A DNA stretch of 32,000 nt from Candidatus Peribacter riflensis (GTDB taxonomy: Bacteria; Patescibacteriota; Gracilibacteria; Peribacterales; Peribacteraceae). A program made the position numbers and the translations under genes. A model generated the notes under the pieces. That model did no database searches. It was not told the DNA's origin and saw only the letters and a list, made by a program, of their open reading frames with translations. The stretch lies in contig CP013062.1 of the NCBI GenBank assembly GCA_001430755.1, positions 30,001 to 62,000 of the forward strand, read 5' to 3'. Below are positions 1 through 32,000 of this stretch, piece after piece; the first letter of the stretch is position 1, and every line of letters starts with the position of its first letter.

Positions 1-1
1 A

Positions 2-190
2 TTCCAGGTTTTTTCCGAAGACGTCCACGGGGTCCTGCTCCTCATGGGGATGATTCCGCTCGCGGTGAACACCGTGGTCTACTCCTCGGTGCTCAAAGTG
101 CACCCCGAGAAGGCAGCGGTGGCGGTGATGGTGAGCACGGTTCTGGCGCTCTTCTTCATTCCGGCGCTCTCTGCCGTGTTTCTGCAGTGA
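2..190 (+). CDS. 3' end of a membrane permease gene, AEC/Mem_trans (auxin-efflux-carrier)-like; 5' part outside window
   Basis: Frame open from window edge to TGA 188-190. The translation ends ...GMIPLAVNTVVYSSVLKVHPEKAAVAVMVSTVLALFFIPALSAVFLQ*, matching the P-x-A-x-N ... ST-x-L-[SA] ... P pattern of the last helices of AEC-family transporters. Motif memory only. Confidence 0.45.
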   Translation, partial: FQVFSEDVHGVLLLMGMIPLAVNTVVYSSVLKVHPEKAAVAVMVSTVLALFFIPALSAVFLQ

Positions 191-218
191 TCCTGCGCTC
201 CCCAAGGGGGAGCCCTGC

Positions 219-227
219 TGCTACCAT
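219..227 (+). promoter_or_regulatory. extended -10-like TGcTACCAT, 6 nt upstream of rpe ATG (leaderless geometry)
   Basis: tgctaccat at 219-227, then gaccgc, then ATG 234. Hexamer end + 7 nt falls on the A of the ATG. No Shine-Dalgarno in between. Confidence 0.4.
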
Positions 228-233
228 GACCGC

Positions 234-881
234 ATGGCTCTGTCCGTGCTCATCGCACCATCGATCCTCTCGGCAGACAGGGAGCGTCTTCAGGAGGAGA
301 TCAAGAGTATTGAGCCGTACGCCGACTGGCTGCAGATCGATGTGATGGACGGGCACTTCGTCCCGAATGTCACTTTTCCGTTCGAGGTGGTGCAGATGAT
401 CCGCACCTCGCTCCCGCTCGACATCCATCTCATGGTGGAAGATCCGGCTTCCTACGCGCAAAAGTTTTTGCAGTTGCAACCGAAGAACATCACGTTCCAT
501 GCCGAGGCAGTGCAGGCGACGGATGACAGGCGAGCCCTGATGCAAGCCATTCGTAAGGGCGGTGCTCTGGCCGGAATCGCGATCAATCCTCCGACATCTC
601 TGGGTGCCATCGCCGATGTGCTGGGCGAAGTGGATCTGCTACTCGTCATGTCGGTGAACCCGGGCTTCGGCGGACAGGCGTTCATCCCGTCTGTCCTCGA
701 AAAAGTGGAAGAGGCGCGCCGGCGGTTTCCTCAGCTCATGATCCAGATGGATGGTGGCATCGATGAGCGTACAGCCCCGCAGTGCATCCGTGCCGGCGCC
801 AACAATCTGGTGGCCGGGAGCTTCATCTTCCGCGCTTCAGACCGCGCAAAAGCTATTACTTCTCTCCGCACCGCACTATGA
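234..881 (+). CDS. rpe: ribulose-phosphate 3-epimerase
   Basis: 215 aa with ATG start. Motifs IAPSILSAD, QIDVMDGHFVPN, HLMV, SVNPGFGGQAF and MDGGI are characteristic of Rpe. Stop overlaps the next start (ATGA, 878-881). Confidence 0.93.
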   Translation: MALSVLIAPSILSADRERLQEEIKSIEPYADWLQIDVMDGHFVPNVTFPFEVVQMIRTSLPLDIHLMVEDPASYAQKFLQLQPKNITFHAEAVQATDDRRALMQAIRKGGALAGIAINPPTSLGAIADVLGEVDLLLVMSVNPGFGGQAFIPSVLEKVEEARRRFPQLMIQMDGGIDERTAPQCIRAGANNLVAGSFIFRASDRAKAITSLRTAL

Positions 882-1363
882 GCACACGCTCTGCTTCCCT
901 CGTATTTTTCTGCCTTTTTGCCCTGGCCGGATGCAGCGCCACGATCACTCCGCCGGAGGAGGGAGCGGGGACTGTTCGCCTTGTCGGTCCGGCCGATGTT
1001 AGCGTGCCGGTGGCCGTTGAATTCGCACGCACGCCTGAGGAACACCAGCGGGGCCTGCAGGGCCGTACGTCGCTCGTCTACGGCAATGGCATGCTCTTCC
1101 TCTTCGAGGATAGCGCCGTGCGTTCGTTCTGGATGAAAGACACGCTGCTTCCCCTGGATATTGCCTTCTTCGATGCAGAGGGGCGGTTCGTTTCGCAGGC
1201 ATCCATGGTCCCGTGTCCTCCGGAAGAGGGGGCGGCCTGCCCGTCGACGCTCTCCACCGGTCCCGCACAGTTCGCTCTCGAGGTGCCTGCAGGCTTTCTG
1301 AAGGCTGCCGGAGTGGAGGAGGGCTGGAACCTGGTGCTCGGGCCGTGGGCCGCATCTGAGTAA
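878..1363 (+). CDS. DUF192-family lipoprotein
   Basis: The ORF track starts at 782, but the in-frame ATG at 878 overlaps the rpe stop. It gives MSTRSASLVFFCLFALAGC, a signal peptide with an L-A-G-C lipobox. The body carries the DUF192-like GLQGR...GMLFLF...FWMKDTLLPLDIAFFD..G. Confidence 0.75.
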   Translation: MSTRSASLVFFCLFALAGCSATITPPEEGAGTVRLVGPADVSVPVAVEFARTPEEHQRGLQGRTSLVYGNGMLFLFEDSAVRSFWMKDTLLPLDIAFFDAEGRFVSQASMVPCPPEEGAACPSTLSTGPAQFALEVPAGFLKAAGVEEGWNLVLGPWAASE

Positions 1364-1366
1364 CCC

Positions 1367-2629
1367 ATGCATGCTGATGCATCTTCGTCCGCAGGCCTGC
1401 GCAGAGTGATTGAAATCGTGCTGGCCGTGATGACGGCTGCGGCGGCGCTCCAGGTGTTTTTGGCACTCCAGCATGCACCCCTGGTCTTTGACGAGGTCTT
1501 CCACTTTGAGCGCATCGAGGGGCTTCTGCGCGGCACCATGCGGCTTCAGGATTGGGGCGTGATGCTGCCGGGGTACCACCTATTCATTGCAGGAATGCTT
1601 CGCCTGAGCGGGTTTGCGTCCGTTCCCGCGGCACGCTTCGTGACGTTCCTCGTGAGCGTGGCCTGCTGCGCCGCCGCTTTTTCGGTGGCCTTCTCACTCG
1701 ACCGGAAATCCGCCCTCCTGCGCACGCTGCAGGTGGCCACCCTGCCCATTCTGCTGCCGTTCTTCCCACTGCTCTACACCGACACGCTGTCGCTCTGCAT
1801 CCTCCTCTTCGCCACCTTCGCCGCACTCAGGGGATGGGCCCTGCTCTCGGGTGTGCTGCTGCTCGCGGCCGTGGGTGTGCGCCAGAACAACGTGCTCTGG
1901 GTGCCGCTCCTCTTTGCTATTGTGCTCGGACGCGAGACGACATGGCAGATCGTTCCGACGGAACTTTCTGAATGGCTGCACGAGTCGGCAGCACGACTGC
2001 GTGCACACCGTTCCCGCTCTGTGTTCGTAAGGGTAAGCCTGCCGTTTCTGCTGCCGGTGGCGGCCTTCGTCACCTTCGTTTTGGTTACCGGGCGCGCCTC
2101 CCTCAATCCTGTTCTGGCGGCCTCGCATCCTTTTCCCTCTTTCTCGCTCGGCAACGTCTTCACTGCCCTTTCGATCTTTGCGGCACTTTTTCTGCCTTTG
2201 GTCTGCGCACGTGTCCGGAGTATTGCGGAGCTGCTGGTGCGTCGGCGGTGGGTGCTCATCGGCATTGCGGCGCTCTTCTTTCTCTTCTTCATCGGTTTCC
2301 GCGTCAACCATCCCGCAAACAGCGACCCTGCGTATTTCCGCGATGCGGTGCTGCTCGCAGCGGCTGCAGGCGGCCTGCCCGGTCTGCTCTTTTTCCTCGC
2401 CTCTGCACTGGCCCTGCTCACGATGATCGTGACGCCGCTCATGCGCCGGAGCTTCGTTCTGCTCTATCCCCTTGCGCTCCTGTACCTCGGCGGCAGCTGG
2501 CTCATCGACATCCGCTATGCCATCGTGCCACTCGTGCTCTTTCTCCTCTTCCGCAAGGCGCTCTCCTGGAGGATGGAATTGCTGCAGCTGCTGTTCAACT
2601 TCGTGCTCTGTCTGTGGGTGTTCCTCTGA
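1367..2629 (+). CDS. polytopic membrane protein, ALG10/DIE2-like (GT59-like) GT-C glycosyltransferase candidate
   Basis: 420 aa with about 11 hydrophobic segments. FDEVFHFERI...W..MLPGYHLF resembles ALG10 DE-I-FH...W...LPGLY. LLYTDTLSLC...VGVRQNNVLW resembles ALG10 YYTE/D...FRQTNIIW. DIRYAIVPLV resembles EFRYFILPYV. Starts 3 nt after the DUF192 stop. Confidence 0.6.
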   Translation: MHADASSSAGLRRVIEIVLAVMTAAAALQVFLALQHAPLVFDEVFHFERIEGLLRGTMRLQDWGVMLPGYHLFIAGMLRLSGFASVPAARFVTFLVSVACCAAAFSVAFSLDRKSALLRTLQVATLPILLPFFPLLYTDTLSLCILLFATFAALRGWALLSGVLLLAAVGVRQNNVLWVPLLFAIVLGRETTWQIVPTELSEWLHESAARLRAHRSRSVFVRVSLPFLLPVAAFVTFVLVTGRASLNPVLAASHPFPSFSLGNVFTALSIFAALFLPLVCARVRSIAELLVRRRWVLIGIAALFFLFFIGFRVNHPANSDPAYFRDAVLLAAAAGGLPGLLFFLASALALLTMIVTPLMRRSFVLLYPLALLYLGGSWLIDIRYAIVPLVLFLLFRKALSWRMELLQLLFNFVLCLWVFL

Positions 2630-2633
2630 AGCC

Positions 2634-2996
2634 CTAGGGTAAAACGTAGGTGTAGTGATGGATGATCGTGAGGACGCCGATGACGCCTGCGAAGAGAGAG
2701 AGCAGCAGCACGACTCCTGCTGTCACATCCTTCAGCCGGCCCACGTGCACCGAGTAGTGGGGCTCCACGACATCCAGAATCTCCTCGATGACGGAATTGA
2801 AGAGCTCGGCACCCAGCACGACCGAAACCGTGACGAGGACCAAGACCACCTCCATGTACGTGAAGCCGAGGGCGACAGCGGCAAGCATCACGAGGATGCC
2901 AATCATGCTCTCGATGCGAAAATTGCGCTCCCGCTGCCAGACGAAGGTGATTCCCCTGAAGGCGTTGGCCGCGCTTTTTGCGAATTGCTGGACCAT
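2634..2996 (-). CDS. dgkA: prokaryotic diacylglycerol/undecaprenol kinase family protein
   Basis: 120 aa with 3 TM segments and the motif GAELFNSVIEEILD (E-x-x-N-[ST]-x-IE-x-x-x-D of DAGK_prokar). ATG 2996 lies 3 nt after the purC stop, so it is co-transcribed with purC. Confidence 0.85.
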   Translation of the reverse strand: MVQQFAKSAANAFRGITFVWQRERNFRIESMIGILVMLAAVALGFTYMEVVLVLVTVSVVLGAELFNSVIEEILDVVEPHYSVHVGRLKDVTAGVVLLLSLFAGVIGVLTIIHHYTYVLP

Positions 2997-2999
2997 CGG

Positions 3000-3968
3000 T
3001 CAGATGCGGTAGGGCTGGAGGTTGCGCTCGATTCGCTCGGCGACGCGCGCATCGTTTGGGATCACGAAGGGTGTTCCGGTCATGCGCTCGTAGAGATCCA
3101 GGTACTTGCTCGCGAGCATCAGGCGCACGTCATCGGTGATTTCAGGCCGCTTGCCGCCGTACTCGAATCCCTGGCTCCGGAGCCACAGGCGGAAGAACTC
3201 CTTATCGAGGCTCTCGGGCTCCTCGCCCCTGGCGTGCCGCTCCTCGTACGTTTTGGCGACCCAGTAGCGGGACGAATCCGGCGTGTGCACCTCGTCGGCG
3301 ATCGTGAGCTTGCCCTCTGTGTCGTAGCCCATCTCGTACTTGGTATCCACCAAAATGAGCCCGCGCGTGGCAGCGATCTCCTGGCCTTTCTTGAAGAGGG
3401 CGAAGGCGCGATCTTCCATCTCCTCCCACTGCTCCCGTGTGGCGAAGCCGCGTTCCACGATTCCCTTGGGGTCGATCAACTCATCCTCCTCGCCCTTGGT
3501 CGTGGGCGTGATGATGGGTCCGGCGAACTTCTGGTTTTTCACCATGCCTTCGGGGAGTGCATTCCCGCAGAAATTACGGACTCCCTTGTTGTAGTTCACC
3601 CACGCAGATGTGCCTGTAGAGCCCGTCAGATAGCCGCGCACGACAATCTCCACCTTGAGCATCTTCAGATCTTTCACCACCATGGCATTTTCGTCCGGCA
3701 CGGCGATGATGTGATTGGGCATCACATCCTTCACCTGCTCAAACCACCAGGCGCTGAGCTGATTCAATGCCTGTCCTTTCAGCGGGATGGAGCACCACTG
3801 GATGTCGAAGGCCGACTGGCGGTCTGTGGCGATGAGGATAGCCCGTCCCTTCTCTTTCTGCGTGTAGACATCGCGCACTTTGCCGGCGTACTTCTCACCG
3901 AGTCCCTTGAAGTCCGTTTTTTCGAGTGCGGTGGGGAGGAACGGCTTGAGCTCTGTTGGGGTGATCAT
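3000..3968 (-). CDS. purC: phosphoribosylaminoimidazole-succinocarboxamide (SAICAR) synthase, long form
   Basis: 322 aa. Motifs GKVRDVY, ILIATDRQSAFD, IPLKGQALNQLSAWWF and LILVDTKYE are typical of Ade1-type PurC. Confidence 0.93.
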   Translation of the reverse strand: MITPTELKPFLPTALEKTDFKGLGEKYAGKVRDVYTQKEKGRAILIATDRQSAFDIQWCSIPLKGQALNQLSAWWFEQVKDVMPNHIIAVPDENAMVVKDLKMLKVEIVVRGYLTGSTGTSAWVNYNKGVRNFCGNALPEGMVKNQKFAGPIITPTTKGEEDELIDPKGIVERGFATREQWEEMEDRAFALFKKGQEIAATRGLILVDTKYEMGYDTEGKLTIADEVHTPDSSRYWVAKTYEERHARGEEPESLDKEFFRLWLRSQGFEYGGKRPEITDDVRLMLASKYLDLYERMTGTPFVIPNDARVAERIERNLQPYRI

Positions 3969-3974
3969 GACCCG

Positions 3975-3983
3975 ATCATACCA
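3975..3983 (-). promoter_or_regulatory. extended -10-like TGgTATGAT, 6 nt upstream of purC ATG (leaderless geometry)
   Basis: Minus strand reads catgGTATGATcgggtcATG. Hexamer 3980->3975, and +7 nt gives 3968, the A of the ATG. Confidence 0.45.
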
Positions 3984-4100
3984 TGACCATATCGTGGGAG
4001 GACCACCCCTGGTGTCCCTCCCACGGACCCACCCTTCCTCTTAGGGTGCGGCTCCAGCGCCGGGTCCCGTCAGAGCCACCCAGCGCTTCGCCGCGATTTT

Positions 4101-4811
4101 TTAAAAGGCCGTATAATGTGGAGGATTCTCTTGCTGAGTGGCGCGAGCTGTTTGTAAGGCCTGAGGGAGCTTACCGAGGCTGAGAACGCGCCTGCTGAAT
4201 CTAAATTTGGTCCTGCCGCTGCGGCGTGGTCGGTGGTGCACGGGTACTTCGGCCACGGTGAGACCGCGCCTTGCCAGCACGAATGGAAAGAATCGAAAGA
4301 GACCGTCTGCGAGAGGAACAGAGAGTGCTACTTCTCTATGTATCGCCTTGAGACCGGTATTGGCGTCGTGAAGACGTTTTCGAAATACAACGCTCACGCA
4401 GCAATTAAAGAGGCATGACGAGAGTCGTTTCATGAGGCTGTCGGCACGTTTTTTTCTCCATCCGATCGCAAGATCGGCACCTTGTTCCAGGGCTGCGAGG
4501 AGCAGGGGAATATCGGCCGGGTCATTCTGCAGATCTCCATCCAACGTGATGAAGATTTCGCCACGCGCCTCTGCAAACCCTACAGCCAGCGCTCCGCCCT
4601 TGTCGGAATTCGCCTGCAGGCGAAAGCCCCGGATGCGGGGATCAGCGCTCTTGAGTTCCCGGATGACCTCCGGCGTGCGATCGGTGCTCGCATCGTCGAT
4701 GATTAAAATCTCGGCTGCCTGGTGCAACCGTGCGAGCACCTCGTTGATCTCACGGTAGAGAGGCCAGAGGTTGGGCGCCTCGTTGAAGACGGGAATGATA
4801 AGGGAGAGCAC
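4101..4811 (-). CDS. GT2 polyprenyl-phosphate glycosyltransferase (Dpm1/GtrB/ArnC-like)
   Basis: LSLIIPVFNE, IIDDASTDRT, ITLDGDLQNDP and VPVHHRPRRSGRTKF are GT2 signatures. The ORF track starts at GTG 4853. I prefer GTG 4811 (MLSLIIPVFNE, the canonical GT2 N-terminus) because TATCCT (4824->4819) sits 7 nt upstream of it. Start remains uncertain. Confidence 0.82.
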   Translation of the reverse strand: MLSLIIPVFNEAPNLWPLYREINEVLARLHQAAEILIIDDASTDRTPEVIRELKSADPRIRGFRLQANSDKGGALAVGFAEARGEIFITLDGDLQNDPADIPLLLAALEQGADLAIGWRKKRADSLMKRLSSCLFNCCVSVVFRKRLHDANTGLKAIHREVALSVPLADGLFRFFPFVLARRGLTVAEVPVHHRPRRSGRTKFRFSRRVLSLGKLPQALQTARATQQENPPHYTAF

Positions 4812-4818
4812 GGGGCTG

Positions 4819-4824
4819 AGGATA
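4819..4824 (-). promoter_or_regulatory. -10-like TATCCT, 7 nt upstream of GTG 4811
   Basis: Minus strand reads aagggTATCCTcagccccGTG. The same hexamer occurs upstream of ftsH. Confidence 0.3.
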
Positions 4825-4848
4825 CCCTTTGCATTTCTGCTTTGGCAG

Positions 4849-4874
4849 GCCACGGCGGTCGTGACCGCCGTGGC
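4849..4874. promoter_or_regulatory. 26-nt near-perfect palindrome (12-bp arms, 2-nt centre) in a divergent promoter region; candidate operator or hairpin
   Basis: gccacggcggtc gt gaccgccgtggc, with all 12 arm positions complementary. Flanked by direct tggcaggc octamers (4843-4850 and 4871-4878). Lies between the two divergent -10 elements at 4819-4824 and 4901-4906. Confidence 0.4.
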
Positions 4875-4900
4875 AGGCTTCCCTTATAGAAGTTCGCGAG

Positions 4901-4906
4901 TAGAAT
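4901..4906 (+). promoter_or_regulatory. -10-like TAGAAT, 10 nt upstream of ATG 4917
   Basis: gagTAGAATcaccagtcctATG. No Shine-Dalgarno. Confidence 0.35.
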
Positions 4907-4916
4907 CACCAGTCCT

Positions 4917-5372
4917 ATGCGTACGAAGTGGCTTGATCTGGCGCCGTTCATCGGTGGGATGCTCCTCGCCCTGGTCTGCGGGTACCTGCTGGGGCGCCTC
5001 ATCACGGAGCGCCGTTCCCTCCCCGATACTCCCATCACCGTGCGCGATCTGAGTCAGCCCATCGTTCCGACCATACATCTCGACGGTGTTTTCAACGGGC
5101 AGCTCAAAGGCACGATGCTCGGAGAGGCACGCCTGTTCCTCGGCTCCAAGCACATCGTCCCCGACTTAAGCGGCTCCTTCCTCGTTCCGGCAGGAACGCT
5201 GCTCACCAATAACGTGGAAATCACCGTGCCCGCAGGCATGCGCTTCGTGGCCTCAAAGCGCGGACAGAAGTACTACCCGGTCGATTCCGCCTCGGCATCT
5301 GCTCTTTCACCTGCAAATCGCGTCTATTTCCGCACAGCAGAAGAGGCGGAGGGGGCGGGGTATCGGAAATAG
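4917..5372 (+). CDS. hypothetical N-terminally anchored protein with Cys-less Ada-N-terminal-like C-terminal motif
   Basis: 151 aa with ATG start. One N-terminal TM segment (LAPFIGGMLLALVCGYLLGRLI). The C-terminus KYYPVDSASASALSPANRVYFRTAEEAEGAGYRK resembles the ..YH..C.....I...N..F.s.eeA..aGYrpC motif but lacks the cysteines. Confidence 0.6.
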   Translation: MRTKWLDLAPFIGGMLLALVCGYLLGRLITERRSLPDTPITVRDLSQPIVPTIHLDGVFNGQLKGTMLGEARLFLGSKHIVPDLSGSFLVPAGTLLTNNVEITVPAGMRFVASKRGQKYYPVDSASASALSPANRVYFRTAEEAEGAGYRK

Positions 5373-5403
5373 AAAAACTGATGACCACCAGTGCAGCAGC
5401 GCA

Positions 5404-6021
5404 TCACCTTGAGTTCACCATTGATGCAAGGCGGGCTTCTTCGTGTTGCTGGTTCTGCTGAAAGCGGCGATTTTGTGGGATCAAAATGCGGACGATGCGT
5501 GCGGGTACTCCAACGACCACGGCATAATCCGGTACATCCTCTCTTACCAATGCCCCAGCGCCAATCACTGCCATTTTCCCAATACGCACACCGTGCAGAA
5601 TGGTTGCATTCGCACCAACGTAGGTGCCCTCGCCAATGATGACCGGTGCATGTACATGGGGAAAAAATCTTTGCAAAGGATGAGATTCAAATCCAACGTT
5701 GATATGGGTGAAAATTGAGACCCTCGCTCCAAGGGAGACGTAATCTCCCATGATGATTGCATCCGCCAGATCCAGAAAACATTCTTCTCCGATGAAACAG
5801 TAATTCCCGATTTTCAATCCCTTGAAACCGGCGCGATAGGCATTGGAAAATGTGAAGCGCTGGATGATGGTGTGATCCCCGATACTCGCGCCAGAAATTT
5901 TTATGAGCAGGCTGCGAAGGGGTGGGATGCACAGGTGGGAGTTCACCAGTGTCGCGACAATCAAGCTCAACGCATATCTACACGAACGTTTGACCCCGAC
6001 ATTCTTTGCAATTTCCAGCAT
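5404..6021 (-). CDS. hexapeptide-repeat (left-handed beta-helix) O-acetyltransferase
   Basis: 205 aa with ATG start. Repeated [LIV]-G-x4 hexapeptides (IGNYCFIGEECFL, IMGDYVSLGARVSI, IIGEGTYVGANATILHGVRIGKMAVIGAGALV) followed by VPDYAVVVGVPARIV. Confidence 0.85.
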   Translation of the reverse strand: MLEIAKNVGVKRSCRYALSLIVATLVNSHLCIPPLRSLLIKISGASIGDHTIIQRFTFSNAYRAGFKGLKIGNYCFIGEECFLDLADAIIMGDYVSLGARVSIFTHINVGFESHPLQRFFPHVHAPVIIGEGTYVGANATILHGVRIGKMAVIGAGALVREDVPDYAVVVGVPARIVRILIPQNRRFQQNQQHEEARLASMVNSR

Positions 6022-6120
6022 AGTCTATCGAATACAAATAATCCCATACATTGACAGTCCTATCATAGCTCACTTGCCTGAGATGGCTACTGCACGGGGC
6101 GTTGCGACATGATGGAATTT

Positions 6121-6129
6121 TGATACAGT
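6121..6129 (+). promoter_or_regulatory. extended -10-like TGaTACAGT, 20 nt upstream of ATG 6150 (Shine-Dalgarno-led)
   Basis: tgatacagt at 6121-6129. GAGG at 6140-6143 lies 6 nt before ATG 6150. Confidence 0.3.
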
Positions 6130-6149
6130 GCCATGAGTTGAGGTTATTC

Positions 6150-7865
6150 ATGAAATCGTTGTGGCTCGTCCCTCTGGCAATATTGCTCGGGTTGTTTTTC
6201 TATTTATTGAATATCCGCTATCCGTTCATTGGTCACGATTACCATGTGTTCATTTTCCGGCTTCTCGCTGGAAAATGGCATTTTCTCCATCAGGGTCTGA
6301 GCCCTTTCCGATACGCAGTTCACTTTGGGGGAGGAATGCCAATGTATGGCGATCCTGAGGATTCGTACTACTCCCTGATGCAATTTTTCATCTTTGCCAT
6401 CCATCCATGGTTGGCAATTCAATTGGCTATAGGGATCACCATGGCACTTGGATATGTGGGATGGTATTTGTTTGGCAGAGATATCATTCATCTGACAAAA
6501 CCGTGGTCCCATGTTCTTGCCGTAGTCATTCTCACCAATGGATTCTATCTGGCCCACATGGCAGTCGGCCACATTGTGTATCACACATTCCCGATGGTCG
6601 GCTTCCTTTTTTGGTTATTGCTGGATAGAAAAAAAGATTCGCCTTCCCCTCTTCTTCTTAAGGCATGTCTATTTTCGCTGATTGTTGCTTACATTTTTTA
6701 TGGGGGAGGGTACTTCGTTCTTCTTCTCTCGGTACTCGGATTCATCTTTGTCCTCCCCTTTGAGTTCGCCCTCAGCAGATTTCCATTTACAGAGCGCCTG
6801 AAGATACTGGCCATGCGGATTCTTGCCTATAGTCCCGGAGCGCTGCTCATTTGCTCCAGCAAATTAGTGTCCGTATACAGCCTCATGAGATTCTTCCCGC
6901 GGACAACAGCTCTCGCGCAGTTCCAGCCAGATACAAGTGCGCTCCTTTTCATCATAAAAACATTTTGGGTTATTCCTCAGGGGGCGCATCTTTTTGCCGG
7001 AGCCCCATGGGGGCCGCATGAAAGCACCATGCTTCTTTCGCCCATTACACTGCTCGGTATTTTTTCCAGTCTCTTTCTGCTCTGGGTATTCAAAGATTAT
7101 TGGAGAAAACGATGGCTGCTACTTTCTTTCCTCGTGGCCTACAGTGGATTCCTCTTCATATTTTTTCTTCAAATTACAAGAGGATATGGTTTTCTCGTCC
7201 AATCGCTCATCCGTCTCTTTCCGTTCTCGTCCATCCGTGTACCGCAACGCTTTCTCTACGTCTTTTCTCTTTTTATTTCGGTATTTGGTGTCTGGTCTCT
7301 CTACGCTTTCATAAAACAATGGAGGCCCAGTGCCAGTACCATCGTGGCCGTTTCCTCGGTTGTTATTAGTCTGACTTTTTTTGTCACAGGGAATTATGCC
7401 CTCATCAATAATGAGTTGGACATACGTGTCGAATATGACTCCTGGAAGAAAAATTCATTGCCAGTAATCACACAATCTTTTTCGCTGCCTATCACTGCAA
7501 TACAAGATACCTGGCCGGATTTACTGGGGAACAGCAGCGTAAGGGTTCCGAGTGCCGTACTTGATTTTCGCCGCATAGGATCGCTTCATGTTGGCCCCGT
7601 AAATGATCGACAGGATGGTTTCTATAACTTACTAAATCCTTCATGCTATCAGTTTCCAACTGAAAACAATTGTAAGCCCGGAGACAGAATCCCAGTTTCT
7701 GACAGAGAAAATTTTGAAAATTTTCGTAGAGGTCTGCCGACTCGATGGGCGCTTTCGAGTCTTCAGAAAATTGCAGACGCAATAAGCCTGATCACTCTCG
7801 TTACAATCATCACTTTGTTCATTACGGAGGTCGTTCCATTTGCCTCCTTCCATCGTCGAAAATAA
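6150..7865 (+). CDS. polytopic membrane protein, unclassified (possible GT-C glycosyltransferase or polymerase)
   Basis: The ORF track starts at TTG 6102. The first in-frame ATG is 6150 and has a GAGG RBS. 571 aa with about 12 hydrophobic segments followed by a ~150-aa C-terminal non-hydrophobic region and a final TM segment. Lower GC than its surroundings. Confidence 0.7.
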   Translation: MKSLWLVPLAILLGLFFYLLNIRYPFIGHDYHVFIFRLLAGKWHFLHQGLSPFRYAVHFGGGMPMYGDPEDSYYSLMQFFIFAIHPWLAIQLAIGITMALGYVGWYLFGRDIIHLTKPWSHVLAVVILTNGFYLAHMAVGHIVYHTFPMVGFLFWLLLDRKKDSPSPLLLKACLFSLIVAYIFYGGGYFVLLLSVLGFIFVLPFEFALSRFPFTERLKILAMRILAYSPGALLICSSKLVSVYSLMRFFPRTTALAQFQPDTSALLFIIKTFWVIPQGAHLFAGAPWGPHESTMLLSPITLLGIFSSLFLLWVFKDYWRKRWLLLSFLVAYSGFLFIFFLQITRGYGFLVQSLIRLFPFSSIRVPQRFLYVFSLFISVFGVWSLYAFIKQWRPSASTIVAVSSVVISLTFFVTGNYALINNELDIRVEYDSWKKNSLPVITQSFSLPITAIQDTWPDLLGNSSVRVPSAVLDFRRIGSLHVGPVNDRQDGFYNLLNPSCYQFPTENNCKPGDRIPVSDRENFENFRRGLPTRWALSSLQKIADAISLITLVTIITLFITEVVPFASFHRRK

Positions 7866-7905
7866 ACCTAACCTTCCATAGTGCTTTTGTGTAGATTATA
7901 TAAAG

Positions 7906-9102
7906 ATGAAAAAAATCGTCCCTGCCACCGTCGCGCTTTACATCGCGCTGGCGATGCTCGGCATGTGGTTCCTGCCTTCCATTCGCAGCACACAAGATAT
8001 TGGGGTCTATAGAGGTATTGGTGAAATGGCATCAAAACAGATCGCAGGAGAGCAAGTTGAATTACGGAGCGAGTATCCACCATTGATGACGACAATATTC
8101 TGGGGCATGCTCAATAGTCCTTGGCACGATTCCTTTGCTTCTGCATGGTTACTGTTTCTCTTCCTTGCGCTTGCCGGAGCAGGGCTGTATCTCTGGTTCA
8201 TTGCGAGAGAGGAGGCAGCCATTTTTCTCCTTGCCACCGTCCTATCCATTTTCCTGCTCGGACAGGCGGTCTTCTTTGCGCGCAACGACATGCTGGTGAT
8301 GATCCCACTGTATCTTTCCTGGAGAGCGCATATACGCAAGCTCCCTGCCTCTGGCGCTTTCTTCCTGATAATTGCGGGGGCGCTCAAGTTCATTCCATTT
8401 CTCCTTCTTCCTCTCTCGTTTCTCTCCGTTGCCCGCCTCCAAAGAAAGCAGTGGCTCAGTGGTGCACTCTTGGCTGCCTTTCTCTGTCTTGCTCTGCCCC
8501 TGGCCATTCTGAGCCCGCAGGGCACTATTGAAAATGTTCATCATGTATTCACATACCACGGTTCCCGCACGTTCCAGGCCGAGAGTGTTTGGTCGAGCAC
8601 AGATATGCTCATCCGTCGTGCGTTTTTGGGTGAAAAGGCCAAGATTGGGATGGATCATATGGCATATCACAATCATGACCTCCCAGTTTGGGCAGCTCAC
8701 GCAGCACTTCTCATTATGATCATTGGCATAGTCCTGCTGACTGCGCGTGCATGGTTACGGTCCCAGAAGAAAGGGTGGAACAATAGAGAGGAATATTTGC
8801 TGCTGCTGCTCTGGATCCTCCTCACCAGCTCTATTCTGTCCCCGCAGTATTTTGTGTGGCTGCTGCCCTTATTGGTGGCATGGGGCGTAGATACCTGCAT
8901 CCATGATGAACTTCGTCTGCGCCAGGGGCTGATCATGCTGAGTACGGTCATCATCGGGTTCTCGACACAGCTCATCATGAAAGAGGCCATGTCGGCACAA
9001 TCGCTTCTGCTCGTTTCCCTCCTCAATCTGCGTGCTGCAGTAATGGTCTGCCTCTTTCTGTTGTTGTTCTACTCAACGCGCCAGCGGGTCAGTAAGCATT
9101 GA
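7906..9102 (+). CDS. polytopic membrane protein, GT87/DUF2029-like glycosyltransferase candidate
   Basis: 398 aa with about 10 TM segments. The first loop has LRSEYPPLMTTIFWGM (the Y-P-P-L motif seen in DUF2029/GT87-type GT-C proteins). The family call is weak. Confidence 0.55.
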   Translation: MKKIVPATVALYIALAMLGMWFLPSIRSTQDIGVYRGIGEMASKQIAGEQVELRSEYPPLMTTIFWGMLNSPWHDSFASAWLLFLFLALAGAGLYLWFIAREEAAIFLLATVLSIFLLGQAVFFARNDMLVMIPLYLSWRAHIRKLPASGAFFLIIAGALKFIPFLLLPLSFLSVARLQRKQWLSGALLAAFLCLALPLAILSPQGTIENVHHVFTYHGSRTFQAESVWSSTDMLIRRAFLGEKAKIGMDHMAYHNHDLPVWAAHAALLIMIIGIVLLTARAWLRSQKKGWNNREEYLLLLLWILLTSSILSPQYFVWLLPLLVAWGVDTCIHDELRLRQGLIMLSTVIIGFSTQLIMKEAMSAQSLLLVSLLNLRAAVMVCLFLLLFYSTRQRVSKH

Positions 9103-9129
9103 TAACGGGAGATAGGTTTAGGGACCAAT

Positions 9130-10581
9130 CTATGTGCAGTGCGGCTGATCGGTGAGCAGAATGGTCCCCCATGGCGTTTTTTCCACAACAGGTGATTCCC
9201 GTATCCATCGCTCTCTCATTTCCTTCGTCATAGCGCCTTCCAGCCGCCCTTCCAGGAGGATGGTGCAGGCCTTCTCTCGCATGGACTCGAATGCGGCATT
9301 GGTATGTGGTATCTGCGGTACTGGAGGACGGAGGTAAACATCCCGTAATTCCGGCATGAGGTCTTTTCCCGCCAGTACTGCATGAATGGGCTGGGCGGAA
9401 AGCAGGGGCCCGGGGAGCGACCGGAGCCGCTCGATGAAGGCGGGATAATCCGGGTGGCGGTTCCCGTTCCACTCTCCGAGCAGCGAAGGGAGGACGATCC
9501 AGAGGTGCACACTCACGAGCAGCATGCTCCCGAAGATGGGGATGACGCGTGCCAAAGCCATTTCTTGTCCGATTTCCTGCAGGATGAGCGTAAGACAGAG
9601 AATGCCAAAGGCGAATGCAGGTCCGGCAAGGGACAGATAATGGGGGTAGTAATTGGATGAAAGGAAAAGGGCGAGGGCGATGATGAGGAGCATCGCAACC
9701 GCCAGTGGCCGCACCTGGCGGAGAATGGCAACAGCGCCCAGGAGTGCAGAGATGCTGAGTACGTACAGAAGGCTGTCCCTTTCTGCATGAAAGAGCTCGA
9801 AGATTCGGAAAATGGAACGCCCTCCCGAGCGCGTGAACTGTTCGTAGATAACCTGCTGAAAGGCTTGTGGTATCAGCAGGAAATACAGGGCAATGGCAAA
9901 GAATGCAATGAGAACGATCCTGCCTGTGTTTTTCAGGTCAGAGAGCCGGCGTACGTTAACCTTCTGCCAGAGCGACAGGACAACAGAGAGAACGATGATG
10001 TTGAGGAGTGCGGGGAGGAAGAGGAATCCCGAAAGAACGGCAAGAACGATTTGCACCCAGAAGGCCCAGCGTGCCTCGGGATGGAGCAACCGGCAATACA
10101 GGAACAGGATGAGGAACACATTCGCAAGCTGGCGGATGGCAAGAAAACGGAAATCGTGATGTACCATTTCGTGGAATGACAGGTACAGCACCAGTGCGGG
10201 GAGAGGCGCGAAACGGCTTCCACTTACTTTTTTAAAAACGACGTAGAGGGGGACAATGGAGATACAGTTGAAGGCGAGAAACATCATGCGCAAAACAGAC
10301 ATTTGCCCAAAAATCTTGAGCCCCATGCCGATAAGCAGGGGCAGGAGCGGCATGTGCCAGAATGGAAAATCTTTATGTGGAAGGAGGCCCCCTACAATCA
10401 TTCTTCCGGCCTCTGAGTAGACTCCTTCATCCGTTCCCTGTTGTACTGCCAGAGGGAGAAATCGTGCCTGCAGGACAAAAAATACGAGGGCGAGAACAGC
10501 TGGTATCCAGAGATCTGCGCAACGAGGTGGGTGAATGGACTGTGCAGCCATCAGTAGGCGAAAACGAGCCTGAGTAGGCAT
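9130..10581 (-). CDS. PMT_2/ArnT-like GT-C glycosyltransferase
   Basis: 483 aa and polytopic. The first extracytoplasmic loop has TDEGVYSEAGRMIVGGLLPHKDFPFWHMPLLPLLIG (the D-E-x-x-Y motif of the ArnT/PMT_2 family). Its ATG immediately follows the TAA of the upstream gene (10582-10584). Confidence 0.72.
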   Translation of the reverse strand: MPTQARFRLLMAAQSIHPPRCADLWIPAVLALVFFVLQARFLPLAVQQGTDEGVYSEAGRMIVGGLLPHKDFPFWHMPLLPLLIGMGLKIFGQMSVLRMMFLAFNCISIVPLYVVFKKVSGSRFAPLPALVLYLSFHEMVHHDFRFLAIRQLANVFLILFLYCRLLHPEARWAFWVQIVLAVLSGFLFLPALLNIIVLSVVLSLWQKVNVRRLSDLKNTGRIVLIAFFAIALYFLLIPQAFQQVIYEQFTRSGGRSIFRIFELFHAERDSLLYVLSISALLGAVAILRQVRPLAVAMLLIIALALFLSSNYYPHYLSLAGPAFAFGILCLTLILQEIGQEMALARVIPIFGSMLLVSVHLWIVLPSLLGEWNGNRHPDYPAFIERLRSLPGPLLSAQPIHAVLAGKDLMPELRDVYLRPPVPQIPHTNAAFESMREKACTILLEGRLEGAMTKEMRERWIRESPVVEKTPWGTILLTDQPHCT

Positions 10582-12414
10582 TTAGGATGAGAAAAAGCCA
10601 AGCAGCACGACAAATATCGCCGAGAGCGATGAAAGCGCGAGGGAGAGATAGGTTCCGAGCGGCCTGAGCGATTTCGGTCCGGAGCGGATGCCCCACACCA
10701 GGTAGAACACGAGCGGGGGAACGGCTGCGAGAGAGAATCTGAAATCCTGGTTTGCGGAGAAGGGGGCGAAAATGCGGTAGAAGAAATGGGAACCCAATGT
10801 GAAGATGATGACCAGCCCCAAGGGGAAAACCATGTGTGAGTATTGCAGGGTGAGGCGCAGAATGCCGTAGAAGAGGAAAGGCAGCAGCGTCAGTGCGCAG
10901 GCAAGGATGAGTACTGCAATCGCTCTCTGTTCATCAGGGTAGGAAAATTCACCGAAGAATGCCGAACGGAAGAAATACTCCCAGAAAAATTCACGCGGTG
11001 AAGTGTCTTTCCAGGGATTGGCGTAGGGAGCCCCAAGAACGCGTATGGGGTTGAAGGTCAAAAATGTCCGCGCATCGGTTGAAACAGCGAGCTTGGCATT
11101 CATGGATTGACTGTTGAAGGTCAGACTGTTCGTCGGGTTTTTCTCGGTGACGAGACGTACGACGGGCAGCCAGCCGGCGAGGAGGAGCAGCAGGACAACA
11201 GAGAGCACGGATTGGCGGAATGTATTGCTCCAGGAGATTCCATCATGGAACAGGAGTGAAAAACCGATCACAGGCACGAAGACGAGGGCACTGACGCGTG
11301 TCACAAATGCGAGGGCCAGCACGCAAATCAACAGGTACCAGGCGCGGGGGGTGGGCTTTTTCCACCAGCGGATGAGGAGGGCTATGAACAGAAAGACGAG
11401 GAGAATGTAGAGACTGTTGTTATTGATGCTCACGGAGTGATAGACGAGCGACGGGAATGAGGCGACGAGGCAGGCGAAGAGCATGCGTTCTGTTTTTTCC
11501 TTTTGTTTGAAGAGAAGAGTGCCGATCCATATCCCTACCACAAGGGCAGCAATCGAAAACAGCAGGGATTGAAAGTGGATCATGCGCGCAATCGTTTCTT
11601 TGGCGATACCCAATACCTGCCCCGTTTTGACCCATAGTGCAGAGAGAAAGTAGTAGAGCGGGGCCTGATGGAATTCCCATCCCTCACTGGCGAGAGGGAT
11701 CTTCCAGTGCGAAGCGACATAAGTGACGTAATCCAAATGTGCCTGCATGTCGTGTCCACGGGTGGTATAGGGCGTGATGACGAAGTAGAAGACCCGCAGC
11801 AGTCCTCCGCCGATGCCGATCAACCAGAGGGGGCGGGAGGCGGACGTGCGGAGAACAGGCCAGAGCAGGGCGAGCACATAGAGGATCGCAAGGAGGAGGG
11901 GGCCCAGATTCAGCAGTACGAATGGAACGGTGGTGTAGTGCGGTGTGATACGGATGCCGGCTTTGCCGCCGGTATCTTTGAGGCGAATCAGGAAAGCGTT
12001 CTCTCCTTTTTTGAGGGTGTCCGACAGATCGAGCGAGCGGCCGAATGTGGAGTAATCGCAGTACTTCGCGATATCTGCTGACACGGATTTTCCGTTGATG
12101 GACATGGTTTCGATGCAGTCATCCGGTTTGATTTTGAACGTGGTGGGTTGGCCAGCAGGGAGAAACACAGAAAAGCGGATGTAGAGGTATTTTCCCTCTG
12201 ATTTCACGAAGAGAGGGTTCGTGCCTGTATGCATCTCTTTGCCGTCGAAGCGGTAGGCGATCTCGCCGACACGCGGCAGCAGCGAGGAGCGCAGGGCGAA
12301 CAGAGCGGGCAGGAGAATGACGAACGCGATTGTCAGCCAGAAGGCCGGGCGCTTGAGCAGCCCTCTCCGTTTCTGGGGTGTGGGCCGTGAGGGTTTTTTG
12401 GTGCGGGGGGCCAT
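10582..12414 (-). CDS. PMT_2-like GT-C glycosyltransferase with N-terminal anchored beta-rich ectodomain (paralogue 1)
   Basis: 610 aa. Layout: basic N-tail, TM segment, ~120-aa domain (DDCIETMSINGKSV...KYCDY..GRSLDL), then a polytopic core. Core motifs are GHDMQAHLDYVTYV...WEFHQAPLYYFL, KEKTER, NPWKD..REFFWEYFFRSAFFGEF and QDFRFSL. Confidence 0.75.
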   Translation of the reverse strand: MAPRTKKPSRPTPQKRRGLLKRPAFWLTIAFVILLPALFALRSSLLPRVGEIAYRFDGKEMHTGTNPLFVKSEGKYLYIRFSVFLPAGQPTTFKIKPDDCIETMSINGKSVSADIAKYCDYSTFGRSLDLSDTLKKGENAFLIRLKDTGGKAGIRITPHYTTVPFVLLNLGPLLLAILYVLALLWPVLRTSASRPLWLIGIGGGLLRVFYFVITPYTTRGHDMQAHLDYVTYVASHWKIPLASEGWEFHQAPLYYFLSALWVKTGQVLGIAKETIARMIHFQSLLFSIAALVVGIWIGTLLFKQKEKTERMLFACLVASFPSLVYHSVSINNNSLYILLVFLFIALLIRWWKKPTPRAWYLLICVLALAFVTRVSALVFVPVIGFSLLFHDGISWSNTFRQSVLSVVLLLLLAGWLPVVRLVTEKNPTNSLTFNSQSMNAKLAVSTDARTFLTFNPIRVLGAPYANPWKDTSPREFFWEYFFRSAFFGEFSYPDEQRAIAVLILACALTLLPFLFYGILRLTLQYSHMVFPLGLVIIFTLGSHFFYRIFAPFSANQDFRFSLAAVPPLVFYLVWGIRSGPKSLRPLGTYLSLALSSLSAIFVVLLGFFSS

Positions 12415-12418
12415 AATT

Positions 12419-14203
12419 CTAGAAGAGCACGATGATTCCCATCAGAAAGACAACCTGCAGTGCGATCCCCGTCAGCACGACGACCATCCCGACCGACTTG
12501 AGCAGCGGGGAGCGGAGAGAGCGTATTCCCTGAATGACAAAGAAGATGACAGGCAGGCTCAGAAGGAGCGAAAACCGGAAATCCTGTGCGCAGCTGTGCG
12601 GGGTGATGGCGCGGTGGAGGGCATGGCCGAGGAGCAGGAAGCCTGCCGTGCCCCAGACCGGCAGGGTGCGCCAGCCGTCCTTGCGGATGCTGACCCACGC
12701 TCCGTACACGGCGTACAGCAGAGCCAGGAACGCGCAGACAAGTACTGCTATTGCAAGGGGTTTGAGGGTTTCACCGAAATCGAATTCGCCGAAGAATGCG
12801 GACTTGAAGAAGTACTCCCAGAAGTACTGGCGGCCTGCACCATCGTCCCAGGGATTATTGTAGGGACGAAGTGCCATGCGCAGCGGATTGAATTCAGTGA
12901 AGGTTTCGATGGTGTTCTGCACGTAGAGGCCGGAGCTCAAATTGCCGGTGTTCACGACGAGCGGCTGGCTCAGCGAGGCGCCGTTGCGCAGGGTGAAGAT
13001 CCAGCCGACCAAGAGGGTGAGCAGGAGCAGGCTCAGCGCGCCGGTGAGTGCCTTTGTCTTGAGGGGGAGGCGGCGTCTGCAGACGAGCAGCAGGAAGACA
13101 GGGGGGAGGAGCAGCAGGGCATTCGTCTTGGACAGGATGGCGAGGGCCAGTAGCAGAAGCGAGAGCCACCAGTGCCGCCACCGCCCGGTCTGCCACCACT
13201 TCAGCAGGAAGGCGAAGCAGAACACCTCCATGAGTAGGAGGAACACGTCGTTATTCACACGCGCAGAGACGAACACGATGCTCGGCAGTACGGCCGCCGA
13301 GGCCAAAAAGAGTATGCGTTCAGTTTTTTCTTTGCGGGCGAAGAGCAACGTCGCGATCCAGGCCATGCCGGCGAGTGCCAGAACGGAAGAGAAGAGGGCG
13401 ATCCACTGGATGTCCCGTGTCAGGAGCGGGAGCGCCCGTCCCATCTCCATTCCCGCACGCATCCAGAGACCGGTCACGATGTAGTAGAGGGGAGCCTGAT
13501 AGAATTCCCATCCGTCCCGGATGGCAGGCAGCGCCAGGTGCTCCGCCACGTAACGGGTGTACTCCAGATGTCCGTCGGCGTCGTAGGCGCGGATCTCGTA
13601 GGAGGTGGCGAAAACGTAGACTAAGCGCAGCAGTACGCCGAATGAGAATGTGCCGAGGAGAAGGTTTTGCACCTTCGAGAGCGCGAACCCCTTCATGAAG
13701 AGGAAAGTGCTCAGCAGGATGCCGAGCACGAGCAGAATGCGCAGGGTGAGGAGCAGGGGATCCAGCCACGAGATGCGCCAGTTGAAGGAGGCGGGTCCCC
13801 CGACGTTCTGAATGGTCATGGAAACCTTGTTGGGTCCCGCGTGGAGCACGCGCTTCAGGTCGAGTGTCCTGCCCCGCGCATAATCGCAGAAGGGCACGAT
13901 ATCCTGACCCACTGCCTGGGCATTGATTTCGAGCTTCTCGACGCAGTCATCGGCGATGAGCTGGTGGGAAGTGGCGTGAAGGTTCCGTAAGACCAAGTTG
14001 AATTCAACATCAATCAACTGCGTCCCATCCGCAGGGGGCAGTGTGCCGGCGTACGGTTGCCAGGCCCCGTTGGGAACCACGCGATAGATCCCTTCGGTGA
14101 TGCGGGGGATGAGCTCGCGGGATACAGCTGCATAGCCAGCGACGGACAGGAGCAGCACAACTGCACCGAGCGTAACCAGAAGAGGAGATGTTCTCGACGA
14201 CAT
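12419..14203 (-). CDS. PMT_2-like GT-C glycosyltransferase with N-terminal anchored beta-rich ectodomain (paralogue 2)
   Basis: 594 aa with the same architecture and motifs as 10582-12414: DDCVEKLEINAQAV...PFCDY..GRTLDL, DADGHLEYTRYV...WEFYQAPLYYIV, KEKTER, NPWDD..RQYFWEYFFKSAFFGEF and QDFRFSL. Confidence 0.75.
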   Translation of the reverse strand: MSSRTSPLLVTLGAVVLLLSVAGYAAVSRELIPRITEGIYRVVPNGAWQPYAGTLPPADGTQLIDVEFNLVLRNLHATSHQLIADDCVEKLEINAQAVGQDIVPFCDYARGRTLDLKRVLHAGPNKVSMTIQNVGGPASFNWRISWLDPLLLTLRILLVLGILLSTFLFMKGFALSKVQNLLLGTFSFGVLLRLVYVFATSYEIRAYDADGHLEYTRYVAEHLALPAIRDGWEFYQAPLYYIVTGLWMRAGMEMGRALPLLTRDIQWIALFSSVLALAGMAWIATLLFARKEKTERILFLASAAVLPSIVFVSARVNNDVFLLLMEVFCFAFLLKWWQTGRWRHWWLSLLLLALAILSKTNALLLLPPVFLLLVCRRRLPLKTKALTGALSLLLLTLLVGWIFTLRNGASLSQPLVVNTGNLSSGLYVQNTIETFTEFNPLRMALRPYNNPWDDGAGRQYFWEYFFKSAFFGEFDFGETLKPLAIAVLVCAFLALLYAVYGAWVSIRKDGWRTLPVWGTAGFLLLGHALHRAITPHSCAQDFRFSLLLSLPVIFFVIQGIRSLRSPLLKSVGMVVVLTGIALQVVFLMGIIVLF

Positions 14204-14208
14204 TCAGG

Positions 14209-14239
14209 CGGAGATCCCGTCCATCATAACGGATCTCCG
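14209..14239. other. intercistronic hairpin (9-bp stem, 13-nt loop)
   Basis: cggagatcc (14209-14217) pairs with ggatctccg (14231-14239). It lies in the 55-nt gap between the epimerase stop and the ATG at 14203. Confidence 0.3.
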
Positions 14240-14258
14240 TCTTTGGGAACACCCTCAC

Positions 14259-15296
14259 TCACGAGAGCCACTTCAGTAACCGGATTACCCCCATCTTCGC
14301 CGGTTGTCGGTGCGCCGAAGCGTGCGCGCGGTGTTTGAGCTCTTCGCGATGCAGAGCGAAATATTCGTAGGCCCTCCACAGCATTTCTTCATTCTTGAGC
14401 GTAGGTCGCCACGACAGCATGCGCTTGATCTTGCTCGTATCGAACTCGAAGCTCTCGGCGATCATCTTGTAGTGGTAGGGGCCGAGCGGGGAACACCCCA
14501 ACCAGTAGGCGATGCGCATGGCCAGCAGCGTGGGGAGCTTGGGGAGCGAGGCGATGCGTGCGCCGGTGCCCGCTTTTTTCACGACGTAGTCGTACACGTC
14601 CCGGAGCGACTTCACGTCATCTGAGCCGATGTGAAACGTTTCTGAGGAGGTGAGCGAGAGGGATTGGAGGCAGGCATCGACGAGATCACCGGCATAAATG
14701 AACTGGTAGCGGTTATCCCCCTTCCCCACCACCCAGACCTTGCGTCCGTCGGCGATGAATTCGAAGAGGATCGCCAGCAGCCCCAGCCGCTCGGCATCCA
14801 TGATGGTCGGGCAGCGGATGGTCGTGATGTGCAGATGATCGCGGTAGGGCTCCAGCACCTTCTCTCCTTCCCACTTGGATCGGCCGTAGAGCTCGATGGG
14901 ATGCGGAGGATCCGCTTCGGTGATCGGGCGCCCCATGCTCTCGCCCCACAGGCAATTGGACGAGATATAGACCATGGATTTCACGCCGTGGCGGGCCGCG
15001 GCCTCGGCGACGTTCTTCGTCCCGTCCACGTTCGACGTCCAGAGAAAACTTTTGTCCGGTGAGCCATGGGCGAGGATGGCGGCACAGTGGAAAACGGCGT
15101 CGAAGTGGTGCGCGCTCAACGTGGCTTCCAGAAGAGCTTTGTCGCGAATATCCCCCCGTATGCTGGTCAGCTGCGGATGGGTGTCTGTGTCTTCGACCAG
15201 ATCGAGGTTCACGCACTGCCATCCCTGTTTCAGGAGGTGACGTTTGAAAAGCCCCCCGAAGAATCCCGATCCACCGGTGATGAGCGCGGATGGCAC
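14259..15296 (-). CDS. NAD-dependent epimerase/dehydratase (extended SDR)
   Basis: Motifs ALITGGSGFFGG (Rossmann), YISSNCLWG and YGRSKWEGEK (YxxxK). The ORF track starts at GTG 15341. I prefer GTG 15296 (MPSALITGG...) because TACACT (15308->15303) lies exactly 6 nt upstream. Start uncertain. Confidence 0.85.
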   Translation of the reverse strand: MPSALITGGSGFFGGLFKRHLLKQGWQCVNLDLVEDTDTHPQLTSIRGDIRDKALLEATLSAHHFDAVFHCAAILAHGSPDKSFLWTSNVDGTKNVAEAAARHGVKSMVYISSNCLWGESMGRPITEADPPHPIELYGRSKWEGEKVLEPYRDHLHITTIRCPTIMDAERLGLLAILFEFIADGRKVWVVGKGDNRYQFIYAGDLVDACLQSLSLTSSETFHIGSDDVKSLRDVYDYVVKKAGTGARIASLPKLPTLLAMRIAYWLGCSPLGPYHYKMIAESFEFDTSKIKRMLSWRPTLKNEEMLWRAYEYFALHREELKHRAHASAHRQPAKMGVIRLLKWLS

Positions 15297-15302
15297 GCCG
15301 CC

Positions 15303-15308
15303 AGTGTA
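15303..15308 (-). promoter_or_regulatory. -10-like TACACT, 6 nt upstream of GTG 15296 (leaderless geometry)
   Basis: Minus strand reads gggcTACACTggcggcGTG. Hexamer end + 7 nt = 15296. Confidence 0.35.
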
Positions 15309-15370
15309 GCCCGGGCAGGAACGCGGATCCACAACCCCCACTTTTCTTGCGCACTCCGGCTTTCTCTCGT

Positions 15371-15376
15371 TAGAGT
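15371..15376 (+). promoter_or_regulatory. -10-like TAGAGT, 6 nt upstream of ATG 15383 (leaderless geometry)
   Basis: cgtTAGAGTgcctctATG. Hexamer end + 7 nt = 15383. Confidence 0.35.
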
Positions 15377-15382
15377 GCCTCT

Positions 15383-16084
15383 ATGCGTCTTTCCATCGTG
15401 CTGCCCTGCTACAACGAGGAGCACAACATCGAAGGCACTCTGACCGATCTGAGGGCGTGGGCGGCGAAGGAGGGAGTGGAAATGGAGATCGTTGCAGTGG
15501 ACGACGGATCCGCGGATGGCACGTGGAACATTCTTCAGAACATAAACGCACAGGGAGCCACTCCCATGAAATGCGTGCGCCATGAGCGGAATCTCGGCTA
15601 CGGAAGCGCCGTCCGAGCCGGATGTGACGTGGCGACCATGGACTATGTCGGCTTCATGGATAGTGACGGGCAATTCCATGCCGAGGACTGGAGTCAGCTC
15701 ATTCCGCACCTGCAGGAATTTCAGTTCGTGACGGGTCGCCGTCTCCAGCGCGCCGACCCCTTCATCCGCAAGGTGAATGCCAAGCTCTTCGGGTTCCTCA
15801 CATTTCTCGTGCTCGGCGTGTGGGTGCGCGATCTCAACTGCGCCATGAAGGTATGGAGGCGGGATCTGTGGCCGCGCATCCGTCCGGTCCACTCCACGGG
15901 AGCGCTCTTCAATGCCGAGATGTTCTATCGCCTGCGCGGTCTGGGGATTCCCTGGAAACAGGTTCCTGTGCACCACTACCCGCGGCTCAAGGGAGTGCAG
16001 ACGGGGGCGAACCTCCGCGTCATTCTCTGCATGTTCCGCGATCTGCTCGCCCTCAGGCGGTCAGGCCCTGCGGCGCGTCAGTGA
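15383..16084 (+). CDS. GT2 polyprenyl-phosphate glycosyltransferase (Dpm1/GtrB-like)
   Basis: 233 aa. GT2 signatures: MRLSIVLPCYNEE, VAVDDGSADGT, FMDSDGQFHAEDW and VPVHHYPRLKG. Confidence 0.88.
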   Translation: MRLSIVLPCYNEEHNIEGTLTDLRAWAAKEGVEMEIVAVDDGSADGTWNILQNINAQGATPMKCVRHERNLGYGSAVRAGCDVATMDYVGFMDSDGQFHAEDWSQLIPHLQEFQFVTGRRLQRADPFIRKVNAKLFGFLTFLVLGVWVRDLNCAMKVWRRDLWPRIRPVHSTGALFNAEMFYRLRGLGIPWKQVPVHHYPRLKGVQTGANLRVILCMFRDLLALRRSGPAARQ

Positions 16085-16087
16085 GGC

Positions 16088-17596
16088 TCAGTCCTTGCAG
16101 GGGATGGCCAGGCTGCTCACCTTGTCGCATTTCACGCACGTCAGTTCCCATAGCTCGAAGAACGCTCTCCGCTTGAATTGCTCATCGGTGATCGGCTGGT
16201 AGTACGTGAGCGGTCGGTAGAACTGGAAGCCGACGAACACGATCAGCCCGACGACGAGCAGCCCGACTTTCTTGCCCTGGGCGGTGAATTCCCATGTCCA
16301 GAAGCGTTTCAACTCCATGAAGACCAGGCTGAGGATGACGAAGCCGAAGAGGAGTGGCGGGAAGTAATGGTAGAGGTACATCACGCGGTCCAACTGGCTG
16401 ATGGCGATCATGTAGCAGACGTAGAGCGTCATGAACGCTGTGAGCAGGAAGCGGTGCTTCAGCGGTTCTCTGAAGGGGAAGAAGACCTGGGACGCCAGGA
16501 GCCCTATAGCCAGCAGCACGGCGACGAAGCTTATCCACCAGACGGCGGGGTTCACCTGCAGGTAGAGGTAGCGGTAGTCCGTGCCGTCTGGCGTTTCCCA
16601 GCGGAAGTTGATGGAGCGCGCTCCCAACGGCCAGAAGTAGAAGGGGCTGCCGTTCTCATCCCTCTTACAGAGATCCAGGCGCGGCACGCCGCGGGCGTAG
16701 TGCCCGGTGAAGCGGAGTGAGTCGCGAAGCATGATAGAGAACGAGCTGAAGGAACGCGTCAGCCCCTGGTTCAGAATCTGCTTGTACTCGTCGGAGGCCT
16801 GGTAGTAGCCGTTGTCGGGCAGACTGGGGTTCACGGTGCTCCCGATGGCGAAGTGGGCATACCACACACTGCAGAACACCACGGCGAACGCCACGGCCAT
16901 GGCGCCCAGCATCCGGCCGATCTTCTGGCGGTCCGGCCACAGTTTCCAAGCGATAAAGGGCAGGAGCAGGATCATGATGAGGGCCGTATCTTTCGTGGTC
17001 ATGGCTGCACCGAAGGCCGCCCCGAAGAGCGCCGCCGATGGGAAGAACGTGTTGGGTTTGTCCCGTGTTTCGAGCACGAGCAAAAAGGCGAGAATGATCA
17101 GCGTGATAAAGAAGAGCAGTGTTGAATCGAGCATCGCCCCGCGCGCATGCACAATGAGGGCGTTATCGAACACGTAGAAGAACGAGAGCAGTGTTGAGTA
17201 CTGCGGGCTGCGGGTGAGGAGCAGAAAAATCAGGTACAGCAACGGCGCAGTGAGCCAGGCGAGCAGGGTGGGGAAGAAGCGGTAGCCGACGAACGAGAAC
17301 CCGTCGGGCAGATCGCGGGCGTAGTCGGTAGTGATGAATTGGTTTGCGGCGAGGTTGGGATGATAGATCTTCTCACCCAGGGCGATGAGGAGCTTGGCGA
17401 GCGGCGGATGCGGCTCCATGAAGTACACGCCGTTCAGGTATTTCTGCGCGCTGGCGATGTGGTAATTCTCATCCCAGAAGAGCTGCGGGGGATAGCTGTA
17501 GTTCTGGAAGTACGTGAGGTACGACAGAAGCAGAACGAGCAGGCCGAGGAGCACGGCCGGACGAGACAGAGACTCCTTGAGTTTTGCAATATCCAT
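16088..17596 (-). CDS. dolichyl/polyprenyl-phosphate-mannose protein O-mannosyltransferase homologue (PMT, GT39)
   Basis: The ORF track extends to 18175, but that part is antisense to ftsH. The ATG at 17596 gives MDIAKLKESL... (502 aa). The loop-1 motif FWDENYHIASAQKYLNGVYFMEPHPPLAKLLIALGEK matches the PMT family signature D-E-x-[YH]...HPPL-[GA]-K. Confidence 0.85.
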   Translation of the reverse strand: MDIAKLKESLSRPAVLLGLLVLLLSYLTYFQNYSYPPQLFWDENYHIASAQKYLNGVYFMEPHPPLAKLLIALGEKIYHPNLAANQFITTDYARDLPDGFSFVGYRFFPTLLAWLTAPLLYLIFLLLTRSPQYSTLLSFFYVFDNALIVHARGAMLDSTLLFFITLIILAFLLVLETRDKPNTFFPSAALFGAAFGAAMTTKDTALIMILLLPFIAWKLWPDRQKIGRMLGAMAVAFAVVFCSVWYAHFAIGSTVNPSLPDNGYYQASDEYKQILNQGLTRSFSSFSIMLRDSLRFTGHYARGVPRLDLCKRDENGSPFYFWPLGARSINFRWETPDGTDYRYLYLQVNPAVWWISFVAVLLAIGLLASQVFFPFREPLKHRFLLTAFMTLYVCYMIAISQLDRVMYLYHYFPPLLFGFVILSLVFMELKRFWTWEFTAQGKKVGLLVVGLIVFVGFQFYRPLTYYQPITDEQFKRRAFFELWELTCVKCDKVSSLAIPCKD

Positions 17597-17606
17597 GGCG
17601 GCTAGT

Positions 17607-17615
17607 GTAATAGCA
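17607..17615 (-). promoter_or_regulatory. extended -10-like TGcTATTAC, 10 nt upstream of PMT ATG
   Basis: Minus strand reads gtgTGCTATTACactagccgccATG. Confidence 0.35.
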
Positions 17616-17728
17616 CACTCTTCGTTCGCCAATCGCCAACTTTTTGTTTCCGTGTGCGGGCGAAACTGCCATGCAGGGGCCGTACGGCATTCGCCGGGAA
17701 AACACGTGCCCGTTTCACTGCCTTTCGC

Positions 17729-17734
17729 TATCCT
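17729..17734 (+). promoter_or_regulatory. -10-like TATCCT upstream of ftsH
   Basis: cgcTATCCTgtacccGTGgctgtgATG. It lies 6 nt upstream of the in-frame GTG 17741 and 15 nt upstream of ATG 17750. Confidence 0.3.
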
Positions 17735-17749
17735 GTACCCGTGGCTGTG

Positions 17750-19663
17750 ATGCGTCGTCCATCGGGGGGCCGGCAGCAGATCCTTGGGATCCTGCTCTTC
17801 GTCGTCCTCGTGGGCATGTCCATCTACTCCATTATGGCGCCCACGCGCGGCGAGGAGCTGAAAGAAGCGCAGGCCCGCGAGGTGCCCTTGAGCGCGATCA
17901 CCCGCGGCTATGCGGAGCGCGATTTTACGAAGATCGTCATCCGGGATAACAAGGTCTACGCAACCATGGCCTCCGGCTCCATCCTCAGTTCCTACAAGGA
18001 AGCCAGTGACTCCGTGAGCGATCTGAACTGGAACGACCCCAAAAATCCGACGGTCGTCGAGGTGGAGAACCGCGAAGCCACCAACATCTTCCTCGCCATC
18101 CTGCCGGATCTCCTCTTCTTCATCTTCGTCATCGGCGGGGTGATCTGGCTGTTCAGGGGGATCGCGCGAAGCCAATCGACGGCGCTCTCGTTCGGAAAAT
18201 CACGTGCGAAGGTGGCGGATGCCACGCAGGTGAAGACGCATTTCGCGGATGTCGCGGGGTGCAAAGAGGCCAAAGACGATCTCGTGGAGGTGGTGGATTT
18301 TCTCAAGAACCCGCGCAAGTACATCAATCTGGGGGCCAAGATCCCCAAGGGCGTGCTGCTCGTGGGGGCACCGGGAACAGGCAAGACGCTCCTGGCCCGT
18401 GCGGTGGCCGGCGAGGCGGGCGTGCCGTTCTTCTCGATGGCGGGGTCCGAGTTCGTGGAAATGTTTGTGGGTGTGGGGGCGAGCCGGGTGCGCGATCTCT
18501 TCCTCCGTGCCAAGAGGAATGCGCCGAGCATCATTTTTATCGACGAGATCGATGCCGTCGGGCGGCAGCGCGGCGGGGCGGGATTCGGAGGCGGCCACGA
18601 CGAGCGCGAGCAGACCCTCAACCAGATCCTCACCGAGATGGACGGTTTTGAGCAGGGGACGAATGTGATCGTCATTGCGGCGACGAACCGGCCGGATGTG
18701 CTGGATGTCGCGCTACTCCGTCCCGGACGCTTCGACCGGCGCATCTTCATCGACAAGCCCGATCTCGAGGCGCGCGAGCAGATTCTGCGCGTGCATGCGC
18801 GCAATAAGAAGCTGGCCAAGGGCGTGCGCCTGCATGACGTCGCCAAGCAGACGGTGGGGCTTACCGGCGCGGACTTGGAGAACATCATGAACGAAGCGGC
18901 GATCTTCGCCGCAAAGCGTCAGCACGTCTCACTCACGCAGCGCGACCTGGTGGATGCCACCGAGAAGGTGACGGTCGGGCCCGAGAAACGCTCCCGCAAA
19001 CTGACGCCGCATGAGAAGGAAATCACGGCTTATCATGAGCTTGGGCATGCGATTGTCGGCCATCTGTGCCCCGAGAGCGATGCCCTGCACAAGATTTCGA
19101 TTGTCTCGCGCGGAGCGGCCCTCGGCATGACGTGGTTCCTCCCGCAGGAAGACACCTACACCACCAGCCGCACCAAGTTCTTGGACGAGATCTGCGGGCT
19201 TCTGGGCGGGCGCGCGGCGGAGGAAATCATCTTCAACGAGAACACCACCGGTGCCAGTTCCGACATTGAGCGTGCCTCGCAGATCGCCCGTGCCATGGCC
19301 ATGCACTACGGCATGGGTGACGATACGCTCGGTCCCGTGGCGTACGGCGAGCGCCAGGGAACCATGTTTCTCGGCGTGGAGCCGGCCGCCGCTCGCAATT
19401 ATTCGGAAGAGATGGCCCGCAAAATCGACGAATTCGTGAGGCAGACGATTCAGAAGCAGTATGCACGCGCCGTCGAGTACCTGCGACAGTACCCCACACA
19501 ACTGGAAATGCTCTCCAGAGTGCTCCTCAAAAAAGAAACGATGTCGGTGGATGAGTTCCTCGATATCTTCGAGGGGCGCAAAGAAGTCCCTGATACGCCT
19601 GAGGAACCCGAAGAGGAATCTCCGGTCGAAGAGTCGGCGGATGATGGATCCGTGCAGGCATGA
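17750..19663 (+). CDS. ftsH: ATP-dependent zinc metalloprotease FtsH
   Basis: Motifs: N-terminal TM, Walker A GAPGTGKT, Walker [10 protein letters not shown], the second region of homology [20 protein letters not shown], and the zinc site HELGHA. The ORF track start at 17654 is unlikely. ATG 17750 or in-frame GTG 17741 is preferred. Confidence 0.95.
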
Positions 19664-19714
19664 GCAGAACGCGGGAGGAAGTCGGCAGTCTGCTAGTAAT
19701 CGTGTACCGGTTTC

Positions 19715-19723
19715 TGCTACGAT
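19715..19723 (+). promoter_or_regulatory. extended -10-like TGcTACGAT, 8 nt upstream of purB ATG; a second TGcTAGTAA at 19691-19699
   Basis: tcTGCTAGTAATcgtgtaccggtttcTGCTACGATaggaagccATG. These are two tandem tctgcta units. The upstream one would leave an AGGAAG Shine-Dalgarno in the leader. Confidence 0.35.
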
Positions 19724-19731
19724 AGGAAGCC

Positions 19732-21045
19732 ATGCAGGAGCTCTCGCCCTTAGACGGACGCTATCGGAAGAAGACCGAGGCGCTGCGTCCTTTTTTCAGT
19801 GAAGAAGCCCTCATGCACGCACGGGTGGAGGTGGAGATCCGCTATGTGCTCGCACTGGCGGCAGAGAAGGGGGTGCGGGAATTGCCGCGCCTGAAGGCCG
19901 GAAAGGTGAAGGCTCTGCTGCAGATCATCGAACGGTTCTCGCCCAAAGATGCCGCAGCGATTCAGGAGATCGAGCGCAAGACGAACCATGACGTGAAAGC
20001 GGTGGAGTACTTCCTGCGCGGAAAATTCGAGCGGATCGGGCTCAAAGCTGCCCTGCCCTTTCTCCACTTCGCCCTGACGAGCGAGGATGTGAATAACCTT
20101 GCCTACGGTATTCTCCTCCACCGCGCCCTGGAAACGGTTGTTCTTCCACGGCTGAAAGTCCTACACCGCACCCTCGCCGCGATGGCGCGCCGATGGCGTA
20201 CCCTTCCGCTGCTCAGCCTCACGCACGGTCAGCCGGCGACTCCCACGACCGTGGGCAGCGAGATGGCGGTCTTTGCGGACCGTCTGGAACGGCAGCTACT
20301 CGAGCTCAGAGCGTTCCGCATGCAGGGAAAATTCGGCGGGGCGGTGGGCAACTACGCTGCGCATCGCATCGCCTATCCCGATGTGCGCTGGGAGACATTC
20401 GGGCAGAGGTTCGTACGGTCCCTTGGTCTTCATCCCCTCGTCCACACCACACAGATCAATCCGCACGATGACCTGGCGGAGCTGAGCCACACGGTCAGCC
20501 GCATCAATACGATTCTGCTCGATTTCAGCCGCGATACCTGGCTCTACATCTCGCGCGGGGTCTTTAAGCAGAAGGTGATCGCCGGCGAGGTGGGCTCCTC
20601 GACCATGCCGCACAAGGTGAACCCCATCGATTTCGAGAACGCCGAGGGGAACCTGGGGCTTTCGACGGCGCTCTTCTCGCACTTTGCCGAGAAGCTGCCG
20701 GTGAGCCGTCTGCAGCGCGATCTGTCGGATTCCACAGTCCAACGCAACATCGGCGTGGCCTTCGGGTATCACCTGTTGGCGGTGGCTTCGCTGCTCAAGG
20801 GCATTGGTAAACTCACTGTGGATCGCGGCACGCTGCAGCACGAGCTCGATATGCATCCGGAAGTGCTGGCCGAGGCCATTCAGATCCTCCTCCGCAAGCA
20901 CGGTGTTGCCAGCGCCTACGAACAGCTCAAGAAAGTGACGCGCGGGGCGAAGGTGACACGTGCGTCCCTTCTTGCTTTTGCCGATACGCTGCCGCTCACA
21001 CGCGAAGAGAAAAAGCGATTGAGACAGTGGCCTTCGTTCAGCTGA
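19732..21045 (+). CDS. purB: adenylosuccinate lyase
   Basis: 437 aa. Motifs LSPLDGRYRKKTEALRPFFSEEALMHARVEVEIRY, THGQPATPTT and GSSTMPHKVNPIDFEN (the fumarate-lyase signature). Confidence 0.95.
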   Translation: MQELSPLDGRYRKKTEALRPFFSEEALMHARVEVEIRYVLALAAEKGVRELPRLKAGKVKALLQIIERFSPKDAAAIQEIERKTNHDVKAVEYFLRGKFERIGLKAALPFLHFALTSEDVNNLAYGILLHRALETVVLPRLKVLHRTLAAMARRWRTLPLLSLTHGQPATPTTVGSEMAVFADRLERQLLELRAFRMQGKFGGAVGNYAAHRIAYPDVRWETFGQRFVRSLGLHPLVHTTQINPHDDLAELSHTVSRINTILLDFSRDTWLYISRGVFKQKVIAGEVGSSTMPHKVNPIDFENAEGNLGLSTALFSHFAEKLPVSRLQRDLSDSTVQRNIGVAFGYHLLAVASLLKGIGKLTVDRGTLQHELDMHPEVLAEAIQILLRKHGVASAYEQLKKVTRGAKVTRASLLAFADTLPLTREEKKRLRQWPSFS

Positions 21046-21139
21046 TTTCCGGTGGATTGATTTCGTGGCTGCCAGACCGGTCAGGGAATGTTTTCCTGAC
21101 TTCGATTGCTCACCGGTGGTGCGGAAAGGAAGCGCAGTG

Positions 21140-21148
21140 TGCTATAAA
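21140..21148 (+). promoter_or_regulatory. extended -10-like TGcTATAAA, 8 nt upstream of ATG 21157
   Basis: gtgTGCTATAAAtctttcctATG. Confidence 0.3.
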
Positions 21149-21156
21149 TCTTTCCT

Positions 21157-21336
21157 ATGAAAAAGGCTCCCACCGAAGAAACACTCCTCAGTCATCGTCA
21201 CATCGAGAGGCTCGATCGAGCGGGAGCGGCATTGGCTCTTGCCGATCATGACGGCGAACCCTCTCCGTTCGAGGTGCCGGAGCTTGAGGAATGGATGCAG
21301 GCACTGGAGCGCGACGACGGGAAAACGGAGGCATAG
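21157..21336 (+). CDS. small acidic hypothetical protein (59 aa), absent from the supplied ORF track
   Basis: ATG 21157 to TAG 21334-21336 gives MKKAPTEETLLSHRHIERLDRAGAALALADHDGEPSPFEVPELEEWMQALERDDGKTEA. It carries the same TGcTAnnnn-N8-ATG signature as purB. No homology recognised. Confidence 0.3.
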   Translation: MKKAPTEETLLSHRHIERLDRAGAALALADHDGEPSPFEVPELEEWMQALERDDGKTEA

Positions 21337-21446
21337 GTTTCTTCTGTTGTGCGATTTGCCTGAGATGCGCTGGATGAGAGGAGCATCATCCGGGAAAAAT
21401 TAACCAAATCGCCAATTCTTTGCTGTATATTACAGTAGTTCGATTA

Positions 21447-21475
21447 TTGACTATATGTGGAATATGTATTATTTT
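21447..21475 (+). promoter_or_regulatory. sigma70-like promoter TTGACT-17-TATTTT in the only strongly AT-rich stretch of the window
   Basis: ttgact at 21447-21452, a 17-nt spacer, tatttt at 21470-21475. The surrounding 21410-21480 is about 70% AT. The predicted TSS near 21482 gives a leader of about 187 nt. Confidence 0.35.
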
Positions 21476-21513
21476 ATACGGCAATCCCGGTTCCTTAACA
21501 TCACTGTTTGTTT

Positions 21514-21629
21514 CCCCCACTCACCCTTGCTCTGAGCCTCTCAGAGAGGATCAAGGGATGCGTCACCCGCGATGAAGCCGTTGTTCTGTTTCGCTGGGGA
21601 GCGCGAACAGAGCAAGGATATCGTGGGGG
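21514..21629 (+). ncRNA. structured 5' leader / candidate cis-regulatory RNA upstream of the 451-aa ORF
   Basis: Long-range helix: cccccac (21514-21520) pairs with gtggggg (21623-21629), and ccttgctctg (21525-21534) pairs with cagagcaagg (21608-21617). Internal hairpins: cctct/agagg (21537-21549) and ctgtt(t)cgc/gcgaacag (21586-21610). The latter competes for 3 nt with the outer helix. Confidence 0.35.
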
Positions 21630-21668
21630 AGCATAGGCAAATGGAAGTCACAGAAAAGGATTACTGTC

Positions 21669-23024
21669 ATGCAACCGAGTAACTTGTTCGCGCACTTGCG
21701 CGGGAGTCTTCGTGGTCAATTGATCGCCAGCGGTGCCGACTTCGGCGTGGTCGAAGTGCGTCACGGTCTGATGCAGCAGGAGACTACGGTCATCCTGTAC
21801 ACCGATCTCAAGTCACAGCGCTTTCACTTCGTCCCGGAAGTCATGGACGGGGTGGAGGGGGCGGTCGACTTCAGGGTCGGTCGCGATCAGATCTGGATTC
21901 GGACGGACCGCCCGGTTCGGTTCCAGGTGAAGAAGCTCACCAGCCGGCAGCGCGATCCGCTGTTGGTCAAGGTGGATGTCTTCGAGAGGCAGGGTCGCTA
22001 CGAATTGAACATTCTGGTGCCCCTCGCCATGGAAGTCGTGCGGTTGGCCACGGTGGTAGACACTGCGAGCCTCATGCGTAGCGAAGAGCCGGAACTGCCC
22101 GCCATGTCGATGGTGGGACCGATCTTCGAGGGCCTTGAGCCTGTACAGTCTTCGGAGCGTCCCTCCGAGACTCTGGCGCAGGCCCTCGCGCAGCAGCTCC
22201 GTGCCACCCTCGGCCCCGACTATCGGGTCACCCTTGGGGAGCCGAAGCGAACGCGTACGTCCGGCGGTATCGCCTCGCTGATCGAGCGCATCCTCGGCCG
22301 CAAGGCCCAACAGCCGATCCCCGGCGTTCACGAGGATGGGCATGGTGGCTATACGATCGAGGCCGCCTCCATGGCCGATGCGGCGCAGAAGCTCCGTGAG
22401 CTGAACGCCACGCTGGAACCGGGCGAGATGCTGATCCCTCGTGGTCCGCTGGCGGCTGCCTTACAGGAAGCCGCTGGTACCCAGTCTTCGGACGGCTCGG
22501 CGCAGGATGAGGCGATGTTTGCCCGCTTGCTGCGGGCAATGTCACCTTCGCACCTGAAGGCTCTCGAGCAGGAGGATTGCGACACCTGCGTTCGGCGAGG
22601 CCACTGCCCCGTCGAACCGCTCATGCGGGAATCGCGGCGCGTCCTCGGCATCACGCCGAAATCGCGCCGTCGCGGGGTTACCTCCGATCCGTGGAGCGCT
22701 ATCGGCTCCATGTTCAACTATCCGTCCTCCCCGTCGCGTCGCGACGTGCAGAGGCAGGAGCACGTGTGTGCGAGCTGCCCACATGTGTCTTGCTCAAGCC
22801 ACCCGGCCAATCCGGCGCGCAGGCGTCGGGAGGCCGAGGCACAGCAGGCCAATCCGGTCACCGCGGAAAATCCCGTGGAGCCGCAGGCGCCTCAGTCCGA
22901 ACCGGCCGCAGCCTCCTCCGATGCGGGCAATGAGTCCGCGCAGGATCAGGCCGAGGTCGTTGGTACGGGCGTTGAGGCTCAGGCCGAAGCGCCGTCGTCC
23001 GGTGGTAATGGCAGCGCATCCTAG
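21669..23024 (+). CDS. hypothetical soluble protein with two CxxC-containing motifs and a disordered acidic/Pro-rich tail
   Basis: 451 aa, ATG with an AAAGGA RBS 8 nt upstream. No TM segment or signal peptide. Cys motifs are C304-x2-C307-x5-C313-P and C367-x2-C370-x4-C375. The C-terminal ~70 aa is rich in A/E/P/Q/S. No family recognised. Confidence 0.7.
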   Translation: MQPSNLFAHLRGSLRGQLIASGADFGVVEVRHGLMQQETTVILYTDLKSQRFHFVPEVMDGVEGAVDFRVGRDQIWIRTDRPVRFQVKKLTSRQRDPLLVKVDVFERQGRYELNILVPLAMEVVRLATVVDTASLMRSEEPELPAMSMVGPIFEGLEPVQSSERPSETLAQALAQQLRATLGPDYRVTLGEPKRTRTSGGIASLIERILGRKAQQPIPGVHEDGHGGYTIEAASMADAAQKLRELNATLEPGEMLIPRGPLAAALQEAAGTQSSDGSAQDEAMFARLLRAMSPSHLKALEQEDCDTCVRRGHCPVEPLMRESRRVLGITPKSRRRGVTSDPWSAIGSMFNYPSSPSRRDVQRQEHVCASCPHVSCSSHPANPARRRREAEAQQANPVTAENPVEPQAPQSEPAAASSDAGNESAQDQAEVVGTGVEAQAEAPSSGGNGSAS

Positions 23025-23079
23025 CGCTGCAAACTGACTTTCTTTAGGACAAGGTTTCCGCAAGGGAACCAAAGTCTAC

Positions 23080-23104
23080 GCCGCATGCTCCCCTGCGGCT
23101 TTTT
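23080..23104 (+). terminator. rho-independent terminator of the 451-aa gene
   Basis: gccgca (23080-23085) pairs with tgcggc (23094-23099) around an 8-nt loop, followed by ttttt (23100-23104). Confidence 0.6.
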
Positions 23105-23167
23105 CGTGCGCGAAATGTATGTATACATTTCGCTCTGTCGTGTGGATGTTGAAGATGCGAGTGAGAA

Positions 23168-23256
23168 TGGTGCCGTGGGGGAGACTCGAACTCCCATGTC
23201 CTAGAACGGACACTAGCCCCTCAAGCTAGCGCGTCTACCAGTTCCGCCACCACGGC
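23168..23256 (-). tRNA. tRNA-Leu (anticodon GAG), class II with long variable arm, CCA encoded
   Basis: The minus strand GCCGTGGTGGCGGAACTGGTAGACGCGCTAGCTTGAGGGGCTAGTGTCCGTTCTAGGACATGGGAGTTCGAGTCTCCCCCACGGCACCA folds by hand. Acceptor stem is 7 bp and the D stem 3 bp. The anticodon stem is CTAGC/GCTAG with loop TTGAGGG. The variable arm is GTCC/GGAC and the T arm is GGGAG-TTCGAGT-CTCCC. Confidence 0.93.
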
Positions 23257-23282
23257 AGGCAACCGCTCGCCAGCATAGCAAG
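23233..23282 (-). repeat. 50-bp direct repeat, copy 1 (tRNA-Leu nt 1-24 plus 26 nt of 5' flank)
   Basis: Identical at 50/50 positions to 23718-23767: gtctaccagttccgccaccacggcaggcaaccgctcgccagcatagcaag. Confidence 0.95.
23272..23280 (-). promoter_or_regulatory. tRNA-Leu promoter: extended -10-like TGcTATGCT with TTGCTC -35-like element (23299->23294, 16-nt spacer)
   Basis: Minus strand reads TTGCTCgcctcaagcgtcttgcTATGCTggcgagcggttgcct followed by tRNA nt 1. The predicted +1 is about 9 nt upstream of the mature 5' end. Confidence 0.4.
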
Positions 23283-23384
23283 ACGCTTGAGGCGAGCAAC
23301 CGAAAACAGCGTGATCAGAGCCAATCGCAGTGCCATTGCAGTAACTCAGGTCATCCACGAGCCGGTACTTCCTGCGTTTCAGCG

Positions 23385-23675
23385 TCAGCCCCGCTTGCAG
23401 TGGTGGGCAGCTCGACGGCTCGCAGCAATGTCTGATTGGGCTATACAACCTTTCAGCCATTCTTTGCCACAACCAGATTTCAGATATTTTTCCCTGGTCC
23501 TTGCCCTTGCTCGGGATGGGACATGTTCTTCGTACACCAATCGAAATGGCCGGTAAGGACGAGTAGTTTTCTCTCTCCCGTCCTGGTGTTGTTTCACTCT
23601 CTTGAGAAGATTGTGCGTTAAGCCAACGTACAGGTATGTATGGGTAGTGCTTTGCAGAACATAAACTGTGTACAT
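23385..23675 (-). CDS. GIY-YIG nuclease-domain protein (small, catalytic domain only)
   Basis: 96 aa: MYTVYVLQSTTHTYLYVGLTHNLLKRVKQHQDG...RPFRLVYEEHVPSRARARTREKYLKSGCGKEWL. The V-Y-V (GIY) and Y-V-G (YIG) strands, the Arg in KRVKQH and the Glu in REKYLK match the small GIY-YIG family pattern. Confidence 0.85.
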   Translation of the reverse strand: MYTVYVLQSTTHTYLYVGLTHNLLKRVKQHQDGREKTTRPYRPFRLVYEEHVPSRARARTREKYLKSGCGKEWLKGCIAQSDIAASRRAAHHCKRG

Positions 23676-23698
23676 ATCTTTCTAGAAATGCATGCGCG

Positions 23699-23718
23699 CC
23701 TGCCTGCCGGCAGGCAGG
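23699..23718. other. perfect 20-nt palindrome at the tRNA-fragment breakpoint
   Basis: cctgcctgccggcaggcagg equals its own reverse complement, and its last base is the first base of repeat copy 2. A 10-nt palindrome tttctagaaa (23679-23688) lies between it and the GIY-YIG ATG. Confidence 0.9.
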
Positions 23719-23767
23719 TCTACCAGTTCCGCCACCACGGCAGGCAACCGCTCGCCAGCATAGCAAG
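23718..23767 (-). repeat. 50-bp direct repeat, copy 2 (orphan tRNA-Leu 5' fragment nt 1-24 at 23741->23718 plus flank carrying TGcTATGCT at 23765->23757)
   Basis: Identical to 23233-23282. Upstream, TTGCCC (23784->23779) and cgctgtttt keep the same offsets as in copy 1. Confidence 0.95.
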
Positions 23768-23821
23768 CTGCCACCCGTGGGCAATACAAAACAGCGCAAT
23801 TGAGAGCCGTGTTCCGCCTGA

Positions 23822-25216
23822 TTAGAAGCTCAGCTCATCCACCAGCAGGTACTCCTCCCCCCTCTTCATCGTGTCTTCATTCCGCTTACGGTATTCCTGA
23901 ATGAAGGTGTCGGAAACCTCAAGGGAGCGGAGCAGGGGCTCGATATTCTGTGTGAATGTCGCCACTGTTGCCGGCGGCTGAACGGTGAACGAAACCGTAT
24001 CGAGTTTGGTGAGCGTGTTATCCGGTTCGAGGCGCAAGATCTGGAATGTACCGACGGCGTTACTGAGTTTCAGGCGGTGTTCATCCCACAGCGAGCGGAG
24101 CGCTTCGCGCATTTGACTGTTCTCGATCACATTGAATGAGCGGATGGTCAGATCACGTTTGAATTGCAGGGAGGTTGCCTCCAGATCTTGGAAGAGGAGG
24201 CCGAGTATGAGCAGTGCCGTCTGGCTGTCGCGTGGACCGATAATTTCTTCCAGATCTGCTACAGGGATACTGCGCTCCTGTCCCAATAGCACCGTGGAAC
24301 CGAAAGGAATGTTCCGGTCATTGTCGAAGAAGCTCTGCATGAGAATGGCCTTTCCCGTTGCAGAGTGGTAGGCGGCATCCGTAAATGTGGGTGAGAGCAT
24401 CTCGTACGTCCCGTCCGAAAGGCGGTAGAGCACTGTTCCCCAGTGGCTGCGATCCAGCACACTGAAGAGCAGTATCTGGTCGTTGACGAAGAACGGAGAG
24501 AAGTGCACCTGTTCGGGGTCGAAGGATGGAACAGCAAGCGTCATCGCCGTCCGCTGCGTGAGATGAACGACGGAAATACGGGGCAGGGCAGCGTGATCGA
24601 TGACGGCCAGAGTCGTCTCGGCCGGAGACAGCACCATGCGGCGTTGCTGCGGAACACCCAGCGCCTCGAAGAGCGGGGCGGGTTCGTACCAGTCCGCCGC
24701 TGCGGACAGGGGGATGTCTGCAATGTCGCCGCATCCGGAGAATGCAATGCGCACGCGCGGGTTCCGGCTTTCATCAGAGAGCGAGAAGGTGAAGTTGGTA
24801 TTCCGGCTTAAGAGGACGAGCGGGCTTCCACTTCCCGCAAGAGGGTCGTATGCGTACGCAGAAGCCATGTCCCGGACACGGGCATGTTGTTCCGAGGCGA
24901 TGAGGACGGCTTTTGGAGAGAGAAGGCGTGCGGGTCTGGCGATTTCCTGTGCGTCTTCGAATGGAGTGGCCGTGCGGATTGTTTTCGGCGATGACACGTC
25001 GTAGAGATCGAGTCGCGTACCCTGCCGGAAGAGCAGAGCCTGCAGTGTTGGCGTGATATCGGAAAATACGCGCACTCTGTTCTGAGGTCTCCATTCCTGG
25101 GTGAATACGTACACAGCCAAGGCGAATGCGCAGAGGAGGGGGAGCAGTACCAGCCTGTTGCGCCATGTCGGAGGGACAAGCATGCCTGAAGCCGGCGGAG
25201 TCGTCACAGGTGTCAT
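23822..25216 (-). CDS. hypothetical N-terminally anchored extracytoplasmic protein
   Basis: 464 aa with a single N-terminal TM segment (LVLLPLLCAFALAVYVF); the remainder is non-hydrophobic. Its ATG overlaps the upstream stop (ATGA, 25213-25216). No family recognised. Confidence 0.7.
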   Translation of the reverse strand: MTPVTTPPASGMLVPPTWRNRLVLLPLLCAFALAVYVFTQEWRPQNRVRVFSDITPTLQALLFRQGTRLDLYDVSSPKTIRTATPFEDAQEIARPARLLSPKAVLIASEQHARVRDMASAYAYDPLAGSGSPLVLLSRNTNFTFSLSDESRNPRVRIAFSGCGDIADIPLSAAADWYEPAPLFEALGVPQQRRMVLSPAETTLAVIDHAALPRISVVHLTQRTAMTLAVPSFDPEQVHFSPFFVNDQILLFSVLDRSHWGTVLYRLSDGTYEMLSPTFTDAAYHSATGKAILMQSFFDNDRNIPFGSTVLLGQERSIPVADLEEIIGPRDSQTALLILGLLFQDLEATSLQFKRDLTIRSFNVIENSQMREALRSLWDEHRLKLSNAVGTFQILRLEPDNTLTKLDTVSFTVQPPATVATFTQNIEPLLRSLEVSDTFIQEYRKRNEDTMKRGEEYLLVDELSF

Positions 25217-28038
25217 TGCAGAAAAGTAGCAGGATCAAGAAAGCGCACGGTGCTGCGCATGGGTGGTTGCGTCGTCTGTTTCTGCACCGGCAGCAGCAGC
25301 ACACCGTCAATGACGAGGGGGTTGCTATCATTCTTAGTCAGAAAGAGTTGATGTTTGCCCTCGAGAAGATCCATGGTTCCGAGATGCACATAGCTAAATT
25401 CATCACCCGCAGGCATGACCTGTTTCGGGATCATGGGGCTGAGTGTCTCGGGGGTCAGGGTTGTGGCGTCGACCGCCAGACGCCTGCCAAAAGGCGCACT
25501 CTCGCCGGCGACATAGTACGTGGAAGAGCTGTCGGGCGTGATGGAAATAGATGTATAGGGTCCACGGTCCACGCGTATGGCGATGCGGTGCAGCGTCGGG
25601 ACGCTGCGGAGCAAAATTTCGTACGTTCCGTTCTTGGGGGCAACGATCGGAAAACGGATCATCGTGGGTTTGATGATGCCGGCAAACGAGGTTGTCAGGG
25701 TATCGAAAGGACCTGCAATGATGACCTGGAAGATGTTGTACACAGTGCCGGTCAGAACATTCAGCATCGGGAAGACCATGTCAAAGTACTGTGAACTCTG
25801 GAGGTGGTCAGGGTTGAAAGTGAAACTGGATTGGTCGGGCCGGAAAAAGTGGTTGGGGTTTTCTTGCGCGAAGAGATCGAGCTGCGTTTTTTCCCGATCA
25901 TTCCCCAGCACTGTCAGTGTCGCGCCGCTCGATGGTGCTTTGGCGGCGCTGAGAGTCACCATGCGGTAATCCCTTGTGAAGGTCAGGATGCGTTCCTGTA
26001 AACATCGGAACGTATTCCAGTCGGTGTCTACGAGCATGGTTGGCGCTCCGGCCTGTGGGCGATCGATGAATTCGAAGAGTACGAATCCCTCATTCTCCAG
26101 GACTTTTCTGAAGAATTGCGGCATGGCCCGCGACTGGCCATCCAATGCCTGTGCGATACTCCGCAGATACCATGCACCCGGAGTCGTGGCCTGCAGCTCT
26201 TTATTGATGACGAGATAGCGGATATTCAGGTTCCGAAATACATTGATCCACCAGTGTTCATTCTGGCTCAACGACTGCAGCATGAGAAAGAACCAGTATT
26301 TGTTCTCCGAGTTGCCTGTCAGGCCGAAATAGAAGCTGGGAGCATCGAGGTAATAGATGAAGAATTTATCGATGAATTTGTACTCGTGCCCATCGGCGGT
26401 TCGGCCGATCCAGGGACCTTCGCTGGGCGGGACCACCACCACCTTCCCGCTGGGAAGAGATTTCAGAGCCTCTTTGATTTCGTGGAGCGGTTGGACATTG
26501 TAGGGGCGCAGGAACCCGCCGAAATCTCCTGTGAGCAGTGCGGAACGATTCTCCCAATGGGCGAAGAGCGGCAGGAAGAAGACGACAGCACAGATCAGGG
26601 TTCCGACATTTTTTCCCAGTCGAAATCGTTGCGTGGCACGTTGCGCACAGTGATGCTCCACAATCAGCAGACCGAGCGGCATGAGGACTGCCATAGTGGC
26701 CAGATAGATGAACAGAAATCGGTCCGGCAGGCGGAGCACGTGAATCACTTCCGTGATGATCTGCATGCCCGTTTCAGCCATCTGGTCGGGCAGCAGGTAG
26801 AGCTGGCGGTACAGAGCAGCCAGGATGATGTGGAATGTTGGGATGAGGAGGGTATCGGCGAATCCAATGCTGCACCACATGCCGAAGAGCATGAGCAGGC
26901 CGATCACGATGAGGAACGAACGCAGGCGACTGCGTTCCTGTGCCGGTATGGTTATGGAGGCCAGAAACGGGACGAGGGCGAGGAGGAAATAGAAGAGCTT
27001 GGCGAAGTGCGGTGTTGCAGTGATGTATCCTCCGCGCAGGTAATTATCGGTGACTGAACTCATGTCAAAGGTCATTTGATTGATGAGAGGCAGTGAACTT
27101 GCGCGGATGGATGCGACGGTATCGGGCACGACATCTCCCAGATTCTCAATGTCCTGCAGCACATAAAAACGAACGAACAGGCCGTAGGGCAGAGTCGTGA
27201 AAATGCCGGTGAACACGAGGGCAATCAGAATGCGCTTCCAGAGCCGTAAAGACAGTGTCCTGTGCTCATCGGTGCCGGTGGGATGTGCCGATGTGCGTCT
27301 TCCGCCCGTCACGAGGAGCAAGAAGGCGACGATGGTGCACACAAAGACGACTACAATCGGATACAGCACCTGAAAGTGCACGTCCGGATTCGCCAGTGCA
27401 ACGAGACTGGTGGCGAAGAGCATGAGTACGGGGCGCTTCGGCTCCAGAAGGAGTGCCTGAAGGAAAAGCAGGAGAGAGATGACAAAAACGTCGAATCCCA
27501 GAATGAGTGTGTAGAAGTGAGTGATCTTCGCCGGCAGGATGATCAGATGGATCAGGAGAGTCGTCATTGCCGTGGCATACAGAATGCGACGGGGAGAGGC
27601 GCTCGGCAGAAGCCTGCTCAAAAAATCACTGGCGACAAGGCACATCAGGAATGCTCCGAGGAGTGGAACGAGAATGATAGCGAAGGGCAGGATGAGGTAG
27701 TACCGCATCCATGTGGTGAGGAGCGAGTAGCGGATACGGAACTCATAGGCACCTGTCAGGTCACTGAACGCGCCGCCCGCCTGCTCGAAAAATTGTGAGG
27801 AAGGGTCAAAGAAGGGAACCAGCTCACTGGTATTCAGAACAGCGCGGCCGCTGATGAGATCGGGAAATGCGAAGACCACTCCGCGAAAAATGAAGAGGTG
27901 AATACCGAGGAAGATCAGAAACACCCACAATGCAGGTCGGCGCCACCGCGAGAAGTGCTCATCAGATTCGATTCCATCCGCCCGTGGCACAGATGCGGCT
28001 GGTGTCTGTGGGCCGGTGAGTGGCAGAGGCTCATTCAC
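25213..28038 (-). CDS. large polytopic membrane protein with ~430-aa C-terminal extracytoplasmic domain (YfhO-like GT-C architecture, unverified)
   Basis: 941 aa. GTG start overlaps the upstream stop (GTGA, 28035-28038). At least 12 hydrophobic segments lie in the first ~510 aa. Loop 1 has NTSELVPFFDPSSQFF. The C-terminal region is beta-rich. Confidence 0.75.
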   Translation of the reverse strand: MNEPLPLTGPQTPAASVPRADGIESDEHFSRWRRPALWVFLIFLGIHLFIFRGVVFAFPDLISGRAVLNTSELVPFFDPSSQFFEQAGGAFSDLTGAYEFRIRYSLLTTWMRYYLILPFAIILVPLLGAFLMCLVASDFLSRLLPSASPRRILYATAMTTLLIHLIILPAKITHFYTLILGFDVFVISLLLFLQALLLEPKRPVLMLFATSLVALANPDVHFQVLYPIVVVFVCTIVAFLLLVTGGRRTSAHPTGTDEHRTLSLRLWKRILIALVFTGIFTTLPYGLFVRFYVLQDIENLGDVVPDTVASIRASSLPLINQMTFDMSSVTDNYLRGGYITATPHFAKLFYFLLALVPFLASITIPAQERSRLRSFLIVIGLLMLFGMWCSIGFADTLLIPTFHIILAALYRQLYLLPDQMAETGMQIITEVIHVLRLPDRFLFIYLATMAVLMPLGLLIVEHHCAQRATQRFRLGKNVGTLICAVVFFLPLFAHWENRSALLTGDFGGFLRPYNVQPLHEIKEALKSLPSGKVVVVPPSEGPWIGRTADGHEYKFIDKFFIYYLDAPSFYFGLTGNSENKYWFFLMLQSLSQNEHWWINVFRNLNIRYLVINKELQATTPGAWYLRSIAQALDGQSRAMPQFFRKVLENEGFVLFEFIDRPQAGAPTMLVDTDWNTFRCLQERILTFTRDYRMVTLSAAKAPSSGATLTVLGNDREKTQLDLFAQENPNHFFRPDQSSFTFNPDHLQSSQYFDMVFPMLNVLTGTVYNIFQVIIAGPFDTLTTSFAGIIKPTMIRFPIVAPKNGTYEILLRSVPTLHRIAIRVDRGPYTSISITPDSSSTYYVAGESAPFGRRLAVDATTLTPETLSPMIPKQVMPAGDEFSYVHLGTMDLLEGKHQLFLTKNDSNPLVIDGVLLLPVQKQTTQPPMRSTVRFLDPATFLQ

Positions 28039-30470
28039 GAGAGCGTTGGGTGGCGGAAGGGATCGTGCACATCATCAGCCGACGGCGATGCATACTCGGG
28101 AATATATTGTCCGGTACATTCCTCCGCAATGTGCCGCAGGAGTTGCGCATTGATCGCCGCGCGTGCAGAGAGTTTTTCCGCCTGTGCGCGCAAATGCTCG
28201 CGGAGTTCCGGCAGGCGGGATTCCATGTGCCGGTGCAGTGCGAGGAGCTTTTCGGCGGAGAAGGAGGCATCCAGCGGGATGCCCCATTCCGCACAGTCAA
28301 TCTCTTCCAAAAACTTGCGCACCTTCACGTCGTAGATGAGCGCGATGAACGGCACGTGATACAGACAGGCGAGGATGAGCGAATGCAGGCGCATGCCCCA
28401 CACAGAACCGAGCGAGCGATACGTCTGTTCCACGGTTGCAAGATCCAGATGATCTTCGATGGAACAGCGTTGTCGTTCGCGGATATGATCCAGGATCTCG
28501 CCGCTCGTGATGATGTCATGATGTGCCTGTCCGCTTTTCTGAAAGGGCAAGAAAACAATCTTCGTCTCGGTGTTCTGGTGCAGGACGGATTCCGCAGCGG
28601 ATCCGAGTGCGCAGATGATGGCGGGATAGGCATCAGCATGGTCAATCTGGAAAACGGGTGCGATGCCCACCAGGGGATGATCCGGTGCGGTCATTGCCAC
28701 AGCGCTCCCGGTCTTTTGGCTGAGGAAAGCAAGATCCGCGCTCTCAGAGAGATGCGCATGGGGAGCGAGCTCCGTCGCCACTCTGGCGCTCTCCCGGTCG
28801 CGGAATGTGCATTGATCGGCGAGTCTGAGAATTGTTGCAGTGAGAAAGCGTGCACGTCGTGTGGAGAGATCGCCGATCCCGACACCCAGCAAGTACACTT
28901 TCTTTCTCAGCAGCTTCGCCGCGAGGACGAGGGCCGCCTCCCGCAGGAGGAGGGAGTGCCGGCTCAATCCCATTGTTTGCTTGAGTAATTTGAACTGGTC
29001 TCCGCCCCCCACGAGGATGGTGTGTGCGCGGAAGAAAGCCCCGAGCAGGGCAAAGCTCAAATGGCTGGGCACCGAACGTATGCAATGCGTCTGTACAGTG
29101 GCAGATGGATGTGCCGAGGCAACGACGCACAATGAACGTGGAAGGCGTTCCAGACACGATGCCAGGAGGAGCTCGTCGCCGAGGTTGTACTGCCCGTAAG
29201 CGCCGAGCATGAGAATCTGCGCAGTGTGGATATTCTGGAGCGTCCGATACTGTGCGAGTGTTCTCTGCCCGACGGAAGGCCAGAGGCGTTCCTTGCGCCA
29301 TGTATCGATTTGTTCAACGATCTGCGCCCGGCGCTCAGGAGATTCCGCAAAGGCGGTGAGGGCGGAGTGGAGTGAGTGCTTCTGGAGTGAGAAGATGACT
29401 GCCGGGTTGGAGATGCAGGAGGCAAAGGCCTCAGAGAGAAGAATGGGAACACGGAACCCGATACTCTTGGCAATCGCCGCGCTGCCGCCGTTGAATATCC
29501 GGTAGGGCGCGATGATGCAATCAACAGTGTGATAGAACGTCATTGCACGGTCCGGCGACAGAAAGCCTGTCCAGATGATTCTGCCGTTTCCTTCGCGCTC
29601 TGTACGTGCCCGGAGTGCATCCAGAGCAGATGTGACAGCCTGATGGTGCAGGTGATAGGGGTTGCGTGTGCCTGCGATGATCAGTACATCGCGGGTGTGT
29701 GTTTTCGCATAGGCCAGGAATTCGTCGATGAGAGTGTCGATTCCCTTAGAGAGATCGAAGTACGAGAAAAATCCGTACACGATTCCTGCATCCTGCGGCG
29801 CACCGAATTCCGCCAATGCCGCCGCTCTGTCGAAGTGGGGCGACCCTGCATGATCGTCTGCTCCATGCGGGATCACGACGATGGTACTGTCCTTCAACCC
29901 ATACTCTTGCGAGAGGATCATGCGATCGCACGACTCATGGACGATGAGAGAAGATGCCATCCATCCCATGAGCCTGTAGAAGACTGCAAAGCCCCAGCGG
30001 ATGAAGACAGGGGGGAGACGGGAAGCGAAAATCGCAGTGAACGCCGTAGTGATGCGGCGAGGGTCTACAACATGGTGCAGTGTCGCTACAGGATGTGTCC
30101 ACAACCGCAGCCATCCGAGGAGGAAGGGAAACGCATACAGACTGAGCGGTCCGCCGTAGTGATAGGTTTCGTGCTGAAAATGAACGACGTCGCAGTTACT
30201 CCAGCGTACGCGCCAGGCGAGCGACAGCAGACTGAGTAGATTGCGCTTGAGCAGGGGACGGATGGTCAGAGCCCCCGACTCAACGGCGCTGGCCAATGAA
30301 GGACGCAGGATGAGGGGCCGGCCCGCCTGCGAAGTGATGATTTGAATATGGAGAGAGGGATCCTGCTTGAGCATCGCTTCGATGAGGCTCAGGTTATATT
30401 GAGCGAGGTTATAGCCGCACTCACGCGCGTCCGCAGTTTTCGGGCAATGGAAGATGGAAGTGATGTGCAT
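28035..30470 (-). CDS. fusion protein: N-terminal GT4-type (GT-B) glycosyltransferase plus C-terminal polysaccharide pyruvyl transferase (CsaB/WcaK-like)
   Basis: 811 aa. Residues 1-400 carry VVIPHGADD, LIIAGT and GGSAAIAKSIGFRVPILLSE (Glycos_transf_1-like). From about aa 417 (nt ~29222 downward) come ILMLGAYGQYNLGDELLL, ILVGGGDQF and MRLHSLILACLYHVPFIALIYDVKVRKF (PS_pyruv_trans-like). Confidence 0.75.
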   Translation of the reverse strand: MHITSIFHCPKTADARECGYNLAQYNLSLIEAMLKQDPSLHIQIITSQAGRPLILRPSLASAVESGALTIRPLLKRNLLSLLSLAWRVRWSNCDVVHFQHETYHYGGPLSLYAFPFLLGWLRLWTHPVATLHHVVDPRRITTAFTAIFASRLPPVFIRWGFAVFYRLMGWMASSLIVHESCDRMILSQEYGLKDSTIVVIPHGADDHAGSPHFDRAAALAEFGAPQDAGIVYGFFSYFDLSKGIDTLIDEFLAYAKTHTRDVLIIAGTRNPYHLHHQAVTSALDALRARTEREGNGRIIWTGFLSPDRAMTFYHTVDCIIAPYRIFNGGSAAIAKSIGFRVPILLSEAFASCISNPAVIFSLQKHSLHSALTAFAESPERRAQIVEQIDTWRKERLWPSVGQRTLAQYRTLQNIHTAQILMLGAYGQYNLGDELLLASCLERLPRSLCVVASAHPSATVQTHCIRSVPSHLSFALLGAFFRAHTILVGGGDQFKLLKQTMGLSRHSLLLREAALVLAAKLLRKKVYLLGVGIGDLSTRRARFLTATILRLADQCTFRDRESARVATELAPHAHLSESADLAFLSQKTGSAVAMTAPDHPLVGIAPVFQIDHADAYPAIICALGSAAESVLHQNTETKIVFLPFQKSGQAHHDIITSGEILDHIRERQRCSIEDHLDLATVEQTYRSLGSVWGMRLHSLILACLYHVPFIALIYDVKVRKFLEEIDCAEWGIPLDASFSAEKLLALHRHMESRLPELREHLRAQAEKLSARAAINAQLLRHIAEECTGQYIPEYASPSADDVHDPFRHPTLS

Positions 30471-30480
30471 GTTTCATAAG

Positions 30481-30489
30481 ATTATAGCA
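30481..30489 (-). promoter_or_regulatory. consensus extended -10 TGcTATAAT, 10 nt upstream of the operon ATG 30470
   Basis: Minus strand reads gTGCTATAATcttatgaaacATG. The predicted +1 is near 30474, giving a leader of about 4 nt with no Shine-Dalgarno. Confidence 0.45.
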
Positions 30490-30635
30490 CAATTTTTATG
30501 TCAGCGCATTGCCTGTGCAGTAGGGAAGAAACGAACACAGTAGTCTGTCAATATTTGTGTTTCGACGGCTGGTTCCATCATACGGCACCGATCGAAATGT
30601 TGGCTTCAGTAAGCCATTTCAGAGCTCTTCATGCG

Positions 30636-32000
30636 TTACGGAGTTCCGGCGTCATTTGTCCAGCCGAGCTCTTTCGCCTTTGCGAGGTAGATGAGGCGGA
30701 AGAGATGGGATTTTTTCAGCAGGACCTCCGCAGTGGAGCCGGACTGCGGGAGGCCGATTTGCGAGAGCAGCTGCTGCTTTCTCTGTTCTGACATTTGATC
30801 GGGATCCCCTGCAAAGAGAGAGAGGATAGTCGCAGGTTCCATTGTTTCGATGGGCAGATCCTTCTGCCAGATCGCCTTCAGAAGAGGGGCGTCAGATGCA
30901 GACAGGGGTTTCTCTGCATCGACGATAAATTGGAAGGCATGATACGCAGACGATGGCTGAAGAGGAACGAGCTTGGGCTGGAGCAGCCCGTCAACGATCA
31001 GGTGCTGCACCGCTCTCGAGAGGACGGAATCGGCGTTCATGTCGCGGATGGGGTAGATGATCACCTTTTTCTCGATGAGTGCATGCTGGAAGGCGCGCAG
31101 ATGAACCGGATCTTTGAGCAGCTGAGCCGGAGAAACACCCTCTCTCAGGCAGTAGACGAGCAGGTGCCCCGCGGCCTGCCCGATGGCCATTTCGTTAATG
31201 TGGATGCGAAGCGCGCCATTCGCGAGCTGCGTGGCTCCCAGGATATTCGAAGCGAACACAAGATTTTCTGTCTCGCGCGAGATGAGCGAGCCGAGCTTGA
31301 GTGAAGAAGGGCGGGCGAACACGAGCAGGCGTCCCAGGGGGTGGGAATTCCCATTCAGAATGCCTTTGTCGGTGAAGTACTGCAGAAATGCAGAGATGCC
31401 TTTCGTCCCGTAGAATTCATCGAGGGTGTAGTACTGGTGCAGATCAATGCTGTAGTGAACGGCTGCAACTGCCCGTTGAGAGAGTTGGGCCTCTTGGTTT
31501 CGCTTCAGGCAGTACTGGCGATTCTCCACGAAGCTCACGCACGCTGCATCATTGCAGGCGTTCGGGTTCTCAGTGCAGGATTCCAAGGCGAGCGTGAGAT
31601 CCATTTCAGTCATTTGATCCAATGTTTTTGCTCTTCTACCCTCACGATAGTAGGGCTTGGTGGCGAAGAGATCCGAAGATCCAGGGAACATGCCCAGAAG
31701 GAGTGTCACACGTTTCATCGAACAGGTGAGATCGCGTTCGGCGTCACAATCGAAGAATGAATGATCGATGGGCATGATGTACTTCATCCAGTAGTAAAAT
31801 TGGTACGAGCGCTTGCGTGAGCCATCGACGATGTCGCTCGACTCGACACTGTCTGCCGGAACGGGGAAATAATCGTTGGAGGGTTCTGCAATGATGGTGG
31901 CGCCCATGGTGGAGCGGGCGACGGGGGAATGGATGTCTATCGGAAAAAGACCGGAGATCACCGATCCTGAAGACACGATATTTCTGAGGTGGAAGAGCCC
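30636..32000 (-). CDS. FAD-dependent oxidoreductase-like protein (FAD_oxidored family-like), N-terminus outside window
   Basis: The frame stays open beyond the GTG at 31976 to the window edge. KPYYREGRRAKTL and NLVFASNILGATQLANGALRIHINEMAIGQAAGHLL resemble the C-terminal half of that family. The FAD-binding GxGxxG motif would lie upstream, outside the window. Confidence 0.45.
   Translation of the reverse strand, partial: GLFHLRNIVSSGSVISGLFPIDIHSPVARSTMGATIIAEPSNDYFPVPADSVESSDIVDGSRKRSYQFYYWMKYIMPIDHSFFDCDAERDLTCSMKRVTLLLGMFPGSSDLFATKPYYREGRRAKTLDQMTEMDLTLALESCTENPNACNDAACVSFVENRQYCLKRNQEAQLSQRAVAAVHYSIDLHQYYTLDEFYGTKGISAFLQYFTDKGILNGNSHPLGRLLVFARPSSLKLGSLISRETENLVFASNILGATQLANGALRIHINEMAIGQAAGHLLVYCLREGVSPAQLLKDPVHLRAFQHALIEKKVIIYPIRDMNADSVLSRAVQHLIVDGLLQPKLVPLQPSSAYHAFQFIVDAEKPLSASDAPLLKAIWQKDLPIETMEPATILSLFAGDPDQMSEQRKQQLLSQIGLPQSGSTAEVLLKKSHLFRLIYLAKAKELGWTNDAGTP

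What the first reader, a model, noticed from the sequence alone, without database searches (positions are those of the whole stretch)
23168..23810. GIY-YIG nuclease cassette on a duplicated tRNA-Leu promoter plus tRNA 5' fragment (perfect 50-bp direct repeat)
Seen directly: a 50-nt string occurs twice in direct orientation with no mismatch (23233-23282 and 23718-23767). Copy 1 is nt 1-24 of an intact, well-folding tRNA-Leu(GAG) plus the 26 nt upstream of it. Copy 2 is therefore an orphan tRNA 5' fragment, broken inside the 3' strand of the D stem, with the same flank. That flank carries an extended -10-like TGcTATGCT 15 nt upstream of tRNA nt 1. Beyond the perfect repeat, both copies keep a TTGC (-35-like, 16-nt spacer) and a cgctgtttt block at identical offsets (+14 and +21). 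The 13 nt in between are unrelated (4/13 matches), so the homology is mosaic rather than uniformly decayed. The 435 bp between the repeats encode only a 96-aa GIY-YIG catalytic-domain protein. A perfect 20-nt palindrome (23699-23718) begins exactly at the tRNA-fragment breakpoint. Inference: the nuclease gene is transcribed from a captured copy of a tRNA promoter as tRNA fragment, hairpin, ORF and possibly the tRNA itself. The unit behaves like a small selfish (homing-type) insertion that regenerated the tRNA 5' end. Fifty bp is far too long for a transposon target-site duplication, and no transposase or integrase is present.
Basis: partly seen in the sequence, partly recalled or inferred. Interest (0 to 1): 0.72.

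Follow-up and report, generated by a model that had tools for sequence, protein, structure and literature searches.

The report
Nuclease–palindrome cassette parasitising tRNA genes
The 50-base repeat is real and marks a 485-bp selfish cassette: a tiny GIY-YIG nuclease gene plus a 20-base palindrome, sitting in a leucine tRNA gene and carrying a spare tRNA 5' end so the tRNA still works. The same design recurs next to tRNA genes in more than 100 loci from many bacterial phyla, and I found no description of it in the searchable literature.

Summary
The 50-nt repeat is exact and lies on the 5' end of the only tRNA in the window. Two assemblies carry it.

The "broken" tRNA fragment is better read as tRNA nt 1-23, then an exact 20-nt palindrome (PAL, CCTGCCTGCCGGCAGGCAGG), then tRNA nt 24-28, then the GIY-YIG gene. 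Homology between the two copies runs about 140 nt. It includes a fragment of the neighbouring 464-aa gene. That fragment resembles another Peribacteraceae lineage more than the host's own gene.

Three relatives have the locus empty. Of 80 genomic loci encoding relatives, 73 have a same-strand tRNA within 150 nt. Metagenome loci give 34 of 45 genes.

The gene always lies between an intact tRNA and a partial copy interrupted by PAL. PAL is a precise insertion without target duplication, mostly in the D loop. PAL marks the boundary between target-like and diverged DNA, and it stays identical while synonymous sites saturate. A more distant nuclease clade carries a different, longer hairpin at the same tRNA position.

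The closest known system is the Ssn nuclease family with its hairpin repeats, and phage T4 SegB. My best reading is a selfish, recombination-driven cassette expressed from the tRNA promoter. The cleavage substrate is inferred, not shown.

The parts
23822..25216 (-). Resident 464-aa conserved hypothetical gene. Its last 11 codons (EEYLLVDELSF*) are the 'A' segment that is duplicated in diverged form downstream of the cassette ORF.
   Evidence: ORF list. Orthologues at 40-54% identity occur in Peribacteraceae with conserved synteny.
23768..23821 (-). Resident intergenic region ('B'), with the CTGTTTT block and the -35-like TTGC (23784-23781) of the promoter that now reads into the pseudo-tRNA and the nuclease gene.
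   Evidence: Alignment of five tRNA-Leu(GAG) upstream regions: TTGC and TTG-TATGCT are invariant.
23742..23767 (-). Repeat copy 2, promoter and leader part: extended -10 (TTGCTATGCT; TATGCT at 23762-23757) and a 15-nt leader.
   Evidence: Exact repeat. The -10 is conserved in relatives. The leader is not conserved between lineages but is identical in both window copies.
23719..23741 (-). Pseudo-tRNA, nt 1-23 of tRNA-Leu(GAG). This is the outer, target-like segment.
   Evidence: Exact repeat. Across the family the segment on this side of PAL is near-identical to the intact tRNA (0.34 mismatches per 12 nt).
23699..23718 (.). PAL, the perfect 20-nt palindrome CCTGCCTGCCGGCAGGCAGG, inserted between tRNA nt 23 and 24 (D-loop / D-stem 3' junction).
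   Evidence: The same 20-mer is exact in 49 of 93 occurrences in related loci. It maps as an exact 20-nt insertion at 69 sites. DNA fold of the 92-nt leader: -23.5 kcal/mol, z = -2.95.
23694..23698 (-). Pseudo-tRNA resumes (nt 24-28, CGCGC) and then diverges. This is the inner, element-borne relic.
   Evidence: Read directly from the sequence. Across the family the ORF-side segment is more diverged (1.56 mismatches per 12 nt).
23385..23675 (-). 96-aa single-domain GIY-YIG nuclease gene (78-aa conserved core plus an 18-aa lineage-specific tail). GC is 0.47-0.53, against 0.55-0.71 in the flanking genes.
   Evidence: Pfam PF01541, E=5.5e-14. All family-invariant residues are present, including Y5, Y16, G18, R26 and E62. 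Nearest solved relatives are UPF0213 proteins and SLX1. Composition.
23283..23375 (-). A'B': a diverged second copy of the 464-aa gene's 3' end (translates RKYRLVDDLSY) plus the intergenic region and -35. It is closer to the orthologous locus of another Peribacteraceae lineage than to the host's own gene.
   Evidence: Alignment score 23, against shuffles of 7.7 +/- 1.3. The A' core matches L086 at 32/36 and the host's own gene at 25/30. Orthologue C-termini are mostly ...LVDDLSY.
23257..23282 (-). Repeat copy 1, promoter and leader part, immediately upstream of the intact tRNA.
   Evidence: Exact repeat; promoter alignment.
23168..23256 (-). Intact tRNA-Leu(GAG). Nt 1-24 belong to repeat copy 1.
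   Evidence: ARAGORN; Rfam RF00005 at 52.4 bits.

Best explanation
The repeat is the footprint of a 485-bp selfish cassette in the tRNA-Leu(GAG) gene of Candidatus Peribacter riflensis.

What the cassette contains, in order:
- PAL, a 20-nt palindrome, as one terminus.
- A short relic of older tRNA sequence.
- A promoter-less gene for a single-domain GIY-YIG nuclease.
- A spare copy of the tRNA promoter and tRNA nt 1-23, which rebuilds a working tRNA gene from the resident 3' part.

It belongs to a large family found across many phyla. In that family the nuclease gene always sits between one intact tRNA gene and one partial tRNA copy split by a clade-specific hairpin insertion.

Proposed working (inferred):
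1. The resident tRNA promoter transcribes pseudo-tRNA, PAL hairpin, nuclease ORF and, probably, the tRNA.
2. The nuclease, like its characterised Ssn relatives, recognises its cognate hairpin and cuts at its edge.
3. The resulting break or nick lies at a tRNA/PAL junction. It is repaired by homologous recombination or gene conversion against another tRNA gene copy. The near-universal tRNA sequence serves as the homology arms.
4. This copies the cassette into unoccupied tRNA genes of sister chromosomes, conspecifics or related lineages. It also generates tandem arrays.

Because the cassette always supplies or preserves one intact tRNA copy, insertion is nearly neutral.

Shown: the anatomy, the family-wide recurrence, the empty sites, the sequence constraint on PAL, and PAL as the boundary of element-borne DNA.
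Inferred: which DNA is cut, whether the substrate is single-stranded, and the recombination route.
For: Window-specific:
- Exact repeat, tRNA, ORF and PAL.
- Two assemblies are identical.
- Relatives have the same locus with promoter and tRNA only, no GIY-YIG and no PAL: L084, L087 and L089.
- The cassette-side flank A'B' is significantly homologous to the resident gene end. It is closer to another lineage (L086, 32/36) than to the host gene (25/30).
- It encodes ...YRLVDDLSY, as the orthologues do, whereas the host gene ends in VDELSF.
- Cassette GC is lower than that of its neighbours.

Family-wide:
- 73 of 80 genomic loci have a same-strand tRNA within 150 nt. Background is 0.027 tRNA per kb.
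- Replicated in 34 of 45 genes from metagenome contigs.
- Pseudo-tRNA plus PAL is present in 60 of 80 genomic loci.
- 69 PALs map as exact 20-nt insertions without target duplication. 53 of them lie at two D-loop positions, across Leu, Arg, Asn, Phe and Gly tRNAs.
- Sequence on the outer side of PAL is near-identical to the intact tRNA, and the ORF side is diverged. The pattern is mirrored in the two architectures (28:3 and 5:0 loci).
- Tandem arrays are 92-100% identical.
- ORFs are under purifying selection (dN/dS 0.12-0.35). Their synonymous sites are saturated while PAL stays 20/20 identical.
- A more distant ORF clade carries a different 31-46-nt hairpin (CCYGCCCG...CGGGCGG) at the same D-loop site. 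It never occurs together with PAL.
- In most loci the ORF ends 0-30 nt before tRNA nt 1.

Precedent:
- Ssn nucleases are about 94-aa single-domain GIY-YIG enzymes that cut ssDNA beside hairpin repeats flanking their own genes (PMC11893778).
- T4 SegB is a GIY-YIG homing enzyme that recognises a tRNA T-loop motif (PMC2330249).
Against: - No biochemical data exist for this clade.
- PAL does not match the published Ssn-related motif (0 of 85 sites). Membership of the Ssn clade (CDD cd10448) could not be tested.
- No near-identical cassette was found in a second genome or a second tRNA. The best inter-locus ORF identity is 79% in a species-dereplicated sample, so recent mobility is not directly shown.
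- The intact tRNA regenerates any tRNA-borne target site, which is awkward for a classical homing scheme.
- PAL also occurs on its own. There are 42 exact copies in viral contigs, and only 1 is next to a GIY-YIG gene. A few solo copies occur in bacterial flanks. PAL dispersal therefore needs a mechanism that the recombination model does not supply.
- The 50-nt perfect identity next to diverged flank requires a conversion tract or very recent transfer, which is assumed rather than demonstrated.
- The donor-lineage inference rests on about 40 nt.
Confidence: 0.55

Rival explanations
1. Classical double-strand homing endonuclease. The nuclease recognises and cuts the intact tRNA gene at the D loop, which is where PAL sits. 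Repair from an occupied allele copies the cassette in. PAL is only a plug that destroys the site in the pseudo-tRNA.
For: - PAL lies at the same structural tRNA position in five tRNA types.
- PAL is exactly the boundary between target-like and element-borne DNA.
- Empty and occupied alleles both exist among relatives.
- Imported flank resembles a co-conversion tract.
- Tandem arrays are what re-cutting of the regenerated tRNA would produce.
- T4 SegB is a precedent for a GIY-YIG enzyme recognising a conserved tRNA motif.
Against: - The protein is a bare catalytic domain of about 78 aa, without the DNA-binding module of known GIY-YIG homing enzymes.
- The target would be regenerated in every occupied genome.
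- A passive plug would not need to be identical across phyla while synonymous sites saturate. Nor would it co-vary with the nuclease clade.
- PAL also inserts at anticodon-arm and T-arm junctions and outside tRNAs.
Confidence: 0.2
2. Domesticated host function. The nuclease and PAL form an Ssn-like host system, for example controlling recombination or transformation of single-stranded DNA. The gene simply uses strong tRNA transcription, the ORF itself is not mobile, and the duplications are by-products of PAL activity at tRNA genes.
For: - Ssn modulates natural transformation in Neisseria and is proposed to be domesticated.
- ORFs are old and under purifying selection.
- No near-identical copies were found between genomes.
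- PAL disperses without the gene.
Against: - Presence is patchy among close relatives, with precise empty sites.
- The gene occupies many different tRNA genes and comes in two mirror architectures.
- Tandem arrays exist.
- Pseudo-tRNA alleles and flank look foreign.
- Cassette GC is lower than the host's.
Confidence: 0.15
3. An old, fixed local tandem duplication of the promoter and tRNA 5' end that happened to trap a nuclease gene. The perfect 50 nt are kept by selection on two promoters or by local gene conversion, and no mobility is involved.
For: - Both copies carry a complete, conserved promoter.
- No second copy exists in the window.
- Only one locus was found for the exact protein.
Against: - The same architecture recurs at more than 100 independent tRNA loci.
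- The leader at -15..-1 is not conserved between lineages yet is identical here.
- A', which is non-functional, resembles orthologues more than the functional host gene does. This is the opposite of in-situ decay.
- PAL is shared across phyla.
Confidence: 0.05
4. A remnant of an integrase-mediated genomic island (att-site duplication in a tRNA gene), or an assembly artefact.
For: tRNA genes are classical integration sites and produce direct repeats of tRNA segments. This is established knowledge; see also PMC9897764, listed.
Against: - The duplication covers the 5' end and promoter, not the 3' end.
- The insert is 485 bp with no integrase.
- Two assemblies agree.
- The architecture is reproduced in isolate genomes and complete chromosomes, for example Niabella CP190246 and Algoriphagus.
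Confidence: 0.03

Closest known systems
Ssn nucleases with NTS/SRM hairpin repeats (Chenal et al., Nat Commun 2025, PMC11893778)
   Same: - Single-domain GIY-YIG protein of about 80-96 aa with no DNA-binding domain.
- The gene is flanked by a short hairpin-forming inverted repeat, on both sides in some loci (L022, L039, L052, L058, L059).
- The hairpin type co-varies with the nuclease clade.
- The hairpin also occurs away from the gene.
   Different: - The hairpin sequence is unrelated to the published SRM consensus (0 of 85 matches).
- Copy number is low, not hundreds per genome.
- The gene is embedded between an intact and a hairpin-split tRNA copy. The Ssn paper contains no occurrence of the word tRNA.
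- Clade membership (cd10448) and ssDNA cleavage are untested here.
Phage T4 SegB, a free-standing GIY-YIG homing endonuclease in a tRNA gene cluster (PMC2330249)
   Same: - A GIY-YIG gene lodged among tRNA genes.
- It recognises a conserved tRNA stem-loop motif.
- It spreads with flanking tRNA DNA by co-conversion.
- Presence/absence polymorphism occurs among relatives.
   Different: - SegB is a larger, modular enzyme in phages.
- It has no tRNA duplication, no pseudo-tRNA and no conserved palindrome.
- Its target lies in the T arm, whereas these cassettes mostly use the D loop.
REP/BIME repeats with RAYT transposases, and IS200/IS605 'peel and paste' elements
   Same: - A short palindromic repeat is paired with one small cognate enzyme gene that the repeats flank.
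- Insertion leaves no target-site duplication.
- Hairpin recognition is likely.
   Different: - The enzyme here is a hydrolytic GIY-YIG nuclease, not an HUH/Y1 transposase, so strand transfer would need host functions.
- The strict association with tRNA genes is not a feature of REP/RAYT systems.
tRNA-targeting integrative elements (integrase-mediated islands and prophages)
   Same: They insert in a tRNA gene and carry a tRNA segment that restores the gene, leaving a direct repeat of tRNA sequence.
   Different: They use a tyrosine or serine integrase, usually duplicate the 3' end, and are kilobases long. Here there is no integrase, the 5' end plus promoter is duplicated (or the 3' end plus terminator in the mirror class), and the whole element is 0.3-0.5 kb.
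Group I introns with homing endonuclease genes in bacterial tRNA-Leu genes
   Same: A selfish nuclease-bearing insertion in tRNA-Leu that leaves tRNA function intact.
   Different: No ribozyme is present: Rfam finds only tRNA. Function is preserved by duplicating part of the gene rather than by RNA splicing, and the site is the D loop rather than the anticodon loop.

Membership tests
GIY-YIG nuclease superfamily | Significant match to the GIY-YIG catalytic domain profile | tested here: met
   Pfam PF01541: 52.7 bits (cut-off 22.6), E=5.5e-14, residues 1-67. Profile hits to the UPF0213 structures 1ZG2 and 1YWL and to SLX1.
GIY-YIG nuclease superfamily | Catalytic motif residues present: Tyr of 'GIY', Tyr-x-Gly of 'YIG', conserved Arg and Glu | tested here: met
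   Y5, Y16, V17, G18, R26 and E62 are invariant in a 39-sequence alignment that includes the window protein. Assigning these residues to catalytic roles rests on published knowledge of the fold.
Ssn family (site-specific ssDNA nucleases, CDD cd10448) | Single-domain GIY-YIG protein under 150 aa | tested here: met
   96 aa with a 78-aa conserved core and no other Pfam domain.
Ssn family (site-specific ssDNA nucleases, CDD cd10448) | Falls in the cd10448 / SsnA clade | not testable with these tools
   No CDD search is available and no SsnA sequence (CAX49033.1) was in hand. NCBIfam gave no family.
Ssn family (site-specific ssDNA nucleases, CDD cd10448) | Gene flanked by a 20-50-nt hairpin-forming inverted repeat | tested here: met
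   PAL lies 23 nt upstream of the start codon in the window. 54 PALs lie within 150 nt upstream of family ORFs, and roughly 15 lie just downstream. PAL-ORF-PAL occurs in L022, L039, L052 and L058.
Ssn family (site-specific ssDNA nucleases, CDD cd10448) | Repeat conforms to the published SRM consensus HGTCWY... | tested here: not met
   0 of 85 PAL sites overlap an SRM match. The regular expression does recognise the NTS controls.
Ssn family (site-specific ssDNA nucleases, CDD cd10448) | Sequence-specific cleavage of single-stranded DNA next to the hairpin | not testable with these tools
   Needs biochemistry. The only indirect hints are paired substitutions in PAL (T5+A12, C3+G14, A8+T13), which are compatible with hairpin pairing.
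Free-standing GIY-YIG homing endonucleases (Seg / I-TevI type) | Presence/absence polymorphism at the same locus in relatives | tested here: met
   L084, L087 and L089 carry the orthologous tRNA-Leu(GAG) locus without ORF or PAL.
Free-standing GIY-YIG homing endonucleases (Seg / I-TevI type) | Catalytic domain linked to a separate DNA-binding domain | tested here: not met
   Only the catalytic domain is present. The 18-aa C-terminal tail is not conserved in the family.
Free-standing GIY-YIG homing endonucleases (Seg / I-TevI type) | Insertion destroys the enzyme's target site in the occupied allele | tested here: inconclusive
   The pseudo-tRNA is disrupted by PAL, but an intact tRNA with the same sequence is regenerated 485 nt away. 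The true target is unknown.
Integrase-mediated tRNA-targeting islands | Integrase gene and duplication of the tRNA 3' end | tested here: not met
   The 485-bp insert has a single 96-aa ORF, and the duplication covers the promoter plus tRNA nt 1-23.
DNA transposons / MITEs | Transposase, terminal inverted repeats and target-site duplication | tested here: not met
   No transposase is present. PAL inserts as exactly 20 nt with no duplicated target bases at 69 mapped sites. PAL and the longer hairpins do share inverted termini (CCYGCC...GGCRGG).

The most novel reading that the evidence does not exclude
These cassettes are a previously unrecognised class of minimal mobile element. A nuclease gene of about 240 nt is paired with a 20-46-nt hairpin mini-element with conserved CCYGCC...GGCRGG termini.

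The hairpin would itself be moved in trans by the nuclease, as an exact insertion without target duplication. It would go preferentially into tRNA D loops, but also into phage genomes and other DNA.

The gene would spread by using tRNA sequence, the most conserved DNA available, as a universal landing pad and homology arm across phyla. That would amount to a transposase-free, hairpin-nuclease-driven form of DNA mobility.
Probability: 0.35. Interest if true: 0.88.

Novelty: new variant of a known kind. Interest (0 to 1): 0.8.

Why it matters
- It would explain why thousands of tiny 'GIY-YIG nuclease family protein' genes sit next to tRNA genes in Patescibacteria, Bacteroidota, Omnitrophota, Ignavibacteriota and other phyla.
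- It would explain why many of their database entries carry spurious N- or C-terminal extensions, which are translated tRNA and palindrome sequence (for example VAELVDLPAGRQA).
- It links the recently discovered Ssn hairpin nucleases to a concrete selfish life-style. tRNA genes supply the promoter, the landing site and the recombination homology.
- It offers a set of natural nuclease/hairpin pairs with different specificities that could be tested as sequence-specific ssDNA tools.
- It affects annotation. Pseudo-tRNA fragments, tRNAs carrying hairpin insertions and mis-called start codons cluster at these loci and break assemblies.

Tried and rejected
- Looked for the exact 97%-identical variant protein P0001 on contigs. 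It is not on record.
- Searched metagenome contigs for the copy-1-specific promoter spacer, to find the donor lineage in its native context. There were 0 hits.
- A protein-seeded metagenome scan found no relative above 65% identity, so no close sister cassette is available.
- tblastn against plasmids gave only two weak hits. The family is not plasmid-borne in that collection, and this route to an annotated Ssn homologue failed.
- Tested PAL against the published SRM motif. There was no match.
- Rfam on the window and on 20 related loci found only tRNA. No known RNA family covers PAL or the leader.
- The promoter/terminator scanner found no sigma-70 consensus promoter here. The promoter call therefore rests on conservation across relatives, not on the scanner.
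- PAL as an intrinsic terminator is rejected. No U-tract follows it, and in other loci tRNA sequence follows directly.
- PAL as a spliced tRNA intron is rejected. Most pseudo-tRNAs are truncated.
- Three Logan contigs (L083, L085, L088) end at the same position inside the tRNA. I first read this as evidence of insertions, but it is equally explained by D-loop polymorphism between co-occurring strains. I do not use it.
- Literature searches for the palindrome itself, and for GIY-YIG with tRNA fragments, pseudo-tRNA, Patescibacteria or Ssn, found no description of this architecture. The library lacks most subscription journals.
- No structure prediction was run. Sequence evidence for the fold was sufficient.
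Full report
**1. Checking the observation**

The window holds an exact 50-nt direct repeat at 23233-23282 and 23718-23767, spaced 485 nt apart. It holds a single tRNA gene, tRNA-Leu(GAG), on the minus strand at 23168-23256 (ARAGORN; Rfam 52.4 bits). Copy 1 of the repeat is tRNA nt 1-24 plus the 26 nt upstream.

Between the copies, the only credible gene is a 96-aa minus-strand ORF at 23675..23385. It matches Pfam GIY-YIG at E=5.5e-14.

The window is contig DNSX01000007.1 of GCA_003500185.1. A second assembly, GCA_003509365.1, is 100% identical over the region and carries both repeat copies. A neighbouring protein is named Candidatus Peribacter riflensis by its source.

**2. Two corrections to the anatomy**

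Read on the minus strand, the upstream copy is not a broken tRNA. It runs:
- tRNA nt 1-23;
- the perfect palindrome CCTGCCTGCCGGCAGGCAGG (PAL, 23718-23699);
- tRNA nt 24-28 (CGCGC);
- 18 unrelated bases;
- the start codon.

PAL is therefore a precise 20-nt insertion.

Region 23296-23369 aligns with the last 11 codons of the 464-aa gene (23822-25216) and the intergenic region. The alignment score is 23, against 7.7 +/- 1.3 (maximum 15) for shuffles.

On the minus strand the layout is:
1. gene end (A);
2. intergenic region with promoter (B);
3. 26-nt leader plus tRNA nt 1-23;
4. PAL;
5. relic;
6. nuclease ORF;
7. second gene-end fragment (A');
8. second promoter (B');
9. 26-nt leader plus the intact tRNA.

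**3. The promoter**

I aligned both window copies with the upstream regions of the orthologous tRNA in three relatives. The alignment shows an invariant TTGC, an invariant TTG-TATGCT (extended -10) and a T-rich block.

The 8-15 nt between the -10 and tRNA nt 1 differ between lineages but are identical in the two window copies. The perfect 50 nt therefore cannot be explained by shared selective constraint alone.

**4. Empty sites and foreign flank**

Orthologues of the 464-aa protein (40-54% identity) exist in other Peribacteraceae with conserved synteny.
- In L084 and L087 the tRNA-Leu(GAG) gene follows the orthologue in convergent orientation.
- In L089 it follows co-directionally, exactly as in the window.
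- In all three there is only promoter plus tRNA. There is no GIY-YIG gene and no PAL.

The A' fragment translates to RKYRLVDDLSY. Most orthologues end in ...LVDDLSY, and one ends in ...EEYRLVDDLSY (P0132). The host's own gene ends in ...LLVDELSF.

At the DNA level, A' matches the gene end of lineage L086 at 32/36 and the host's own gene at 25/30. B' is likewise closer to the relatives' promoters than B is.

A non-functional fragment that looks more orthologue-like than the functional gene is the opposite of in-situ decay. It suggests that the ORF-to-tRNA part of the cassette came from another Peribacteraceae lineage. The cassette is also lower in GC (0.47-0.53) than its neighbours (0.55-0.71). 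The donor inference rests on about 40 nt and is only moderately strong.

**5. The family**

The protein has hundreds of relatives of about 78 aa in Patescibacteria, Peregrinibacteria, Bacteroidota and other groups. A profile search counts 17,382 50%-identity clusters at E<=1e-3 and 3,718 at E<=1e-10.

Database entries with N- or C-terminal extensions read VAELVDLPAGRQA or AELVDA. These are translated tRNA-plus-PAL and tRNA sequence.

In 80 genomic loci encoding relatives (45-65% identity):
- 73 have a same-strand tRNA within 150 nt: 55 downstream of the ORF, 14 upstream and 4 both;
- 5 more have one within about 320 nt;
- tRNA density in the distal flanks is 0.027 per kb.

The adjacent tRNAs are mostly Leu, of all anticodons, and also Arg, Gly, Met, Asn, Lys and Phe.

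An independent set of 39 metagenome loci gives 34 of 45 genes next to a same-strand tRNA. This includes distant relatives (37-46% identity) next to Asp, Val, Thr, Ile, Ala, Gln, Lys, Ser and Cys tRNAs.

**6. A common architecture**

On the far side of the ORF from the intact tRNA there is a partial copy of that same tRNA.
- When the intact tRNA is downstream, the partial copy is a 5' part upstream of the ORF.
- When the intact tRNA is upstream, the partial copy is a 3' part plus a duplicated terminator downstream of the ORF.

The partial copy carries PAL. I counted 93 PAL occurrences with three or fewer mismatches, 49 of them exact. 54 lie within 150 nt upstream of an ORF start, and roughly 15 lie just downstream of one.

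At 69 sites, PAL maps as an exact 20-nt insertion with no duplicated or deleted target bases:
- 28 at the D-loop / D-stem 3' junction, which is the window's site and the same structural position in Leu, Arg, Asn and Phe;
- 25 inside the D loop after nt 14/15;
- most of the rest at loop-stem junctions of the anticodon and T arms.

Some pseudo-tRNAs hold two or three PALs (L038, L049, L027). Tandem arrays of the whole unit exist at 92-100% identity (L014, L025, L057, L031). In most downstream-tRNA loci the ORF ends 0-30 nt before tRNA nt 1, or runs into it. The tRNA must then be transcribed through the ORF from the promoter upstream of the pseudo-tRNA.

**7. PAL is a constrained site and the terminus of element-borne DNA**

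The 12 nt on the outer side of PAL are almost always identical to the intact tRNA. The 12 nt on the ORF side are diverged.
- Downstream-tRNA class: 0.34 against 1.56 mismatches (28 loci against 3).
- Mirror class: 2.57 against 0.29 mismatches (5 loci against 0).

PAL therefore sits exactly at the junction between young, target-like sequence and older sequence that travels with the ORF. In some loci the pseudo-tRNA is a different allele from the resident tRNA (L039, L075).

The ORFs evolve under purifying selection (dN/dS 0.12-0.35). Their synonymous sites are saturated (pS up to 0.79) between elements whose PALs are identical at 20/20.

Recurrent PAL variants are paired substitutions: T5+A12 and its reverse complement T9+A16, C3+G14, and A8+T13. 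These are compatible with hairpin pairing in shifted or full register. I did not test this formally.

The more distant ORF clade carries a different, longer hairpin (CCYGCCCG...CGGGCGG, 31-46 nt). It is inserted at the same GGTA^GAGC D-loop position and never occurs together with PAL (12 of 39 metagenome loci). Nuclease clade and hairpin type therefore co-vary, while the insertion site in the tRNA is kept.

**8. PAL also travels alone**

A PAL-seeded scan of viral contigs found 42 exact copies in 35 stretches. By my own rough estimate, fewer than one would be expected by chance for a 20-mer in a collection of that order of size.
- Only one copy is next to a GIY-YIG gene. That one lies in a tRNA-like D loop (L162).
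- One copy lies in the variable loop of a tRNA-Met that still scores 50 bits with the Rfam tRNA model (L155).
- A few solo PALs also lie in non-tRNA DNA in the bacterial flanks.

PAL thus behaves as a low-copy dispersed mini-insertion. Its mode of insertion is unexplained.

**9. Comparison with what is known**

The nearest characterised system is the Ssn family (PMC11893778). These are single-domain GIY-YIG proteins of about 94 aa that bind a hairpin repeat (NTS/SRM) flanking their own gene and cut single-stranded DNA beside it. Specificity co-varies between homologues.

That paper has no occurrence of 'tRNA'. PAL does not fit its SRM consensus (0 of 85). I could not test whether the window protein belongs to cd10448.

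T4 SegB is a GIY-YIG homing enzyme in a tRNA cluster that recognises an 11-bp T-loop motif. It shows that GIY-YIG enzymes can exploit tRNA conservation. SegB, however, is modular and causes no duplication.

Integrase islands, transposons and group I introns each fail defining features (see the membership table).

Full-text searches for the palindrome and for several GIY-YIG/tRNA term combinations found no description of this architecture. The searchable library is incomplete.

**10. Mechanism**

I take these points as shown:
- a cassette with a defined terminus (PAL);
- a constrained cognate hairpin;
- a selected nuclease gene without its own promoter;
- preservation of one intact tRNA;
- empty alleles in relatives;
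- imported-looking flank;
- arrays.

I infer that the nuclease acts at its hairpin, as in the Ssn paradigm. I also infer that the resulting lesion at the tRNA/PAL junction is repaired against another tRNA copy, which copies the cassette by gene conversion and produces arrays.

A conversion tract ending at -26 would explain the sharp edge of the perfect 50 nt.

The main alternative is classical homing, with the cut in the intact tRNA D loop and PAL as a passive plug. It explains the junction equally well. It does not explain PAL's extreme conservation, its co-variation with the nuclease clade, or the lack of a DNA-binding domain. Neither model explains solo PAL insertions.

**11. Verdict**

It needs correcting on which promoter copy is resident and on what the palindrome is. 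The window is one example of a widespread cassette family linking Ssn-like nucleases to tRNA genes, and I found no description of that family in the searchable literature.

Noticed in passing
window 21669-23024 (+): A 451-aa ORF with no Pfam match and a Pro/Ala/Arg/Ser-rich C-terminus lies between the tRNA and the adenylosuccinate lyase gene. The relatives L084 and L087 have nothing comparable there (about 150-190 nt, or a 69-aa ORF, instead). It may be a lineage-specific insertion beside the same tRNA.
   Followed up: partly
L084 4410-4498, L087 4394-4482, L089 4464-4552 versus window 23168-23256: The orientation of tRNA-Leu(GAG) with its promoter, relative to the conserved 464-aa gene, differs among Peribacteraceae. 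It is convergent in L083, L084, L087 and L088, and co-directional in L089 and the window. The tRNA unit has therefore been inverted at least once in this family.
   Followed up: partly
L083 end (4485), L085 end (4481), L088 end (4474): Three independent Logan contigs stop at the same place inside the tRNA (…GCGCGTCTACC[A], tRNA nt 17/18). This could reflect D-loop polymorphism between co-occurring strains, or a repeat or insertion at that spot.
   Followed up: no
L155 2239-2330: A viral-contig tRNA-Met carries an exact PAL in its variable loop. ARAGORN still calls it a 92-nt tRNA, and Rfam scores it at 50.2 bits over the full model. PAL here might mimic a long variable arm without killing the tRNA.
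   Followed up: partly
L131-L165 (viral contigs): 42 exact PAL copies occur in viral contigs, almost all without a GIY-YIG gene or tRNA nearby. Some lie inside short tandem repeats (L131, L160) or recur in similar contexts (L151, L158). The base before PAL is mostly a purine and the base after it mostly a pyrimidine.
   Followed up: partly
L022 3309-3540: A second pseudo-tRNA-Leu copy is interrupted in its T arm by about 230 nt of GC-rich, hairpin-rich sequence of unknown nature. Rfam finds no family there.
   Followed up: partly
window 23742-23751 versus 23699-23709: The leader/tRNA start (GGTTGCCTGCCG) shares 9 nt (TGCCTGCCG) with the left half of PAL. It can pair with PAL's right half in the predicted single-strand fold, giving an alternative to the PAL hairpin. 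The relative L089 has CCCTGCCG at the same place, so part of this is native sequence.
   Followed up: partly
window 23108-23127 and 23080-23099: Just downstream of the tRNA lies an AT-rich 8-bp hairpin (GAAATGTA-TACA-TACATTTC). Next to it is a GC-rich terminator-like hairpin followed by T5 on the plus strand. Together they look like a bidirectional terminator between the tRNA and the 451-aa ORF.
   Followed up: no
Database proteins P0009, P0011, P0043, P0104, P0039, P0056 and many: Many family entries in public databases are 20-60 aa too long at the N-terminus, or extended at the C-terminus. Gene callers translated the pseudo-tRNA, PAL or the following tRNA (motifs ELVDLPAGRQA, AELVDA).
   Followed up: yes
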